Positions 1-64,000 of a stretch of DNA of 64,000 bases are shown in pieces. This DNA comes from an uncultured Candidatus Peribacteria bacterium (GTDB taxonomy: Bacteria > Patescibacteriota > Gracilibacteria > RBG-16-42-10), in assembly GCA_964514565.1 (NCBI GenBank), contig CAZERA010000001.1:372001-436000 (forward strand), in the 5' to 3' direction. Positions within the stretch are counted from its first letter, which is position 1. The number at the start of each line of letters is the position of its first letter. A program made the position numbers and the translations under genes. The notes under the pieces are model-generated. The model had not been told where the DNA came from. It did not search any database and saw only the letters and a list, made by a program, of their open reading frames with translations.

Positions 1-10
1 AGCAAATAAT

Positions 11-316
11 ATGCATGGCTTAGGTTCTCTTTTTCCCAAAGAATTAGCCAGACGAGGTCTGACTAAGGTAGTTTTGGCTGCACAAGTGGTCGATTTTTGG
101 CCCAAAGCCTTGGAACAGATTTATCCCAAGGCCATACCTTATACACAGGCACTGACATTCAAAGATCAAATCCTGACAGTAAAATGTACACATAGCGCAG
201 TGTCCTCTGAACTACAGATTTATAAAGAAGCGCTGCTTAAAGCTTACCAAACAACTTTTCCAAGGACGACGATCCAGTTTCGTTTTCAGACTGGGGCGAA
301 GGTAAACCGAGAATAG
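11..316 (+). CDS. DciA/DUF721 family protein (putative helicase-loader accessory)
   Basis: 101 aa; W..A....(P)....T.A......LTV.C.HS..SSELQ.....LL pattern typical of DUF721; the true start may lie near the window edge. Confidence 0.65.
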   Translation: MHGLGSLFPKELARRGLTKVVLAAQVVDFWPKALEQIYPKAIPYTQALTFKDQILTVKCTHSAVSSELQIYKEALLKAYQTTFPRTTIQFRFQTGAKVNRE

Positions 317-1298
317 CAAAGGTTTTATTGGTAGCTTTGCGTCCTTGTGGTGTTCTTTCGATTAAACCTTCTTGTACCAAGTATGGCTCATAGACATTGA
401 GCAAGGTTTCTTCGGTTTCATTACAAGCAGAGGCTAGTGTTTTCACTCCTATCGCTCTACCTTGAAACTTTTCTGCCAACACTCGCAGGAGCATCATGTC
501 ATTGTTGTCCAAGCCATGTTCATTGATGCCTAGTTTTGCTAAGCAATCTACAACAAATATTTCATCAATATGGCCAATGTCCGCAATATTAGCAAAATCA
601 CGAATGCGTTTGAGTAGGCGATTGGCGATACGTGGGGTACCGCGGGACCGATGAGCAATCATTTCTGCTGTACGTTGGTCAATCGTGAGATCTAGCAGTT
701 TTGCTGTACGCACAATAATCTGACCGAGTTCGCTAACTGTATAAAATTGTAATCGAAGCGTCTCCCCAAAACGGTGACGCAGTGGAGCTGAAAGATCGCC
801 ACTTCTGGTAGTAGCACCAATCAAAGTAAATGGTGGCAATGGTAGCGATATAGCTTCGCTAGTATGGCCTTTGCCCACCGTAATATCTAATCTAAAGTCT
901 TCCATCGCGGTATAGAGCATTTCTTCCAAGGGCAGCTTTAAACGATGTATCTCATCGATAAAGATCACAGTGTGTGGCTTGGTGGTACTGAGTAAGCTGA
1001 TAATATCCGCTGGTCTTTGTAAAGCTGTACCAGCACTAATGGTTAAATTAGCTTCCATCTCATTGGCAATCACCGTCGCGAGAGTGGTTTTCCCTAGTCC
1101 TGGCGGTCCAACCAATAACATATGATCCAATGCATCATGACGTTTTCGTGCTGCTTGAATGAATACATTCAAGTTATTCTTGATGTCAGTTTGGCCAATA
1201 TACTCACTCAGTTTCTTGGGTCTGAGACTAATCTCCCAAGTTTCGTCAGGAGCTGTAACTGTGGTTTGAATTGGTTTAACGTTGGTGGGTTTGCGCAT
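237..1298 (-). CDS. ruvB: Holliday junction branch migration helicase RuvB
   Basis: LRPKKLSEYIGQ, Walker A GPPGLGKTT, FIDEIHRL, GATTR, RGTPRIANRLL, YEPYL, RTPQGR. Confidence 0.97.
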   Translation of the reverse strand: MRKPTNVKPIQTTVTAPDETWEISLRPKKLSEYIGQTDIKNNLNVFIQAARKRHDALDHMLLVGPPGLGKTTLATVIANEMEANLTISAGTALQRPADIISLLSTTKPHTVIFIDEIHRLKLPLEEMLYTAMEDFRLDITVGKGHTSEAISLPLPPFTLIGATTRSGDLSAPLRHRFGETLRLQFYTVSELGQIIVRTAKLLDLTIDQRTAEMIAHRSRGTPRIANRLLKRIRDFANIADIGHIDEIFVVDCLAKLGINEHGLDNNDMMLLRVLAEKFQGRAIGVKTLASACNETEETLLNVYEPYLVQEGLIERTPQGRKATNKTFAILGLPSPQSENETGSSSLEKLFGKL

Positions 1299-1836
1299 AT
1301 TTTTGAATAGCTAAAGTCACCGCTTGGCCGGAAGAAATATCTTCAGGGAGGTCTAGGAGTAGTTCCTGAACGACACTTGGATCATAGCCCAGATTGACTA
1401 AGGTTTCAGTGGCAGTTTGATGTGCCCGTGGTTTTTCTAGGGTGGGTAAATGAGGGTTTTCGGTTAGTTCGATCAAGATCTTGAGGGCGGTTTTCTTACC
1501 AATGCCTGATATCCCTTCAAAAAAGACTTTGTCACTTCTCAAGATAGCTTGATGTAGTGGCTCGATTCCCTTACTCAGAATATTGAGAGCAGTCTTGGGA
1601 CCAATGCCTGAAATATTAATTAATAACTTGAACCATTTCTTTTCACTCATGGTAACAAAACCAAACAGTAAGTATTGTTCAGTAGTGAGATGCGGATGAA
1701 TAAATAAAGTGATCTGTTGATCCAATAAATAGGTATAGTGATGTGGCACTAACACTTCATAACCAATATTATTGGTCGTGATCAGCAAGGTATTTTCTTG
1801 GCTGGAGAGAATAGTGCCGGAAAGGTAATGAATCAT
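1276..1836 (-). CDS. ruvA: Holliday junction DNA-binding protein RuvA
   Basis: MIHYLSG start, GYEV, LFGF, two HhH motifs (ISGIGPKTA, ISGIGKKTA), LVNLGY C-terminal domain; upstream of ruvB. Confidence 0.95.
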   Translation of the reverse strand: MIHYLSGTILSSQENTLLITTNNIGYEVLVPHHYTYLLDQQITLFIHPHLTTEQYLLFGFVTMSEKKWFKLLINISGIGPKTALNILSKGIEPLHQAILRSDKVFFEGISGIGKKTALKILIELTENPHLPTLEKPRAHQTATETLVNLGYDPSVVQELLLDLPEDISSGQAVTLAIQKYAQTHQR

Positions 1837-1910
1837 AGTGGCAAGGGTTGTAAGATTAAACTTGCTTGCGATAATCGCGTAAATATTGTAATTCTAGCTG
1901 CGTTAAACTT

Positions 1911-2333
1911 ATGTCATCATTTATGAATGTAGCTCAATTTTTTTCTTTAGCATACTGGTTTGAGGTCAACCCAATCGGGGATTTCATGTATCTACGTCTG
2001 CTCACAGGTGTGGTTATCGGTTTGTTTGTAGCAGGAGTAGTGATCCAATTGGTCGCTCGTTTCGGCAAAATGAATGCTGTGGTACGAAAATTTCTGCGTC
2101 GTTTGCCTGGACCAATGTATCTCACTAGTATCTTGGCAGCTTTTTTTCTTTTTGCTCGTAATCAACGTGCTGCCTATCTCGGTATGCGTATATTTCTTCT
2201 AGTTACTTTTGGTCTATTTGTGATTTGGTTGGTGGTAGCGATTGTGAAATTTATCCGCAACTACCGTCGTGACCTCAATGCTGCTTTGAAGCGTAAAGAA
2301 AACAAAAAAGCTAAACGTCGTATTCAGAAGTAA
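1911..2333 (+). CDS. hypothetical membrane protein (3 TM, basic C-terminal tail)
   Basis: 140 aa; three hydrophobic segments and a Lys/Arg-rich tail. Confidence 0.7.
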   Translation: MSSFMNVAQFFSLAYWFEVNPIGDFMYLRLLTGVVIGLFVAGVVIQLVARFGKMNAVVRKFLRRLPGPMYLTSILAAFFLFARNQRAAYLGMRIFLLVTFGLFVIWLVVAIVKFIRNYRRDLNAALKRKENKKAKRRIQK

Positions 2334-2780
2334 TTACTTCAAACATTCATTTACTGCTTGTTTGACTGTATTGCCGTCTGCTTGGTTTCCTAGTTCTTTC
2401 ATCACAATTCCCATCGCTTTCCCAAAGTCTTTTTTCTCAGTCAGGCCCTGTGCCTGGAGGAGAGAAGAGACTTTTTCTTTGACTTGATCAGCACTCATTA
2501 ATGCTGGTAAGTATTGCTCAATTAATTTGATTTCAAACGCTTCTTTATCAGCTAAATCACTACGGTTGGCCTCAGTGTACTGAGTAAAAGAGTCTTGACG
2601 TTTCTTGAGCTCTTTACGAAAGATACCAACTACCGCTTCCTCAGTAGGAGCGACATTAGTATCTATTTCGATTTGTTTGATTGCTGCACTGAGCATTCGG
2701 AGAGCAGTTACTTTGTCTGCTTCACCTGCTTTCATGGCAGTTTTGATGTCCTGGCTGAGTTGCACAGAGAGTTCTGACAT
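2334..2780 (-). CDS. GatB/YqeY domain protein
   Basis: DIKTAMKAG...LRML, KELKKRQDS..QY..ANR.DLA.KE..EI..I..YLP, GKAMG. Confidence 0.92.
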   Translation of the reverse strand: MSELSVQLSQDIKTAMKAGEADKVTALRMLSAAIKQIEIDTNVAPTEEAVVGIFRKELKKRQDSFTQYTEANRSDLADKEAFEIKLIEQYLPALMSADQVKEKVSSLLQAQGLTEKKDFGKAMGIVMKELGNQADGNTVKQAVNECLK

Positions 2781-2913
2781 AGAGGGGGATATTTAAGCGT
2801 TTTCACACTACACATATTAGCCGGTTTTTCCTAGGTGAGTGATAAAGCACAATTCATTATGAACCAATATGTCTAGAGCGGAATAAAATTAAGCATAAGC
2901 CAAAAACATGTGT

Positions 2914-2942
2914 TTGACATCTATTTTTTATATGACTATAGT
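2914..2942 (+). promoter_or_regulatory. sigma70-type promoter upstream of the 2973 gene
   Basis: TTGACA(2914-2919)-N17-TATAGT(2937-2942). Confidence 0.7.
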
Positions 2943-2972
2943 GACCTCCGAGATCGTTAATGCACCTACCTT

Positions 2973-4034
2973 ATGAATGGTACCCCCTCCACTTACTCCT
3001 CATGGCAAAAATTGGCCCTCAATGACGTCATAGAGGAAATGTTTATGGTGCTCACGGATAAAGAACGGGAGGTATTGATTCGTCGCTATAGCCTACACAA
3101 TCAACCCAAAGAAACACTGGAGAAAATTGGTGAAGATTTTGCTGTGACTCGCGAACGTGTGCGCCAAATTGAAAACGCTGCCCTCAAAAAGCTGCGCCGT
3201 ACTTTGAGCAATACTAAGCTCAAGGATGTGACGCGTGCTGCTGATGGTATCTTGCGTGAGAATGATGGATTGCTTTTGGAATCAAAACTAATCCAAAAGA
3301 TCATCCAAACTGTCACTGACATTTCTATTGATAGCAATATTGTGAAATTGGCTCTAGGTATCGAGGAAGATATTATCAAAGTAAAGAAAAATAGTTTGTT
3401 CAAGCCAGCTTGGCGTCTCGACCAAGTGCAAGAACGTATTATGCGTGACATCATTGATTCTGCAGAAGAAGTTTTGAAAAAGTCTCAAGATGCTTTGCAT
3501 GGCAATGAACTTGTAGAGAAAGTGATGAAACGTCATGCGCTCAAAGCTACTCCTAAGTTTGTAATTGCTTGCTTAGAGGTAAGTAAATTATTTAAGCGCG
3601 TTGAAGATGGTTGGGGTCTGATGGAATGGCGCCATATCAATCCAAAGAGTATTCGTGACAAAGCGTATATCGTGCTCAAACGTGCTGAAAAACCTCTCCA
3701 CTTTATGGAGATTGCCAATCGTATCATTGAAGCTGAATTTGATCACAAAGTAGTTACCGTCCAAGCAGTTCACAATGAACTAATTCGTGGTGAAAACTTT
3801 GTGTTAGTTGGTCGTGGTCTTTATGCTTTGAAAGAATGGGGCTATGTGGAAGGAACAGTGAGTGATGTGATTGAACGTATTCTGAAGAAAGCGCAAAAAC
3901 CATTGGAAAAATCTGAGATTGTGAAGAGAGTGCTAGCAGTGCGCCAAGTCAAAATTGGTACGATTGCCCTCAATCTCCAAAAGAATCCTCGTTTCGTCCG
4001 TGTTGGTCGTGCGGTATATGAATATCGTGGTTAA
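2973..4034 (+). CDS. sigma70 region-4 HTH fused to tandem HARE-HTH/RNAP-delta-like winged helices
   Basis: N-terminal LTDKEREVLIRRYSL...TLEKIGEDFAVTRERVRQIE; two C-terminal repeats ending FVLVGRGLYALKEW and FVRVGRAVY; no sigma region 2. Confidence 0.8.
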   Translation: MNGTPSTYSSWQKLALNDVIEEMFMVLTDKEREVLIRRYSLHNQPKETLEKIGEDFAVTRERVRQIENAALKKLRRTLSNTKLKDVTRAADGILRENDGLLLESKLIQKIIQTVTDISIDSNIVKLALGIEEDIIKVKKNSLFKPAWRLDQVQERIMRDIIDSAEEVLKKSQDALHGNELVEKVMKRHALKATPKFVIACLEVSKLFKRVEDGWGLMEWRHINPKSIRDKAYIVLKRAEKPLHFMEIANRIIEAEFDHKVVTVQAVHNELIRGENFVLVGRGLYALKEWGYVEGTVSDVIERILKKAQKPLEKSEIVKRVLAVRQVKIGTIALNLQKNPRFVRVGRAVYEYRG

Positions 4035-4055
4035 AAAAATTAGAGACTAATTAAG

Positions 4056-4090
4056 AAAAGACTTAAGTATCAATTACTTAGGTCTTTTTT
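4056..4090. terminator. bidirectional intrinsic terminator
   Basis: AAAAGACTTAAGTA-TCAAT-TACTTAGGTCTTTT with A/T tracts on both sides, between convergent genes. Confidence 0.8.
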
Positions 4091-4091
4091 A

Positions 4092-6909
<2,818 letters not shown>

Positions 6910-6913
6910 AACC

Positions 6914-7813
6914 TCAATGATTCATTTCCCGCAGAATTCTGATCCGGTCAGCGATCGGTGGATGGGTGGAGAACAGTTTACTGAAACCGTCAGACTTGAG
7001 TGGGTTGCTAATAAAAAGATGGGCGGTTGCTTTATTGGCATGAGCCATTGGTTCTGCATGGGCACTGATTTTCTCTAAGGCATTTGCTAGCCCCTCAGGG
7101 TATCTTGTTAAAAGGACGCCGGAAGCATCTGCCAGATATTCTCGTTTGCGTGAGATAGCTAGCTGGATAATAGTAGCAATGATTGGTGAAAGGATGATCA
7201 GTACGAGACCAATAATCATAATGATACCGTTGAGCGAGCTATTATTTTCTCGACTATCTCTTCTGCGTCCACCTCCCCACATACCCCAGCGCACAAACCA
7301 ATCGGCAAGCATCGTAATAGTACCTACAAACACACTTACTAGGGTCATGAACAGAATGTCGTAGTTTTTGATGTGACTCATTTCATGCGCGAGTACGCCT
7401 TCCAATTCTGTTTTGCTGAGCATTTGTCGAATACCAGTAGTGACAGCGATAGCAGCATGCTGTGGATTTCGACCAGTAGCAAAAGCATTGGGAGATGGAT
7501 CGTTGATCACATAGAGCTTGGGCATGGGAATGCCACTAGTAATGGTCAGACTCTCCACAATGTGAAATAGCTCTGGATCATCCGTTTCAGTGATTTGCTT
7601 CGCACCATTCACAGCCAAAGCGATTTTATCACTCCAGAAATACCCCACAAAACTGGATGCCCCAGCTACCACCATTGCTAGTCCCACACTCTCAATTCCA
7701 TTGCCATAATATTGTCCCCAGATGTAACCAATACCAACAATAAATGCCATGAACAAAACCAAGAGCAAGACTGATCTCAATTTATTGCCAGAAATGTACG
7801 AATAAGTAGTCAT
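6914..7813 (-). CDS. htpX: membrane zinc metalloprotease HtpX (M48)
   Basis: PNAFATG, HEMSH zinc motif, SRKREYLAD, FSTHPP. Confidence 0.95.
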   Translation of the reverse strand: MTTYSYISGNKLRSVLLLVLFMAFIVGIGYIWGQYYGNGIESVGLAMVVAGASSFVGYFWSDKIALAVNGAKQITETDDPELFHIVESLTITSGIPMPKLYVINDPSPNAFATGRNPQHAAIAVTTGIRQMLSKTELEGVLAHEMSHIKNYDILFMTLVSVFVGTITMLADWFVRWGMWGGGRRRDSRENNSSLNGIIMIIGLVLIILSPIIATIIQLAISRKREYLADASGVLLTRYPEGLANALEKISAHAEPMAHANKATAHLFISNPLKSDGFSKLFSTHPPIADRIRILREMNH

Positions 7814-7866
7814 AGCAAATAGGATTTATCTCTACATTATCTACCAACTGCTTAGTGCTATATTGC

Positions 7867-8424
7867 TTAGAAACTCACCTTTACGTTTTCGCGCTCAGAT
7901 TTATCTTCAAGTTCAAAGAATTCTTTCTTTTGGAAGCCAAACATATTGGCAATAATATTGCTAGGAAACATTTCTACCTTGGTGTTGAGGTCACGTACAT
8001 TGCCATTATAGAAACGGCGTGATGCTTGGATTTTGTCTTCAGTACTTGCCAACTCTTCTTGGAGCTTGAGGAAGTTTTCATTAGCTTTGAGCTCTGGATA
8101 ATTTTCAGTAATAGCAAATACGCTTTTGAGTGCTCCGCTCAGCACGTTTTCATTTTTTGCTTGTTCAGCAGGACTAGCTCCAGCTGACTGAATCGCTTGT
8201 GTACGTGCTGCGGTTACTCTTTCAAAGAGCTCACTTTCGTGTTTGGCATAACCTTTTACTGTCTCCAATAAATTTGGAATCAAATCATGACGACGCTTGA
8301 GTTGGACATCAATATCAGACCAAGCTTCGTCTGAGCGTACACGTAAAGTAACTAGGCTATTGTAAAGTCCAACAATGCCAATAATGATAATAACTAGAAC
8401 TACTAATAAAATGATTGCAGTCAT
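7867..8424 (-). CDS. lemA: LemA family protein
   Basis: N-terminal TM, YNSLV, AWSDIDVQLKRRHDLIPNL, YPELKAN.NF, RRFYN, FPSN. Confidence 0.95.
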   Translation of the reverse strand: MTAIILLVVLVIIIIGIVGLYNSLVTLRVRSDEAWSDIDVQLKRRHDLIPNLLETVKGYAKHESELFERVTAARTQAIQSAGASPAEQAKNENVLSGALKSVFAITENYPELKANENFLKLQEELASTEDKIQASRRFYNGNVRDLNTKVEMFPSNIIANMFGFQKKEFFELEDKSERENVKVSF

Positions 8425-8446
8425 AAATTGATGTTAAATAAAATAC

Positions 8447-9043
8447 TTATGGTGTTGGGCTGGGATTCTGAGGAATTCGTTGTTCACGAGTGTATTTGTC
8501 GCGTAATTCAATTACTGTACTGGCAATCATACTCGGCCAATGGACAAAAGTCATCCCGAAAACATTTTCTTCAGGACCTGCTGTTTGAATTTTGATGTTG
8601 CCATAATGCAATAGTGTCCCCCAGAAACCACGTACCTCACTAGACACATCTTGAATCTGAGCGAGATTCGCCTCTGATATTCTTCTACTGAATAGCTTGT
8701 CTTGATTGATATCAACCATGCGGCGATCAGTAAAGATGATTAAGTCGAATCGATGATCAATCCAGCGGACATAATACCAGAACAAAGCAAAAAGGATGTA
8801 CAGATGCATCACTACGACGCCGATATCAATATAAGCTGTATGGGCAAATGGCCAAATAAAATTTACCAATGTGTAAGTAATCAGTGGCCAGAACGCAGCA
8901 AAAAAAGTACTTACTAAAATACCCACATCTACTATCCAGTGTTTGCGAACTATTAAAATTACTTTCTCATCAGGAACTTGGCCCGGAAAAGCTTTGAATC
9001 CAGGAATATCTTTGGGGCGATAGTGTTTGAGATGGTCGCTCAT
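8447..9043 (-). CDS. membrane protein with bacterial PH domain
   Basis: EKVILIVRKHW, two TM helices, FTDRR, IQDV, YGNIKIQTAG. Confidence 0.75.
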   Translation of the reverse strand: MSDHLKHYRPKDIPGFKAFPGQVPDEKVILIVRKHWIVDVGILVSTFFAAFWPLITYTLVNFIWPFAHTAYIDIGVVVMHLYILFALFWYYVRWIDHRFDLIIFTDRRMVDINQDKLFSRRISEANLAQIQDVSSEVRGFWGTLLHYGNIKIQTAGPEENVFGMTFVHWPSMIASTVIELRDKYTREQRIPQNPSPTP

Positions 9044-9249
9044 GAGAATAATTGATCAAAAGGAATAGTAAACAAAATCCGCAGACCGTTGAAAGCCAAC
9101 ATAATACTAATTACAACATACAAAATAGTGAGATTGCGGGACAATCCATCACTTTTATACGCGTATGCGTAGACTTGTTGGATAGCAATAAAAGACATCA
9201 CTGCCCAAACAACTAGAATCAATATGTAAGCAAGAATAAATGGCCACAT
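9040..9249 (-). CDS. small 2-TM membrane protein
   Basis: 69 aa; two hydrophobic helices; ATGA stop/start coupling with the downstream gene. Confidence 0.65.
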   Translation of the reverse strand: MWPFILAYILILVVWAVMSFIAIQQVYAYAYKSDGLSRNLTILYVVISIMLAFNGLRILFTIPFDQLFS

Positions 9250-9301
9250 CGCAAAATAGCTACTGACATAGTCACTGTAGCAAAAATACCCTTTACTGCA
9301 A

Positions 9302-9730
9302 CTAGGCAGCTTTCGCTTTTGGCGGTGTGTTTTGGTCAGGGTTGCCGATCACACTTCTAGCATGTTCCAACATTACCTCCTGAGGAGTTTTGCGGCTTTT
9401 AGTTTTACGAGCTAGTTGGCGGCGCTTTTCTAAGACCGCAGCTTGAATAGAAAATGAAGTTCCACCTATTAATGCTTTGAGAAATAGACGGTCAATGAGA
9501 GCTATAGTTTTTGCTTCTTGTACGTAATCAGTGTCTCCTAGTGTGAGTGGCAACGCATTGTCATTTGCAGCAATAGTTGGCAATACCTTTTTGGTCGCTT
9601 GGGTTTGAGTTTGTTGCTTCTGTGGCAAATTATCTCCTAAAATTTTGCGAGCACTAACAGGCGACTCCTGTGGAGCATTGATTCCGTTATCGGGATTGAG
9701 GTCTGGACTAGGGGATAATTGATCTGGCAT
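9302..9730 (-). CDS. hypothetical protein
   Basis: 142 aa ORF filling the gap; low-complexity P/Q/N-rich N-terminus. Confidence 0.6.
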   Translation of the reverse strand: MPDQLSPSPDLNPDNGINAPQESPVSARKILGDNLPQKQQTQTQATKKVLPTIAANDNALPLTLGDTDYVQEAKTIALIDRLFLKALIGGTSFSIQAAVLEKRRQLARKTKSRKTPQEVMLEHARSVIGNPDQNTPPKAKAA

Positions 9731-9841
9731 ACGAGAGTAAAGCTAAACTTATTTATAGATCTTTTACGCTAAAGTGTCAACTGTTTACGCCGTGCGGATG
9801 GCATAGTACTATCAACCGGTAAGATTTTCTATCCCCCCAAT

Positions 9842-10393
9842 ATGTATCTTGCTCCTACCTGGAATCTGTTCGTCCTAATCTTGTTCACTGTCATCGTAGC
9901 ATATAGTCTAATTATAGGAGCAAATCGCACAGCCAAGATAATTTTGAGCTCATATGTTGCTATTTTGGCAGCAGATGGTTTAGGTAATATCGCTTATACT
10001 TTTTTTACCAATCCCAACCGTGTATTTGCCTTGGTCACTATTCAGTCTGCTAGTCAGTCACTGGTGATTTTAAAGATACTTTTGTTTATTGGTTTAATTA
10101 TTCTGTTGACATTGCGTGGGGGATTTGAGCCTACATTAGAGCCAAAAGGGTCTAGTATATGGCTTCTGTTGGTCAATCTAGTGCTTGGAACATTAAGTGC
10201 TGGACTAATAGTTAGTGCTATTTTAGTTTACTTTTCTGGTGGATCTTTTTTGCCAAATATCGGCTTTACACCTACTGATATTGCCAAAAGTATTTATGAA
10301 CAGTCCCCAATTGCTAGATTAATGATCGATCAAAATAGCTTGTGGTTTTCTTTGCCTGGTTTAGCGATGCTAGTGAGATCATTGCTGGGATAA
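9842..10393 (+). CDS. hypothetical multi-pass membrane protein
   Basis: 183 aa; about 5 hydrophobic segments. Confidence 0.75.
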   Translation: MYLAPTWNLFVLILFTVIVAYSLIIGANRTAKIILSSYVAILAADGLGNIAYTFFTNPNRVFALVTIQSASQSLVILKILLFIGLIILLTLRGGFEPTLEPKGSSIWLLLVNLVLGTLSAGLIVSAILVYFSGGSFLPNIGFTPTDIAKSIYEQSPIARLMIDQNSLWFSLPGLAMLVRSLLG

Positions 10394-10395
10394 GT

Positions 10396-11268
10396 ATGGT
10401 AGGGGAATTAGTAAAAGCTCAAACTAGCGACGGTTATCAACTCAATGGTTTTTGGGTGCCTGGTATTAGAGGTAAACCGGTAGTTTTGCATGTACATGGT
10501 TATGGTGGCAATTTTTATGCAAACCAATTTGTGCATGAAATTGGCAATATGATTAGTGCCGATGGTGATAGCTTCCTGACTATTGAAACTCGTGGTTCTT
10601 ATGATCAACAAGGGCTTGCAGTCTATGGTAAAGGTTTTGAAAACACAGGCGCCTATTTGGAAAAGTTGGAAGATGCTTATCAAGATATCGATGCTTGGAT
10701 AGATTTCCTGGTCAAAAAAGGATTTGATCAAATAATTCTTGAAGGACATTCACTCGGGACTGTTAAAAGTGTGCGGTATATTCACCAAGGTCAATATGCC
10801 AAGCTGATCAAAAAGCTAGTGCTACTATGTCCGTTTGATCGCTTTGCGTTGGCAGAAAAGACTACTAACGGTCACCTGAGTCATTATGTTGAAGAGGCAC
10901 GGATAAAGATTGAGCAACAACATATGCATGACTTGGTCCCCGTAGAGTGGTGTACGCTTCCGATGAGCTATGGCACTTTTCTTTCTTGGTATGAAGATAC
11001 TGAAGCTAATCATTGTTTTGACTATATACAGCCAGGCTTTCAATCTGCTTACCTTCAGTCCATTGATCTACCAGTCATGATTATTGTGGGTAGCAAAGAT
11101 GAATTTTTCTCGACCCTGGCTCCTGATCAGTCACAAGCAAACTTAGATCGTTTGAGTAGTCAGTTTCCTCATGGTCAAAACTACCTGGTCGATGGCGCTA
11201 GGCATTCCTTCAAAGGCTATGAAGATAAATTGACTGGAAAAATAAAAGAGTTTGTTATATGTGCTTAA
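10396..11268 (+). CDS. alpha/beta hydrolase (DUF1749-like)
   Basis: HVHGYGG oxyanion motif, GHSLG nucleophile, GSKDE acid, GARHSF His; ATG 10396 preferred because it follows the upstream stop. Confidence 0.88.
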   Translation: MVGELVKAQTSDGYQLNGFWVPGIRGKPVVLHVHGYGGNFYANQFVHEIGNMISADGDSFLTIETRGSYDQQGLAVYGKGFENTGAYLEKLEDAYQDIDAWIDFLVKKGFDQIILEGHSLGTVKSVRYIHQGQYAKLIKKLVLLCPFDRFALAEKTTNGHLSHYVEEARIKIEQQHMHDLVPVEWCTLPMSYGTFLSWYEDTEANHCFDYIQPGFQSAYLQSIDLPVMIIVGSKDEFFSTLAPDQSQANLDRLSSQFPHGQNYLVDGARHSFKGYEDKLTGKIKEFVICA

Positions 11269-11292
11269 TTAAAGATAATAACCAAGACTAGT

Positions 11293-11568
11293 ATGGCAAA
11301 GAAACCCACCGGTGAGGCACACACTGAGCAAAAAAATGATACTGAAGCATTGATTAAAGAATTGCATCTCTTGAGAAAAGAACTGCGTTTGGCTAATTCA
11401 TGGAAATACCGATTGGTATTGGCCCTGCTTACTGGCTTTGGTACGGTATTTGGCGCCACAGTAGTAGTTGCCCTAGTGCTCTTTATCCTTTCTCAACTAG
11501 CCTCCATTGAACTAATCCGTCCCCTGGTAGAATGGGTAGTCCACATCGTAGAAAATAGCCGCAAGTAA
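11293..11568 (+). CDS. DUF5665-like small membrane protein
   Basis: LLTGFGTVFGATVVVALVLFIL glycine-rich TM motif. Confidence 0.6.
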   Translation: MAKKPTGEAHTEQKNDTEALIKELHLLRKELRLANSWKYRLVLALLTGFGTVFGATVVVALVLFILSQLASIELIRPLVEWVVHIVENSRK

Positions 11569-11712
11569 TGCGAACTCGAAGAGGAGCTGGCATATGCTTT
11601 CTATATAAAGATTAGCTCAAAGATTTTATTCTTATCCTAATTCTTATTCTTCGAACTCGCGAAAATAAGCTTTTTTGAGAAAGATAGTATAAAGATTGAG
11701 AGTGAGGATAAA

Positions 11713-11734
11713 CACGAACTCATGCGAGTTCGTG
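11713..11734 (-). terminator. hairpin at the tRNA-Lys 3' end (terminator or processing signal)
   Basis: perfect 9-bp inverted repeat CACGAACTC-ATGC-GAGTTCGTG overlapping the CCA; short TTT after it on the minus strand. Confidence 0.5.
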
Positions 11735-11808
11735 GTGGGTCGGGCGGGATTCGAACCCGCGACCATCAGCTTAAAAGGCTGTTGCTCTACCGACTGAGCT
11801 ACCGACCC
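11733..11808 (-). tRNA. tRNA-Lys (anticodon UUU)
   Basis: GGGTCGGTAGCTCAGTCGGTAGAGCAACAGC-CTTTTAA-GCTGATGGTCGCGGGTTCGAATCCCGCCCGACCCACCA; full cloverleaf with encoded CCA. Confidence 0.97.
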
Positions 11809-11906
11809 GTGCTGCGTGATATTAATGAGGTTTGTGCAATGTTGCAAGATGCTAGTCGACAAATCTTTATAATATGCTAGTATTGAAAGCAATTTTAACT
11901 CAAATT

Positions 11907-12620
11907 ATGCAAAATTTATTCACTCGACTCAAGATCATCGCTTTAATTATCTCAAGTAGTGCTGGTCTTCTGACTGTTGCTCCACAAGCAGCGCAAGCTT
12001 CAGGTGGTAGTGATAGTTGTCGGTCTTATTATGGTACTACTTGTACTCAGTATTATGGTGATGCTACAACCGTTTCTCCGGGCGTTCCTGTAAACCAATC
12101 AGCCTACAACCCTGCATGCAAGGCTTATTACGGTACTACTTGCAGACAATATTATGGTGATGTTTCAATTCCAAATCCTGGTGTGCCAGTAAACCCTTCT
12201 GCTTATAATCCAGCATGTAAGGCTTACTATGGTACTACTTGTAAGCAGTACTATGGTGATGTCTCAATTCCAAATCCTGGTGTGCCAGTAAATCCAGCTG
12301 CATACAATCCTGCTTGTAAAGCTTATTACGGTACTACTTGTACACAGTACTACGGTGATACAAGTGCAATTGGTTCTACTCCAGCTGTGAGTAGTGGCGA
12401 TTATAATCCTGGTTGTCAGGCATATTATGGTGGTCTTTGTACTCAATACAAAGATAATGCGTCTTCATATACACGCAATTATAATACCAGCTCATATTCA
12501 TCAAACTACTACTATAGTCCTTACCTAGGTTCTTATTATAGTGGCTATACTGGTTATTATTATCCAACAAGCTATTACGCTCCTAGTTACTACAATACTT
12601 GTTATAGCTGGTACTGCTAA
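11907..12620 (+). CDS. secreted Cys/Tyr-rich tandem-repeat protein
   Basis: signal peptide ending AAQA, five 33-aa repeats (CxxYYGxxCxQY), Tyr/Ser-rich tail; ATG 11907 preferred over 11874. Confidence 0.8.
   Translation: MQNLFTRLKIIALIISSSAGLLTVAPQAAQASGGSDSCRSYYGTTCTQYYGDATTVSPGVPVNQSAYNPACKAYYGTTCRQYYGDVSIPNPGVPVNPSAYNPACKAYYGTTCKQYYGDVSIPNPGVPVNPAAYNPACKAYYGTTCTQYYGDTSAIGSTPAVSSGDYNPGCQAYYGGLCTQYKDNASSYTRNYNTSSYSSNYYYSPYLGSYYSGYTGYYYPTSYYAPSYYNTCYSWYC
12018..12460 (+). repeat. coding tandem repeat, 99-nt period, 5 copies (last truncated)
   Basis: first-Cys codons at 12018, 12117, 12216, 12315 and 12414. Confidence 0.9.
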
Positions 12621-12645
12621 TTAGTTTTAGTTTCCTAAAAAGTCG

Positions 12646-13755
12646 TTAGCTGAAGAAACCTTTCTTGTGTGGTTGAGTTTCTAAGCTAGCGATTTTTTCG
12701 TATAGGCCTTTTTGTTCGCTAGATAGTTTCTGAGGGATATCGATTTCGATAGTCACAAAATGATGCCCTTTTTCATTGCCTTCAGTATGAATACCTTTGT
12801 CCTTGAGTTTGAAAACAGTGTGAGACTTGCTCCCGGCGGGTACTTTTAGTTCAGCATCACCATGAATTGTATTTACTGTGACAGTTCCTCCTAGCACTGC
12901 TTTAGAGACAGTAATGTTGAGTGTATTGTAGATATCAAAGCCCTTACGTTTGAATGTATTACTTTCTTTTACGTTGATGTGTAAGTAGAGATCTCCTTGG
13001 TGTTTGCCAAAGCGACTTGATTCACCATATCCACGCATACGTAAAGTCTCACCATCATCGATGCCTGCTGGAATATGAATGGTGATAGTCTCTTGTTTTT
13101 TTCTGCGACCTTCACCCTGACAATCAGGACATTTTACTGAAATAGTTTTGCCACTACCATTACAAACATTACAAGGTTGGGTACTAACTACCTGGCCCAA
13201 GATCGTGTTTTGTACTCTACGCACACTACCGCTACCTTGGCAGTTGGTACATGTTTCTACTTTGCTGCCTGGTGCTCCACCGCTACCTTTACAGGTAGCA
13301 CAGACTGAGAGCTTGTTGAGCATAATGTCGCGATCACAACCAAAGGCAGCATCTTGGAAACTAATTTGTACTTCCATCTCTAGGTCTCGTCCCTGTTCTT
13401 GTTGTCTTTGTGGACTTTGACCGCCAAAATTACCACCATTGAAAAAAGTCTCAAAAATATCTCCAAAACCAAATTGGGAAAAATCAAAGTTACCTTGGCC
13501 ACCACCACTTCCGCCACCGAAACCTTGTTGACCAAATCCCTCTGCGCTACCAAATTGGTCATAGTTTCGGCGTTTTTCTGGATCGCTCAAGACCTCATAT
13601 GCACCGTTGATTTCTTTGAATTTAGCTTCAGCTGTCTTGTCGCCCTTGTGTTTGTCTGGATGCCATTCCTTTGCTAGTTTTCGATACGCTTTCTTTACTT
13701 CATCCAAAGAAGCTGTTTTGCTGACACCTAGTGTCTGGTAGAGGTCTTGAGCCAT
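12646..13755 (-). CDS. dnaJ: chaperone DnaJ
   Basis: J-domain HPD, G/F-rich region, four CxxCxGxG zinc motifs. Confidence 0.97.
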
Positions 13756-13763
13756 GAGAGGGA

Positions 13764-15080
13764 TTATTGAGTGGGAGTATTTTCAGTCAATGTGATTGCT
13801 ACTGTTTTTTCTTCACCTTTTTGATACACCTTGAGAGTGACTGTATCACCAGCTTTGAATTGTTGAATCACTTTTGCGAGTTGATTTTTATCATCCAATT
13901 TTTGTCCGTTGATTTCTAGGATGATATCATTTTCTACGATACCAGCTTTGTCAGCTGCACTGCCGGGAATTACTGCTATTTCATTGTCACTACCACGAAT
14001 TACTAGTGCTCCGTAATCTCGAGGGAGATTATTTGCTTGAGCTAATGGTTTGGTTACCATCATATAGCGAACACCAAGTTGGGGACGTACGACACGGCCA
14101 TTGGCTTTGATACTATCGATGATAAATTTGGCATCATTGATGGGAATTGCAAAGCCAATTGATTGGCCAGAACGATCAATTGCCGTATTGATACCGATTA
14201 CTTGCCCGGAGAGATTGATCAGTGGTCCACCACTATTGCCGGGATTGATTGCAGCATCGGTTTGGATTACGCCATTGAGCTCTTCTTGGCTACTACCTGA
14301 TTGATCAGATGCAGTAATAGTGCGATTCATACCACTGACGATACCTTTACTGACAGTCTGACGATATTCATTGAGACTATTGCCGATAGCCAGGACAGTT
14401 TGGCCTACTTGGATTGCGGTAGAGTCACTGAGTTCGACGGTTGGTAGGTTGTTGTTGCCATCAATTTTGAGTACTGCCAAATCATTGAGAGGGTCAGTGT
14501 CCAAAAGCTTGGCTTTGAATTCTGTACCATCGCTCAAGAAAACTGAATATGTAGCACCTTTGTCGCTGACTACATGTTTGTTGGTCACGATGTAACCATC
14601 TTTGCTCACAATAAATCCTGTACCTCCACCTATCTCTTTCTCTTGGCTGGAGTTATTCGGATTGGTTGTGGGTGCAGTCTTGGGATTAACGCGTTGACCA
14701 GTAAAAGGGTCAATAAAATAGAAATTGCTATTGGAATCATTGTATATGGCGTTAACGCTTTTCTTGATAATGATGCTGACTACAGCAGGCTGTACTTTTT
14801 TGACGGCAGCAATAGTCATCGCTTCTTCTGAGCTAGAACTAATATTGGTGGGAGCAAGTATCTGGGTTGCTGTATCTGAACTTGTCATGCCCAAGGTGGT
14901 GACACTTTGCGCTTGGCTTGGAGACATGGTTAGCATGGTACCAGCATAGAAAGCACCGCTTCCGAATACGACGGCAGCGAGCACAGCGTATGCTACTGCT
15001 TTGCTGCGTACTACTTTTTTAGGTTCTACTGCACTGATAGGGGACACATCAATGGGATTCTCTATGGGTGTTTCGGTCAT
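13764..15080 (-). CDS. htrA: HtrA/DegP serine protease with one PDZ domain
   Basis: N-terminal [35 protein letters not shown] domain. Confidence 0.94.
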
Positions 15081-15138
15081 ACTTGATCATTTAAGAAATA
15101 AATTAAGCACCTAATTGTTATTACAATCTAGCGATGCT

Positions 15139-17040
15139 TTATTTTTCATCTTTAGTTTTTTCGTCTTTGTTGTCTACGACTTCACCCTCAACTACATTGT
15201 CTTTCTTATCCTCTGAAGTAGTGCTTTCTTTAGCATCTTTTGATGCTTCATACAGCTTAGTACCAATCTTCTGAGCTTCAGTTGATAGTTTTTCAGTAGC
15301 ATTCTTTAACTCATCAGCACTACTATCTTCTTTTGCTAGTACTTCTTTCAAACTAGCAATTGCTTCGTCTACTGGTTTCTTTTCATCAGCAGTGATTTTG
15401 TCACCTGCTTCTTTGAATGAGTGCTCAGTGCTATAAATTAGACTTTCCGCTAAGTTCTTTTGTTCTGCTCGCTCTTTCTTTTTCTTGTCTTCATCAGCAT
15501 AGAGTTCAGCTTCTTTTTGCATTTTCTCAATGTCTTCTTTGCTGAGACCACTGGAACCTTGAATAGTAATCTTTTGTTCTTTGCCTGTTCCTTTGTCTTT
15601 AGCCGAAACATTGAGGATACCATTGGCATCGATGTCGAGTGTCACTTCTACTTGTGGTACTCCGCGAGGTGCTGGGGCAATACCATCTAGGATAAAACGA
15701 CCTAAAGATTTGTTATCAGTAGCCATCTCACGTTCACCTTGTACGATATGAATCTCTACAGATGGTTGATTGTCTGAAGCTGTAGAAAATACTTGTGATT
15801 TGGAAGTAGGGATTGTGGTATTTCGTTCAATCAATTTAGTTGCTACTCCACCCATAGTCTCAATGCCCAGGCTTAGTGGTGTAACATCGAGCAATAATAC
15901 ATCTTTCACATCACCTTGCAGTACACCACCTTGAATGGCAGCACCCAGTGCTACTACTTCATCAGGATTGATACCAGCAGAAGGTTTTTTCTTGAAGATA
16001 TCTTCTACTTTTTGAATAATCGCTGGCATACGAGTTTGGCCACCTACCAAGATGATTTCACTAATATCACTGAGACTAACCCCAGCATCTTTGATCGCGT
16101 TTTCACAAGGTTTGATCGTACGATCGATCAATGGTTGAGACAGCTCATTGAGCTTGGTCCGAGTAAGCTTGATATTCAGATGTTTTGGCCCACTACTATC
16201 AACACTGATAAAAGGTAAGTTTACTTCGCTCTCAGTGCTAGAAGAAAGCTCGATTTTTGCTTTTTCAGCACTTTCACGGAGACGTTGGAGCGCCATATCA
16301 TCTTTACCAAGATCGATACCTTGGTCTTTTTTGAATTCAGCAATCAACCAATTCACAATAGTGGCATCAATGTCATCACCACCGAGATGGGTATCTCCAT
16401 TGGTAGACAATACTTCAAATACACCATCACTGAGTTCAAGAATAGAAACATCAAATGTACCACCACCAAAGTCATAGACAGCAATTTTGCCTTCTTTTTT
16501 CTTGTCTAGACCGTAAGCAAGAGCAGCCGCAGTAGGTTCATTGATAATGCGTTTCACATCAAGACCAGCAATGCGACCGGCATCTTTAGTTGCTTGACGT
16601 TGTGAATCGTTGAAATAAGCAGGTACAGTGATTACCGCTTCTTTGACTTCAGTACCTAAGTACTTTTCAGCATCGGCCTTTAGCTTCTGCAAAACCATAG
16701 CGCTGATTTCAGCTGGCTGTCTGTTTTTGTCACTTAGCTTGATTTCTACCTCACCATTTTTACCTTTACTGAAATCGTAAGGTAAACTTTTCATCTCATC
16801 GGTGACTTCATCGAAGTTGCGACCGATAAAACGTTTTGCTGATGAAATAGTATTTTTGTGGTTGGTCACTGCCTGACGTTTTGCAGTGATACCTACTAGA
16901 CGTTCATTGTTTTTTTCAGCCACTACAGATGGAGTGGTGCGATTGCCCTCACTATTGGGGATTACTACTGCCTGGCCACCTTCCATGACGGCGACACAAG
17001 AATTCGTTGTACCCAAATCAATACCAATAATCTTAGACAT
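15139..17040 (-). CDS. dnaK: chaperone DnaK (Hsp70)
   Basis: [32 protein letters not shown]. Confidence 0.98.
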
Positions 17041-17058
17041 AAGTATGTATTAAGTAAC

Positions 17059-17085
17059 TTAGCACTCTCGATTTTAGAGTGCTAA
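17059..17085. promoter_or_regulatory. CIRCE element (HrcA operator) upstream of dnaK
   Basis: TTAGCACTC-N9-GAGTGCTAA, perfect consensus. Confidence 0.95.
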
Positions 17086-17099
17086 GGTGAAAAAGTCAA
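17071..17099 (-). promoter_or_regulatory. sigma70 promoter of dnaK overlapping CIRCE
   Basis: minus strand TTGACT(17099-17094)-N17-TAAAAT(17076-17071). Confidence 0.75.
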
Positions 17100-17666
17100 T
17101 TATTTCTGCACCTTTACTTTTGCGGGGCGTAGTACCTTGTCGCCAAGCATATAACCTGCCTCAAATTCTTCGATCACTACGTCTTTTGCAGTGTCTGCTT
17201 GTTCTCCAGTAGTCAAGATTTCATGCAAATTAGCATCAAACATTTGTCCGATCGCATTGATCTTTTGGAGGCCAAGTTTGTCCAAGAGCTGCACAAATTG
17301 TTTTTCAATTGCTAAAGCACCAATTACCCATTGCTCATCTTTGATGTGGGCAGGTACATGTTGAAATGCTCGTTGGAAATTATCTACAATTGGTAGTAAA
17401 TCCAAAATCAATTTTTGATTTGCAAACTTGGCAAAGCTTTCTTGTTCTAGGGCTTGGCGTTTACGGAAATTAATAAATTCAGCTTGGCTACGAGCTAAGC
17501 TGTCAGTTAGTTGAACGACTTGGGCCTTTAGTGCAGCAATCTCCTCGTCTTGATTGGGAGTAAATGTCTGCATGATGTCCTGCAAATCTTGGTCGTCCTG
17601 AGGATCTTGGTTATTACTAGCAGGGTTTTGATTGTCATCAAATGGGGGAATGTGAGTATCAAACAT
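17100..17666 (-). CDS. grpE: nucleotide exchange factor GrpE
   Basis: QAEFINFRKR, LLPIVDNFQRA, FDANLHE, GY.LGDKVLRPAKV. Confidence 0.95.
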   Translation of the reverse strand: MFDTHIPPFDDNQNPASNNQDPQDDQDLQDIMQTFTPNQDEEIAALKAQVVQLTDSLARSQAEFINFRKRQALEQESFAKFANQKLILDLLPIVDNFQRAFQHVPAHIKDEQWVIGALAIEKQFVQLLDKLGLQKINAIGQMFDANLHEILTTGEQADTAKDVVIEEFEAGYMLGDKVLRPAKVKVQK

Positions 17667-17694
17667 AAAAAAGATAAGAAGAGGATAAGTAAAT

Positions 17695-18438
17695 TTAAAC
17701 AGATTGCCAGTTTTTTTCTACATCATCACGCACAGCATGGATCGCGGCGACATTGTGAGGGTAGTTCATCCGCAGAGCACCGAGTATGCCGATTGCACCT
17801 TGGTAATTCTCGTCAATTTTGTAATGAGTTACTAGGAGGGAACATCCTTGAATTGCTTCCAGGATATTTTCTCTACCAATCAAAACGGTAACATCGCGAC
17901 TAATGCCTGTACTTTCCAGTAGCTTTAGAAAATTGTCTTGATCTTCTAGTACTTCTACTACGGTACTAAAGCGTGCACTATCAGCAAATTCTGGTTTCTT
18001 GAGGGCATTGGCCAAACCAAGGTAATAGGTTTCTCCGAGCCAAGGTAAGGTAGCAAAGCTTACTTCATTGGTCATCTTTGCTAGAATTCCCACCGTTGTA
18101 TAAATCGCGCGCTCAATTCTCTGACTTTCTAATTGGGCTTTGAATTTTTGTACTTGTACTAATTTTTGTACGTATTCGTGTGGCAAGGTCAGTTTTGGTT
18201 CTTCCATCACTTGATCCACGAAGAATCGTAATCCTTGTTCAGTCGGTACACGACCAGCTGAGGTATGTGGTTGATAAATTAAGCCTTCTTTTTCAAGAAA
18301 CATCATGTCGTTGCGGATGGTGGCTGGGCTGACCGTAAGGTCAAATTCCTCCAAGAGGTAGTGAGACCCTACTGGGCCTCCCTGCTGAATGAAGGTTTCG
18401 ATAATTGCTTTGAGAATACTAAGCTTTCTTTTGTCCAT
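17695..18438 (-). CDS. hrcA: heat-inducible repressor HrcA (short form)
   Basis: PVGS, SPATIRNDM..LE..G.I.QPHTSAGRVPT, IGREN, IGILG..RMNY. Confidence 0.95.
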   Translation of the reverse strand: MDKRKLSILKAIIETFIQQGGPVGSHYLLEEFDLTVSPATIRNDMMFLEKEGLIYQPHTSAGRVPTEQGLRFFVDQVMEEPKLTLPHEYVQKLVQVQKFKAQLESQRIERAIYTTVGILAKMTNEVSFATLPWLGETYYLGLANALKKPEFADSARFSTVVEVLEDQDNFLKLLESTGISRDVTVLIGRENILEAIQGCSLLVTHYKIDENYQGAIGILGALRMNYPHNVAAIHAVRDDVEKNWQSV

Positions 18439-21010
18439 GGTGTGCTTCGATAACTATTTGGTCTGAGACATAATCAATTGCTACCTTGTCTCCAGGCTTT
18501 ATTGTACCGGCAACAATTTCTAAGGCAAGCTTGTCTAAGATTTGTTTTTGAATCAAGCGTTTGAGTGGGCGAGCTCCGTAAATTGGGTCATAACCAGTAT
18601 TGCCAAGATATTTCTTAGCCAATTCGCTCAAGCTAAGCTGGATATTTTGTTTTTGGAGACGCTCTTCTACTTTAGCAATTTGCAACCCCACAATTTCTTG
18701 AATTTCTTTTTCATCCAAAGGTTGGAAGGTGATGATGTCATCTATTCTATTGATGAATTCTGGTCTGAATGTCTTTCGAATCATTTCTTGTAAGGCAGCA
18801 TCCTGTTTCTTGGTGTCTTTGGTCATGGATTGAATAATGTCGCTGCCTAGATTGGTGGTCATGATGATCACTGTGTTCCGAAAATCCACAGTGCGACCTT
18901 TACTATCAGTGAGTCTGCCGTCATCTAAAACTTGCAAGAGGATATTGAATACTTCTGGATGTGCTTTTTCAATTTCATCGAAAAGCACCACACTAAATGG
19001 CCTTCTTCGGACTGCTTCAGTGAGCTGGCCACCTTCTTCATAGCCGACATAGCCTGGTGGAGAACCAATTAGACGAGCGACGCTATGTTTTTCCATATAT
19101 TCGCTCATATCGATACGGATCATCGCTTGTTCATCATTGAATACAGTGGCTGCCAGTGATTTAGCTAACTCTGTTTTACCTACACCAGTTGGCCCCATGA
19201 AGATAAATGATCCTAACGGTCTGCCTTCTTCCTGAATGCCTGAGCGAGCGCGGCGAATTGTATTAGCTAAAGCAGTGATTGCTGCTTTTTGCCCGATTAC
19301 TCGCTTGCCTAGTTCTGCTTCCAGATGGACTAGCTTGTCACTATCACTACTGAGCATCTTGGTGACAGGTATACCTGTCCATTTGTGTACGATTTGAGCA
19401 ATGTCATCTTCACTTACTTCTTCTTTCAGTAGGGGATGATCTTTTTGGATCTTTGCCAGCTTCTGTTCATTTTCAACTATTTCTTGGCTGAGTTTGGGCA
19501 AGATGCCATAACGAATTTCTGCTACACGTTGTAGTTCGCCAGCCCGTTCTGCCTTCTCCTCTTCTAGCTTCATTTTATCTATCTCGCTTTTTTTACTTCG
19601 AATACTAGTAATCACTTCTTTCTCTTCCCGCCATTTGAGCTCAATATTGCGAGCCTCTTCTTTGAGATCAGCTAACTCTTGGTCCAGTGACTTTAGGCGG
19701 TCAATACTAGTGGTATCTTTTTCTTTTTTTAGTGCCTCTTTTTCAATCTCAAGCTGCATTACTTTGCGTTCCAGTGAATCAAGACTTTGTGGTTTGCTAT
19801 CGATCTCCATTCTGAGCATCGATGTCGCTTCATCGATCAAGTCGATTGCTTTGTCGGGCAGGAAACGATCGGGAATATAACGTTTAGAAAGGTTGACTGC
19901 TGCGATGATTGCACTGTCTTTGATCCGTACTCCATGATGGACTTCATACTTTTCTTTGATGCCCCGCAAAATAGAAATAGCATCTTCTACACTAGGCTCT
20001 AGTACTGGTACTGGTTGAAAGCGACGTTCGAGTGCAGCATCTTTCTCAATATACTGGCGATATTCCTTGAGCGTAGTAGCACCAATAGTGCGGAGTTGCC
20101 CGCGAGCAAGTGCAGGTTTCAGCAAGTTACCTGCATCCATTGCTCCATCAGTTTTTCCAGCGCCGATAATCAAATGTAACTCATCGATAAAAAGGATAAC
20201 TGTATCTCTACCTTCAATTTCTTTGATGATCGCTTTTAGTCTATCTTCAAATTCACCTCGATATTTAGTACCAGCTACCAGTGCGCCCATATCTAGTGAA
20301 AGGAGCAATTTATTCTTCAAGGTTTCTGGTACATCTCCAGCCACAATCCTTCGGGCTAAGCCTTCTGCGATAGCTGTCTTTCCCACACCAGGTTCACCAA
20401 CTAATACTGGATTGTTTTTGGTACGCCGAGAAAGGATTTGCATCACGCGTCTAATCTCAGTATCCCGACCAATCACAGGGTCTATTTTCCCTTGTTTCGC
20501 CAGCTTAGTGAGGTTGATAGTATATTTTTCTAAAGCTTGATATTTGCCTTCAGGATCAGGATCGGCCACTTTCTGATTGCCACGAATCTTGGCTAATGCC
20601 TCTAAGATTTTGTCTGTAGTAATAGCGTACTTACTTAAAATTTCTTGGGCATCACCTTTGTTTTGTAAGAGAGCCAAGAGCAAATGTTCAGTAGAAATAT
20701 AATCATCGCGTAGTCTCCCAGCCTCTCCTTCGGCAATAGACCAAAGATTACGAAATTCTGGGGCTAAATAGGTGCCCTCATTGCCACTTACTTTGGCATA
20801 CGTTGCTAGCTTGGTTTCTATCTCACTGATTAGCTGGTCAGTATTGATCTGGAGACTTTGTAGTACAGTGCCCACAATCCCTGAGTCTTGTTTAATAAGC
20901 GCCAACAACAAATGCAGAGAGGTAGCAGTTTGATGTTGATGTTCGGAGGCGAGGATTTGCATGCTTTCTAATGCTTCTCGCGCTTTATTGGTAAGCTTTT
21001 CGATATTCAT
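18419..21010 (-). CDS. clpB: disaggregase ClpB
   Basis: two AAA+ modules ([16 protein letters not shown]), long coiled-coil M-domain, YGARPLKR; no ClpP-docking IGF loop seen. Confidence 0.96.
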
Positions 21011-21020
21011 AGAATAGTTA

Positions 21021-21047
21021 TTAGCACTCGTGATTATAGAGTGCTAA
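21021..21047. promoter_or_regulatory. CIRCE element upstream of clpB
   Basis: TTAGCACTC-GTGATTATA-GAGTGCTAA; the palindrome extends to 21015-21053. Confidence 0.95.
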
Positions 21048-21061
21048 TAACTACCAGTCAA
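21033..21061 (-). promoter_or_regulatory. sigma70 promoter of clpB overlapping CIRCE
   Basis: minus strand TTGACT(21061-21056)-N17-TATAAT(21038-21033). Confidence 0.8.
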
Positions 21062-21079
21062 GATTTTGATAAAGCCTGC

Positions 21080-21970
21080 TTATACAGAAGGCTTTTCTTT
21101 GTGTTGTTCAATGTATTGAGCCATTTGCCACAATTGAGAAACTGTTGAAGCAATATTTCTTTGTTCATCATCATTACCTACTTTTGCTTGTGCAAGCTCT
21201 AAGCGAGTAGATTCGTTTTTCTTAACCTCATTGATAAAGAATATTAAAAGTGGTGCATCTTTGGCAGAGAAAGGTTTCCCTGCATTCATATCAACTAAGG
21301 CCCGACTGATTAAGTTTACTCTTTCACCAGTTTGAAACCTTCTCTGAGCTTCAGTATTCGGTATTTGCCCTAGTTTACTTTGGAGAAGGATCTTTTGAGC
21401 TTCCAAGAATTGTCTTACTTTTAATTGATTTTCTAACTCAGGATTTACTTGTTGTTCGCGCGTAGTTGGCAGGGCTGCCGCTGGAGATAGGGGCTGCATA
21501 GCAGGAATTTCCATACGGGGAGTTCGGTCGCGAAGAGGGGCGGCTCCATAACGAAGTGGCTCGAGTGTGTCATGAACTGCTTGTTCAGCATCTTTGAATC
21601 GATCATTAATTAACCGTTGTCTACCATCGATACGAAGCATCTCTACTTGGTCAGTACAGACTTGGCGCATTTGTTCTGCTGTCATTCCATTTAGCGTACT
21701 CATGTTTTGCTGCATCATCATCTGTAGTGCCCGATCATATTTCCCAGCAGCGATACCTTTGATAAGGGTATTGCGAGTATTTTCATCGAAAGCGGTTGGT
21801 CGCAAAGTAGGATCACTAAATACACCTGTTTCTCCAGACAAGAACTGTAAAACCTTTTCTTGGTAAAATTGATTAGGAATAGGTGCTAGTTTTTCTTGCT
21901 TATCTCTACCAATGTCCTGACGTGACTGTTGGCCTTCAGGAGTACCTAAACCTGTTTCGTGATATTGCAT
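21080..21970 (-). CDS. hypothetical protein (helical, Gln-rich)
   Basis: 296 aa ORF; no recognised motif. Confidence 0.7.
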   Translation of the reverse strand: MQYHETGLGTPEGQQSRQDIGRDKQEKLAPIPNQFYQEKVLQFLSGETGVFSDPTLRPTAFDENTRNTLIKGIAAGKYDRALQMMMQQNMSTLNGMTAEQMRQVCTDQVEMLRIDGRQRLINDRFKDAEQAVHDTLEPLRYGAAPLRDRTPRMEIPAMQPLSPAAALPTTREQQVNPELENQLKVRQFLEAQKILLQSKLGQIPNTEAQRRFQTGERVNLISRALVDMNAGKPFSAKDAPLLIFFINEVKKNESTRLELAQAKVGNDDEQRNIASTVSQLWQMAQYIEQHKEKPSV

Positions 21971-22053
21971 ATTTATTTTTTGTTTCTTAGTATTATCTCA
22001 CAAATAGCCCAAAAGATTAATAGAAACAAAATAGTTGAGCTGGTATAGTGCAA

Positions 22054-22875
22054 ATGTTAAATAATCTTGTGAAGAAATTTCTCCTTCTAGGCATTATCGT
22101 TGTGAGTTTGGCAGCATGTGGAGAAAATGTTTCTGCTCCAGTGAGCGATGCTACAAGTAGTACTACGCCGCTGCCTGCTGTAGCTATTACTGAAGTCCCT
22201 AGTCTTTTGTCATGGCAGGTGCCGATTTTGATGTACCATCATATAGGCACAGCTCCTGTGGGTGCTGATAAGATCAGGCAAAATCTGACCGTGAGCACAG
22301 CTGCATTCAAACGACATCTAGCTTTGATTAAAGCTAAAAAATATCATCCGATTACTTTTGCTGATATGGATAACTACATTGAGCATGGTGTTGCTCTCCC
22401 TAGTAAGCCAATCATGATTACTTTGGATGATGGTTATGATGATAATTACCTCAATGCTTTTCCAGCTTTGCGTGACAACGATATGCCTGCGGTGTTTTAT
22501 ATTATCACGGACAAAGTGGGGGGGGATGGTTATATGACTTGGAAACAAGTAAAAGAGCTCAAGGCTGCCAATGAGGAAATTGGATCGCATACGCGTACCC
22601 ATCCTGATTTGTCAGTAATTTCAGCCAATAAACAAAAGCTAAAAGACGAGATAGTGCAGGCGAAGCAAATCTTAGAAGGTCAAGAACTTGGGCCTATTCT
22701 AAGCTTGGCCTATCCTTCGGGGAAATATAATGCCGTAGTGGCAGAATTGGCTGGAGCAACATATAAGTTTAGTCGTACTACTCATCATGGAATATTTAGC
22801 GAAACAAGTAAGAGCGCAGAAATTCCTGATATACGGATGACAGAGGATAGTGATCTGGACACGTTACTTCGCTAG
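22054..22875 (+). CDS. lipoprotein polysaccharide deacetylase (IcaB/PgaB-like CE4)
   Basis: lipobox LAAC, PILMYHH, ITLDDGY, EIGSHTRTH, LAYPSG. Confidence 0.88.
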   Translation: MLNNLVKKFLLLGIIVVSLAACGENVSAPVSDATSSTTPLPAVAITEVPSLLSWQVPILMYHHIGTAPVGADKIRQNLTVSTAAFKRHLALIKAKKYHPITFADMDNYIEHGVALPSKPIMITLDDGYDDNYLNAFPALRDNDMPAVFYIITDKVGGDGYMTWKQVKELKAANEEIGSHTRTHPDLSVISANKQKLKDEIVQAKQILEGQELGPILSLAYPSGKYNAVVAELAGATYKFSRTTHHGIFSETSKSAEIPDIRMTEDSDLDTLLR

Positions 22876-23586
22876 TTGGCAAATAACTCCTAGGCTGACA
22901 ATTGCAGCAGTCTCTAAGCGCAAAACGGTTTTTCCTAAGCTGAATGGTTGGGCTTTTTGAGATAATAGGTACTGCTCTTCGCGTTCACTAAAGCCGCCCT
23001 CCGGGCCAACCACACAAGTGATACTGCTATCATACGATAGTCTTTGTAATAAGGCTGACAATTTCTGCTGCCCAAGAAGACTAGCAAATAGTGTAGCTTG
23101 ATTCGGCTGCCATGTGGCAAGGGATACAGGTAAAGCTATCTGAGGAATAGAACCACGGCCACATTGTTCACTGGCCTCAATCAAAATCTTTTGCATCCGT
23201 TCCATTTTTGGCAATTGGTGCTTTTGGGTGCGTTCAGTTATTAGGGGAATAAATGTATGTACACCAAGTTCTGTCCCTTTTTGTAATATCCATTCCCACT
23301 TTTCACTTTTCTGCGGAATAGCTTGAGCCAAGATCAATTGAAATGGTAGTTCAGGAGAGTTCAGTTTTTGTGCTTGATAAGTAAATATGAGTTGTTTCTT
23401 GTCCTGGCCAGTCAGTCTAAAGATATGATCCACTGTGTCTCCTGCCGCAAAAAAGCTAACATCAGTATCCATAGTAATACGCAAAACATGGACCAACTGA
23501 TGAAAAGTATCCGCATGCAATTTATACTCAATAACCAAACTCTCTATCCCATCCAAAGCTGAATGTGGCCAATGAAATCGCTGCAT
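22864..23586 (-). CDS. rsmE: 16S rRNA m3U1498 methyltransferase RsmE
   Basis: HQLVHVLR, QKGTELGV, EASEQCGR, VGPEGGFS, SLG..VLRLETA; ATG 23586 preferred. Confidence 0.93.
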   Translation of the reverse strand: MQRFHWPHSALDGIESLVIEYKLHADTFHQLVHVLRITMDTDVSFFAAGDTVDHIFRLTGQDKKQLIFTYQAQKLNSPELPFQLILAQAIPQKSEKWEWILQKGTELGVHTFIPLITERTQKHQLPKMERMQKILIEASEQCGRGSIPQIALPVSLATWQPNQATLFASLLGQQKLSALLQRLSYDSSITCVVGPEGGFSEREEQYLLSQKAQPFSLGKTVLRLETAAIVSLGVICQLAK

Positions 23587-23667
23587 GAAAAGAAAATTAT
23601 ACATATCAAAGTTAGCATTTCTCCAATCATATTGGAAAGTTAAGGCAATTCCCCTAAACAAATCTCT

Positions 23668-23683
23668 TCCCGCATGCGCGGGA
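23668..23683. repeat. REP-like palindrome TCCCGC-ATGC-GCGGGA (copy 1)
   Basis: identical 16-mer at 29897-29912; loop variant at 45500-45515. Confidence 0.7.
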
Positions 23684-23750
23684 TGACCTGATCTATCTTT
23701 TGCTCTCTCTTCTATTCTGTGCGATTATTTCCCTGTCTTATCTTCTCCCT

Positions 23751-26171
23751 ATGTCTTTTGATCATCAGAGCATCGCCCAGAAGTGGCAAGCTCGTTGGCT
23801 CGCAGAAAAAGTATATCGTACTCCCAATAATCCCGGTCATGAGAAGTACTATGTTTTGGATATGTTTCCTTATCCATCCGGAGCAGGTCTCCATGTAGGC
23901 CATCCAGAAGGCTATATTGGGTCAGACATTGTGGCTCGTTACAAACGAATGATCGGTGTGGATGTACTCCATCCAATGGGCTGGGACGCTTTTGGTTTAC
24001 CAGCTGAGAATTATGCAATCAAAACTGGTACACATCCTCGTGCCACTACTGAAGCAAACATCAACACATTCAGAAGACAGCTCTCTAGCTTTGGTTTTTC
24101 TTATGATTGGGATCGTGAGCTCAGTACTATTACACCTGACTATTATCGTTGGACCCAGTGGATATTTGTGCAGCTGTTTAAAAAAGGTTTGGCATATGAA
24201 GCAAAGCTACCCATCAACTGGTGTCCTAGTTGTAAGACCGGTTTGGCCAATGAAGAGGTGGTCGATGGTAAATGTGATCGTTGTACTACACTTGTTGAAC
24301 GTAAAGATCTCCGCCAATGGGTGCTCAAGATTACTGCGTATGCCGATCGCTTATTAGCTGGGCTCAAAACGCTTGATTGGCCAGCTAAAACTCGTTTGGC
24401 TCAAGAGTATTGGATTGGGCGAAGTGAAGGTGCTGAGATTATGTTTGGTATTGATGGATTAGAACAAAAACTTACTGTATTTACTACTCGAGTCGATACC
24501 ATATTTGGGTGTACTTATGTAGTGGTAGCACCTGAGCATCCAGTACTCAAGCATATTGTCACTGCTGAACATAAAGAAGCAGTAGATGCTTATGTCACTA
24601 GCACTAAAGCAAAGAGTGACATGGAACGTACTGAGCTCAATCAAGACAAAACCGGTATTTTTACTGGCAGCTTTGCGGTCAACCCTTATACAAATGAATA
24701 TTTGCCGATTTGGGTAGCCGACTATGTATTAGGACACTACGGGACTGGAGCAGTAATGGCTGTACCAGCTCACGACGAGCGTGATTTTGCTTTTGCTCAG
24801 AAATACAATTTAGCAATCAAGTCAGTGATCAAGTCTGCCAATGGCGAAATAGTAGAGCATCCCACTACTGAGACTTTAGTGGTTGATGATGGTGTTTGTT
24901 TTGGTTCAGGTCCACTGGATAATTTAAGCAGTGCTGCGGCTCGTGCAAAAGCGATTGAGATTGGAGAAAAAGCAGGCTTTGTGCAACGGAAAGTAAATTA
25001 TCGACTTCATGATTGGGTATTCTCCCGTCAACGTTATTGGGGAGAACCAATTCCAGTCGTTCACTGTCCTCATTGTGGTCCAGTTGCTGTACCTGAAGAC
25101 CAATTACCATTGCTATTACCTGAGGTAGAAAAATATGAACCAACTGGTACAGGCGAATCACCATTGGCGGGGATAACAGATTGGGTTAATACTACGTGTC
25201 CAGAATGTGGTGAAGCGGCAAAACGGGAAACTAACACCATGCCCCAATGGGCTGGTTCATGTTGGTATTTCTTACGCTTTATTGATCCAACCAATACAAA
25301 AGTATTAGCTGATTATAAGTTATTGGAAGAATTTGGGCCGGTAGATATGTATGTGGGAGGCTCAGAGCATGCAGTACTGCATCTACTCTATGCCCGTTTC
25401 TGGAATATGTTTTTATTTGATATTGGCGCTGTGCCTTTTGAAGAACCATTCCAATCTCTCCGTCATCAAGGCATGATCTTGGGTGAGAATCATCAAAAGA
25501 TGAGCAAATCGCGTGGCAATGTAGTCAATCCAGATGTGATTATTGATCAGTATGGTGCTGATACATTCAGACTCTACGAAATGTTTATGGGGCCGTTTGC
25601 TGATATGAAGCCATGGAGTACAAAATCCATCGAAGGTACTCATCGTTTTCTGCAGAAAGTATGGCGTTTGGCTGATAGACCGATGACAGGGGAGGGGCAG
25701 GGTGCTACGGTTTTGTTGCATAAGACTATCAAGAAAGTAGGAGAAGATATCATGAGCTTTTCTTTTAATACCGCCATTAGTCAGCTGATGATCTTGGTCA
25801 ATGCTCTGTCAGAGCAAGATGCTTTAGCTAAAGCTGATTTTGAAAACTTACTGAAGCTATTGTCTCCATTTGCACCACATATTACAGAGGAGATTTGGGA
25901 AAAGATTGGTAATAAACCTTTCTTGGTGCAAGAAAGCTGGCCTCAATATGACAGTAAATATTTAGTGGAAGCAGTACTAGAAATACCAGTGCAGATCAAT
26001 GGAAAAGTACGTGAAGTAATCTCGGTGCCTGCCGAAATCAGCCAAGCTGACGCGATTGCTTTAGCAAAAGAGCAAGCTACGGTACAGAAATGGCTGAGTG
26101 AAGGAGAACTAGTCAAAGAGATTTATATTCCAGGCAAGATGATCAACTTTGTGATCAAACCTAAAATCTAA
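23751..26171 (+). CDS. leuS: leucine--tRNA ligase
   Basis: MFPYPSGAGLHVGH, WIGRSEG, FTTR editing domain, SRQRYWG, KMSKS; ATG 23751 preferred. Confidence 0.97.
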   Translation: MSFDHQSIAQKWQARWLAEKVYRTPNNPGHEKYYVLDMFPYPSGAGLHVGHPEGYIGSDIVARYKRMIGVDVLHPMGWDAFGLPAENYAIKTGTHPRATTEANINTFRRQLSSFGFSYDWDRELSTITPDYYRWTQWIFVQLFKKGLAYEAKLPINWCPSCKTGLANEEVVDGKCDRCTTLVERKDLRQWVLKITAYADRLLAGLKTLDWPAKTRLAQEYWIGRSEGAEIMFGIDGLEQKLTVFTTRVDTIFGCTYVVVAPEHPVLKHIVTAEHKEAVDAYVTSTKAKSDMERTELNQDKTGIFTGSFAVNPYTNEYLPIWVADYVLGHYGTGAVMAVPAHDERDFAFAQKYNLAIKSVIKSANGEIVEHPTTETLVVDDGVCFGSGPLDNLSSAAARAKAIEIGEKAGFVQRKVNYRLHDWVFSRQRYWGEPIPVVHCPHCGPVAVPEDQLPLLLPEVEKYEPTGTGESPLAGITDWVNTTCPECGEAAKRETNTMPQWAGSCWYFLRFIDPTNTKVLADYKLLEEFGPVDMYVGGSEHAVLHLLYARFWNMFLFDIGAVPFEEPFQSLRHQGMILGENHQKMSKSRGNVVNPDVIIDQYGADTFRLYEMFMGPFADMKPWSTKSIEGTHRFLQKVWRLADRPMTGEGQGATVLLHKTIKKVGEDIMSFSFNTAISQLMILVNALSEQDALAKADFENLLKLLSPFAPHITEEIWEKIGNKPFLVQESWPQYDSKYLVEAVLEIPVQINGKVREVISVPAEISQADAIALAKEQATVQKWLSEGELVKEIYIPGKMINFVIKPKI

Positions 26172-26174
26172 GTA

Positions 26175-26942
26175 CTAAGGCAACAAACCGGATAAGTCCA
26201 AGTTAGGCAAATCATTGAGTTGATTGTCTACTTGGCCGAGGTCGGTGAGAATTGAATCCACGGTGTTTGCTGGTGAGTTTGGGCTGATGAGCTGAGATGT
26301 GTTTTGGTTGAAATCACTACTATTATTTGGGGTAGTGACACGTGGTTGTTTTTTGTCTAAGCCATGATAAACCACTCTGGCCATTTTTTTTCGTTGGAAG
26401 TTGTTGTTGATACCATAACTTCCGCTTGCTGGCATGTCCGAGAGCTGATTATCTTTGACATACTTTATATAAGGTGCCCACCAATCTGTAGAGTGAACAT
26501 CTAAATAAAGATCTTCAGTAACGCTGGGTAATGTTACTTGCAAACTATTGATTATGATTTTGAGCGCTTCAATCTCAGTGACCGCTTGATTAGGGTGAAA
26601 TGTCCCATCGGGGTAGCCATTTAAAATGCCATGGCTGCGAGCTGTGTATGCGTACTCATGACACCAACTACTGGTGGGCAGATCAGAAAAAGAAGCACTA
26701 GATGAGGGGACAGGTGTGATCTCTGCTACCTTTAAGGCAATCTTGGTCAGTTCACAGCGAGTTAGACTCAAGTCAGGATGAAATAGGCCATCTTCACTAC
26801 CACTAATAATATTCTGCGCTTGCAAAAAGCTAATTGCAGCAGCATCAGGATCGGAAGTGGTAATGTCGTTGAAAGCGTATGCTTGGCCAGAAAGTGCCAA
26901 GCTCAATACTAATACGCTAAGGGCTTTGAGATAGATATTCAT
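26175..26942 (-). CDS. secreted S-layer homology (SLH) domain protein
   Basis: signal peptide ending AYA; three SLH repeats (FND...IISG..DG.FHP...TR.E; GYPDGTFHPN..VT; YLDV...WWA). Confidence 0.88.
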   Translation of the reverse strand: MNIYLKALSVLVLSLALSGQAYAFNDITTSDPDAAAISFLQAQNIISGSEDGLFHPDLSLTRCELTKIALKVAEITPVPSSSASFSDLPTSSWCHEYAYTARSHGILNGYPDGTFHPNQAVTEIEALKIIINSLQVTLPSVTEDLYLDVHSTDWWAPYIKYVKDNQLSDMPASGSYGINNNFQRKKMARVVYHGLDKKQPRVTTPNNSSDFNQNTSQLISPNSPANTVDSILTDLGQVDNQLNDLPNLDLSGLLP

Positions 26943-27001
26943 GAGAGGGAAAACTACACGCTGCTATTTTGCCAGCTTATGCTAGAAAAGCAATATTTTG
27001 A

Positions 27002-27295
27002 CTACAAGTCCAGTTGCTGTTGTATAGCGTTTAGGGTCCCAATAGTATCTTGTTCTACACTTTGTAATTCAGTACTGAGACTAGAAATAGTGTCTGGTGG
27101 AGACAATGGTACGGCTTGGCTACTAGGATGAATAAATAGTGCGGTTACTAGAGCTGCCGTTGTGAGAGATGGTAAACTAATCCAAAGTAACCATTTGTTC
27201 CAATGGGAAACTTTTTTGCCAAGCAGCTTTTCTTCTAGTGCGTGGACAAAGGCGCGATCTGGATTGTGAGGACGAGAGGCAAATAGTTTGGCCAT
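27002..27295 (-). CDS. putative single-pass anti-sigma factor
   Basis: about 97 aa; P...F...LE..L N-terminal helix, one TM, short acidic tail; directly downstream of the ECF sigma; ATG 27295 preferred. Confidence 0.55.
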   Translation of the reverse strand: MAKLFASRPHNPDRAFVHALEEKLLGKKVSHWNKWLLWISLPSLTTAALVTALFIHPSSQAVPLSPPDTISSLSTELQSVEQDTIGTLNAIQQQLDL

Positions 27296-27302
27296 ACAGT
27301 CT

Positions 27303-27854
27303 TCAGGAGTTAATTGGTAGTGGACTAAGCTCAGCTGCTTTTTTGAGTGCTCGGTGCTGTAGTACTTTGACATTTTCAGTGCTGAGATCGAGCACATCAG
27401 CTGTTTCTTTGATCGAATAATTTTTGAGGAAGCGATAGTGTAAAATATCGCGATAGTTCTTGGGTAATAACTTAAGAATCTTTTGAATTACTTTCTCACT
27501 ACCACTGGTGACTTCTACTTCTTCGTCTACTTTAGGAAGTTCTTGGGCTAGGTAATCTTCGAAAGAAATTTCTACACCTTGTGCATACTTTACACGCCAG
27601 TAATCATTGATAGTGTAGCGCGCTATGGTGAAGAGCCATGATTGAAATTTGGCTTCAAAACGGAAGTTTTCGATGGCTTGGTAAGCTTTGAGGAAAGTCT
27701 GGGAGGTAAGATCTTCTGCTTCTTCTTTGTGATTTACTTTGCTCCAAATAAAACGATAAAGGGGAGTAATGTAATGATGATACAAAGGGCGAAAACTTTC
27801 TTGATCTCCAGCCTGAATTTTCCTGATCAGCTCATCTTCATTGTGAAACAACAT
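27303..27854 (-). CDS. ECF RNA polymerase sigma factor
   Basis: AEDLTSQTFLKAY, FQSWLFTIAR (region 2), LP..YR.IL..RF....SIKETA.VL..S..NVK..QHRA (region 4). Confidence 0.93.
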   Translation of the reverse strand: MLFHNEDELIRKIQAGDQESFRPLYHHYITPLYRFIWSKVNHKEEAEDLTSQTFLKAYQAIENFRFEAKFQSWLFTIARYTINDYWRVKYAQGVEISFEDYLAQELPKVDEEVEVTSGSEKVIQKILKLLPKNYRDILHYRFLKNYSIKETADVLDLSTENVKVLQHRALKKAAELSPLPINS

Positions 27855-27866
27855 GTGCAACAAGTG

Positions 27867-27895
27867 TACAGATATATTGTCGCAAGGAGGTTACA
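27867..27895 (-). promoter_or_regulatory. possible ECF-type autoregulatory promoter
   Basis: minus strand TGTAACC-N15-ATCTGTA just upstream of the ECF sigma gene; AAC in the -35 is typical of ECF promoters. Confidence 0.3.
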
Positions 27896-28047
27896 CTAAT
27901 TAGGGGAGAGGTACGAGATCAGAGGTCAGAGGTGGGGTGCGGGGACTGGGATTTAGTGGGGTAGTACTACTTTTGTGGGATAAGCCTTCTGTTTCATTTG
28001 CTTGCTAAAGTCTGGTTGGTTAGACTGGCTTTGTATAAATTTTCTTT

Positions 28048-29724
28048 ATGTCGTTTACTTCTGAACAAAATAAACTGATTGCTGATTTGGTTTTTCCGGA
28101 TGTGCAAGAAACATTGGCTGATCTGGATAAGCGTTATCCAAAGCGTGATTTACCAGAAGGCGCTATGGTTACTCGTGTGGCGCCTAGTCCTACGGGTTTT
28201 ATGCATCTAGGTACTTTGTATACTTCTTTGATCTGTGCCCGTGTCTCTGCTCAATCCAAAGGTGTATTTATTTTGCGCTTAGAAGACACCGATCAAAAAC
28301 GTACTGTTCCGGGAGCAATGGAATTGATCATTCAATCTTTGCAAAATTATGAGATTCACATTGATGAGGGGCCATTGGATTTAGACAACGACAAAGGATC
28401 ATATGGTCCTTATATTCAAAGTAAGCGAGCAGACATCTACAAGGTGGCGATTAAGTACTTGCTAGAACAAGGTCTCGCTTATCCTTGTTTTATGGGACGA
28501 GAAGAACTAGAGCTTATGGAACAACAACAGACTCAGCTCAAAGTGCGTCCAGGTGTTTATGGTCGATTTGCTAAATGGCGTCATGCCAGTGCTGAAGAGA
28601 TTATTGCCAAGCTGCAGTCTGGTGCTCAGTTTGAAGTGATTCGTTTCCGCAACCCCGGATCTGAACGCAATCGTCGTCAGGTTGTTGATATTGTGAAAGG
28701 TAAGATGCAACTACCAGAAACTGACAACGATATCGTCTTGATGAAATCATCAGATGGTTTGCCTGTGTACCATCTGGCTCATGCTGTTGATGATCATTAT
28801 ATGTGGACTACCCACGTAATTCGAGGGGACGAGTGGTTATCTTCTATGATGCTCCATCATCAATTATTCGAGGCATTTGGCTGGACAGCTCCTGAATATG
28901 CTCATATTGGACCGATCCAGAAACTGGAAGATGGTAATCGTCGCAAGCTCAGTAAACGAAAAGACCCTGAATCCAATGTGTTGCTGTACGATGAGGTTGG
29001 TTACCCTCGTATCACTGTCATTGAATACCTGCTCAATATTGCAAACTCGTCATTTGAGGACTGGCGTAAAGCTAATCCTACCTTAACTTACCGTGATTTC
29101 GAATTTAAATTGAATGGTTTGGGTAAGAGTGGCGCGCTAATTGATCCCAAGAAAATTGAGAATATCAGCAAAAATATTATTGGCCGTTTTTCTACCCAGT
29201 ATATTTATGATGAGGTCCTAACATGGGCTAATCAATTTGATACTGTTTTAGCCGAAAAGATGATTAGTCAGAAAGAGTACGTGATGCAAATCATTAATAT
29301 CGAACGTGATGGTGTGGAGGCTCGTAAAGATATTGCTAAATGGTCTGATGTAAAAAATGAAATTAGTTATTTCTTTGATGATTGGTTCAATCTGGCTCAA
29401 GAAGAAGTAGCAACATTGCTAGGTACTATTCCGCAAGATGTAGTGGTGAAGGCCTGTGAGGCAATGATTGCAGGGTATCTTCCTACCGATGACAAAGATA
29501 CTTGGATCAATAAACTAAAAGATATTGCTGAATCTCTAGGATACGCTCGTGAAGTAAAGTTGATGAAAGAAAATCCTGGCCAATATCAAGGCCACTTTGG
29601 CGATATTGCCAAGATTTACCGGGTCTATCTCACTGGTCGTAATCGTTCACCAGATTTGTATTGGGTGATGAAAGTACTAGGAGTGGACAAGGTCAAAGCC
29701 AGACTAGCAAGAGGTTTGCGTTAA
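28048..29724 (+). CDS. gltX: glutamate--tRNA ligase (likely non-discriminating)
   Basis: TRVAPSPTGFMHLG, LRLEDTD, YIQSKR, THVIRGDEW, KLSKR. Confidence 0.95.
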   Translation: MSFTSEQNKLIADLVFPDVQETLADLDKRYPKRDLPEGAMVTRVAPSPTGFMHLGTLYTSLICARVSAQSKGVFILRLEDTDQKRTVPGAMELIIQSLQNYEIHIDEGPLDLDNDKGSYGPYIQSKRADIYKVAIKYLLEQGLAYPCFMGREELELMEQQQTQLKVRPGVYGRFAKWRHASAEEIIAKLQSGAQFEVIRFRNPGSERNRRQVVDIVKGKMQLPETDNDIVLMKSSDGLPVYHLAHAVDDHYMWTTHVIRGDEWLSSMMLHHQLFEAFGWTAPEYAHIGPIQKLEDGNRRKLSKRKDPESNVLLYDEVGYPRITVIEYLLNIANSSFEDWRKANPTLTYRDFEFKLNGLGKSGALIDPKKIENISKNIIGRFSTQYIYDEVLTWANQFDTVLAEKMISQKEYVMQIINIERDGVEARKDIAKWSDVKNEISYFFDDWFNLAQEEVATLLGTIPQDVVVKACEAMIAGYLPTDDKDTWINKLKDIAESLGYAREVKLMKENPGQYQGHFGDIAKIYRVYLTGRNRSPDLYWVMKVLGVDKVKARLARGLR

Positions 29725-29819
29725 TTGTTTCCAACAAGTAGCAGAAATGTTGTTGCCCAACTAAATAGTTTCTGCTACTTTGTGCCCGCCAAGTAAAAAT
29801 TGGTCTGAAGACACACTAT

Positions 29820-29896
29820 GGGCCGGTAGTCTCAGTTGGTAGAGCGCCTGCTTTGCAAGCAGGAGGTCATGGGTTCGACCCCCATCCGGTCCACCA
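29820..29896 (+). tRNA. tRNA-Ala (anticodon UGC)
   Basis: acceptor GGGCCGG/CCGGTCC with G3:U70, anticodon arm CCTGC-TTTGCAA-GCAGG, T-arm ATGGG-TTCGACC-CCCAT, CCA; one extra T in the D-stem. Confidence 0.93.
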
Positions 29897-29912
29897 TCCC
29901 GCATGCGCGGGA
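29897..29912. repeat. REP-like palindrome TCCCGC-ATGC-GCGGGA (copy 2)
   Basis: directly follows the tRNA-Ala CCA. Confidence 0.7.
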
Positions 29913-30043
29913 TCTTATCCTCATCCTCACTTTGTTCGATGAGCATCTTTCCGTTGCTCGAAGGATTAGTATAAGGATAAGGAGATGCAAATATTGAGAA
30001 ATTCTAGGCTGATAGGCATACTGGTTTCATAAGCCTGTTTTTT

Positions 30044-30739
30044 ATGTTGAATTTTTTGGATGATGTGAAGGTTAAAGAAATACTTACTGATTTTGCTATC
30101 GATGTCGGTGCTTTAAAAGCACTTTGGGATATGCCTGAAGCTGCTTTGGCAGTGGTACGAAAGATGTATGAGTATGAGGAGATCCAAGCGTATGGACAGC
30201 GCACTGCTACTAACAATGAAGAGAAGTTTAAATATTTACGAGCGTGGCCTTTGGAGATGGATGCTGGAGTATTACTGTATTTATTAGTACGTTATCTAAA
30301 GCCCACTACTATTTTGGAATGTGGTACTTCTTTTGGTGTATCCGCTTTATTTGAAGCTAGTGCTCTTCAACAAAACAAACACGGACATCTCACCACAGTA
30401 GAAGTATCTAAACTAAAGCATGAAGCTGCTTGGCGAAACTTTGAGTTGGCTGGAGTAGAAAAATATATTACTCAAGCAAAGGTTGCCTTCGATCAATATC
30501 TCAAACATAACGATCAGAAACTAGATTTGGTATTGCTAGATTGTGATAGAAGCCGCTACCCGGTCTATTTTGAAGCACTGTTAGCTAGGTTAAATCCCAA
30601 CGCTTTGTTGTTAGTTGATAATGCCATTGACCGTGCTGAGGACATGCTACCACTTCAGCAGAAGTTGGAAGAAAAGGGATGGTTTTATTCCATACTACCA
30701 GTAGGAGACGGCTTACTCGTCGCTCAAGATAAAAGGTAA
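30044..30739 (+). CDS. class I SAM-dependent O-methyltransferase (YrrM/COMT-like)
   Basis: ILECGTSFGVS motif I, TTVE, LDLVLLDCD, LLLVDN. Confidence 0.85.
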   Translation: MLNFLDDVKVKEILTDFAIDVGALKALWDMPEAALAVVRKMYEYEEIQAYGQRTATNNEEKFKYLRAWPLEMDAGVLLYLLVRYLKPTTILECGTSFGVSALFEASALQQNKHGHLTTVEVSKLKHEAAWRNFELAGVEKYITQAKVAFDQYLKHNDQKLDLVLLDCDRSRYPVYFEALLARLNPNALLLVDNAIDRAEDMLPLQQKLEEKGWFYSILPVGDGLLVAQDKR

Positions 30740-30845
30740 GAGGGAAGAGGTAAGAAATGTATAGGCTGTTTGTCCATATGCATGGAGGGCATGATGGGTC
30801 TTCAAGCTGGTAGACTTCTTAACTTTTACCTCTTCTTTCTTACCT
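30734..30845. repeat. about 110-bp element with 23-bp imperfect inverted arms built of AGGTAAG heptamers
   Basis: AGGTAAGAGGGAAGAGGTAAGAA ... CTTTTACCTCTTCTTTCTTACCT; internal hairpin TCCAT-ATGC-ATGGA. Confidence 0.65.
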
Positions 30846-30897
30846 CGCCAGCAGAGTCTTACGTTTTGGTAAGAAAAAGGCTATAATATAAGGATTT

Positions 30898-31761
30898 ATG
30901 TTATTTATGCTTGATATTGCTGTACGGCCATATAGTGAAGAAGGAGTGATTAGACCTCGTCTAGTCGCTAAATCTTTGCAGATCGCCAAGCTACTTGATC
31001 ATCAGCGCCAACAAATGGCCAATGGTAATTCACTGGCATTTCCTACTATTCCTTATCAAGAGCATGCTTATTTGATTGGAGCGATGCTATACTTCATGAT
31101 CGACCGGATTGGTCATTGTCAAAATAGTAAGCAGTGTGATCCCAGTAAAGCAGCTCTATTCCATTGGTTTCATGACACATTATGGCGTACTTATGAGCAG
31201 CCCAGTACGCGTGATGAGTTGAAGGCTGAGCGGGGACCAATTGTAGATTTCTTTGCGGATAACGCTCATGGTTTTGCTGATGCAGTTGCTGTTTTGCAAG
31301 AGCTCAATCCCTATGACTTTGTGATCTATCCTATTCCTGAGCTAGATCATCTCAGTACCCAGCATATCAATATGATGAGTAGGGAAAACTACGTGCGTTG
31401 TCTGGATCAATTACTGGAGCGTTATATAGATGATGGCATGCAGGTAGCAAAGCTGCTTGCCCATATGAATCAAAAAATGTCAGTCCGTCTGCTTTTGCGA
31501 GGCATGGTGACCATGCGCACTATTGTCCGGGGAGTGGGGGAGGCTGCTATGTATAATCAAGATTATTTGATGGCAGTGAGAAGTTTTCACTTTTCAGGGG
31601 ATTTGGGTCAACCAGCACTACAAAAACGCTTTCAGGATATCATTGCTACTTTGCAAAATGAGCATCCCGAACAGTGTGAGGTACTGATGACTAAGCTAGA
31701 ACAAAGTAAACAAGATTGGTTTAGTCCTTTTGGGGCTTTTTACCAGGGCGTAGTTTCTTGA
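30898..31761 (+). CDS. hypothetical protein
   Basis: 287 aa ORF; no motif recognised. Confidence 0.7.
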   Translation: MLFMLDIAVRPYSEEGVIRPRLVAKSLQIAKLLDHQRQQMANGNSLAFPTIPYQEHAYLIGAMLYFMIDRIGHCQNSKQCDPSKAALFHWFHDTLWRTYEQPSTRDELKAERGPIVDFFADNAHGFADAVAVLQELNPYDFVIYPIPELDHLSTQHINMMSRENYVRCLDQLLERYIDDGMQVAKLLAHMNQKMSVRLLLRGMVTMRTIVRGVGEAAMYNQDYLMAVRSFHFSGDLGQPALQKRFQDIIATLQNEHPEQCEVLMTKLEQSKQDWFSPFGAFYQGVVS

Positions 31762-31957
31762 GTAGATTGAGTAAACTCTGGGTACTGTTTTTGAATTTAG
31801 TACCAAATTGAGTGCCTTGTTGATAGATCTTTTGAGATGATGTTTTGATGTCTTCTCGAGTCTCTTTGCCACTTTTTGGGGCAAACATGATAGCCAAGAT
31901 AGAACCTACTGCACCGCCTACAATGGTACCGGCAATAAATTTGTCGCGTTTTTTCAT
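31721..31957 (-). CDS. YtxH domain protein
   Basis: GTIVGGAVGSILAIMFAPKSGKETR signature; ATG 31957 preferred. Confidence 0.85.
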   Translation of the reverse strand: MKKRDKFIAGTIVGGAVGSILAIMFAPKSGKETREDIKTSSQKIYQQGTQFGTKFKNSTQSLLNLLKKLRPGKKPQKD

Positions 31958-31958
31958 A

Positions 31959-32216
31959 TTAGTTTTTCTTATCTTTAGTACCCCTTTGGGCAAAAAAGCC
32001 CATGATATGGCTGAATTGTTCGGCTACTTGCAATACGAGTTTCATGGGTTTTGCCACAAAGCTTTGTACGCTTTCAATTGTATTTTGGGCTTCTTGGAGC
32101 ATCGCATCTACTTTGCTCAACATACTAATGACGCGGCAAAGAATGACGATAAAAAGGATCAAAATTACTCCGCCTAGAACTGCTAAAATGTAATAAATTG
32201 TTTCGATAGGAGGCAT
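31959..32216 (-). CDS. DUF948/YoxC-like membrane-anchored coiled-coil protein
   Basis: N-terminal TM plus heptad helix; upstream of YtxH, a common pairing. Confidence 0.6.
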   Translation of the reverse strand: MPPIETIYYILAVLGGVILILFIVILCRVISMLSKVDAMLQEAQNTIESVQSFVAKPMKLVLQVAEQFSHIMGFFAQRGTKDKKN

Positions 32217-32263
32217 AGAGAGGGGGAATTAAAGATGAATGACTGTTGGAAGAATTTTGGCTA

Positions 32264-33703
32264 CTAGCGGCGCAGAATATCGAGAAGAATATGGTTGACC
32301 TGGGTGGGGTTTGCTTGGCCCTTTGTTTTCTTCATCACTATACCGACTAGAGCACCAATCGCTTTGGGATTACCATCTCGGATATCTTGCGCTGCTTTAG
32401 GTGATTCAGCAATAGCTTCTTGGCATGCAGCTTCTAGGGCAGTACTGTCGGTGACCTGACGGAGCCCCTTTTCTTCTACAATTACTTGAGGATCTTGGCT
32501 GGTTTCTACCATGATCGCTAGGACTTCTTTACCCATCTTGCTAGATAAGACTCCATCATTGATTAGCGTAGCCAAATTAGCTAATTGTTTTGGTGTGACA
32601 GGACTCTCACCAATCGTTTTATTTTGCTGGTTGAGGATACCTACTAAGTCGGTAACAAACAGATTGCTAGCCGTGACATAAGCATTGGTACAGTCCACCA
32701 TTGCTTCAAAAAAGGCAGCAAGACTTTTGTCTTCACTAATAATCCGGGCATAGTCAATGTCGATAGCATATACATGCAAGTAACGGTCTTTCTTTTGGTG
32801 AGGGAGCTCTGGCAATGACTTCTGTAAATCGCTGATCAGTTCAGCTGAAACGTAAATCGGTGGCAAATCTGGTTCGGGGAAATAGCGGTAATCAGCTGCA
32901 GCTTCCTTGGATCTTTGACTTTCACTGATTTCTTTATCAGCATCCCAACCTCTTGTTTCTTGAGCGATAGTGCCGCCGCTATCTAGGATTTCTGCCTGGC
33001 GGGCTATTTCAAAAGTGATTGCTTTTTCTAATGAGCGAAACGAATTGAGATTTTTGACCTCTACTCTTTTACCAAAAGTGGTACTGCCCACTGGCATAAT
33101 AGAAATATTGAGATCAAAGCGCATCATGCCTTTCTCCATGTCCGCGTCTGAAGAACCGACATAGCGGACGATTTGCTGTACTGCGCGGGCATATTGGCTT
33201 GCTTCTTCTTTGGATCGAATATCTGGTTTGGAAACAATCTCCATCAGTGGAGTACCAGAACGGTTAAAGTCCACTAAAGTCCCCATACTGCTATGAATCA
33301 ATTTGCCGGCATCATCCTCCAGGTGGAGACGTTCAATGCCAATTCTCTTTGTGGTACCGTCTGCCAAAGTAATGGTAATCCCACCTTCAACTGCAATGGG
33401 TTGGTCATACTGAGTAATTTGAAAACCTTTGGGGGAGTCAGGATAAAAGTAATGTTTGCGATCAAATTTGCTCATGGCCGGAATAGTGCAGCCTAGTGCT
33501 AGCCCAGCATTGATGCCTTTATTTATTGCTTGTTCATTGATAGCAGGTAAAGCACCTGGAAATCCCATACAGACTTCGCAGACATTCGTGTTTGGTAACT
33601 TTTCAAATGAATCGTTATCACAATTACAAAACATCTTGGTCGCTGTATTCATTTGAGCATGTATCTCTAGGCCAATGACGGGTTGGTAAACGACTGTAGA
33701 CAT
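32264..33703 (-). CDS. gatB: Asp/Glu-tRNA amidotransferase subunit B
   Basis: VIGLEIHAQ, FDRKHYFYPD, HLEDDAGK, DFNRSG.PL.EIV, YRYFPEPDLPP. Confidence 0.97.
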   Translation of the reverse strand: MSTVVYQPVIGLEIHAQMNTATKMFCNCDNDSFEKLPNTNVCEVCMGFPGALPAINEQAINKGINAGLALGCTIPAMSKFDRKHYFYPDSPKGFQITQYDQPIAVEGGITITLADGTTKRIGIERLHLEDDAGKLIHSSMGTLVDFNRSGTPLMEIVSKPDIRSKEEASQYARAVQQIVRYVGSSDADMEKGMMRFDLNISIMPVGSTTFGKRVEVKNLNSFRSLEKAITFEIARQAEILDSGGTIAQETRGWDADKEISESQRSKEAAADYRYFPEPDLPPIYVSAELISDLQKSLPELPHQKKDRYLHVYAIDIDYARIISEDKSLAAFFEAMVDCTNAYVTASNLFVTDLVGILNQQNKTIGESPVTPKQLANLATLINDGVLSSKMGKEVLAIMVETSQDPQVIVEEKGLRQVTDSTALEAACQEAIAESPKAAQDIRDGNPKAIGALVGIVMKKTKGQANPTQVNHILLDILRR

Positions 33704-33710
33704 GGGAATA

Positions 33711-33742
33711 TAATTAACAGGTTACAATTTACAATTAACAGT
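33711..33742 (-). repeat. heptamer array (TGTWAAT)x4, imperfect, upstream of gatB
   Basis: minus strand TGTTAAT TGTAAAT TGTAACC TGTTAAT. Confidence 0.6.
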
Positions 33743-33760
33743 TTGGGGCAGGGGTATTGG

Positions 33761-35227
33761 TTACGCTAGTGTTGGGGTGCGTAGATGAAAGTCTGAGTGT
33801 TGTTGGTAGTGGTGACCTAGATGGAGAATGCGTTCTTCGGTAAATGAAGGGCTAATTAGTTGCAGTCCGATTGGCAAGTTGTTACTAAAACCACATGGTA
33901 AGCTGATACCAGGAATGCCGGCTAAAGATGATGGAATAGTAAGGATGTCAGCCAAGTACATTTGCAATGGATCTTGCGCTTTTTCACCGATTTTGAAGGC
34001 AGGATAAGGAGAAACTGGTGCTAATATCACATCCACTTCTTTGTATGCTTCGTCAAAATCTTGCATGATCAATGTGCGTACTTGTTGGGCTTTTTTGTAG
34101 TAAGCATCATAATAACCTGCTGAAAGGGCGTAGGTTCCAATCATGATACGACGCTTCATTTCGTCACCAAACCCTTCTGCTCGAGTTGTGTAATAGTAAT
34201 CCATCAGGCTCTCGGGATCTTGACTTGGGCCAGGACCAAAACGGATACCATCATAACGACTCATATTTGACCCTACTTCTGAGGGAGCGATGATGTAATA
34301 AACCGATACAGCATATTTTGTATGTGGTAAGCTAATTGGTACTAGTGTACAACCCAATTGCTCGAGCAGTTTTGCTGCGGTCTCTACTGCTTGTTTTGTA
34401 TCCGGTGTCAGTGCGTCACTAAAATATTCTTTAGGAATACCAATGCGATATTTTTCTAAAGGTTTTTTAATCAGTTCTGAGTACATTGGCACTTTGACAG
34501 AAGGGGTCGTGCTATCAAAAGCATCAGTGCCAGCAGTAGCCTCCAATAGATGGGCACAGTCTTCCGCAGTACGTGCCAATGGACCAATACTGTCTAGTGA
34601 AGAGGCCATGGAGATCACACCATATCGGGACACTCTACCGTAGGTCACTTTGAGGCCAGTTACTCCACATAAAGAAGCTGGTTGGCGGATTGATCCACCT
34701 GTGTCAGTGCCCATTGATCCTAGACATTGGCCAATCGCTACGCTGGCTGCTGATCCCCCAGATGACCCACCAGCGACACAATCAGTATTCCAGGGGTTGC
34801 GAGTCACACCGTAGGCAGAGCTCTCTGTAGATGCGCCACAAGTAAATTCGTCCGTATTGACCTTACTAGTAAATATTGCCCCTTTGTTTGCTAGTTTGTT
34901 AACTACTGTAGAGTTAAAAGGTGGTTTATAGTTCGCTAATATCTTTGATGCCGCTGTAGTTTGGATACCTTCAGTACAAAAAACATCTTTCAGGCTTAGT
35001 GGTATACCATCAAGGACACTGAGAGAGGCATTGTTGCGATAGCGAATATCAGCCAAGGCTGCAGCTTGCAGTGCTTCTGTTTTGAGCACGGTAATACAAG
35101 CATTAATTTTTTTGTCAGTTTTTTCAATGATGTCGATACAGCTAGTAACCAGCTCAGTAGGAGTCAATGTGCCAGCTTTCATCATCTGATGCGCACTAGC
35201 GATCGTGAGTGACAGGGGAGAGGGCAT
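33761..35227 (-). CDS. gatA: Asp/Glu-tRNA amidotransferase subunit A
   Basis: amidase signature GGSSGGSAA, GTDTGGSIRQPAS, KRRIMIGTYALSAGYYDAYY. Confidence 0.97.
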   Translation of the reverse strand: MPSPLSLTIASAHQMMKAGTLTPTELVTSCIDIIEKTDKKINACITVLKTEALQAAALADIRYRNNASLSVLDGIPLSLKDVFCTEGIQTTAASKILANYKPPFNSTVVNKLANKGAIFTSKVNTDEFTCGASTESSAYGVTRNPWNTDCVAGGSSGGSAASVAIGQCLGSMGTDTGGSIRQPASLCGVTGLKVTYGRVSRYGVISMASSLDSIGPLARTAEDCAHLLEATAGTDAFDSTTPSVKVPMYSELIKKPLEKYRIGIPKEYFSDALTPDTKQAVETAAKLLEQLGCTLVPISLPHTKYAVSVYYIIAPSEVGSNMSRYDGIRFGPGPSQDPESLMDYYYTTRAEGFGDEMKRRIMIGTYALSAGYYDAYYKKAQQVRTLIMQDFDEAYKEVDVILAPVSPYPAFKIGEKAQDPLQMYLADILTIPSSLAGIPGISLPCGFSNNLPIGLQLISPSFTEERILHLGHHYQQHSDFHLRTPTLA

Positions 35228-35235
35228 AGTGTGAT

Positions 35236-35526
35236 TTAAGAGAATACAGCAGGAACTACTAATTGGTGATCTTCTTTTGGCAATGGACTGACAGCCAGTA
35301 AGCTATCTGGATTTGTGCGTACCAAGACCTGATCAGCCCGAGTGACATTGTGGAGTCCAGTTACTTGGGCGGTAGGAAGTACATTGGTCGTATCCACTTC
35401 TTGCAGATCTTGAAAATAGCCCAGAATACTGCCTAATTGTGGCGTGAATTTAGTAATTTCTGCTTCTGACAACTTGAGATGAGCCAACTTGGCTACTTGG
35501 CGTGTGGTTGCGACATCAAACTCCAT
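35236..35526 (-). CDS. gatC: Asp/Glu-tRNA amidotransferase subunit C
   Basis: VAKLAHL, L.SIL.Y...L.EVDT..V.PT, R.D, VPAV; upstream of gatA. Confidence 0.93.
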   Translation of the reverse strand: MEFDVATTRQVAKLAHLKLSEAEITKFTPQLGSILGYFQDLQEVDTTNVLPTAQVTGLHNVTRADQVLVRTNPDSLLAVSPLPKEDHQLVVPAVFS

Positions 35527-35601
35527 AGGATGGGTAAATTAACTAGTACTCACAGTCAAAGTGATTATAGAGAAACCAGATGAGATGTAAACAATTCCTG
35601 T

Positions 35602-36717
35602 TTACAAATATTTATTGGGATTGGTCTTCTTACCATTGACCACGACTTCAAAGTGCAAATGAGGTCCGGTTGAATTACCAGTAGTACCCATCAAGCCAAT
35701 ACCTTCGCCACGTTCGACGTGTTGTCCTACTGATACGCCTACTTTGTAAAGATGGCCATAGATTGTGGTGATACCGTTGCCATGATCGATGATAACATGG
35801 TTGCCATATCCACCACCCCAGGTACCAACTGAAGCTTTGATTACTGTACCGCTTTCAGCAGCATATACTGGTGTGCCTTGTGCATTGGCACAGTCGATAC
35901 CCCAGTGAGGAATCGCAGGATTGAATCCTCGAGTGATTACTCGACAAGTTGCTGGCCAGTTGAATGTACCGCTTGTCTGCGATGCATAGCCAGACGGGGC
36001 ATCTCCTACGCCTCCATTGAGGCCATTACCTATAGTCCTAGGGCCATTGGTTGCTGTAGTTGGTTTCTTAATGGTCGGTGTCACTGGATCCGGTTCTACG
36101 CCATTTGGTATGATCAACTCTTGATCAACTTTGAGCTCTTTGTCACTACTCAGATTGTTTTGATACATGACTAACTCAGGTGGTACATCATATATTCCTG
36201 AGATTAGGGCTATACTGTCACCTTTTTTTACTTTGTGAAGTAATCCTGTGACTGGTAAAATCTTTAATTTTTGACCTGGCTCCAAACTAGGATTTCTTTT
36301 GAGGTTGTTGACCTGGGTGATCGTGGAAGCGCTGATATGAAATTTTTCAGTCAAACTATCCAGTGTGTCACCGGACTGTACTACATAATTGATCACGTCA
36401 TTGATCACATCTCCACTATTGACCATCGGTTTGTCCATGAAAATATCGTCATTGCTGACGTATTCGCTTTCCATTGAGAAATCGGCTTTAGCCGTCATGA
36501 AATTGAATTGTTCGGTAGACAGTACTAAACTAATAATTACTACAAAAATAGCTTTTTTGAGTGTGCTGACGCGCTTTAAAGAAGCGTAATCAATCGATTT
36601 TTGGAAAAAATCTCTCACACTAGCTATCTCACCTCTATTTTCTTTGTTTACTCTGTACAAACTTAGTCTTCTTTTGATTTTGGATCGCAACTTTGTGCCA
36701 AATTCAAAAAATGTCAA
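35602..36717 (-). CDS. LysM/M23 peptidoglycan endopeptidase
   Basis: two LysM motifs (YVVQSGDTL, HKVKKGDSI), HWGID, YGH, TGPHLHFEV; start codon uncertain. Confidence 0.9.
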   Translation of the reverse strand: MTFFEFGTKLRSKIKRRLSLYRVNKENRGEIASVRDFFQKSIDYASLKRVSTLKKAIFVVIISLVLSTEQFNFMTAKADFSMESEYVSNDDIFMDKPMVNSGDVINDVINYVVQSGDTLDSLTEKFHISASTITQVNNLKRNPSLEPGQKLKILPVTGLLHKVKKGDSIALISGIYDVPPELVMYQNNLSSDKELKVDQELIIPNGVEPDPVTPTIKKPTTATNGPRTIGNGLNGGVGDAPSGYASQTSGTFNWPATCRVITRGFNPAIPHWGIDCANAQGTPVYAAESGTVIKASVGTWGGGYGNHVIIDHGNGITTIYGHLYKVGVSVGQHVERGEGIGLMGTTGNSTGPHLHFEVVVNGKKTNPNKYL

Positions 36718-36765
36718 AATATAAAATTAAGGCTAGGCCAATATAACAGAAAAGGTTCTTTTCGA

Positions 36766-38292
36766 CTAGCGAGCGTATTCGATAATGCGAGTCTCACGCA
36801 CCACATTGACCTTGATCTCTCCACTAAAGTCGCTAATCTTTTCGATTTCAGCTGCCAAGTCATGAGCTAGTTTATATGCTTGCAAATCATCGATTTCAAT
36901 TGGGTTTACTATTGCCCGGATCTCATGGCCTGCTTGCATCACAAAGGCCTTTTCAACTCCAGGGAAGGCTAGAGCAGATTGTTCCAGGTTGGTCATGCGT
37001 TGAATATGTTGCTGGAGACTGTCACGTTTAGCGCCTGGACGTTCCTGTGATAATAAATTGGCTGTATAAACAATAATGCCTTCTAATGATTGGAATGGAG
37101 TCTGAGCATGGTGTGAAGAGATGGCCATAATTACTGGCTCGGCAATGCGATATTTTTTACATATCTCCAATCCGATATGTACATGATGGCCCTCAATCTC
37201 TTGGTCGAGTGATTTGCCAATGTCGTGTAACAAGCCAGCTTTTTTGGCAACATCAATATTTGCACCGAGTTCTGCAGCTATTGCAGCTGAGAGTTTTGCT
37301 ACTTCCACTACATGTTTCAAAACATTTTGACCGTATGCTGTACGAAAACGAAGACATCCAAGCAGCTTAATAATTTCTGCTGGTAGTCCGGTAATACCTA
37401 ATTCATATACAACTTTCTCACCAAATTCACGGGTCATCTTGGCTACTTCTTCACGGGCTTTGTCGAGCATTTCTTCGATCCGAGTAGGATGGATACGACC
37501 ATCAGCTACTAATCTTTCTAAAGCAATTTTGGCAATATAACGACGCATCAGATCAAAGCCGGAGAGAATAACTACTCCCGGACTATCATCAACAATTACA
37601 TCCACGCCACTCATTTTCTCAAAGGCATTGATATTTCTACCCTCTCTACCAATAATACGACCTTTCATTTCGTCGTTGGGCAAAGTCACCGTAGTCACTG
37701 TTGATTCAGCAATACTTTCACCATGATAACGTTGCATTGCTTCAGCTAATACATTGCGAATCTTCTCATCAGCATTGGTTTGTTGGTCTTTCACAATCTT
37801 TTCTAGATGTTGCATGATCTCTGGCTGATACATTTCCTCAATTTTGCTAAAAAGCATTTGTTTTGCTTCTGCTTCAGAAAGCGCTGAGATCTTTTGTAAG
37901 ATTTGTTCCGCTTCTTTTTGTTTGTCGTGAAGTTTTTGCTCTTCTGTTCGCAAGCTTTCTATTTCTTGGTCTAGTCGTTGTTGTGCTTGGGCTAGGCTTT
38001 GTTGTTTTTTTTCGATCTCATCTTCCTGTTTGTGGTTCTTTACCTCAATTTCTTGCAATTTTCGCTTGCGTTCTTGCTCTTCTTTTTGAATTTGTTGGAG
38101 CAATCTTTGGCTAGCTAGTTTTGCTTCAGCTAGGATGATTTTTTCTTCCTCCTGGGCTTTTTGGAGGGTGGTTTGTGCTTGATTTTCTAAAGAATTAACG
38201 CGCTTTTTAGCGACTAAAGTGTGATAAAGAGCGGTGAGTACTATTCCTACCAAAAATCCAGCTAGACTCCATATGATTATAAAGTTCGGCAT
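36766..38292 (-). CDS. rny: ribonuclease Y family protein
   Basis: N-terminal TM, coiled coil, KH motif KGRIIGREGRNI, HDIGK, QAGHEIR, VVRETR. Confidence 0.9.
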   Translation of the reverse strand: MPNFIIIWSLAGFLVGIVLTALYHTLVAKKRVNSLENQAQTTLQKAQEEEKIILAEAKLASQRLLQQIQKEEQERKRKLQEIEVKNHKQEDEIEKKQQSLAQAQQRLDQEIESLRTEEQKLHDKQKEAEQILQKISALSEAEAKQMLFSKIEEMYQPEIMQHLEKIVKDQQTNADEKIRNVLAEAMQRYHGESIAESTVTTVTLPNDEMKGRIIGREGRNINAFEKMSGVDVIVDDSPGVVILSGFDLMRRYIAKIALERLVADGRIHPTRIEEMLDKAREEVAKMTREFGEKVVYELGITGLPAEIIKLLGCLRFRTAYGQNVLKHVVEVAKLSAAIAAELGANIDVAKKAGLLHDIGKSLDQEIEGHHVHIGLEICKKYRIAEPVIMAISSHHAQTPFQSLEGIIVYTANLLSQERPGAKRDSLQQHIQRMTNLEQSALAFPGVEKAFVMQAGHEIRAIVNPIEIDDLQAYKLAHDLAAEIEKISDFSGEIKVNVVRETRIIEYAR

Positions 38293-38356
38293 AGTGAATA
38301 AAAGAATATAAGGACACTAAATCTACTTTATGAACCCTACTTCTTATTGTCAATCT

Positions 38357-40318
38357 TTACGGTGTGCGACCAGCTCTCCACCATTGAAAAATCTGCTTGG
38401 CTACTGGTACAGCAATGGCGCTACCTTCACCTCCACCTTCGATCATCACTGTCACTACTATCTCTGGATTATCAAAAGGAGCGAAGGCCGTAAACCAGGC
38501 ATGGACGCTTTGATTATTGTTGAATTGTGCTGTGCCAGTTTTGCCGCCAATTTTGAATGGTAAACTTTGTAAGGACTTGGCTGTACCTTTATCAGAATAG
38601 ATGGTCTCATACATTCCTTCCCGAATAGTCTGGATCGTGCCTGGTTGTAAAAAATCTTGTTGTAAAATTTGGGGATCTTTTTGTGAACTACCCGAACAAT
38701 TTTTAATTTCTTTGACTAAGTATGGTTGGTAGAGTTTACCTCCACTAGCTATCACACTGGTATAGCCAGCTACTTGGAGGGGAGTAGTCAGTAAGAAGCC
38801 TTGTCCTATTGCATAATTGTATGTGTCGCCAGTCAGCCAAGATTGTCCTATTTTTTCTTTTTTCCATTCAGGTGTAGGTACTAATCCAGGTTGTTCGCCG
38901 GGTAGGTCGATATTGAGCACCTTTCCTAAGCCAAACTTTGAGGCAAATTCACTGATCTTTTCTGCTCCTACTCCCACAAAACCTTGGAATCCACCACTCA
39001 CTTTGTAAAAGAAGGTGTCACTTGATACTGCTAATGCCTCAATAATAGAAATGGTTCCGTGGCCAGTTGGTTTCCAATCTTTATACACAAAGCTTTCCTG
39101 AGGGTTGAATTGATTGGGAATATTGATTTGTCCAGGGGCATCAAGCTTATCAGTAGGAGTCACAATGTGATTCTCGAGTACACTACTAGCTGTTACGATT
39201 TTGAAGGTAGAGCCTGGGGGGTAAGTACCACTAATAGCGCGATTGAGAAACGGGGTATTTTTGTCATCTAATAACTTTTGGTATTCCGCCAATTCTTCTT
39301 TGCCCCGAATACCTTGAGCGAAGATATTGTTGTCATAGCCAGGTAAGCTCACCAGACTAAGCACTTGGCCATTTTGAGGATTGAGGACAATTACTGATCC
39401 CCCAGTAGCATTGTTATTGGTAATAGTTGTTTGCAACAGGTCCTTGATCTTGTTTTCCAAGCCTGAATCAATAGTAGTGACTAAATCACAACCATTTTCA
39501 GGTGCTGAGGTAAACAATGTGTCGATTTTTGTATGCTTGGCATCTACTACGATCTTTTGGGTGCCATTTACACCGCGGAGGTACTGTTCGTAAGTTTTTT
39601 CAATGCCACTTTTTCCAACTGTGCTATCAAGTGTGTAAGTGTCTTTGGCATTTTGCCATTCTGTATCACTAATTTTGCCCAGGTATCCTAAAGAATGAGA
39701 AAGACCACTACTGCTATCAAGATAGTGTCTAGAGAAATCTTCTAATACCAATACACCAGAAGCTTGATTCACAAATTGGCTCAGTAAAGTAAGTTTCGTA
39801 TCATGATCAATGTCCGCTTTGATCACAATCGGGGTGTAAAGAAATCGATATTTTTCGCTGAGGTCATTGATATCGCTAGCAGGGATCTTGAGTACTGACG
39901 CCAACTGATCGAATAAATGCTGGCGATCAGCCTCATCTCTAGGTAAATCGGCTGGGATAATTGCGGCATTGTCATTGGGCATGTTTTCTACCAATTGCAC
40001 ACCGTTGCGGTCATAAATGATACCTCTGAGTGCTCTAGTCACATAGACTCGGAGATAGTTTTCTTGGCCACGATCAAAGAGCAGCTGGCCAATACTGAGC
40101 TGCAAATAACTAAGTCTGGTCAGTAGAGCAAAAACGGCCAATATAATAATGAGTTTCAAAATCCGAAACGAAGCTTGAAATTGGCCACCGCCCTCCGCCA
40201 TCAGTTTGTCTTGGGGACTAATAAAGACATTTTGCCACTGATCTGGGTTGTGACTGCTATCGTCAAAACCAATGTCTTGGTTGAAATATTTATCAAAGAT
40301 GCGCCAACGATTACTCAT
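38357..40318 (-). CDS. mrdA: penicillin-binding protein 2 (class B)
   Basis: RG.IYDRNG, PGSTFK (SxxK), SSD (SxD), KTGTAQ. Confidence 0.95.
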   Translation of the reverse strand: MSNRWRIFDKYFNQDIGFDDSSHNPDQWQNVFISPQDKLMAEGGGQFQASFRILKLIIILAVFALLTRLSYLQLSIGQLLFDRGQENYLRVYVTRALRGIIYDRNGVQLVENMPNDNAAIIPADLPRDEADRQHLFDQLASVLKIPASDINDLSEKYRFLYTPIVIKADIDHDTKLTLLSQFVNQASGVLVLEDFSRHYLDSSSGLSHSLGYLGKISDTEWQNAKDTYTLDSTVGKSGIEKTYEQYLRGVNGTQKIVVDAKHTKIDTLFTSAPENGCDLVTTIDSGLENKIKDLLQTTITNNNATGGSVIVLNPQNGQVLSLVSLPGYDNNIFAQGIRGKEELAEYQKLLDDKNTPFLNRAISGTYPPGSTFKIVTASSVLENHIVTPTDKLDAPGQINIPNQFNPQESFVYKDWKPTGHGTISIIEALAVSSDTFFYKVSGGFQGFVGVGAEKISEFASKFGLGKVLNIDLPGEQPGLVPTPEWKKEKIGQSWLTGDTYNYAIGQGFLLTTPLQVAGYTSVIASGGKLYQPYLVKEIKNCSGSSQKDPQILQQDFLQPGTIQTIREGMYETIYSDKGTAKSLQSLPFKIGGKTGTAQFNNNQSVHAWFTAFAPFDNPEIVVTVMIEGGGEGSAIAVPVAKQIFQWWRAGRTP

Positions 40319-40790
40319 AATTGATACCTAGGGCATTAGTATACCGACTATACGCTTCACCTAATATCTTAGCTGGGAATACAATTACAGCAATGAAACA
40401 AAGATGCTCAATAGTTATTACCAAAATCGGCCATAGCATATTTCGTAATAAGCCAAATGCAGCGATACTTTGGATACCAAAGCTCAGTAAGAAACAAACT
40501 AAAAAGAAAATAGGCAGAGATACTTTCTTCTCGGCGTTGATCAGGGTCAAAACAATAATACTGACAAGGCCTAACCATAAAATAAGCGGAATGAATATAT
40601 TCCACCAGCTAGGATTGATCAGTAGACTCATAATGCTAAATCCAGTAAACATGAATGTTCCCTCCCGAATCGAGAAAAAGTTGGCTGCCAAAATGACAAT
40701 CCAAAGTGGCAACAAACTTGCTGGGAACCAAGCTACAGTGAGAAGTGAGGCGATGATGATGATACCGATACGAAGGAGGAGGCCTACCAT
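40311..40790 (-). CDS. MreD-like membrane protein
   Basis: 159 aa, about 5 TM; located between mreC and mrdA. Confidence 0.6.
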   Translation of the reverse strand: MVGLLLRIGIIIIASLLTVAWFPASLLPLWIVILAANFFSIREGTFMFTGFSIMSLLINPSWWNIFIPLILWLGLVSIIVLTLINAEKKVSLPIFFLVCFLLSFGIQSIAAFGLLRNMLWPILVITIEHLCFIAVIVFPAKILGEAYSRYTNALGINYE

Positions 40791-40839
40791 GTTAGTGAAA
40801 AACGAATAATGAATAGTGAATAGTTTTGGTGATTTTTTG

Positions 40840-41640
40840 CTAGTTGATTACTACGAAAACAGTGTCGATGTTGGTGGTTTCTACTGCTGGGGTGACCAGC
40901 AGGGTGAGATAGGTATCTTGGTCATTGCTGATTAGTTCGCTGACTGTACCGATCAGAATATCGTTGAAGTTCTCCAACTCTTGGCCAGTAGTAAAGACAA
41001 GGTCACCTTGGGCAATCACACTGGTGCGCGGGATCTGGGTCATATGCAGTAGTCCTAGTCCGATCGTGCCTTGGATCAGACCTTTGCTTTTTGCCTTTTG
41101 GAGGTAGCTATAGTAAACCGCTTTCGGATCTGTCACTAAGCTCATTTCAGCTGAGTGTTCACTTACTTTTTCGATTTTTCCTACCAAAGCATTGTTGAGA
41201 ATTACTGGTAGGCCTACTCGCAGTCCTTGATTGGTACCGATATCTAAAATCAAGAAACGAGAGAAGCTACCTGGTTTTTCTCCTATCACGTGAGCCAAAG
41301 CGACTTGGCGTTTATGACTGCGCTGTACTTGTAGCTCGGAGCGCAGGGCATCATTTTCTTTGCTGACTATGCTCATCTGACTAAGCTCAGAATAGAGCCT
41401 TGCATTCTCATTTTTTAGTGCACGCAATTCATTGTCAGTGTCTTGGCTGATGTAATACCAGAAATCTTTGGCCGCTACCTTGGTACGATAAAGGAATTGT
41501 TCAATTGGAGTTAAGACCTCTCCTAGCGGTGTAAATAGTCGGCCCAGATATGGTACTCCGTAAATCAAGCTGACTACAATGAGTACTACTGTAGTAATGA
41601 TCAAATATCGACTACGCGCTTTGTGTCGTGAGGGTTTCAT
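40840..41640 (-). CDS. mreC: rod shape-determining protein MreC
   Basis: TM, coiled coil ENARL...ENDALR, LDIG..QG...GLPV....LVGKI, GD.V.T.G. Confidence 0.9.
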   Translation of the reverse strand: MKPSRHKARSRYLIITTVVLIVVSLIYGVPYLGRLFTPLGEVLTPIEQFLYRTKVAAKDFWYYISQDTDNELRALKNENARLYSELSQMSIVSKENDALRSELQVQRSHKRQVALAHVIGEKPGSFSRFLILDIGTNQGLRVGLPVILNNALVGKIEKVSEHSAEMSLVTDPKAVYYSYLQKAKSKGLIQGTIGLGLLHMTQIPRTSVIAQGDLVFTTGQELENFNDILIGTVSELISNDQDTYLTLLVTPAVETTNIDTVFVVIN

Positions 41641-44600
41641 GGAAGGTAAGTAGGGCTTGATCTAAAGCTGGTGAAGCTTCGATTCGAAAGGGTAAAGGAA
41701 TGCGGGTAGCTTTGTGGAAAGGAGTGACTAATTCTAGCTCAACTGATTGAACCCCTGGGTGTTGGGCAAAAATACTTTTGAGTTGGTTGAGTGATTCAGC
41801 ACTGATATTAGAGGGGACTTGGACTAGCATGGGAGCCATATGCGGCATGCTCTTTTGAATGGAGGCTTCGTTGATGGTAAGTGGTTCGATAGCGTCTACT
41901 AGCAGCTTTGGCGTGGCACTTTTTCCACCACCACGGCGATCTCGGAAAGATATCGTGCCGTGCACTTTGACTAAGTTGTCCTCAATACATTGGGGTAGGC
42001 AAGCCTCCATCGCTTTTGGGAATACTACTGCTTCAATGCGACCAAATGGGTTTTCTATTTCCATAAAACTCATCGCCAGTCCTGTTTTGGTCAGGATGCG
42101 CTTGAGATGAAGGAGCATGCCTGAGATAGTTACTTTCTTGCCATCTTGGCTATTGCTAATCTGATCAATACGTTGACCCTGTCTAGCAAAGAAGTCTTTG
42201 AGATGATCAAGTGGATGAGCAGATAAGTAAAGTCCCAATGCTTCTTTTTCCCAATCTAGCACAGTCCGAATTGGTACTGGTTCGGCGAGAGGAATGAGTT
42301 TGAGATCCGGTGCTGCCATGGAGTCAGCCATGTCCCCAAACAGCGAATCTTTTGGTGCTTCTTCGAGCTTCTTGCGGGTACTTAGATACTGAATACAAAC
42401 ATCGATATTGTGCATTAATTGGTCAGCAGTAGCAAAATCATGGAAAGCATTAGCTTTGATCAATGCTTCGATTCCTTTGCGGTTGATAGCATGAGGATCG
42501 ATGCGAGAAAGGAAGTTCTGAACTGAAGTAAATGGTCCTCCTGCTTCTCGGGCAGCTACCACAGCCAGAATGGTACTATCACCTAAGTTTTTAATAGCAC
42601 CGAGACCAAATCGAATGCCAGTCTGTCCCACTACAGTGAAAGCTAAATGAGAATCATTTACTGATGGCGTTAGAATTGTTAATCCCAATATTTTTGATTC
42701 TTCAATCTCAATCACTATGCGTTCAGTATCGCCTCGGTCACTGGTCATCAGTGCGGCCATAAAGGCAGCTGGAAAGTGACTCTTGAGGTAAGCAGTTTGG
42801 TACGCGATCATGGCATAACAAGCAGCATGTGATTTATTGAAACCATAGCGGGCAAATGGCTCAATAAAATCCCAAATCTTTTCTGCAGTTTCTTTTTGTT
42901 TGCCTCTGGCTACTGCTTTATCAATAAATTTTTGGCGTTGTTCCATCAATAACTCTTTGATCTTTTTACCTACAGCACGACGTAAGATATCTGCTTCTCC
43001 ATAGGAGAAACCACAGTATTGACGTGCAATTTCTAGCACCTGCTCCTGATACACAATAACGCCATAGGTTTTCTTGAGAATTGGTTCAAGCTCGGGATCG
43101 AGATAAGTAACTTCTTTGAGACCATTTTTGGCAGCAATAAAATCAGGAATCGCTTCCAGTGGACCTGGACGATAGAGTGAGATCATAGCGATAATATCTT
43201 CAAAGTTGCTAGGTTTTAGTTCCTTGAGATAATGTTTCATTCCTTCTGATTCCAATTGAAATACTCCTGTAGTTTTACCGGTACTGAGCAATTGATAGCT
43301 ATCAGCATCTTTGGTATCTAAGTGTTGCCAATCTAAATCGATTTCGTAGTTTTTCTTAATCAAGTTTGCTGTCTCAGCCAGTACTGTCAGGTTACGTAGG
43401 CCCAAGAAGTCCATTTTGAGTAGGCCCAATGCCTCCAGGGGTTTCATGGCATATTGAGTCACGATGCCCTCGTCTTTTCCGGCAGTATTCTTTTGTAGTG
43501 GCGTGTGTTGAACCAATGGTTCACCGGCAATTACTACTGCTGAAGCATGGGTAGATGCATGTCTTACAACACCTTCTAGTTTAGTTGCTAACGCCCAAAT
43601 TTGTTGATGCGATGGGTTCTTTTCTAGGCTTTCTTTGATCAATGGTTCCATTTCCAAGGCATCTTTGAGCTTGGTGCCTGGTTTGATTGGGATCAATTTG
43701 GATAAACTATCCACATCTTTGTACCCGTAGCCAAACACTCGACCGACATCACGGATAGCAGCTTTTGCTCCCATCGTTCCAAAGGTAATAATCTGAGCCA
43801 CGCTCTCACGTCCGTATTTTTCTACGACATAGCTAATTACTTTTTCCCGACTATCATCGGCAAAATCGATATCTATATCAGGAGGGGATACACGTTCAGG
43901 ATTTAAGAAACGTTCAAATACCAAATCATGCTCCAGTGGATCAATGTCAGTAATACCCAAGGTATAGGTTACCATAGCTCCGGCCGCCGAACCGCGCCCT
44001 GGTCCAACCGGTACACCATTGTTTTTGGCCCAGTGAATAAAATCCCATACAATTAAGAAGTAGCTTGGGAATCCCGTTTTGTTGATGATGCCGAGTTCAT
44101 AATCAAGCCTGGCGATGATCGATGGTAGGAGTGGTTTGCCGTATCTCACTTCTGCGCCCTCAGTACAAAGCTGTAATAGGTATTCAGGTACACTCAATCC
44201 TGGCGGACATTGGAATGGCGGTAAGAGATTTTTGCCAAGCGCGATTTGAATATCACAACGTTCACTAATAGCTACAGTTATATCACAAGCCTCAGGAATG
44301 TCAGCAAAAAGCTCCCGCATTTTTTCTTCACTCAGTACTGAGTAGTCGCCTTTAAACATAGGGCGATTTTGATCACTGATCAGTTTTTGGTTTTTAACAC
44401 AAATCAAAGCATCATGAGCATCTCTATCTGAGCTGCTAGCATAGTGACAGTTATTGGTCGCCACTAATGGAATGCCTGTTCTTTTGCTGCATTCGATCAG
44501 TAAAGGGCTCAATCTGTTTTCTTCATCTAAACCATGTCTTTCAATTTCAATATAGTAATTGTTTTTGCCGAACAGTTGTTCATATTTCTGAGCCAAAACT

Positions 44601-45061
44601 ACGCCAGCCTCAATGCCCTTGTGCAACAAAGTTTCACCGAGCTCGCCAGTATAGTCCCCACTGAGAGCTAGGATCCCTTCATGGAATTCATTCAGTAATT
44701 CCCAGTCAATCATTGGCTTCTCATGAAGTCCTTCTAACTGGCCTTTGGTCACCAAGACCATTAAGTTTTGATAGCCTGTATTGTTATAAGCAATCAAAAC
44801 AATCTGATGTGGTTTCTTGGTCTCTTCACTACGGTCAAAGTGCGAATGGCGGGATACGTAAAGTTCAGCCCCAATCACTGGTTTTAATTTGTAATTATTG
44901 GCAGCTTGATAAAAATCTACTGAGCCATACATCACTCCACTATCTGTGAGCGCGATGCCGGGCATTTGATACTCTTTAATTTTATTAATCAAAGCATAGG
45001 GCGAGCTAAGCGCGTCCAGTAGACTATAAAAACTATGTACGTGGAGGTGAACAAAGGCCAT
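41612..45061 (-). CDS. dnaE: DNA polymerase III alpha subunit
   Basis: PHP motif HLHVHS.YS.LD, GPGRGS, PDIDIDF, KMDFLGL, YGFNKSH, OB fold; ATG 45061 preferred. Confidence 0.97.
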   Translation of the reverse strand: MAFVHLHVHSFYSLLDALSSPYALINKIKEYQMPGIALTDSGVMYGSVDFYQAANNYKLKPVIGAELYVSRHSHFDRSEETKKPHQIVLIAYNNTGYQNLMVLVTKGQLEGLHEKPMIDWELLNEFHEGILALSGDYTGELGETLLHKGIEAGVVLAQKYEQLFGKNNYYIEIERHGLDEENRLSPLLIECSKRTGIPLVATNNCHYASSSDRDAHDALICVKNQKLISDQNRPMFKGDYSVLSEEKMRELFADIPEACDITVAISERCDIQIALGKNLLPPFQCPPGLSVPEYLLQLCTEGAEVRYGKPLLPSIIARLDYELGIINKTGFPSYFLIVWDFIHWAKNNGVPVGPGRGSAAGAMVTYTLGITDIDPLEHDLVFERFLNPERVSPPDIDIDFADDSREKVISYVVEKYGRESVAQIITFGTMGAKAAIRDVGRVFGYGYKDVDSLSKLIPIKPGTKLKDALEMEPLIKESLEKNPSHQQIWALATKLEGVVRHASTHASAVVIAGEPLVQHTPLQKNTAGKDEGIVTQYAMKPLEALGLLKMDFLGLRNLTVLAETANLIKKNYEIDLDWQHLDTKDADSYQLLSTGKTTGVFQLESEGMKHYLKELKPSNFEDIIAMISLYRPGPLEAIPDFIAAKNGLKEVTYLDPELEPILKKTYGVIVYQEQVLEIARQYCGFSYGEADILRRAVGKKIKELLMEQRQKFIDKAVARGKQKETAEKIWDFIEPFARYGFNKSHAACYAMIAYQTAYLKSHFPAAFMAALMTSDRGDTERIVIEIEESKILGLTILTPSVNDSHLAFTVVGQTGIRFGLGAIKNLGDSTILAVVAAREAGGPFTSVQNFLSRIDPHAINRKGIEALIKANAFHDFATADQLMHNIDVCIQYLSTRKKLEEAPKDSLFGDMADSMAAPDLKLIPLAEPVPIRTVLDWEKEALGLYLSAHPLDHLKDFFARQGQRIDQISNSQDGKKVTISGMLLHLKRILTKTGLAMSFMEIENPFGRIEAVVFPKAMEACLPQCIEDNLVKVHGTISFRDRRGGGKSATPKLLVDAIEPLTINEASIQKSMPHMAPMLVQVPSNISAESLNQLKSIFAQHPGVQSVELELVTPFHKATRIPLPFRIEASPALDQALLTFHETLTTQSA

Positions 45062-45156
45062 AGGTCGGGGTAATCTCCATAGGCCAACATAACATACTTT
45101 TTGTCCTGATAAAATTGAGGTAGAGTATGCTTGATTTATTTTCAATACCAAAGCAT

Positions 45157-45486
45157 ATGGACTGCCTTTTTTGTCAGATTGTCGCTAAGAAGATTCCTGC
45201 AAAGATAGTGTGGGAGAACGGCAACATCCTGGCTTTTGCTGATATAGCGCCGGTGGCACCAGTCCATATATTAGTAATTCCTAAGAAACACATCCAAAGT
45301 CTTTATCATGTTGAAGCTGAAGATGCTCAATTGATGGGAGAGATCATGGCCAGCTTTAGTGGCTTGGCTGATCAGCTAGGAATAGCAAAGAATGGATTTC
45401 GAGTACAAACCAACATCGGCAAAGACGGCGGCCAGGTGGTACCACATCTTCATTTTCATTTGATGGGCGGAAGAACTTTAAATTAG
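45157..45486 (+). CDS. hinT: histidine triad (HIT/HinT) nucleotide-binding protein
   Basis: CLFC, AFADIAP.AP.H.LVIPKKH, HLHFH. Confidence 0.92.
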   Translation: MDCLFCQIVAKKIPAKIVWENGNILAFADIAPVAPVHILVIPKKHIQSLYHVEAEDAQLMGEIMASFSGLADQLGIAKNGFRVQTNIGKDGGQVVPHLHFHLMGGRTLN

Positions 45487-45499
45487 GTCAGAGGTACAA

Positions 45500-45515
45500 T
45501 CCCGCAGACGCGGGA
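45500..45515. repeat. REP-like palindrome TCCCGC-AGAC-GCGGGA (copy 3)
   Basis: same stem with a different loop; flanked by the direct repeat AGGTCAGAG at 45485-45493 and 45518-45526. Confidence 0.65.
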
Positions 45516-45559
45516 AGAGGTCAGAGATTTTATGTGGAAGCTTTTTTACTTGTTTGGTT

Positions 45560-45588
45560 TTGCAATGTGAGATGTGTTCGTGTAAAGT
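45560..45588 (+). promoter_or_regulatory. sigma70-type promoter of rpsU
   Basis: TTGCAA-N17-TAAAGT. Confidence 0.5.
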
Positions 45589-45606
45589 TATTGGGCTTTA
45601 ACTTTT

Positions 45607-45617
45607 GAAAGGAGGTG
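45607..45617 (+). promoter_or_regulatory. extended Shine-Dalgarno site of rpsU
   Basis: GAAAGGAGGTG ending 4 nt before the ATG at 45622. Confidence 0.85.
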
Positions 45618-45621
45618 CTGT

Positions 45622-45816
45622 ATGACTTATGTTCTTCGTCAGAATAACGAATCCGTAGAAAAAATGCTTGGTAGATTCCGTCGCAAAGTAATGGCCGATG
45701 GTGTCTTGACCCGCGTACGTGCTCGTAAATATCACGCCAAAAAATTCTCTAAGCGCCAACAAAAAATTCGCGCTCAGTATCGTGTTGCTAAGCAAACTGC
45801 TGAATTAAGCGAATAA
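45622..45816 (+). CDS. rpsU: 30S ribosomal protein bS21
   Basis: 64 aa, basic; NESVEKML.RFRRKV...G.L...R.R.Y..K.S. Confidence 0.88.
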   Translation: MTYVLRQNNESVEKMLGRFRRKVMADGVLTRVRARKYHAKKFSKRQQKIRAQYRVAKQTAELSE

Positions 45817-45818
45817 TT

Positions 45819-46301
45819 GTGATCGCCAATTTGCTAGTGGTGTCTCGAATTAGTATTAAACCTCATGTCCAAAAAGTACTTCGTACTCTCTGGCATGAGG
45901 TTTGTTTGTATGAGGGTAAAGATGTAGAAAATGCTACGCTCGATATATATGTTGTTGGAGAAGGAAAGATCAAACAAGTCAACAAGCAATATCGGGGGAT
46001 TGATAAGGTGACCGATGTGGTATCCCTAGATTTTGGGGTGGATGAAATGGGTGAGAAGGTTGCTGTTATTTACATTGCTGCTGCGGTATTGAAGCGTGTT
46101 GCTTTCCAGATGAAGCATGGTTTTGAGCAAGAGCTGGTTTTTATTGCTTTGCATGGCATGCTCCATGTGTGGGGACATGACCACGAGCATGTGGATGAGG
46201 AAAAGAAGATGCTACAAGCAAAAGAAATATTATTACAAAACTTTCCTCGTTATTCACCATTATTAAGCACATATAGAAGCCGGTCTTTGTTTGACTCTTG
46301 A
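45819..46301 (+). CDS. ybeY: rRNA maturation endoribonuclease YbeY
   Basis: N.QYRGIDK.TDV.S, HGMLHVWGHDH. Confidence 0.93.
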   Translation: MIANLLVVSRISIKPHVQKVLRTLWHEVCLYEGKDVENATLDIYVVGEGKIKQVNKQYRGIDKVTDVVSLDFGVDEMGEKVAVIYIAAAVLKRVAFQMKHGFEQELVFIALHGMLHVWGHDHEHVDEEKKMLQAKEILLQNFPRYSPLLSTYRSRSLFDS

Positions 46302-46318
46302 TTGGTTTATCCTATACT
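46291..46318 (+). promoter_or_regulatory. sigma70-type promoter of ftsA
   Basis: TTGACT-N16-TATACT. Confidence 0.55.
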
Positions 46319-46365
46319 GGTGATGAATTTTTAGTGCTTTTTTTGTATACTTTATTTTTCTTGGC

Positions 46366-47589
46366 ATGGCCAAAGAACGAGTAATTACTGCGATAGATAT
46401 CGGCAGCACCCGGATTAGAGTTGTATGCGGTATCATGAATGGTGAGGGAAATCATGCGCCTCAAATCGTTGGCGTCGGAGATGTGCCTAGTCATGGAATT
46501 AGAAAAGGACAAATAATTGATATTGAAGAGACCATCAATTCTATAGCACAAGCTGTCAGTGAAGCAGAGCGGATGGCTGGCAGTCCAATTGATCATGCGG
46601 TGGTAAATATTGCTGGTATCGGACTCACTACTATCAATAGTAGAGGGTTTATTTCTATTGGTCGTCAGGATGGGGAGATCACTCATGATGATATCCATCG
46701 TGTGTTGGAGGCTTCACAGGCAGTTTCAATTCCCCAAACTCAAAAGACCGTCAAAGTATTGCCTCGGGCATTTACGGTAGATGATCAAGTGGGAATCAAG
46801 GATCCTGTCGGTATGACTGGTATTCGTCTCGAGGTAGATGCGATGATTATGACTGCTCCACAAGCTAGTATGCGTAATATGATGAAGTGTATTCATCAGG
46901 CGGGTATTGATGTGGATGATTTTATTCCTTCGATGCTAGCGTCAGCAGAGGCAGTATTGTCTCGTCGTGAGAAGGAGTTGGGTGTAGCAGTTGTAGATAT
47001 TGGTGGGGGGTCGGTGAACATTGCGGTATATGAAGAGGGTGCATTACTTCACACTGCAGTATTAGCGATTGGCGCTGGGCATGTGACCAATGATATTGCA
47101 ATTGGGTTGCGTACTTCGGTTGATACAGCAGAGAAAGTTAAATTGGAATATGGAACATGTTTGCCTCAAGAGGTGCGTTCAAATGATATGATCGATCTTT
47201 CAGTGATTAGTCACGTCGACACTCAGCAAGTTTCTTTGCACTTACTAGCTCAAATCGTTGAGGCTCGTATGCAGGAAATATTTGATATGGTGGGACGTGA
47301 ATTCCGCAAGATCAATCGTGATGGATTGCTGCCAGCTGGTGTAGTACTGACAGGTGGAGGAGTGAAGATTCCTGGATGTGTGGAGGTAGCTAAACAAATT
47401 TTGAACTTACCAGTGCAAGTCGGTTACCCTGTAGAGGTAGAAGGTGTTGTTGATAATATTGATGATCCTGCCTACGCTACTGTAATCGGGTTGCTTTTAT
47501 GGGGCATGCGTAATGAACCACAAGTAAAATTGCATAAGAGCTCTATTTTCACTACAGTGAAAGAGTGGTTGCGAAGTTTTGTGCGCTAG
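46366..47589 (+). CDS. ftsA: cell division protein FtsA
   Basis: AIDIGST, GIRKG.I.DI, VDIGGG, VTNDIAIGL, VVLTGGG, amphipathic C-terminus. Confidence 0.96.
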   Translation: MAKERVITAIDIGSTRIRVVCGIMNGEGNHAPQIVGVGDVPSHGIRKGQIIDIEETINSIAQAVSEAERMAGSPIDHAVVNIAGIGLTTINSRGFISIGRQDGEITHDDIHRVLEASQAVSIPQTQKTVKVLPRAFTVDDQVGIKDPVGMTGIRLEVDAMIMTAPQASMRNMMKCIHQAGIDVDDFIPSMLASAEAVLSRREKELGVAVVDIGGGSVNIAVYEEGALLHTAVLAIGAGHVTNDIAIGLRTSVDTAEKVKLEYGTCLPQEVRSNDMIDLSVISHVDTQQVSLHLLAQIVEARMQEIFDMVGREFRKINRDGLLPAGVVLTGGGVKIPGCVEVAKQILNLPVQVGYPVEVEGVVDNIDDPAYATVIGLLLWGMRNEPQVKLHKSSIFTTVKEWLRSFVR

Positions 47590-47613
47590 TATAAAGCAAA
47601 ATATTAATACAAC

Positions 47614-47642
47614 TTGTCAAATTTGGGGTTTTGTATTACTAT
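47614..47642 (+). promoter_or_regulatory. sigma70-type promoter of ftsZ
   Basis: TTGTCA-N17-TACTAT. Confidence 0.55.
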
Positions 47643-47700
47643 CACCTATCGAAAGCCGCCTCTTTATTAAACCCCCGCTAACTCTCATTAATTACTTTCT

Positions 47701-48951
47701 ATGGATTCCAAGAAGTCATCTGCTCAACAATCACAGGCACAAGCAAAGATATTTGTAGTTGGTGTCGGTGGTGGTGGAAACAACGCACTTGAAAGCATGA
47801 TCAAGTCTCGCATTGATGTGCAATTTATTGCAGTCAATACCGATGCTCAAGCTCTCACTTCATCACAAGCAGATCATAAGATTCATATCGGAATAGAGAC
47901 TACCAAAGGACTAGGTGCAGGTGCTAATCCAGATATTGGTAAGCGTTCAGCAGAAGAACAAATCGCTGAGCTCAAGACTGTGCTGACTGGTGCTGATATG
48001 GTGTTTATTACTTGTGGACTTGGTGGTGGTACAGGTACTGGTGCTGCTCCTGTTATTGCTCAACTAGCTAAAGAGCTAGGTGCTTTGACAATCGGTGTCG
48101 TGACCAAACCTTTTAGTTTTGAGGGACAGCGTCGTGCAATGGTAGCTGAAGCTGGTTTTAGTGAGCTCAAAGCTTCTGTCGATAGTTTGATTACTATCCC
48201 CAATGATCGCATCTTGGCTTTGATTGATCGTAAGACTCCTCTCACTGATGCATTTGAAATTGTAGATGATGTATTGCGCCAAGCTGTACAAAGTATCTCT
48301 GATTTGATCAATGTCCATGGCATGATCAATGTGGATTTTGCTGATGTACGTTCAGTCATGAAGAACTCAGGTTCTGCTTTGATGGGTATCGGTTTCGGTA
48401 CTGGTGAAAATCGTGCTCTTGAAGCAGCAAAGGCTGCTATCGAAAGTCCACTTTTGGATCTTTCTATCGCCGGTGCCAAGGGTATCTTGATCAACATTAC
48501 TGGTGGCAGTGACCTCAGTATGTTTGAAGTTGATGAAGCTGCCAAAGTAGTAACTGAGTCAGCTGCTGAAGATGCTAATATTATTTTTGGTACTGTGATC
48601 GATGATCGCTCTGCTGGAGAAATCAAAGTGACTGTCATTGCAACTGGGTTTGATGCTTCTGAGACTAGTAGTGGTAATATGGCCTCTCCAAGTATCAACC
48701 GCCGCATGAGTAGTGGTATGAATGATACTTACAAGAATGCTCTTGGTGCTAAGCAAAATACCAAACAAAATAATTTCTTTGGTAAACAAGTAAACTTGTC
48801 TCCAGTAAATAGTATTGCTAAGCAATCAGCATTTGCTACACCAAAGGTATCTCCAAAAGTATCTCAATCAGTCACTGCTAATAGCCAAAGCGAGAGCATG
48901 GATCCTGATGTTGAGGTGCCTACCTTTATGCGCAGACAAGTAGGTAAATAA
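47701..48951 (+). CDS. ftsZ: cell division protein FtsZ
   Basis: [23 protein letters not shown]-terminal VEVPTFMRR. Confidence 0.98.
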
Positions 48952-48953
48952 TC

Positions 48954-49241
48954 ATGATGGTTACTGTCATCACTTTCTTACAAGTATTTGTTCATTACTT
49001 TGAGCGGATTTTGTCTTTGATGGTGTTGGTAAGAGTGATCTTGAGTTGGTTTCCAACGGCAAAAGGAAATTTCTTTGGTCGTTTGGTGATGGATGCGACC
49101 CAGCCCCTTTTCAATGTAGTATATCGCTTCTTTCCTCAAATGAAGATGGGCATGATGGACTTCTCACCAATTATTGTCTTTTTGGCAATTGGGTGGATTG
49201 CTGAGCTAATTATTATTGGGCTCGGCTCACTGATTAGTTAA
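48954..49241 (+). CDS. YggT family membrane protein
   Basis: RVILSWF, T.P, MDFSPI; downstream of ftsZ. Confidence 0.88.
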   Translation: MMVTVITFLQVFVHYFERILSLMVLVRVILSWFPTAKGNFFGRLVMDATQPLFNVVYRFFPQMKMGMMDFSPIIVFLAIGWIAELIIIGLGSLIS

Positions 49242-49246
49242 GTAAT

Positions 49247-49480
49247 ATGATTCAGGTCATTCATGTCACAGTAAAGGCTCATCCCAGGAGACCTACGGCG
49301 ATTGTAAGTATAGCTGACAATGGTGACATGGTCGTAACAATCGGAACCTTACCAATAATGGGCAAAGCAAATAAGTTGCTTCTCATTCTTTTGGCCAAGC
49401 ACTTTCAAATCGCTCCTAGTCAGATAGTGATTCTGAAGGGGCATTTGAGTAGCAGAAAGTCTATTCAGATTAGTAAGTAG
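49247..49480 (+). CDS. DUF167/YggU family protein
   Basis: P..GKAN..L...LA.HF......I.I.KG..S..K. Confidence 0.85.
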   Translation: MIQVIHVTVKAHPRRPTAIVSIADNGDMVVTIGTLPIMGKANKLLLILLAKHFQIAPSQIVILKGHLSSRKSIQISK

Positions 49481-51469
49481 CTATTTCTCATAGGTAGATA
49501 ATACTGCAATAACAGTATCTACAGTCACTGGGAAGCCTCTTAACTTCAAACCTTTAGCAGCAGTTAGGACAGCGCCAATCTTATCAACCGTAATACTTTG
49601 ATTAGGAATAGTAGGGTGAGGAAATATTGCAGCTATATGACCGTCTTCGCCTGGTATGGCCACAATGTTCTTGAGTCCTAATGATTCGAGCTCTTTGATG
49701 AAAGCATTGTTTCTAGCATTAGTATCTAATGCTTGGTAGTGATCTAAAACACGTTGGTCATTGTCTATTACAGCTGTAGATTTCTTGTGACTAACTGATG
49801 CTCGTAGACCTGTGGTGTCACTAATTTTACATATAACACTATATATGTCCTCGGGTGATATTTTGTCTTGAGCAGGCATCATGACAGTCCATTCGTCGCC
49901 ACCACGCATAGAAAAGAATTGCACGCCGGGTAACTCAGCTGTAAGAAGAGCTCGTGCAGCATTAATTTTATCTTGAATTAGTTGAGTAACAGTATTTCCT
50001 ACCTCCATAAGCAGTTTTCTAGCTTTGTCTTTGCTGTGAGCTAGTGGTTGGGTTGAAGCAGAAGAGTTTTGTTTGAGCAATCTTAGAGAGATCTTCTCAA
50101 AGTCACGGATATTCATGTTGCCAATGCCAATTGCATCAAATGAAATGTAGAATGCTTCAGGATGATCTGTGCCTTGGTAATGGAAGTAGCTTTCAGTGCA
50201 GTCTCTTTTATCGCGTTCATCACACAATAAGGCCGCTTTGAAGTTATCAATATCATCTGTTTGTAAAAGCTCCTCGGTATTTTGAATGACATTTTGGGCA
50301 TCATCAATACTTGCCCAGGGAAAAATATAATCGATGGCGTTGATAGTTTGGTAATAGCGTTTTAGTTTTTCATAACGGGCAAGCAGTTCTGTATCTGTTG
50401 CATGAATAGCTTTAAAGTCGCTCCATTTTCTCAGGTTGTTTACAACCTCGGCCTTGAGTAATAAAACATTGCCTAAGTCTGGATCTTGCACCATTTCAAA
50501 GAAATCGACTAATTCAGCGTCATGGGTAGCTTCATTTCTACCTTTTTGAATATCATTGACTAGACCTAGCAGATTGAAGGCTCCTCCTCGTAGTCGTCTT
50601 TCTACTGCCTGCATTCCATTGGTATAGCGTTGGCCTGATGCTCTAGCAATCCATTCACTTTGCTTATTGGTCCATACTCTTTGCTCTAGGCTACTCTTAG
50701 TACCAGGAAGCGTATGTACTGGGTCAGATAAACCGAAGTTCAATGTAAAATACTGTAGCTGAGTTGCCAACCAGTCATCAATTTTATTGGCTTGAGGAGA
50801 GTGGGGCTGGTTATCTCGCAAGCGACGTGCTTCGTTTTCTAAAATTACACGCATGGCGCTCTTGGTATCGTCTTCTACTTGCGCAAGGACATAGTTGATT
50901 ACTGCTAAGTCACTATTACCTTCAGGGGCGATATGATGTCTTGCTAATGCATCAGCATTGAGAGTCCGTTCTAGTTTTGCCACCGCTTTGGGCAGATTGT
51001 TTCTATCGATACAGTATCTCGCTATTTTGTAACCATTATCAATCACCGATTTCTCTGAGGCCAGTTCATAATACTTCAATCTGATATTAAGTAACTCATC
51101 ACGTTTATCAATAATGGCATTAGTAATATTGGGGCCAAAAGTATCATTTAGATATTTGATACTCGTGCTCTCTGATCCTGCATGAACTACTACTAAGACT
51201 AAACTGTCGATTGGTATATGAGCTAGTCTGAGGGTAGGTGAACTACTAATTAATTGTTTTAGCTGTTCTGGATCATGATTGTCTATTACATGAATTCTAA
51301 AGTCATTAATTTGGTCTCGAATATAAGCTGCTGCTGCAGGCAGAGCACCTTGTTCTGGAGCTGTAGCTACGTCTACTATTTTGCGAAGCATCGCTCGATA
51401 CGTGGATCTTGAAGTAACTAAATCTAGCGCTTCTTGGCCTGATTCGCGCGGATGTAATGTGTCTGGCAT
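49481..51469 (-). CDS. large hypothetical protein with degenerate GGDEF/palm-like nucleotidyl-cyclase motifs
   Basis: N-terminal IKYLNDTFG; C-terminal YISFDAIGIG...MRGGDEWTV...RASVS. Confidence 0.6.
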   Translation of the reverse strand: MPDTLHPRESGQEALDLVTSRSTYRAMLRKIVDVATAPEQGALPAAAAYIRDQINDFRIHVIDNHDPEQLKQLISSSPTLRLAHIPIDSLVLVVVHAGSESTSIKYLNDTFGPNITNAIIDKRDELLNIRLKYYELASEKSVIDNGYKIARYCIDRNNLPKAVAKLERTLNADALARHHIAPEGNSDLAVINYVLAQVEDDTKSAMRVILENEARRLRDNQPHSPQANKIDDWLATQLQYFTLNFGLSDPVHTLPGTKSSLEQRVWTNKQSEWIARASGQRYTNGMQAVERRLRGGAFNLLGLVNDIQKGRNEATHDAELVDFFEMVQDPDLGNVLLLKAEVVNNLRKWSDFKAIHATDTELLARYEKLKRYYQTINAIDYIFPWASIDDAQNVIQNTEELLQTDDIDNFKAALLCDERDKRDCTESYFHYQGTDHPEAFYISFDAIGIGNMNIRDFEKISLRLLKQNSSASTQPLAHSKDKARKLLMEVGNTVTQLIQDKINAARALLTAELPGVQFFSMRGGDEWTVMMPAQDKISPEDIYSVICKISDTTGLRASVSHKKSTAVIDNDQRVLDHYQALDTNARNNAFIKELESLGLKNIVAIPGEDGHIAAIFPHPTIPNQSITVDKIGAVLTAAKGLKLRGFPVTVDTVIAVLSTYEK

Positions 51470-51476
51470 AGGTAAT

Positions 51477-51839
51477 TTACGATAACTTCATTAGCATTGG
51501 ATTTAATACCCAGTGCTCGCTTGACTGATTCATTAGCATTTTCCAATCTCCGCCTGCTCTGATCACCTTATGTAATGTCTCTCGAGCTGCCCTTATCTCT
51601 TGAATGTAAGTTTTTAATCCTCTGGCTTCCAATTCACTCAGATATAAATCCAACCTAGCCATCTCTGTGGGAGCGTCTGTGCTGGTTACAGCAGTAATCG
51701 CGTCTTCTATCAGCGTTCGTTCCGATTTTGTTACTGTTGCTGGTAATCCATATTGACCAATGTCACCAGTCCTAGTAGTAATTCTGATTGGAGCGGGTGG
51801 TGGTGGAGCAACTGTGAGTTTTCTTGTTCTGTCAGCCAT
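51477..51839 (-). CDS. hypothetical protein
   Basis: 120 aa with Pro-rich N-terminus; ends 7 nt before the 662-aa gene on the same strand. Confidence 0.6.
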   Translation of the reverse strand: MADRTRKLTVAPPPPAPIRITTRTGDIGQYGLPATVTKSERTLIEDAITAVTSTDAPTEMARLDLYLSELEARGLKTYIQEIRAARETLHKVIRAGGDWKMLMNQSSEHWVLNPMLMKLS

Positions 51840-51936
51840 AAGAGTAAGTGTTTTTCCAATTACTATACCATAATTTAGTAAAGAGTAGTAATTGAAAGCG
51901 TAATTTGATAAGGTCGAACCGTTTTCAACTTATATT

Positions 51937-53388
51937 ATGCCCCTTTTTCTTTACGATACCCTTAGCAAGAGCAAGCGTGAATTTGTACCTTTGCACGACA
52001 AAACAGTCAGACTCTATACTTGTGGACTTACTGTCTACAACTACGGGCATATCGGCAATTTCTCCCATTATATCTTTGTAGATTTTCTCAAAAACTATCT
52101 CAAGTTTGTTGGTTATAAAGTAATGCATGTGCGTAATATTACTGATGTTGGTCATTTAGTTGATGATGCTGATAGTGGGGAGGACAAAATGCTCAAAGCA
52201 GCCAAAGTAGAAGGTAAAGATCCTTGGCAGATTGCTGCTTTTTATACGGAAGCTTTTCATAAAGACTGTGCGATTCTTGGTTTGTCCGTACCTGATGTCG
52301 AGCCAAAAGCTACTGAGCATATTGCTGGGATGATTACGATGATTGAGCAACTGATCGAAAAGGGGATTGCTTACAAAGCAGCTGATGGAGTGTATTTCTC
52401 AGTAGATGCTTGGGGTAAATATGGCGAACTGTCTGGCAATAAGGTGGAGTCATTACTAGCTGGAGCACGTGTGGAGATTAATCCCAATAAAAAACATCCA
52501 GCTGACTTTGCGCTCTGGAAGACTGATCAGCCACATCATGTGATGCTTTGGGATAGTCCCTGGGGTAAAGGATATCCTGGCTGGCATATCGAGTGTAGTG
52601 CTATGAGTAAGGAATATCTGGGTGAAGAGCTTGATATTCATACTGGTGGAGAAGACAATATATTTCCTCATCATGAGTGTGAAATTGCTCAAAGCGAAGG
52701 GGTGAGTGGTAAGAAATTTGTGAACTTCTGGATGCACAAGAGACATCTGCTACTCAATGGAGAAAAGATGTCTAAATCTAAAGGTAATCTATATACCTTA
52801 GTCACCCTTCATGAAGCTTGGCAAAAACAAGGCTTCTTGGGCACTCTTGAACAAGCTGCTCAGATATTTAAGTTCTTAATTTTATCTGCTCATTACCGTT
52901 CACAATTAGATTTTACTTTTGATACACTCACTGCAGCATACAAAGCTTGGGAGAGATTGGAACTTACCTACCAGCGTATTCGTTCAGCAATGGTCAATGA
53001 TAGTTTGTCGGGTATTCGTCCTGAGTTGGAGCAATACAACTTACATTTCTTCCAAGCGCTTGATGATGATCTCAATACTCCCAATGCATTGGGTGCACTG
53101 TTTAGCTATAGTAATGTAATCAATACTGCCTTGGATGGGGGTGGCCTTTCACAGATTGAACAAGAGCATGGCCTTAGTTTGTTCCAGAACTTTTTCGACC
53201 TATTCCAAATTACTTTGGATACTCAGAGTATTTCTGCTGAAGAGAAAAAATTGATCGAACAACGTGAGCTTGCTCGTCAGTCAAAAGACTGGCCGGAATC
53301 AGATCGTTTGCGAGATCAATTATTGGCTATGGGATTGGAGATAAAAGATGGTAAGGGGGGCGTACAATGGAAGAAAAAACTGATATAA
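51937..53388 (+). CDS. cysS: cysteine--tRNA ligase
   Basis: YTCG.TVY...[39 protein letters not shown]. Confidence 0.97.
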
Positions 53389-53412
53389 TTTGTTGGTTTT
53401 TACCCAGTAAAC

Positions 53413-53441
53413 TTGTACGGAAAGGTGATTTGTGCCATACT
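53413..53441 (+). promoter_or_regulatory. sigma70-type promoter upstream of the metG leader
   Basis: TTGTAC-N17-CATACT. Confidence 0.45.
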
Positions 53442-53477
53442 ATGTGATGTACCGTCGAATCTATTTTCTGAAAATAG

Positions 53478-53518
53478 AACGATCCTAGATCTAGCAGAGA
53501 TCAGGATCGTTTTTATTT
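53478..53518 (+). terminator. intrinsic terminator between cysS and metG
   Basis: AACGATCCT-a-GATCT-agcag-AGATC-AGGATCGTT followed by TTTATTT. Confidence 0.7.
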
Positions 53519-53529
53519 GCATTCCTAAC

Positions 53530-53557
53530 TGTAAATTGTAAATTGTAAATTGTTAAT
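53530..53557 (+). repeat. heptamer array (TGTAAAT)x3+TGTTAAT upstream of metG
   Basis: exact tandem repeat ending 10 nt before the metG ATG. Confidence 0.75.
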
Positions 53558-53567
53558 TAATAAGCTT

Positions 53568-55055
53568 ATGTCTGACCCAAAAAATCCGGTACAAATCATG
53601 ACTTCAATTGCTTACGTCAATGGAGCACCTCACGTAGGATATGCTCTTGAGCTACTGCAAGCTGATGTCTATGCTCGTTATTACCGTATGCGAGGACACC
53701 CAGTTTATTTTCTTACTGGTACTGATGAACACGGTAGTAAGATATTTAAAAGTGCCAAAGATGCTGGCAAAGATACTCAAGACTTTGTCGACGAAAATGC
53801 TGCTAAATTTCAATCATTGGCCCAAGCATTTCAAATAAGCAATGATGACTTTATTCGCACAACAGATCGTAAACGTCATTGGCCAGCGGTTATTAAACTT
53901 TGGAATATTCTCAAAGAAGAAGGCTTATTGGAAAAGCGCACTTATGAGGGATTGTATTGTGAAGGATGTGAATCATTCAAGACCGAGAAGGATTTGATCG
54001 ATGGTAAATGCCCTGATCATCTCACTCGTACTTTGCAACGTGTTTCTGAAGAGAACTATTTCTTTTTGCTGAGTAAGTTCAATGATCAAATAAAAGAAGT
54101 GATTGAGAAGAGGATTCTTAACATTTTGCCTCAGCACCGTGCCAATGAAATGCTTAGTCTCACTAAGTCTGGATTGTTGGATGTGAGCTTCTCTCGCTCC
54201 AAGCAAAGTTTACCTTGGGGGATTCCGGTACCAGGAGACGAAGAACAGGTGATGTATGTGTGGTGTGATGCTTTGACTAACTATATCTCAGCTGTAGGCT
54301 ACGCAGATAATACTGATACTTATCAACAATTTTGGGGTAATCCAGAAGCAAAGCGCATGCATTTCGTGGGAAAAGATATTCAACGTTTTCATGCTACAAT
54401 TTGGCCAGGTATGTTATTAGCAGCCAAGGTACCTGTACCTACTGATATTTATGTACATGGCTATATCTCGCTCAATGGAGAAAGAATGAGCAAGTCGTCT
54501 GGTACTAGTGCTGATCCATTTGATTATATTGCTGAATTCGGTGTTGATGCGCTGCGCTATTATCTCGCTCGTGAGATTCCTACATCAGAGGATGGGGACT
54601 TTAACCGCGAACGATTTGTGGAGCTCTATAACGGTGAATTAGCTAACAATCTGGGCAACTTGGTACAACGTGTGGTCGCGATGGCTCTTAAGAATGAGAT
54701 TGTGGTACAGACTGATGCTCCAGTATTGGCAAGTGTGGCTGAGTTTGATCGCGAACTTGATGAGTCACTGGCTAAGTTCGAAATCCATCATGCTATGGGA
54801 GCATTAATGAAGCACTTCAAATCTTTCAATCAATGGATCGATGAGAAGAAACCTTGGGAAATGGCCAAGACTGATAAAGCTGGAGTTGTTGTTACTCTGA
54901 GTACTATTCTGAACACCTTGAAAGCGATGGTTCCCTATGTAGAAATTTTCTTGCCTGAGACTGCTAAGAAGATGAAAGCTAAATTGGGATTGGATGAGAA
55001 AGGACAGGGGAATGTCGTACCCCAAATTACGGAAGGGTTGTTTATGCGCAAGTAA
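53568..55055 (+). CDS. metG: methionine--tRNA ligase
   Basis: YVNG.PHVG, TGTDEHG.K, FIRTT, YC..CE, YVW.DAL.NY, GKDI, RMSKS; ATG 53568 preferred. Confidence 0.96.
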   Translation: MSDPKNPVQIMTSIAYVNGAPHVGYALELLQADVYARYYRMRGHPVYFLTGTDEHGSKIFKSAKDAGKDTQDFVDENAAKFQSLAQAFQISNDDFIRTTDRKRHWPAVIKLWNILKEEGLLEKRTYEGLYCEGCESFKTEKDLIDGKCPDHLTRTLQRVSEENYFFLLSKFNDQIKEVIEKRILNILPQHRANEMLSLTKSGLLDVSFSRSKQSLPWGIPVPGDEEQVMYVWCDALTNYISAVGYADNTDTYQQFWGNPEAKRMHFVGKDIQRFHATIWPGMLLAAKVPVPTDIYVHGYISLNGERMSKSSGTSADPFDYIAEFGVDALRYYLAREIPTSEDGDFNRERFVELYNGELANNLGNLVQRVVAMALKNEIVVQTDAPVLASVAEFDRELDESLAKFEIHHAMGALMKHFKSFNQWIDEKKPWEMAKTDKAGVVVTLSTILNTLKAMVPYVEIFLPETAKKMKAKLGLDEKGQGNVVPQITEGLFMRK

Positions 55056-55087
55056 ATTGCCTCTCATCAATTTAATCTAATAAAAGT

Positions 55088-55885
55088 ATGTTTCAAATTT
55101 GGATCGTCAGTATGGCTGTCGCTCTCATTATTGGTGCCGGAGTTCCTACTTCAGTATCAACTAAACCAAAATCATCTCCTTATAGTGCGTGGCAGATTGA
55201 TTTTAATGGCAATTATTCTAGTTTGTATGCCAGTCAATTTGCTCCTGAAAGTGATCCCAAGGCCTATTGTTTGGGGGGAGATTCTACAATTAGTGGTCAG
55301 GATGGGGATCTACTCAGTTCAATGATTGTGGATACTAGCTTACAAGAGTGGATGCGTAGCCAACACTTTGATAGTTCACTGCTAGATACTGCTGCTTTGA
55401 AACGGATTGAGTTGGCAATGGCCAGGGCTACACAAGCAAAATTGAACAAAAATTTTTATGCTTATCAGGTGTGTTGGAGTGAAAAGGCTCAAACTGCAGT
55501 GGCAAGTGGTGTTGCAGATTATGAAGATAAGAGTCAGTTCAAAAATGGTATAGCCTATAAAGCTGATGGGTATCCTGATTGGCCAAATGAAGTATTGATA
55601 GTGATGCAAGGGGACACCGTCTCTGTATTGAGTAAATCAGAAATTAATGATTTGCGGCTTTTTGGTAATACCGTCACTGGAGCAGAAACGGGTGCTTGTG
55701 CTGCAACACTAAAAAAACAAACATTGGAATGGAGCTGTTTTGTGAGTACAAGTCTTACAGATCCCACTCTTCCTGAAGATACTGACCGGACTAGAGACTG
55801 GATTATTCCTTTGCAAGATAAGTTAGTTGATCCTCAGATGATCACTAGTAAGCTAGTAAATGTTTCTTTTCCTAGAGGTTTTTAG
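55088..55885 (+). CDS. hypothetical secreted protein (4 Cys)
   Basis: hydrophobic N-terminal signal or anchor; 265 aa. Confidence 0.7.
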   Translation: MFQIWIVSMAVALIIGAGVPTSVSTKPKSSPYSAWQIDFNGNYSSLYASQFAPESDPKAYCLGGDSTISGQDGDLLSSMIVDTSLQEWMRSQHFDSSLLDTAALKRIELAMARATQAKLNKNFYAYQVCWSEKAQTAVASGVADYEDKSQFKNGIAYKADGYPDWPNEVLIVMQGDTVSVLSKSEINDLRLFGNTVTGAETGACAATLKKQTLEWSCFVSTSLTDPTLPEDTDRTRDWIIPLQDKLVDPQMITSKLVNVSFPRGF

Positions 55886-56597
55886 TGACAAGAATCAAAG
55901 TGTGCTGAAAGGGAAATATGTACTTGTTTCCTTTTTTGTATTTACTATTCATTATCTGAGTAAGCTGATCTCTCTTAGCAAGAAAGTCTTTTTTGAGAGC
56001 AGCAATGCCATTGCTGGCTACGAAAGCTAGGCTGTTGATTAGCATCTCAACGGAGTCGCTCTGTACTGTAGTTGTCACTACTTTGATTTGAATAGAACCA
56101 AGTGTGCTTAAGTAATTCACCATGTCATCGTAATTGGTTTGGAATTGACTAGTATCGACTGCTAGTCCAATTTCTTTACGTAGTAGATTCCAATCATCTG
56201 ATTCACCTTGGTAAGTAAACAAGATAATTTTGCCACTAGGATTGAGTAAGTTTTGAGCTGCTTCAATGACAGATTGCCAATTATTGGTGCGATGAGAAAT
56301 CACATGCGACAGTTGTATCGTGTCATAGCGATCAGCCACAAAGCAGGGGAACTCGCAATCAATAACATCTAAATGTGCTGCTTTGAGATTGGCTACATGA
56401 TCACGGTTGCGTTCAATTGCAGTGTATTTTGCTACTAATGAAGCAAGTGGGATCGCTAAAAGTCCATCACCGGCACCAATATCCAGTAATGATTCTGTCC
56501 CTTGTAGTTCTGTTTTAATCTGAGCCAACAAGACCTTTTTCTCGTCAGTTAGTTTCAAGAATTGAGCAAAATCTTGAGCGTAGGCTGTGGTACTCAT
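55872..56597 (-). CDS. class I SAM-dependent methyltransferase
   Basis: LLDIGAGDG, TAIE, YD.I.LSHV, L.P.G. Confidence 0.88.
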   Translation of the reverse strand: MSTTAYAQDFAQFLKLTDEKKVLLAQIKTELQGTESLLDIGAGDGLLAIPLASLVAKYTAIERNRDHVANLKAAHLDVIDCEFPCFVADRYDTIQLSHVISHRTNNWQSVIEAAQNLLNPSGKIILFTYQGESDDWNLLRKEIGLAVDTSQFQTNYDDMVNYLSTLGSIQIKVVTTTVQSDSVEMLINSLAFVASNGIAALKKDFLAKRDQLTQIMNSKYKKGNKYIFPFQHTLILVTKNL

Positions 56598-56704
56598 AAT
56601 GATTTAGTAAGTTTCTTTGAGTGTAAGCGCAATGGTTTAAGTGACAATCTATTACTCACCATTTTGGGATAGAAGGATTACTAGTTTGTTGTGGAGATAA
56701 AAAG

Positions 56705-57313
56705 CTATTCGTGCTCAAAAAGCCGATATGGGCGTCTGTCTACAGAGAATTCTTGGCCAACCATAATAATTCCTTCTTCAAACACACTTCCTACCACCCC
56801 ACGGATCCCCATGGCTAACTTAGCAAACTCAGCAGCTCTGGCTTGTGGATAATATTTTTCAATTTGCTCTCCTGCACCTTTGCAAGGCAAGTTTTCTGAC
56901 ATCAATAGCCAACTGCATTCCGGAAATGCTAAAAGTGATGTGGGCGGTAATTGTGTAAATTTAGGAATACCGCTTACTAGCATATTTGCTCCTACTAATT
57001 GAGCTAAATGTTTAGCTATTTCAAAGGTTTTAGGCAGATTATATTTCTCAGCCAGGACTAACATTTCTTCAACTGAAACAGCGCTCCATTGTCTCCAATT
57101 CATTACTTTGGCTCTAATCTCAGTTTTTGGTCTCAAAAATATCTCTCTTTCGCGCACACCACTAGTATCGCGAAACTTGCCTGCATGTTTATCGCCTTCA
57201 ATGCCCAGTAAGGTACAGCGAATTTGATCTCGAAATGATGAAATCTTGTCGTCCGGCGGACTGTCGACCATGAGAGCTTCGACGAGCCCTATTAGTTTTA
57301 CTTTTTCACTCAT
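56705..57313 (-). CDS. MOSC domain protein
   Basis: GIEGDKH.G, RQ.S.VS.EE, GAN.LV.G, N.PC, RG.V..V...G.I..G. Confidence 0.8.
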   Translation of the reverse strand: MSEKVKLIGLVEALMVDSPPDDKISSFRDQIRCTLLGIEGDKHAGKFRDTSGVREREIFLRPKTEIRAKVMNWRQWSAVSVEEMLVLAEKYNLPKTFEIAKHLAQLVGANMLVSGIPKFTQLPPTSLLAFPECSWLLMSENLPCKGAGEQIEKYYPQARAAEFAKLAMGIRGVVGSVFEEGIIMVGQEFSVDRRPYRLFEHE

Positions 57314-57471
57314 GATTACTAATTCATTAGTACATTACTTAAACATAAACTGTTGCTTAGAGCAATAATCTTCATGATATCTTATTGTTCACAAACGATT
57401 GTTCGAAAATGGGGATACTACTGGTATTTGGGTTAGAAACTCTGCTAGTATCAATCCTCCTATTCATTGCC

Positions 57472-57855
57472 ATGAATGCTACTTCTCAACTGAGCTCACG
57501 AGCGTTAATTCTTCCCTTGGGGCAACGGGATCGTACCTGGTCTTTCACTTTGGATCCAAAAGAAGTACTGAATGTGATTGGTTATCAGAAAATTGATCGG
57601 TTGATGATCTGGGAAATTTTAGCTGCTCGCCAAGGCGTAGAGCAGGAGCATTTTGCGCGAGTAAACGCTATTTTGACGGCGGTATTGGTAGAGCTACGAC
57701 TGAGTGGGTGGATTGAACATGAAGACGTGCGTGGTAGGGTTTGGTACAGAAGAACTATCAACCAATCGTTGGGTAGTGATTATCCTTTTAGCCGACACTT
57801 TTTAAATGGTTTGCGAAGAAAGTTTGCGCGAGAACCTGAAAAAGCTGGACTGTAG
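57472..57855 (+). CDS. hypothetical protein, possibly winged-helix
   Basis: LVELRLSGWIE.....RVWYRRT resembles a PadR/MarR-type wing; start uncertain (57385 alternative). Confidence 0.45.
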   Translation: MNATSQLSSRALILPLGQRDRTWSFTLDPKEVLNVIGYQKIDRLMIWEILAARQGVEQEHFARVNAILTAVLVELRLSGWIEHEDVRGRVWYRRTINQSLGSDYPFSRHFLNGLRRKFAREPEKAGL

Positions 57856-57947
57856 AAACCGTTGATAAGGTCATTCTCTTGCTAAGAAAAGTGGGGTCTT
57901 TACAGATCAGAACTATGGTGTATTTTGTAAGCAGGTCACAGAACACT

Positions 57948-58016
57948 ATGTTTCATCCTTCTGCTCACAACTTTGCTTACTATTATTACGCTCATTACTG
58001 CGTGAGGAATATTTAG
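57948..58016 (+). CDS. putative leader peptide MFHPSAHNFAYYYYAHYCVRNI
   Basis: 22-codon uORF with four consecutive Tyr codons, lying before a terminator in the 5' leader of the 58088 gene. Confidence 0.55.
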   Translation: MFHPSAHNFAYYYYAHYCVRNI

Positions 58017-58040
58017 TGATCAAATTTTATTTCGATTTCT

Positions 58041-58073
58041 AAAGCACCTCACATCAGTGGGGCGCTTTTTTTT
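58041..58073 (+). terminator. intrinsic terminator in a 5' leader (attenuator)
   Basis: AAAGCACCTCAC-ATCA-GTGGGGCGCTTT plus T-run, ending 14 nt upstream of ATG 58088. Confidence 0.8.
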
Positions 58074-58087
58074 ATTAATTATATTTT

Positions 58088-58987
58088 ATGAAAAACCATC
58101 AACAAATTTTCGGAAAAGGAGTAGAGGTAGAAGGATTTTTACTCAGAGATGACGGGAGTGTAGTAGAGCTAATCAATGGAAAGCCAGCAGCAGAGTTGGT
58201 GATTGCAGAAGTAACTCGAAGACATCCTGGTTTGCATGGTTCATTAACACTAGAACAAGCTTCACCAATAGTGGAAATCAGTACTGGTGTACATAACGAC
58301 TTTGCCACTGCTATCGACGAAATATTTGAGAAGAAAACTTTACTCAATGCGGTAGCTGCCAGACACGGAGCAAGTTTGGTTTTTACACCTGTACCACCCA
58401 AACCATTTCGTTTTATTGCTGCTTCTTCTGACCCAACTTCGCATTCATTTCAATTGGTTGAAGAATGGAGCAAGGCAGTGGATGGCGATGAACAGCTCTT
58501 GGCAACTGCGACAGCATCAGTACAGTTTAATACCTCCACTCTTTTTCGAGGCAAAAACCAACGCCAACGTTGGGAGATTGCTAGAGCTGTTCATAACAAA
58601 CTGAGTAGCAACTTTGCGGTTTTGAATAAAGAAAATGGAAAATTGGTAGATGCTCGCGGGCGAACAAGATTAGAGATTGCGGGATGGCTGCTGCACCGGG
58701 TGAAAGCAGAACGGTTTGCTGCTAAAGGGATGCCAATTGAATGGAGTACTGTGCCACCACCATTTGAAGGTGTAAAAGCGATGCAATGGTGGATGTGTGC
58801 TCATTCAGATGTCAGGAACATTCGAAAGGCAGAGTGTAAAAAAGAGCATGCTTTTACTGGGAAAATAAAGCGCCAAGGATTCTGGGCTGTGGAGACTCGC
58901 ATCGATGATGCTGTCGATAGCGCAAAAGCCATGCTAAATTTAGCTCGTGCTAGAGAACGACTTTTAAATGAAGCTCTATGCGAATAA
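58088..58987 (+). CDS. glutamate--cysteine ligase family 2 (GCS2)/carboxylate-amine ligase-like protein
   Basis: GVEVEGFL (GxExE), LE...IVEISTGV, ASVQFN (S.H/Q.x), late K...VETRI.D. Confidence 0.72.
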   Translation: MKNHQQIFGKGVEVEGFLLRDDGSVVELINGKPAAELVIAEVTRRHPGLHGSLTLEQASPIVEISTGVHNDFATAIDEIFEKKTLLNAVAARHGASLVFTPVPPKPFRFIAASSDPTSHSFQLVEEWSKAVDGDEQLLATATASVQFNTSTLFRGKNQRQRWEIARAVHNKLSSNFAVLNKENGKLVDARGRTRLEIAGWLLHRVKAERFAAKGMPIEWSTVPPPFEGVKAMQWWMCAHSDVRNIRKAECKKEHAFTGKIKRQGFWAVETRIDDAVDSAKAMLNLARARERLLNEALCE

Positions 58988-59685
58988 TAATTGTTGATTT
59001 AATTGATTTCCCAGGTGTGGATGCTTTGAACAATGTGAAGCAAGTATTGGATCAGTATGCAACTAGTCACATCGAGTGGGAGAGAGTGGCTTTGAATAGT
59101 GGTAATCCACAATTAGAGAAGCTTGCTCAAGCTGATAAAGTCCTGATTTCTGGCTCCAAGTGGTCTACTTATGAAGAGATTCCTTGGAAAAAAGATCTGG
59201 AGCAGATTTATAAAGCACTAGCTGAGAAACAGATTTCTACCTATGCAGTATGTTTTGGCGCTCAATTTTTAGCGCAATTCTTGGGTGGAAAAGTAAGCAA
59301 GAATCCTCATGGGACGGAATTTGGTTCGATCTCTGTCAGCCTGACTGAAGCTGGCAAAAAGAATGCTTTGCTTCAAGGTTTTGATCAAGAGCGAAAGCTG
59401 CATGCTACTCACAATGATCATATCGAGACACTGCCTGGATCTTGTGAACTGCTAGCTTATAATGACAATACTGCTGTACAAGCTTTTCACTATCAAAACT
59501 TTTTTGCTACGCAGTTTCATCCAGATATTCCGCTCCATGAGATTGAAGGACTACTGAATGGTAGAAAAGAAAAGTATCAAGCTAGCGGAGTAATACGTGA
59601 TGAAGAACACTTTAAACAGACGAAAGAAGATTTGAAGCTAGGCCGGGCTGGTTATCAGATACTAGCTCGATTCTTGTCATTGTAA
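58978..59685 (+). CDS. class I glutamine amidotransferase / gamma-glutamyl peptidase-like protein
   Basis: ISGS, VCFGAQ (Cys nucleophile), H.D.I..LP, QFHPD; overlaps the ligase stop. Confidence 0.9.
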   Translation: MRIIIVDLIDFPGVDALNNVKQVLDQYATSHIEWERVALNSGNPQLEKLAQADKVLISGSKWSTYEEIPWKKDLEQIYKALAEKQISTYAVCFGAQFLAQFLGGKVSKNPHGTEFGSISVSLTEAGKKNALLQGFDQERKLHATHNDHIETLPGSCELLAYNDNTAVQAFHYQNFFATQFHPDIPLHEIEGLLNGRKEKYQASGVIRDEEHFKQTKEDLKLGRAGYQILARFLSL

Positions 59686-59719
59686 GGAGATTGTTGTAGT
59701 TTGATCTCCTTTTAATTTT
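59684..59719 (+). terminator. possible intrinsic terminator after the amidotransferase gene
   Basis: AAGGAGATTG-ttgtagtt-TGATCTCCTT followed by TTAATTTT. Confidence 0.5.
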
Positions 59720-59722
59720 GGG

Positions 59723-60604
59723 ATGTCAGTAAATGAGGCTATTCCTGTAATAACAGTGGTGGTGGATCGTGACGTAGGGGATACGTTTGAGCAAGATATT
59801 CAATATAGACTATCTCGAGTACAATTTCTGTCTCCTGCCAGTGATCGTCTACTTCGTTTACCTGAAGCAGTATTTACTCAAATATGTGAAGCTGCTAGCT
59901 CAGAATCCGCTGCTGTAACTATTGCAACTGCGCGCAGAGCATCAGGAATACGTAAGCAAGCCCGTCGTCGATGGTCTGCAGTTTTGTCTGGAGCTAGCAA
60001 ATCCGATAATGAAGCGGCTCAGATGATGATGGAGAGTCGAGTGAGATTGGTATTCCTACTCGATACATTTGGCGGTTGCGTCAGTACAGAAAAGAAATTG
60101 GTGCGGTATGGTAATCGGGTACGGAGAAATGGCGGAGAGGTATGGGCTTTTGGTAAAAAAAAGGTAAATAGCGCAGGTGCTATGCTATTTATGTCTGCTG
60201 ATCCGGCGCGACGTTACTTACATGAGCATACTTCAGTGCTTTTCCATTTGAGTACTTGGGCAAGAGAGGATAGCTCTCATACACGAACTACACCGCAGAT
60301 TAGTCGAAGTAGATTGCAGGAAATAGCTGATCTAAAGAGAATCCTAGCTACCTCAGTAAGCCATGCTGGTTATGCATCTCACTTGAATAATATGGTAAAA
60401 AGAAAGGATTTAGCTGCCCCCATGGGCGAAGATTTTGATGTAGTATTTTCTGCCCAAGAAGCAAAAAGGTATTGGGGGGTGCATGTGCATGAAAGAGATG
60501 AAATGCTGAATATTTATGGCAGTTTACTGGGAAATAACAAACAAGCTAGAAGGCTTTTGTGCTCACGATCTGCCCGTCCTGTTCAACGATTCTTTGGTGT
60601 TTGA
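59723..60604 (+). CDS. divergent ClpP-like (S14/crotonase-fold) peptidase, paralog 1
   Basis: FLLDTFGG.V, NSAGAMLF (Ser), R.L......FH (His), D..FSAQEA..Y.G. Confidence 0.72.
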   Translation: MSVNEAIPVITVVVDRDVGDTFEQDIQYRLSRVQFLSPASDRLLRLPEAVFTQICEAASSESAAVTIATARRASGIRKQARRRWSAVLSGASKSDNEAAQMMMESRVRLVFLLDTFGGCVSTEKKLVRYGNRVRRNGGEVWAFGKKKVNSAGAMLFMSADPARRYLHEHTSVLFHLSTWAREDSSHTRTTPQISRSRLQEIADLKRILATSVSHAGYASHLNNMVKRKDLAAPMGEDFDVVFSAQEAKRYWGVHVHERDEMLNIYGSLLGNNKQARRLLCSRSARPVQRFFGV

Positions 60605-60682
60605 TGCTAAGTATGTTCACAAAGCTACTTGTTGTTGTAACCGCTTTTTTGTTGTAAGATAGCCTCTTTTTATTTTTTGCTC

Positions 60683-61567
60683 ATGCCATCTGAGGCAGTT
60701 CCTGTAGTTACTATTTTGGTAGCTGGCAGTGTGGAAGATACTTTCCGGCCTGGCTGGGATAATAAACTATCTCGGGTATTGGTTTGGTCAGGACAAAAAG
60801 TACGGCCTACAAAAGTGCCATATGGAATCTTCGCAGAAGTCTGTAGGGCTGCAAATGGTGCCCTAGAGTCTGCTTCATCGGCAGCCAATCGCTCTGCTGC
60901 AGTAGTACGTGCTCATTATCGTGGGCAGTTTTCGACTGTTTTAGACTCAGTCAGTGAACACGATAAGTACGATATACAAGCAATGGTAGAGGGTAGAGCG
61001 AAGTTGATTTTTCTGATTAATACTCCTGGTGGTTGTGTCAGTGCAGAAAAGAAATTGGTGCGATATGCTGATCGAGTACGAAAAAATGGAGGGGAGGTCT
61101 GGGCATTTGGTCAGAAAAAGGTCAGTAGTGCTGGGGCGACAATTTTTATGCATGCAGACAGTGAAAGAAGAATACTTGAAGAAAATACTTCTTTGTACTT
61201 CCATCTCAGTACTGCTGCCAAAAGAGACGAGTCACTTACTATTAGCGATCTACAAATGGAGGGAAATAGGTGGGATGAAGTGGTGGCAATGAAGAGGCTA
61301 TTCGTCGGTGCATGTTTGGATTCATGTTATGCAACTTACTTGGAAAGAATGGTTGATTCATTGAGCAGTAAGACTCCTTTGGGTAAAGATCTAGAATGGC
61401 GATTTTCTGCAAAAGAAGCACAGCAACTCTGGAAAGTAGCGCCTCGCACCGTGCAAATGTTTAGGTCTTCATACGCTAGTATCTTTGAGGATGATAGTTC
61501 AGCACAAACATTTTTGGCCAGTCGAGAAGCTAGTGGCATCAACAAATTTCTTGAGCACCATTTATAG
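60683..61567 (+). CDS. divergent ClpP-like peptidase, paralog 2
   Basis: FLINTPGG.V, SSAGATIF, FHLST, E..FSAKEA. Confidence 0.75.
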   Translation: MPSEAVPVVTILVAGSVEDTFRPGWDNKLSRVLVWSGQKVRPTKVPYGIFAEVCRAANGALESASSAANRSAAVVRAHYRGQFSTVLDSVSEHDKYDIQAMVEGRAKLIFLINTPGGCVSAEKKLVRYADRVRKNGGEVWAFGQKKVSSAGATIFMHADSERRILEENTSLYFHLSTAAKRDESLTISDLQMEGNRWDEVVAMKRLFVGACLDSCYATYLERMVDSLSSKTPLGKDLEWRFSAKEAQQLWKVAPRTVQMFRSSYASIFEDDSSAQTFLASREASGINKFLEHHL

Positions 61568-61569
61568 CA

Positions 61570-62457
61570 ATGAAACGCAATCTTCCTACCGTTACTTTTG
61601 TGCTTGATGATGATCTAGAGAAAGCCTTTGTGCCTGATATTCGCGGGAGACTGAGGAATGTGCTTTTTACACCTGCTAAGCAATTAAGTTTTGTGCCCCT
61701 AGATAAAGCTGTCCTCTATGAAGCTCTCAATGTGTTTACTTGGCGGAAATATCCGCGTGGGGAAATCACTACTAGGGCTTTGGTAGAGGTGATAGTACAA
61801 CAAAGTGAAGAAAAGTTTGCTGCTGCCTGTGGACAAGCTGACCCAGTGTCGCAAAAGATTGCGCATACTATTTTTAGCGAACCTCATCGAGTAGTTTTTT
61901 TGTTAAATACTCCAGGTGGGTATGTCTCTACTGGGGATAAATTTACTAATTATATCGATCATGTCCAAAGATTGGCTGGGGAGGCTTGGGCATATGGCAA
62001 TGGATATGTGAATAGTACTGCTGCTGACTTGTTGATGGATGTTCCTGCCAGATGTCGGCATTTGCATAAAGATACCGAACTGCTTTTCCATTTGAGTACT
62101 GGCGCTAGAGTTGATGCGGCCCATACGCTCAGCACCGAAAAGATGGCTGAAGCTAGAGCTACTGAACTGGCTAGTATGAAGGAAATGTTTAGGCGGGCTA
62201 CTTATCATCCTGATCATGCCCAGTATGTGGTTGATTTGGTGGATCGAGCTAGTCTGAAACCGGCAATTGGTGAAGATGTAGAGGTAGTATTTAGTGCCGC
62301 TGAGACACAACTGCTTTGGCATGTCGGTTGTCACAGCGGACCTGATTTGCTTTGGCATTATCTGCGAAACCTGAAGCCAAGAACCAAAAGCAGTACGTTG
62401 GAAAAGTTTATCAGCCTACCTGATGCTCGACCGATTGCTAAATTTTTTGGTTTGTAA
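61570..62457 (+). CDS. divergent ClpP-like peptidase, paralog 3
   Basis: FLLNTPGGYV.TG, NSTAA.LL, FHLST, E..FSAAET. Confidence 0.75.
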   Translation: MKRNLPTVTFVLDDDLEKAFVPDIRGRLRNVLFTPAKQLSFVPLDKAVLYEALNVFTWRKYPRGEITTRALVEVIVQQSEEKFAAACGQADPVSQKIAHTIFSEPHRVVFLLNTPGGYVSTGDKFTNYIDHVQRLAGEAWAYGNGYVNSTAADLLMDVPARCRHLHKDTELLFHLSTGARVDAAHTLSTEKMAEARATELASMKEMFRRATYHPDHAQYVVDLVDRASLKPAIGEDVEVVFSAAETQLLWHVGCHSGPDLLWHYLRNLKPRTKSSTLEKFISLPDARPIAKFFGL

Positions 62458-62459
62458 TT

Positions 62460-62504
62460 AAAAAGATGAGAAGCTTAGTTGGTCCTAAGACATTCTCACC
62501 TTTT
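62460..62504. terminator. imperfect bidirectional terminator hairpin
   Basis: AAAAGATGAGAA.CTTAG...CTAAG...TTCTCACCTTTT between convergent genes. Confidence 0.55.
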
Positions 62505-62533
62505 GAGAAACCATTGATTTGAATCGAACAGTC

Positions 62534-64000
62534 TTACTTGGTAAGCGCTAGGAGTTGTTTGCGGTAAACGAATGCGGCGCTAGCTAGGATACTGAGAGTG
62601 AAGACTACCATCACACCGACTGGACCTGTAGTAGGTAATTCGACGAAGGCTACTGCGTAGGCACCTGTATCGAGAGTGGCTGTGTTGGGTGCTAGTGACA
62701 CTGTCTTGCTACTAGCGTCTGGTTCTCCAGAAGCTGTGTAGGTAATCACTACGCGACCGTTGCCTGGAATAGTGAAGGTGAGACCTTCAGCATTACCGAT
62801 AGTACCACTGCTATAGAGTGCACCGTCTACGCGGAGTGAGTCTGGATTGAAGCGTACGAGACCACCGCTTTGACCAGGCACTACACCGTTGTTGAGACCG
62901 ATAGTATCCACTACACGATGAGTTTCTGCCTCAGCATTTGGATTGCTGATGACTATAGTATAGTTGGCAATCTCACCACGTTTTACTTTGCCAGGAGTAA
63001 CAGTCTTTTCAATACCGATTGGTTGCGCTGGAGGAGGAGGAATAACCATTCCTACCACTTGGACTGAAGCATCAGCTTCATCACGGATGTTGACGTTTGG
63101 AGTGTCATCACGGAGAGATGCAGTGTTGTCTACAGTGACGATGTCGCTACCAGTGAGTCCTGGAGCACTGACACGGACACGGTAAGTAATACGGATATCA
63201 TCATCTGCACCGACATCTTCACAAGTGATACCATCTGAGTCATTCATCTCACCACTACAGTCACCATCACCACTCACGCGGATCTTGGTGCTATTGCGGA
63301 CATAAGTGAATTTGACGCCCTTGTCTCCACTCAATGTACCATCATCATTGATATCATCAGTGATCAGTAAAGTAAGATTAGCAATCTCATCATTGGTACC
63401 TCTTGGTGAAACACGGATAGTATAAGTCACTTCGTCTCCATCATGTACCAATTGAGGTGAAGCATCCTTGCGGATACGGAAGTCAGTATGGAGTGTAGCT
63501 GTACCACGCACTTGCACTACAGCAGGATTGCTAACTGGAGCAGCATTGCTTGGAGTAGCGGTAGCTGTGTTGCGGTTATAGCCACTATCTGTGGTGCCAC
63601 TATTGGTACCAGTTGCACTATAGCTGAGTGTGGCACTTTGACCCGCCGCAAGATTGAATGTACGAGCAGCAAGATCAGCACCGAGATTGGTCACAGTACA
63701 AGGAGTAGCGATTACACAAGCCCCAGTAGGAGTAATCAAACGAATATTGCTTACATTGCTCACGTTTGGAAGACCACTGACTAATGTGTCACTGAGGACG
63801 ATATTAGTCACATCAACTGTGCTGGTATTGCGGACGGTAATCAAGTAATTGAGAGTAGTCCCATTGTTTACAACTACTGCACTAGCATCAGTATCAGCAG
63901 CTTGGCTGTTGACGTCTTTTGTAATAGTAATAGTAGGAGTGATTGGTGTAGTACCAGTGACAATGACAACTGCAGGATTAGTTACAGGACCTGTCTCAGT
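62534..64000 (-). CDS. surface protein with DUF11/isopeptide-type Ig repeats and C-terminal LPxTG sorting signal (5'-partial)
   Basis: frame is open to the window end; repeated I.K......G....Y.I.V.N ... N.A motifs; ends LPTTG + hydrophobic helix + YRK. Confidence 0.85.
   Translation of the reverse strand, partial: TETGPVTNPAVVIVTGTTPITPTITITKDVNSQAADTDASAVVVNNGTTLNYLITVRNTSTVDVTNIVLSDTLVSGLPNVSNVSNIRLITPTGACVIATPCTVTNLGADLAARTFNLAAGQSATLSYSATGTNSGTTDSGYNRNTATATPSNAAPVSNPAVVQVRGTATLHTDFRIRKDASPQLVHDGDEVTYTIRVSPRGTNDEIANLTLLITDDINDDGTLSGDKGVKFTYVRNSTKIRVSGDGDCSGEMNDSDGITCEDVGADDDIRITYRVRVSAPGLTGSDIVTVDNTASLRDDTPNVNIRDEADASVQVVGMVIPPPPAQPIGIEKTVTPGKVKRGEIANYTIVISNPNAEAETHRVVDTIGLNNGVVPGQSGGLVRFNPDSLRVDGALYSSGTIGNAEGLTFTIPGNGRVVITYTASGEPDASSKTVSLAPNTATLDTGAYAVAFVELPTTGPVGVMVVFTLSILASAAFVYRKQLLALTK

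Follow-up and report, generated by a model that had tools for sequence, protein, structure and literature searches.

We asked why the gene for one ribosomal protein, bS21, carries a perfect extended Shine-Dalgarno (SD) sequence in a genome whose other genes mostly start without one. To our knowledge, the bS21-gated anti-SD is the only well-documented case in which a bacterial ribosome controls the synthesis of one of its proteins by concealing the tail to which mRNAs dock. In Flavobacterium johnsoniae, 30S subunits that lack bS21 expose the anti-SD and translate rpsU efficiently (Jha 2021, PMC7797042; McNutt 2023, PMC9976891; a 2026 paper, PMC13000453), and the prediction of such autoregulation has been extended over the Bacteroidota including the Chlorobia (McNutt 2023, PMC9976891). 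The accessible parts of this literature place the mechanism in that group only. The locus considered here lies in a 64,000-nt stretch of DNA (the window), which corresponds to positions 372001-436000 of contig C1 in a 1.12-Mb, 7-contig genome with 41-42% G+C. A preliminary description of the window suggested that the same feedback circuit may operate, convergently, in what it took to be a CPR lineage. The lineage was correctly placed within the CPR/Patescibacteria: loci matching the bS21 profile were found in relatives named Candidatus Peribacteria, Candidatus Abawacabacteria RBG_16_42_10, and Candidatus Gracilibacteria. Neither an rpsU SD nor bS21 feedback turned up for CPR in the main texts of literature outside subscription journals, and the accessible text of the 2026 F. 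johnsoniae paper (PMC13000453) mentions neither phyla nor Patescibacteria.

Table 1. Features of the rpsU locus, in window coordinates
Feature	Coordinates	Strand	Basis or remark
Intergenic leader/promoter region, HIT-family gene to SD	45487..45606	+	ORF map
Extended Shine-Dalgarno GAAAGGAGGTG	45607..45617	+	11 nt complementary to the 16S 3' tail CACCUCCUUUC
Spacer CTGT, SD block to start codon	45618..45621	+	End of GGAGG core to A of ATG, 6 nt
rpsU, bS21, 64 aa, ATG at 45622	45622..45816	+	ORF and Pfam PF01165
ybeY-like gene, H-x3-H-x5-H metal motif	45819..46301	+	ORF and motif

The identity of rpsU is clear from its product. The ORF scored 40.1 bits on Pfam Ribosomal_S21, above the gathering score of 27 (E 3e-10), PDB chains of bS21 matched the protein with E values down to 6e-06, and the ATG is the sole start candidate in the frame. 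The sequence context is aacttttGAAAGGAGGTGctgtATG, in which the SD block ends 4 nt 5' of the ATG. The 16S gene is split over contigs, with model positions 9-751 at the end of C5 and the 3' end at the start of C2. This 3' end reads AAGTCGTAACAAGGTATCCGTAGGGGAATCTGCGGATGGATCACCTCCTTTCAAGGGAG, with the tail ...GGATCACCTCCTTTC, and the canonical anti-SD is kept in the same genome that bears rpsU. Thus, the tail that the preliminary description had assumed, CACCUCCUUUC, is the genome's real one, and the 11-nt complementarity claimed for GAAAGGAGGTG was borne out against it, with a duplex energy of -18.0 kcal/mol. The tail GGATCACCTCCTTTC was the same in four of six order genomes examined (G000, G004, G005, and G008); the 16S end was not found in the other two, G001 and G006. 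Among the four there was no tail variant with which the rpsU SD could covary. A structured or riboswitch-like leader was considered and dropped, as the fold of 45575-45670 had a z score of -0.35 against shuffles. Scans at rpsU gave one promoter-like match, overlapping the start codon and at chance level, and no terminator; an Rfam scan of the window returned two tRNAs only.

To place this duplex in its genomic context, we scored positions -20 to -3 of each start against the 16S tail with ViennaRNA duplexfold. The gene set, 977 ORFs from a simple ORF and codon-score caller, is crude and carries no curated annotation. At the longest starts (n=977) the mean energy was -0.56 kcal/mol and 7.1% reached -4.5 kcal/mol or below, compared with -0.57 kcal/mol and 6.6% for shuffled upstream windows (n=977) and -2.34 kcal/mol and 18.2% for internal in-frame starts (n=878). 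SD-like sites are therefore fewer at start regions than in gene interiors (7.1% versus 18.2%), a depletion like that reported for Flavobacteriales (McNutt 2023, PMC9976891). At 659 well-defined starts, those with an ATG no more than 15 codons from an upstream stop, the mean was -0.36 kcal/mol and 5.8% reached -4.5. The same ORF rule applied to Escherichia coli K-12 gave a mean of -5.24 kcal/mol and 52% (n=29), and annotated starts of that control gave -6.09 kcal/mol and 67% (n=42). The genome is SD-poor, as had been proposed from the window. Base composition at the 659 starts was also biased, with G at 8-13% over positions -14 to -4 and T at 65% in position -1; the T at -1 of the rpsU spacer follows this genome-wide preference. 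We found no SDs hidden at alternative starts when the best energy among starts in the first 50 codons of 405 long genes was compared with that in a window 100-150 codons deeper: it reached -8 or below in 38 versus 38 cases, and -12 or below in 3 versus 3. Together, these data indicate that SD sites have otherwise been given up, and even purged, in this lineage, a CPR order close to Abawacabacteria and Peribacteria.

The depletion extends to genes that are expected to be highly expressed, in line with the preliminary description. In a 20-kb stretch (L051), where Pfam assigned EF-Tu, SecY, IF1, RpoA, and 24 ribosomal-protein genes, the start energies of these genes ran from +1.3 to -5.4 kcal/mol. 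The exception, -8.5 at an upstream TTG of uL6, is probably not a real start. Within the window, 7 of 64 ORF starts were at -4.5 or below and rpsU alone reached -8; the DnaK-like start scored +0.5 and the FtsZ-like start +2.9. We compared the 24 main-cluster ribosomal-protein genes one by one and the remaining 25 or so via the start scan only. That exhaustive scan found no ribosomal-protein-like ORF at -11 or below other than rpsU, and an SD block was not noticed at rpsR. Genome-wide, rpsU ranked ahead of every ribosomal-protein gene scored. Because EF-Tu and the 24 ribosomal-protein genes have no SD, abundance or a ribosomal role alone cannot explain the SD of rpsU. The two predictors of autoregulation given by McNutt 2023, an energy below -13 kcal/mol and a clear win for rpsU among ribosomal-protein genes, are both found here.

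How rare is the element in the genome as a whole? An exponential fit to the 977 ORF start energies expects one gene at -13.0 kcal/mol and 0.08 genes at -18 or below. Two were observed at the longest starts, rpsU and a gene for HU, and these are the only ones of the 977 below -12; a T4SS pilin gene with its SD at an internal start makes three at -18 or below against the extrapolated 0.08. With both strands counted, the genome has three copies of the exact 11-mer versus 0.4 expected: at rpsU, at the HU gene on C6, and as the reverse complement of the 16S end. We also scanned every ATG, GTG, or TTG with an ORF of at least 30 aa across the whole genome. This start-anchored scan yielded 113 sites at -11 or below, 34 of them no more than 20 codons past an upstream stop. 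Among those 34, only rpsU and HU combined an energy below -16 with non-coding sequence upstream. In such a context, the ORFs that came next were 30-46 aa long and scored -11.2 to -11.6, and no further gene-like case below -12 in non-coding context was found. A chance match was ruled out by the 11-mer count, the energy fit, and the conservation in relatives described below. A longer, 14-nt anti-SD that included GAUC was tried and dropped, since its 849 sites were mostly GTGATC matches and noisy.

These scans showed that rpsU is not the unique strong-SD gene that the preliminary description had supposed. The C6 gene encodes a 91-aa HU (PF00216, E 2.7e-30) behind the SD GAAAGGAGGTGA (-18.7 kcal/mol). 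The C2 gene encodes a T4SS pilin (PF18895, E 2.7e-11; also TrbC) with the SD GAAAGGGGGTGAG (-18.1 kcal/mol), located at an internal ATG that opens a signal-peptide-like sequence. One A-to-G change in the pilin SD keeps the pairing as a G-U wobble. Pilins of this family number 15-17 paralogues per genome. Across rpsU, HU, and the pilin, the GGAGG core lies 6-9 nt from the ATG, and SD use is all-or-nothing, with either no SD or one of 11-13 nt. Since HU and the pilin have the element, the SD is not specific to bS21. The HU SD was present in 5/5 genomes tested (4 of the family, 1 of the order) and the pilin SD in 4/4 family orthologues; the best pilin match in the sister family (38% identity) had no extended SD. 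The HU SD was absent from five other class families, and in three of the five the SD of rpsU is strong. Thus, the HU and pilin SDs are later additions in the order and the family.

The preliminary description had named relatives as a check on the rpsU SD, and there it was found throughout: GAAAGGAGG is present, within variable flanks, in 8/8 relatives from the order, seven of which belong to the family and one to the sister family, and it continues with GTG in five, GTA in two, and GCC in one. At all three genes, conservation is limited to the block complementary to the anti-SD. We read the 11-nt element as a real, selectively maintained SD that pairs with an intact 16S tail.

We then compared the class and the phylum more widely. 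All 11 class genomes sampled (20-40 kb each) were SD-poor, at 0-18%. The bS21 protein itself is patchy in the class, with an HMM match in 57/201 genomes, and was found in 7/7 genomes of the family; our genome has one match. This patchiness agrees with the accessible text of Tsurumaki 2022 (PMC9297842). One genome of the class, G029 (97% complete, single contig), is SD-poor, and neither a protein query nor the HMM found bS21 in it. Because SD-poverty includes class genomes without a detected bS21, bS21 cannot be the general cause of SD-independence in the class. Among 22 other class rpsU loci, 3 had strong SDs (G043, -20.3; G021, -18.4; G028, -11.8), 3 had moderate ones (-8 to -9.3), and 16 had none of note. 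Outside the class, we searched 300 other Patescibacteria and took the 30 loci with the highest bS21 scores, a sample biased to canonical bS21, in which the start could be called for 27. Eight of these 27 rpsU genes were at -13 or below with GGAGGTG-type SDs, several more had a GGAGGTG block further upstream, and 38% of 66 neighbouring starts at the same loci reached -4.5. The occurrence of strong rpsU SDs in these Patescibacteria and in some families of the class makes the word "convergently" doubtful: retention is likelier than a new or convergent gain. A strong rpsU SD is probably old in the phylum. The class probably purged its SDs while some lineages kept that of rpsU, and the order then probably copied it onto two more genes.

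If bS21 gates the anti-SD in this lineage, its sequence might be expected to resemble the Bacteroidia form. In the accessible text of Jha 2021 (PMC7797042), the bS21 signature is Tyr54, which stacks on A1534, and the C-terminus of the Bacteroidetes protein is called "considerably less basic." Here, Tyr53 is invariant in 7/7 order sequences. In E. coli this column is occupied by Lys54, and four other class families show K, V, K, and S there; G028, one of the class genomes with a strong rpsU SD, has Tyr. HMMER match coordinates, rather than a residue-level alignment, place Tyr53 on position 54 of the F. johnsoniae chain 7jil_z (phmmer aligned residues 7-53 of our bS21 to 7-54 of the chain, and the order profile aligned 7-55 to 7-56). 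Past Ser43, the tail is short and ends in acidic residues, and we count its net charge as about +4. A query with the C-terminal 35 aa gave no PDB match at E up to 10. With the whole protein, 7jil_z ranked 27th of 30 PDB matches (E 0.13); the best were chloroplast (E 6e-06) and Firmicute forms. A recent transfer of bS21 from Bacteroidota was rejected, because 7jil_z is among the weakest PDB bS21 matches. As our bS21 is not close to the Bacteroidia protein, the common Tyr is a parallel change and not the result of transfer.

The partner proteins showed less likeness. Jha 2021 (PMC7797042) lists for bS18 a signature of Lys/Arg37, Phe50, Asn56, and Gln58 with a Tyr32 contact, and for bS6 a C-terminal helix with Trp100, Arg103, and Lys107 that contacts the last nucleotides. 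Our bS18 aligned to 7jil_w from 9-78 to 23-93 with one gap, and the five signature positions (Tyr32, Lys/Arg37, Phe50, Asn56, Gln58) were not matched in either register of this approximate mapping (C, Q, I, S, A at offset 14; R, A, I, T, F at offset 15). Our bS6 runs on for about 90 aa past the Pfam domain at its C-terminus, with ...FLGWVRE..., which includes a Trp. The alignment to 7jil_k stops at chain residue 95, short of the helix that carries Trp100, Arg103, and Lys107.

The reading that we prefer is that anti-SD use is gated by bS21 as in Bacteroidia, with two extra client genes, and we judge it about equally likely to be right or wrong. In this scheme the 16S tail would, most likely, be normally unavailable to mRNA, so that short SDs would be useless and only very long ones would work. 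A 30S subunit still without bS21, which is late-assembling and exchangeable, would leave the anti-SD open and translate rpsU mRNA efficiently. After bS21 binds, the C-terminal part of the protein, with Tyr at the position of Bacteroidia Tyr54, would divert the tail and translation would drop. The outcome would be a homeostatic feedback on bS21. The same ribosome state would serve two further clients, HU throughout the order and a single T4SS pilin within the family. All-or-nothing SD use, SD depletion at starts, and the standing of rpsU as the sole ribosomal-protein gene with an SD speak for a tail that is normally unavailable and for a special tie to bS21. We infer the occlusion of the tail, its dependence on bS21, and the direction of feedback by analogy with F. 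johnsoniae. A strict copy of the Bacteroidia mechanism is weakened by the non-ribosomal clients, the lack of the bS18 signature, and SD-poverty in class genomes where no bS21 was found.

These same observations bear on a plainer explanation, namely that the anti-SD is free in all ribosomes, that most genes start independently of SDs from A/U-rich, G-poor leaders, and that a few small abundant proteins keep or gain a maximal SD for output, with no bS21 dependence and no feedback. HU and a T4SS pilin bear the same element as rpsU, and proteins of these two kinds are typically among the most abundant. The explanation also accommodates the absence of the Bacteroidia bS18 pocket residues and the SD-poverty of class genomes without detectable bS21, and the spread of rpsU SDs through other Patescibacteria, in loci where neighbours often have SDs too, means that the rpsU SD may simply be an old strong start site, perhaps an ancestral leftover. 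However, EF-Tu and 24 other ribosomal-protein genes, whose products should be at levels at least those of bS21, have no SD. A free tail would also favour common SDs of 4-6 nt, yet these are depleted at starts relative to interiors, and a free anti-SD usually works best with duplexes shorter than 11-13 nt. Moreover, bS21 shows the Lys-to-Tyr change specifically in the lineages concerned. We therefore see a plain strong start as possible but on the unlikely side.

The dependence on bS21 could also run the other way. Classical E. coli work holds that S21 promotes SD/anti-SD pairing; if only bS21-containing subunits used the SD, the three genes would form a feed-forward or growth-coupled class with no negative feedback. 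Such positive dependence would suit a protein that is patchy in the class yet present in every genome of the family, HU and pilin SDs that occur only where this bS21 type occurs, and earlier work on S21 in initiation, to which Chen 2022 (PMC9723584) refers in its accessible part. It is improbable, though, given that positive autoregulation of a stoichiometric ribosomal protein would not be homeostatic and that this bS21, with its Tyr and weakly basic tail, looks like the occluding form of Bacteroidia rather than like that of E. coli. Finally, another binder, whether a protein or a small RNA, might recognise GAAAGGRGGTGA, with complementarity to the rRNA tail being secondary. In its favour, three unrelated genes carry a near-identical 12-mer, but the limits of the conserved block are exactly the limits of complementarity to the 16S tail, the pilin variant preserves pairing through its wobble, the distance from GGAGG to the ATG is that of an SD, and the leader is unstructured. 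We consider this last explanation very improbable indeed.

Set beside F. johnsoniae and the Bacteroidota, the genome that encodes the gated candidate has much in common with them: it is SD-depleted and keeps a canonical anti-SD, its rpsU SD lies below -13 kcal/mol, leads the ribosomal-protein genes, and is conserved in relatives, SD-like sites are less frequent at starts than in gene interiors, and bS21 has a Tyr that maps to Tyr54 together with a weakly basic C-terminus. Unlike F. johnsoniae, it belongs to the Patescibacteria/CPR, its bS21 is not close, its bS18 signature is unmatched, and its bS6 extension does not align to the F. johnsoniae helix. The extended SD is also found on HU and a T4SS pilin, unlike in Flavobacteriales, where it is typically on rpsU alone. 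Several strong-SD genes in an SD-poor genome are known from other Bacteroidia orders, in which rpsR, rpsA, rpsB, and others carry SDs and are proposed clients of bS21- or bS18-depleted subunits (Jha 2021, PMC7797042). In those orders, however, the additional genes are for 30S proteins close to the platform, whereas here they encode a nucleoid protein and a pilin. The prfB frameshift site has lost its internal SD, which Bacteroidia typically keep according to the accessible text of PMC10798248. In our genome, TGA is the stop codon in 107 of 977 ORFs; since TGA is used as a stop, the genome is on code 11.

The broader version of the gated reading is that bS21, HU, and the pilin form an extended-SD regulon read by 30S subunits without bS21, and that the gate is an old trait of Patescibacteria rather than an invention of Bacteroidota, built on another platform pocket with the same Lys-to-Tyr switch. 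We offer this with considerable reserve and regard it as rather unlikely. The CPR signature combines the purging of SDs with an intact tail, an extended SD at rpsU, and, in bS21, the same change of Lys to Tyr. The full signature in CPR would mean that the circuit is much older and more widespread than has been thought, or that it evolves repeatedly upon SD loss. If HU and the pilin are clients, they would be the first hint of such ribosomes controlling non-ribosomal functions, with ribosome assembly status directly setting the output of a chromatin protein and a surface pilus in a host-dependent life. Gating would also offer a reason for retention of the anti-SD in SD-less lineages, and the extended SD could serve as a start-site annotation rule for CPR genomes. 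A change in the mRNAs translated according to ribosomal bS21 content, as proposed here, has been described for the bS21 paralogues of Francisella tularensis (PMC9578407, PMC13374519, in their accessible parts). F. tularensis has three paralogues with no known role for extended SDs, in contrast to the single bS21 match of our genome. The accessible part of a Gracilibacteria metaproteomics study (PMC11452946) gave no abundance data for HU, pilin, or bS21.

Downstream of rpsU, the next gene starts 2 nt past the stop codon and is probably co-transcribed with it. We call this gene ybeY-like from its metal motif. The motif HGMLHVWGHDHE 3' of rpsU was not seen in the order-level genome G008; within the family, it was found in 6/7 loci with enough downstream sequence, our genome counted.

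The start-codon context of this genome is unusual. Across 659 well-defined starts from the whole genome, leaders are rich in A/T, position -1 is T in 65% and G in only 3%, and between positions -14 and -4 the share of G falls to 8-13%. T at -1 is likewise frequent in relatives.

Two genes outside the window carry extended Shine-Dalgarno (SD) sequences of the same type as rpsU. We found GAAAGGAGGTGA 6 nt upstream of the ATG of an HU gene, with a predicted duplex energy with the 16S tail of -18.7 kcal/mol. This SD is kept in 5/5 genomes of the order; elsewhere in the class, HU genes from five families lack an SD. The second, GAAAGGGGGTGAG, lies 4 nt upstream of the ATG of a type IV secretion system (T4SS) pilin gene. 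The pilin family has 15-17 paralogues per genome, and GAAAGGGGGTGAG is described for one of them, in which the SD is kept in 4/4 orthologues from the taxonomic family.

In other classes of Patescibacteria, a GGAGGTGTTTT-like block precedes many rpsU genes (loci L112-L141). Its distance to the rpsU ATG varies from 7 to about 20 nt, and the blocks far from the ATG fall beyond the normal SD window. In the window, we also observed that a ybeY-like gene begins 2 nt past the rpsU stop, and the pair was found again in those family loci with sufficient downstream sequence. YbeY is known as a nuclease that matures the 16S 3' end; thus, a gene read through the 16S tail adjoins one for an enzyme that processes this tail.

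Coordinates of the features discussed (C1 to C6, contigs of the genome under study; L-numbers, extracted loci)
Feature	Contig or window position	Locus	Strand	Remark
HU (PF00216)	C6:1048-1323	L107:1051-1323	-	outside window
T4SS pilin (PF18895/TrbC)	C2:110847-111209	L108:1850-2209	-	outside window
ybeY-like	window 45814-46301			
16S gene parts	C5:83891-84644 and C2:1-440			two contig ends
(A/T)AGGGAG	C2:~425-445	L104-L106		
prfB (RF2)	C4	L111, reverse-complement index 1421 onward		
bS6	C1:366400-367100	L102:1456-2040		
cttgggaggtaaaaagtaagATG MEEVR stretch	C1 reverse index 614207; C6 index 45037			two copies

The 16S gene is itself split: C5 ends with model positions 9-751, and C2 opens with the 3' end. 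The cause could be a break in the assembly or else an rRNA-gene insertion, and such insertions are common in CPR. Immediately 3' of the 16S tail we found (A/T)AGGGAG, which is kept in 4/4 genomes of the order in which the 16S end was found. Judged from its sequence, this motif can pair with the anti-SD CUCCU in the 16S precursor. Similar hairpins exist in Firmicutes.

Following an ORF0 of 22 codons, the prfB gene retains its programmed +1 frameshift site, TAT CTT TGA C. In place of the internal SD that normally stimulates frameshifting (AGGGGG in E. coli), it has AGAGAA, which suggests that elongating ribosomes may not use the anti-SD.

At its C-terminus, the bS6 protein runs on for about 90 aa past the Pfam domain; this extension is partly Ala/Pro-rich and of low complexity. 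Finally, a near-identical stretch (...cttgggaggtaaaaagtaagATG MEEVR...) occurs twice, both times near a contig end, and probably represents a repeat at which the assembly breaks.

Follow-up and report, generated by a model that had tools for sequence, protein, structure and literature searches.

Leader-peptide attenuation is a textbook mechanism, and in Firmicutes the usual tRNA-sensing control of tyrosine genes is the T-box riboswitch. As for the enzymes relevant here, PuuA/PuuD and the gamma-glutamylation of aniline and naphthylamine combine a glutamine-synthetase-like ligase with a class-I amidotransferase-like hydrolase. The aromatic attenuators described in the literature that we examined are those for Phe (pheL, pheST) and Trp (trpL), together with the Phe-responsive aroR. 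The pheL attenuator, treated in parts of two reports (PMC3082878, PMC11802643), is one of our comparison systems. According to the passages of PMC11802643 that deal with it, the aroR leader (Phe-Tyr-Phe) controls a DAHP synthase and is Phe-responsive, Tyr availability being without effect. Control of tyrosine genes by T-boxes is covered in a portion of PMC1262725, and repressors appear as a further control of such genes in a portion of PMC11802643. Among the papers listed by literature searches, none describes a Tyr attenuator, which is weak evidence of absence with subscription journals outside their scope, and a full-text search returned no paper on leader-peptide attenuation in the Candidate Phyla Radiation (CPR).

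Here, we describe a locus in the window, that is, the whole 64,000-nt stretch of DNA that was analyzed, which belongs to a 1.12-Mb, 92.7% complete genome of a Peribacteria-like CPR bacterium (coordinates below are those of the window, and all the features lie on the forward strand). We conclude that the feature is real and corresponds to a known mechanism in a new form, namely a Tyr-type attenuator, in a CPR bacterium, with a new target gene family. It is very probably a ribosome-mediated leader-peptide transcription attenuator sensing charged tRNA-Tyr. Our analysis establishes its anatomy, energetics, recurrence and covariation, along with the aromatic auxotrophy predicted from the genome, and it looks as if the attenuator ties an uncharacterized ligase family to aromatic amino-acid supply.

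The leader ORF (57948..58016) starts with an ATG at 57948, ends with a TAG at 58014-58016 and consists of 22 codons plus the stop, encoding the peptide MFHPSAHNFAYYYYAHYCVRNI. A preliminary description of this DNA had claimed a Tyr-rich uORF here, which is borne out to the nucleotide, including four consecutive Tyr codons (TAC TAT TAT TAC, 57978..57989) that are the putative regulatory codons 11-14. With a fifth Tyr codon at 57996-57998 (Tyr17), the leader displays five Tyr in seven residues, in addition to which it has Phe9 and three His codons. The start of the ORF, with a T at -1 and a G-poor stretch upstream, presents the usual start context of its genome, in which Shine-Dalgarno sites are not used. 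Genome-wide, only 3 distinct ORFs out of 946 intergenic short ATG ORFs have at least five aromatic residues in seven, and a terminator follows only the one in the window, which is also first among 84 intergenic uORF-plus-terminator cases when these are scored by same-residue run. These intergenic short-ORF and uORF-plus-terminator scans found no further aromatic attenuator in the genome, which has one tRNA-Tyr (GTA). A Trp-Trp-Trp short ORF followed by a terminator on contig 6 was rejected as spurious, being located inside a tRNA gene.

Downstream of the leader ORF, an intrinsic terminator (58041..58073) is composed of a stem-loop at 58041-58068, with a core stem at 58047-58062, and a T run extending to 58073. 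Its claimed position 14 nt before the ligase ATG (58088) is confirmed by both scanning and folding, the stem-loop having a predicted energy of -14.8 kcal/mol (z -5.44) with 0/200 shuffles as good. Two congeneric leaders (L002 and L003) show compensatory differences in the terminator stem. The alternative structure, an antiterminator (58002..58052), is formed by 58002-58007/58047-58052 and 58012-58016/58039-58043, plus an inner stem. Folding recovers the pairing of GTGAGG (58002-58007) with CCTCAC (58047-58052) that had been proposed by eye from the sequence, and its extension by the second helix brings the antiterminator to -16.0 kcal/mol (z -4.52, 0/200 shuffles). The two structures are thus of comparable stability, and the antiterminator is energetically competitive (-16.0 versus -14.8 kcal/mol). 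In a ~90%-identical relative (sequencing run X3), none of the differences listed falls in 57919-58055, but 48 more are not on that list, and we attach no weight to this comparison. All the sequencing runs consist of contigs, in which transcript starts and ends are not visible, and the only run labeled as RNA contains 5% of the sampled words.

The position of the ribosome decides between the two structures in our folds. When the A site of a modeled ribosome is placed on codons 11-14, the antiterminator strand is free and the antiterminator forms, whereas a ribosome whose A site has advanced to Tyr17 or to the stop codon covers this strand, and at the stop codon the antiterminator is lost. Ribosome-free folds of the nascent transcript favor the antiterminator rather than the small hairpin formed by segments 1 and 2 (57986..58005, pairing 57986-57991 with 58000-58005), so that basal termination would need a ribosome reaching the stop codon. 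While this 1:2 hairpin is present in the minimum-energy fold, it is not needed in our folds. It is invariant within the window genus, where it is consequently uninformative, and the one alignable distant leader (L011) keeps only 3/6 of its pairs. The classical four-segment scheme previously drawn for this leader thus applies only in part, the antiterminator and terminator being well supported and the small hairpin being a possible pause or anti-antiterminator element.

As for the promoter-like site (57899..57926), it is present as claimed, with a -35 TTTACA (57899-57904), a 16-nt spacer and a -10 TATTTT (57921-57926) giving 9/12 matches. Taken alone, such sites occur at chance frequency, 8 having been found in the scanned region versus 7.4 expected from shuffles. 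Both hexamers and their spacing are kept in L002 and L003, and a sigma-70-like site is found no more than 75 nt upstream of the uORF in 11/14 of the homologous leaders described below.

We propose the following mechanism. The conserved promoter-like site would direct the start of transcription some 15 nt upstream of the uORF. When tRNA-Tyr is charged, the ribosome would pass the four Tyr codons and reach the stop codon at 58014-58016, thereby covering 58002-58016. With this strand covered, the terminator (58041-58073) would form and transcription would end 14 nt before the ligase ATG. When tRNA-Tyr is scarce, the ribosome would instead stall on codons 11-14, leaving 58002-58016 free to pair with 58039-58052. 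Because the latter is the 5' arm of the terminator, its occupation would prevent the terminator from forming, and RNA polymerase would enter the ligase and amidotransferase genes. This mechanism presumes that transcription and translation are coupled in the host organism and that Tyr is the effective signal, a strict specificity for Tyr being suggested by codon position only.

Does this architecture recur? We compared the leaders of 14 loci from 11 lineages in which the ligase is the first gene and 120 nt or more of the DNA before it are available (the window, L002, L003, L023, L025, L011, L012, L013, L014, L018, L017, L019, L024 and L029). All 14 exhibit a short ATG uORF, of 14 to 31 residues, and then, directly in front of the ligase start, an intrinsic terminator. 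At least four aromatic residues in seven are found in 13/14 of these uORFs, the exception being the weakly aromatic L019 (3 of 7). As a background, 27 of 669 upstream regions in the window genome have such an aromatic uORF, and 3 also have a terminator. A terminator occupies the same place at two loci with less than 80 nt of upstream DNA (L026 and L030), and no uORF of this kind precedes a distant homologue (L015). The architecture is constant, while the aromatic residue varies between loci. Leaders of the Tyr type are found in the window genus and at L011 (YPYYAHY), L012 (NYYRY) and L018 (YQYYSY), those of the Phe type at L013 (FFFSFFF), L014, L017, L024 (FFFFAYF), L025 (FFFFF) and L029, and Trp-containing ones at L023 (HWW) and L019. 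Hence, the uORF anticipated in homologous leaders is universal among the 14 loci, but the Tyr run is not, being replaced at some of them by Phe or Trp.

Within the window genus, L002 and L003 keep the leader ORF with 1-3 residue changes, and the leaders show 83-85% nucleotide identity over ~128 nt, while the ligase proteins are only 55-57% identical. This constraint exceeds what codon identity alone needs. Outside the genus, the leader is homologous to that of L011, which comes from another family, and the two peptides are similar beyond the Tyr run. A His-aromatic-Cys triplet near the C-terminus is common to three otherwise dissimilar leader groups. When leader DNA was searched for in 401 genomes of the class, convincing matches were found in its own genus only, before the ligase. 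The sole other match with an E value below 0.001 (genome G352, E 6e-6) lies within an ORF of 446 aa and was discarded, as were the remaining matches, which are AT-rich noise.

The RNA switch recurs together with the uORF. When transcripts ending at the terminator loop are folded with a ribosome on the aromatic codons, the uORF pairs through its 3' end with the 5' arm of the terminator at 14/14 loci (-12 to -27 kcal/mol). Moving the ribosome to the stop codon leaves next to nothing of this fold (0 to -2.2 kcal/mol). In 11 representatives, the cognate duplexes between uORF end and terminator arm total -117 kcal/mol, which is reached by 0/20,000 permutations. Between the window genus and L011, both partners are altered in 3/11 antiterminator pairs and pairing is retained in 95.5% of cells, as opposed to 21-57% in slid controls. 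Covariation, which had been suggested as a check for GTGAGG/CCTCAC, is thus seen in the antiterminator as double compensatory changes in three of its pairs. With uORF, terminator and antiterminator at 14/14 loci, and with covariation, the logic of leader-peptide attenuation put forward in the preliminary description is well supported.

Of the alternatives, the one that survives best, although we consider it quite unlikely, is an attenuator that is not Tyr-specific but reports a general slowing of translation or a shortage of any aromatic amino acid, the Tyr run being an interchangeable sensor. A modeled ribosome on Phe9 likewise leaves the antiterminator free, mixed leaders exist (L017 and L024), and two congeneric genomes with single-copy ligases 48% identical have a Tyr-type (L011) and a Phe-type leader (L013), respectively. 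The Phe-Tyr-Phe leader of Corynebacterium aroR is a precedent, answering Phe and not Tyr in the sections of PMC11802643 devoted to it. Against this, three species have the four consecutive Tyr codons and the fifth without a single codon altered, and the run is placed precisely so that stalling on it leaves the antiterminator free, whereas a ribosome at Tyr17 or the stop codon covers it. Moreover, in genome G388 one of two paralogues (32% identical) is preceded by a Phe-type leader and the other by a Tyr-type one, which is most easily explained by separate signals.

In many peptide natural-product clusters, a terminator sets the ratio between the mRNAs for peptide and enzyme. The short ORF could similarly encode a small peptide with a function of its own, be it a secreted aromatic peptide or one that the ligase modifies as its precursor or substrate, with the hairpin setting the peptide:enzyme mRNA ratio. 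This would account for the peptide similarity beyond the Tyr run between leaders from different families (the window genus and L011), for the shared His-aromatic-Cys triplet and for the very high nucleotide conservation within the genus. We nevertheless regard it as very unlikely, since the 14 loci share only an aromatic cluster and its position relative to the RNA switch, with Phe, Tyr and Trp interchangeable, variable lengths and no conserved core or recognition sequence. In addition, an antiterminator would be superfluous if the terminator controlled stoichiometry, but one is present at every locus, where it overlaps the uORF end and is both cognate-specific in the permutations and covarying. 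The nucleotide similarity between L011 and the window leader continues past the earlier stop codon of L011, which points to a constraint at the RNA level there. Finally, it is scarcely credible that there is no regulation at all, with a hairpin that terminates the upstream gene or a small non-coding RNA and a Tyr-rich ORF that is a product of chance. In favor of this, the upstream ORF in the window (57385-57855) is co-directional, the promoter-to-terminator unit of about 140 nt is highly conserved and small-RNA-like, and no Rfam family is found at threshold. Against it, the 14 nt after the T run leave no room for a ligase promoter, and the upstream neighbor is divergent at four homologous loci (L023, L014, L018 and L011), so that the terminator does more than end the upstream gene. 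At 13-14 of 14 loci, moreover, an aromatic ATG frame stops within the antiterminator strand or just ahead of it, versus a background of 3/669.

The preferred reading, a Tyr-type attenuator, raises the question of what it controls. The first gene (58088..58987) encodes a 299-aa carboxylate-amine ligase of an orphan family with a YbdK/gamma-glutamylcysteine-ligase fold. It has no match in Pfam at E values up to 0.001 and falls below curated cut-offs (18.6 bits versus 21 for PF04107, and 21.6 versus 176.4 for TIGR02050), and a sequence-profile search of solved structures returned only noise and YbdK at E 0.83. In contrast, a structure model (pLDDT 77.8; Foldseek probability of 1.00) superposes on 1tt4 with a Z of 16.1 and an rmsd of 3.6 over 237 residues. 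Its earlier designation as "GCS2-like" consequently holds at the level of the fold but not at that of the PF04107 and TIGR02050 cut-offs. Glutamate-cysteine ligases of the GshA type match the model with Z of 15-16 and glutamine synthetases with about 12, a naphthylamine-specific glutamine-synthetase-like enzyme being among the fold matches. Across 25 sequences of the family, residues E13, E15, E56, E63, R194 and R271 do not vary, and by analogy these may be metal or ATP ligands. Only 49 clusters among 1.84 billion representatives make up this rare family, all of its source names examined are "hypothetical protein," and in the nearest language-model clusters PF04107 is found in 14-43% of members. 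The ligase tree has an open backbone (6 of its 12 inner branches), and neither Tyr-type nor Phe-type leaders form a clean clade. As leader type does not follow the tree, inferring the substrate from the leader is weakened.

The second gene (58978..59685), whose first 10 nt overlap the end of the ligase gene, encodes a 235-aa class-I glutamine amidotransferase-like protein. This identity, already assigned from the sequence, is secured by a match to PF00117 (58.8 bits versus a cut-off of 22.8), and Cys92, His181 and Asp183, which we take from the familiar family motif to be the catalytic triad, are invariant in 5 sequences. The protein does not match Peptidase_C26, for which two of its homologues give weak matches (21.3 and 17.4 bits versus 20.5). 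A terminator-like hairpin found by the terminator scan (59684..59711) closes the two-gene operon. The proposed pairing of ligase and amidotransferase is real in the window, where the genes are adjacent, but applies to only about half of the loci: the amidotransferase adjoins the ligase at 5 loci by scanning or alignment and at one more by motif, and is non-adjacent at 6.

Peribacteria lack most amino-acid biosynthesis, as stated in a part of PMC4736985. In the window genome, PF01264, PF00800 and PF02153 have no match, while controls matched in 14/14 genomes. This bacterium is thus predicted from its gene content to lack chorismate synthase, prephenate dehydratase and prephenate dehydrogenase and to be auxotrophic for aromatic amino acids, in line with the probable auxotrophy suspected beforehand. 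Against this background, the operon products would relieve an aromatic amino-acid shortage. Our best guess for the ligase reaction, made with low confidence, is an ATP-dependent ligation in which glutamate and an aromatic amino acid or amine take part, for salvage or trapping, and with equally low confidence the amidotransferase-like protein might be a hydrolase or an ammonia donor. A gamma-glutamyl cycle run by the two proteins would be speculation. More broadly, it is conceivable, although we doubt it, that the orphan ligase is an aromatic amino-acid acquisition enzyme of auxotrophic candidate-phyla bacteria, the amino acid of each paralogue being written in its leader. One form that this could take is an ATP-driven gamma-glutamyl trapping or salvage of imported aromatics, which the amidotransferase-like protein would release. 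If acquisition is indeed the function, the attenuators would be a read-out of substrate specificity for an enzyme family.

Whatever the reaction, regulation provides a functional handle on a rare and unnamed ligase family, whose biochemistry it makes directly testable. In the view that we propose, cells auxotrophic for aromatics turn on the ligase when tRNA-Tyr, tRNA-Phe or tRNA-Trp is short. The coexistence of a Tyr-run leader with Phe and Trp siblings on one gene family suggests a sensor re-targeted simply by codon swap, and minimal-genome, host-dependent candidate-phyla bacteria would have a control that couples transcription and translation.

How does this attenuator compare with known systems? 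Enterobacterial pheL-pheA and pheST (Rfam RF01859) have the same short ORF with aromatic codons, the same choice between antiterminator and terminator and a terminator before the gene, and the Phe-type leaders of the ligase family, such as L013, are much like pheL. The window leader differs by having Tyr codons, not Phe. In Rfam, it has no match over threshold (Leu_leader, 18.1 bits versus 50; Phe_leader, 17.5 versus a gathering threshold of 55), nor do ten homologous loci, the best match of L013 being Phe_leader with 28.9 bits versus 55 over exactly the uORF-terminator span. No T-box family is found among Rfam matches up to E 10 in 57000-58600. The host also differs from that of pheL and pheST, being a candidate-phyla bacterium without Shine-Dalgarno usage that cannot, by prediction, make aromatics, and so does the target, an orphan ligase instead of a biosynthetic enzyme or tRNA synthetase. 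Corynebacterium glutamicum aroR-aroF likewise has a Tyr codon among its aromatic leader codons and an aromatic-amino-acid-linked gene (parts of PMC11802643), but the window leader contains four to five codons for Tyr, and there is no biosynthetic pathway for it to control. As in trpL and hisL, ribosome position on regulatory codons chooses between antiterminator and terminator. However, the 1:2 element in the window is weak and not conserved, and our folds point to a simpler arrangement, with the antiterminator masked directly by a ribosome that has reached the stop codon.

As for the enzymes, the ligase has its fold in common with YbdK/GCS2 and glutamate-cysteine ligases, with E13, E15, E56 and E63 invariant in its family, but it is about 60-70 residues shorter than YbdK and forms a separate rare family below every curated cut-off. 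The gene order, a carboxylate-amine ligase followed by a class-I amidotransferase fold, resembles PuuA/PuuD and the aniline and naphthylamine systems. In contrast to these pairs, the window ligase is nearer to glutamate-cysteine ligases (Z about 16) than to glutamine synthetases (about 12), and its partner has no Peptidase_C26 match and accompanies it at about half of the loci.

The uORF studied here precedes a two-gene operon in a 1.12-Mb genome (G000; 41% G+C, 7 contigs), that of a candidate-phyla bacterium with a small genome; the window covers G000:C1:372001-436000. Every element named in the preliminary description was found at the locus as described, by direct reading, sequence scanning and folding. 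On the forward strand, the scan places a promoter-like site, TTTACA-N16-TATTTT, at 57899-57926. It is followed by a uORF of 22 codons (57948-58016, MFHPSAHNFAYYYYAHYCVRNI), which reads directly as having Tyr at codons 11-14 (57978-57989) and a fifth Tyr codon at 57996-57998. A G+C-rich terminator hairpin (58041-58068, with a T run to 58073; scan and folding) lies beyond it, and the ATG of a 299-aa ligase ORF (58088-58987) comes 14 nt past the T run. The second gene (235 aa, 58978-59685) overlaps the final 10 nt of the ligase, and scanning reveals a terminator-like hairpin after it (59684-59711). Directly upstream of this region is a 156-aa ORF (57385-57855, forward strand; 127 aa from ATG 57472) with no family match; it has a counterpart in the same place in one congeneric locus (L003, 142 aa), and no ORF of at least 80 aa occupies that place in the other (L002). 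Downstream of the operon lie three ORFs of ~295 aa (59723-62457, forward strand), two without family match; the middle one resembles NfeD/ClpP only weakly, and has a similar counterpart behind the operon in L021, another ligase locus.

That the uORF has no Shine-Dalgarno site is no objection to its translation since such sites are rare in G000, being depleted before long ORFs (34/672, 5.1%, vs 8.6% of random positions), and starts there have T at -1 (59%) and a G-poor stretch upstream, as do the uORF and the ligase. Translation initiation in this genome seems, from these patterns, to be Shine-Dalgarno independent.

The combination of features at the locus is rare in G000. Among 946 mostly intergenic ATG ORFs of 10-45 codons in the whole genome, at least five aromatics in seven residues occur in three distinct ones, and only the window uORF has a terminator downstream; it also ranks first by single-residue run among 84 intergenic short ORFs with a terminator. 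A uORF with at least four aromatics in seven is present in 27 of 669 regions upstream of long ORFs, and in three of the 669 it is accompanied by a terminator-like hairpin beside the start. A short Trp-Trp-Trp ORF with a good terminator (G000:C6:16292-16411, reverse strand), considered as a candidate Trp attenuator, is spurious because it lies inside a tRNA gene, downstream of a ribosomal-protein-like ORF. The promoter-like hexamers by themselves are at chance level (8 sites vs 7.4 expected); hexamers and spacing are conserved in both congeneric genomes (L002 and L003). The alternative structure at 58002-58052 (-16.0 kcal/mol, z -4.52) is, as the proposed antiterminator had to be, energetically competitive with the terminator (-14.8 kcal/mol, z -5.44), and each is better than 200 of 200 shuffles.

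The ligase family is rare: a word search retrieved 8 proteins, and a search of 1.84 billion representatives gave 49 clusters at E up to 0.001. Homologues are present in 5/9 genomes of the order, 12/401 sampled from the class and 2/401 sampled from the phylum, and close relatives are found on contigs of Candidatus Peribacteria, Peregrinibacteria and Abawacabacteria. From all searches and two collection scans we assembled 14 loci, all those in which the homologue is the first gene and 120 nt or more of upstream sequence is available. They represent 11 lineages, the window, L002 and L003 belonging to one genus and L024 and L029 being close. Left out were a second copy directly behind that of L017 (L010), a distant homologue using code 25 (L015), fragments (L016, L020, L031), leaders identical to that of L023 (L027, L028), and two loci with 67 and 77 nt upstream (L026, L030), in both of which a terminator is visible too.

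The arrangement of the leader is conserved in this set. At 14/14 loci, a short ORF with an ATG start stands ahead of an intrinsic terminator abutting the ligase start, and the ORF has at least four aromatics in seven residues at 13/14. Leaders are of Tyr type in the window genus, L011 (YPYYAHY), L012 (NYYRY) and L018 (YQYYSY), of Phe type in L013 (FFFSFFF), L014, L017 (FFYF), L024 (FFFFAYF), L025 (FFFFF) and L029, and contain Trp in L023 (HWW) and, together with Phe, in L019. The best Rfam match of the L013 leader is the enterobacterial Phe_leader, exactly over the uORF-terminator span, at a sub-threshold 28.9 bits vs 55. Two ligase paralogues in genome G388 (32% identical proteins) have one Phe-type and one Tyr-type leader. 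One genome, G185, has three ligase copies: L017 and L010 (G185:C77) stand in tandem behind a single Phe/Tyr-type leader, and the third, L019 (G185:C3), has a weakly aromatic Phe/Trp leader. Within the window genus, the leader (57899-58073 vs L002 and L003) is 83-85% identical in nucleotides, the ligase proteins are 55-57% identical, and even the TAC/TAT choice of the Tyr codons is the same, a conservation stronger than codon identity by itself requires. A His-aromatic-Cys triplet near the C terminus (57993-58001 in the window) recurs in leaders of Tyr type (window genus, L012) and of Trp type (L023), seemingly above chance; L011 has a stop codon at the place of the Cys codon. Together, leader conservation and triplet suggest an additional constraint on the RNA or the peptide.

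To model the switch, we folded each leader as a nascent transcript ending at the terminator loop, with the ribosome footprint (A-site codon plus 12 nt) blocked. When the ribosome sits on the aromatic cluster, pairing between the uORF's 3' end and the 5' arm of the terminator is seen in 14/14 leaders (-12 to -27 kcal/mol); when it sits on the stop codon, that pairing disappears (0 to -2.2 kcal/mol). In the window, the folds show that a stall on Tyr11-14 frees 58002-58016 for pairing with 58039-58052, and that a ribosome on Tyr17 or the stop masks the same strand. Terminator sequences differ from leader to leader, each with an upstream strand that matches it; the cognate duplex energies total -117 kcal/mol over 11 representatives, and 0/20,000 permutations gave a value as low. 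The window genus can be aligned with L011, which belongs to a different family, and there covariation of the antiterminator is apparent: 95.5% of its cells are paired and 3/11 pairs have changed on both sides (U-A to C-G once, G-C to A-U twice), vs 21-57% paired and at most one double-changed pair in slid controls. The hairpin that the preliminary description drew between 57986-57991 and 58000-58005 fared less well, being invariant within the genus and retaining 3/6 pairs in L011. Because of this poor retention, and because the antiterminator is favored in the nascent transcript folded without a ribosome, we interpret the mechanism as having two main states: with the ribosome stalled on Tyr, the antiterminator strand would stay unmasked, and a ribosome reaching the stop codon would mask it, so that the terminator forms. 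The upstream hairpin may add pausing.

We reject the reading that the terminator serves only the gene upstream and that the ligase is transcribed from a promoter of its own, since 14 nt are too short for a promoter, the upstream neighbor is divergent at L023, L014, L018 and L011, and a sigma-70-like site lies within 75 nt of the uORF in 11/14 leaders.

As for the genes under putative attenuator control, the ligase has no Pfam match at E up to 0.001, scoring below cut-off against PF04107 (18.6 vs 21 bits) and TIGR02050 (21.6 vs 176.4 bits), and every source name seen for family members is "hypothetical protein". Its structure model (pLDDT 77.8) resembles YbdK (1tt4; Z 16.1, rmsd 3.6, 237 residues) and glutamate-cysteine ligases (Z 15-16), with glutamine synthetases (Z ~12) and Dop/PafA (~10) ranking below, and PF04107 occurs in 14-43% of members of the nearest language-model clusters. 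Judged from its fold, the ligase is expected to use ATP to couple a carboxylate (most likely the gamma-carboxyl of glutamate) with an amine. The product of the second gene is an amidotransferase of class I (PF00117, 58.8 bits), in which Cys92, His181 and Asp183 are invariant. In PuuA/PuuD and aniline systems, the amidotransferase-like partner hydrolyses the ligase product; the partner here could do likewise, or deliver ammonia. Its gene comes immediately after that of the ligase in the window, L002, L012, L024 and L029 and, as judged by motif, in L023, and is absent behind the ligase at L011, L013, L014, L018, L017/L010 and L019; of the two genes, the ligase is therefore the one that the attenuator targets throughout.

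In G000 (92.7% complete), no match was found to chorismate synthase, prephenate dehydratase or prephenate dehydrogenase, each matched in 14/14 control genomes, nor was gamma-glutamyltranspeptidase found; there is one tRNA gene each for Tyr, Phe and Trp. Passages of one study describe Peribacteria as missing most amino-acid biosynthesis and probably reliant on external amino acids (PMC4736985). From sequence, we infer that a shortage of tyrosine would turn the operon on, in an organism unable to make this amino acid. Leader type does not agree with the (poorly resolved) ligase tree, and in one genus single-copy ligases 48% identical have a Tyr-type (L011) and a Phe-type (L013) leader, so the leader is no simple guide to substrate. 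The distant homologue in L015 (1435 onward), from a Gracilibacteria-type genome with code 25 (TGA = Gly), has no aromatic uORF upstream and directly follows a Trp-repressor-family gene (L015:1068-1334, forward strand; PF01371, E 1e-19), which may mean that a protein takes the place of the attenuator there, and hints further at an aromatic link.

In a search of literature outside subscription journals, nothing relevant on a described Tyr leader turned up among the papers listed, and no leader peptides in the candidate phyla radiation. In the published accounts consulted, Phe, His and Thr are grouped with attenuators and Tyr with T-boxes (PMC1262725), and the closest case to include a Tyr codon is that of aroR in Corynebacterium, whose Phe-Tyr-Phe leader is described as responding to Phe and not to Tyr (PMC11802643). 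The leaders pheL, pheST and trpL share the architecture seen in the window (PMC3082878; PMC11802643). We regard the putative window attenuator as a known mechanism in a new version, built on a Tyr run.
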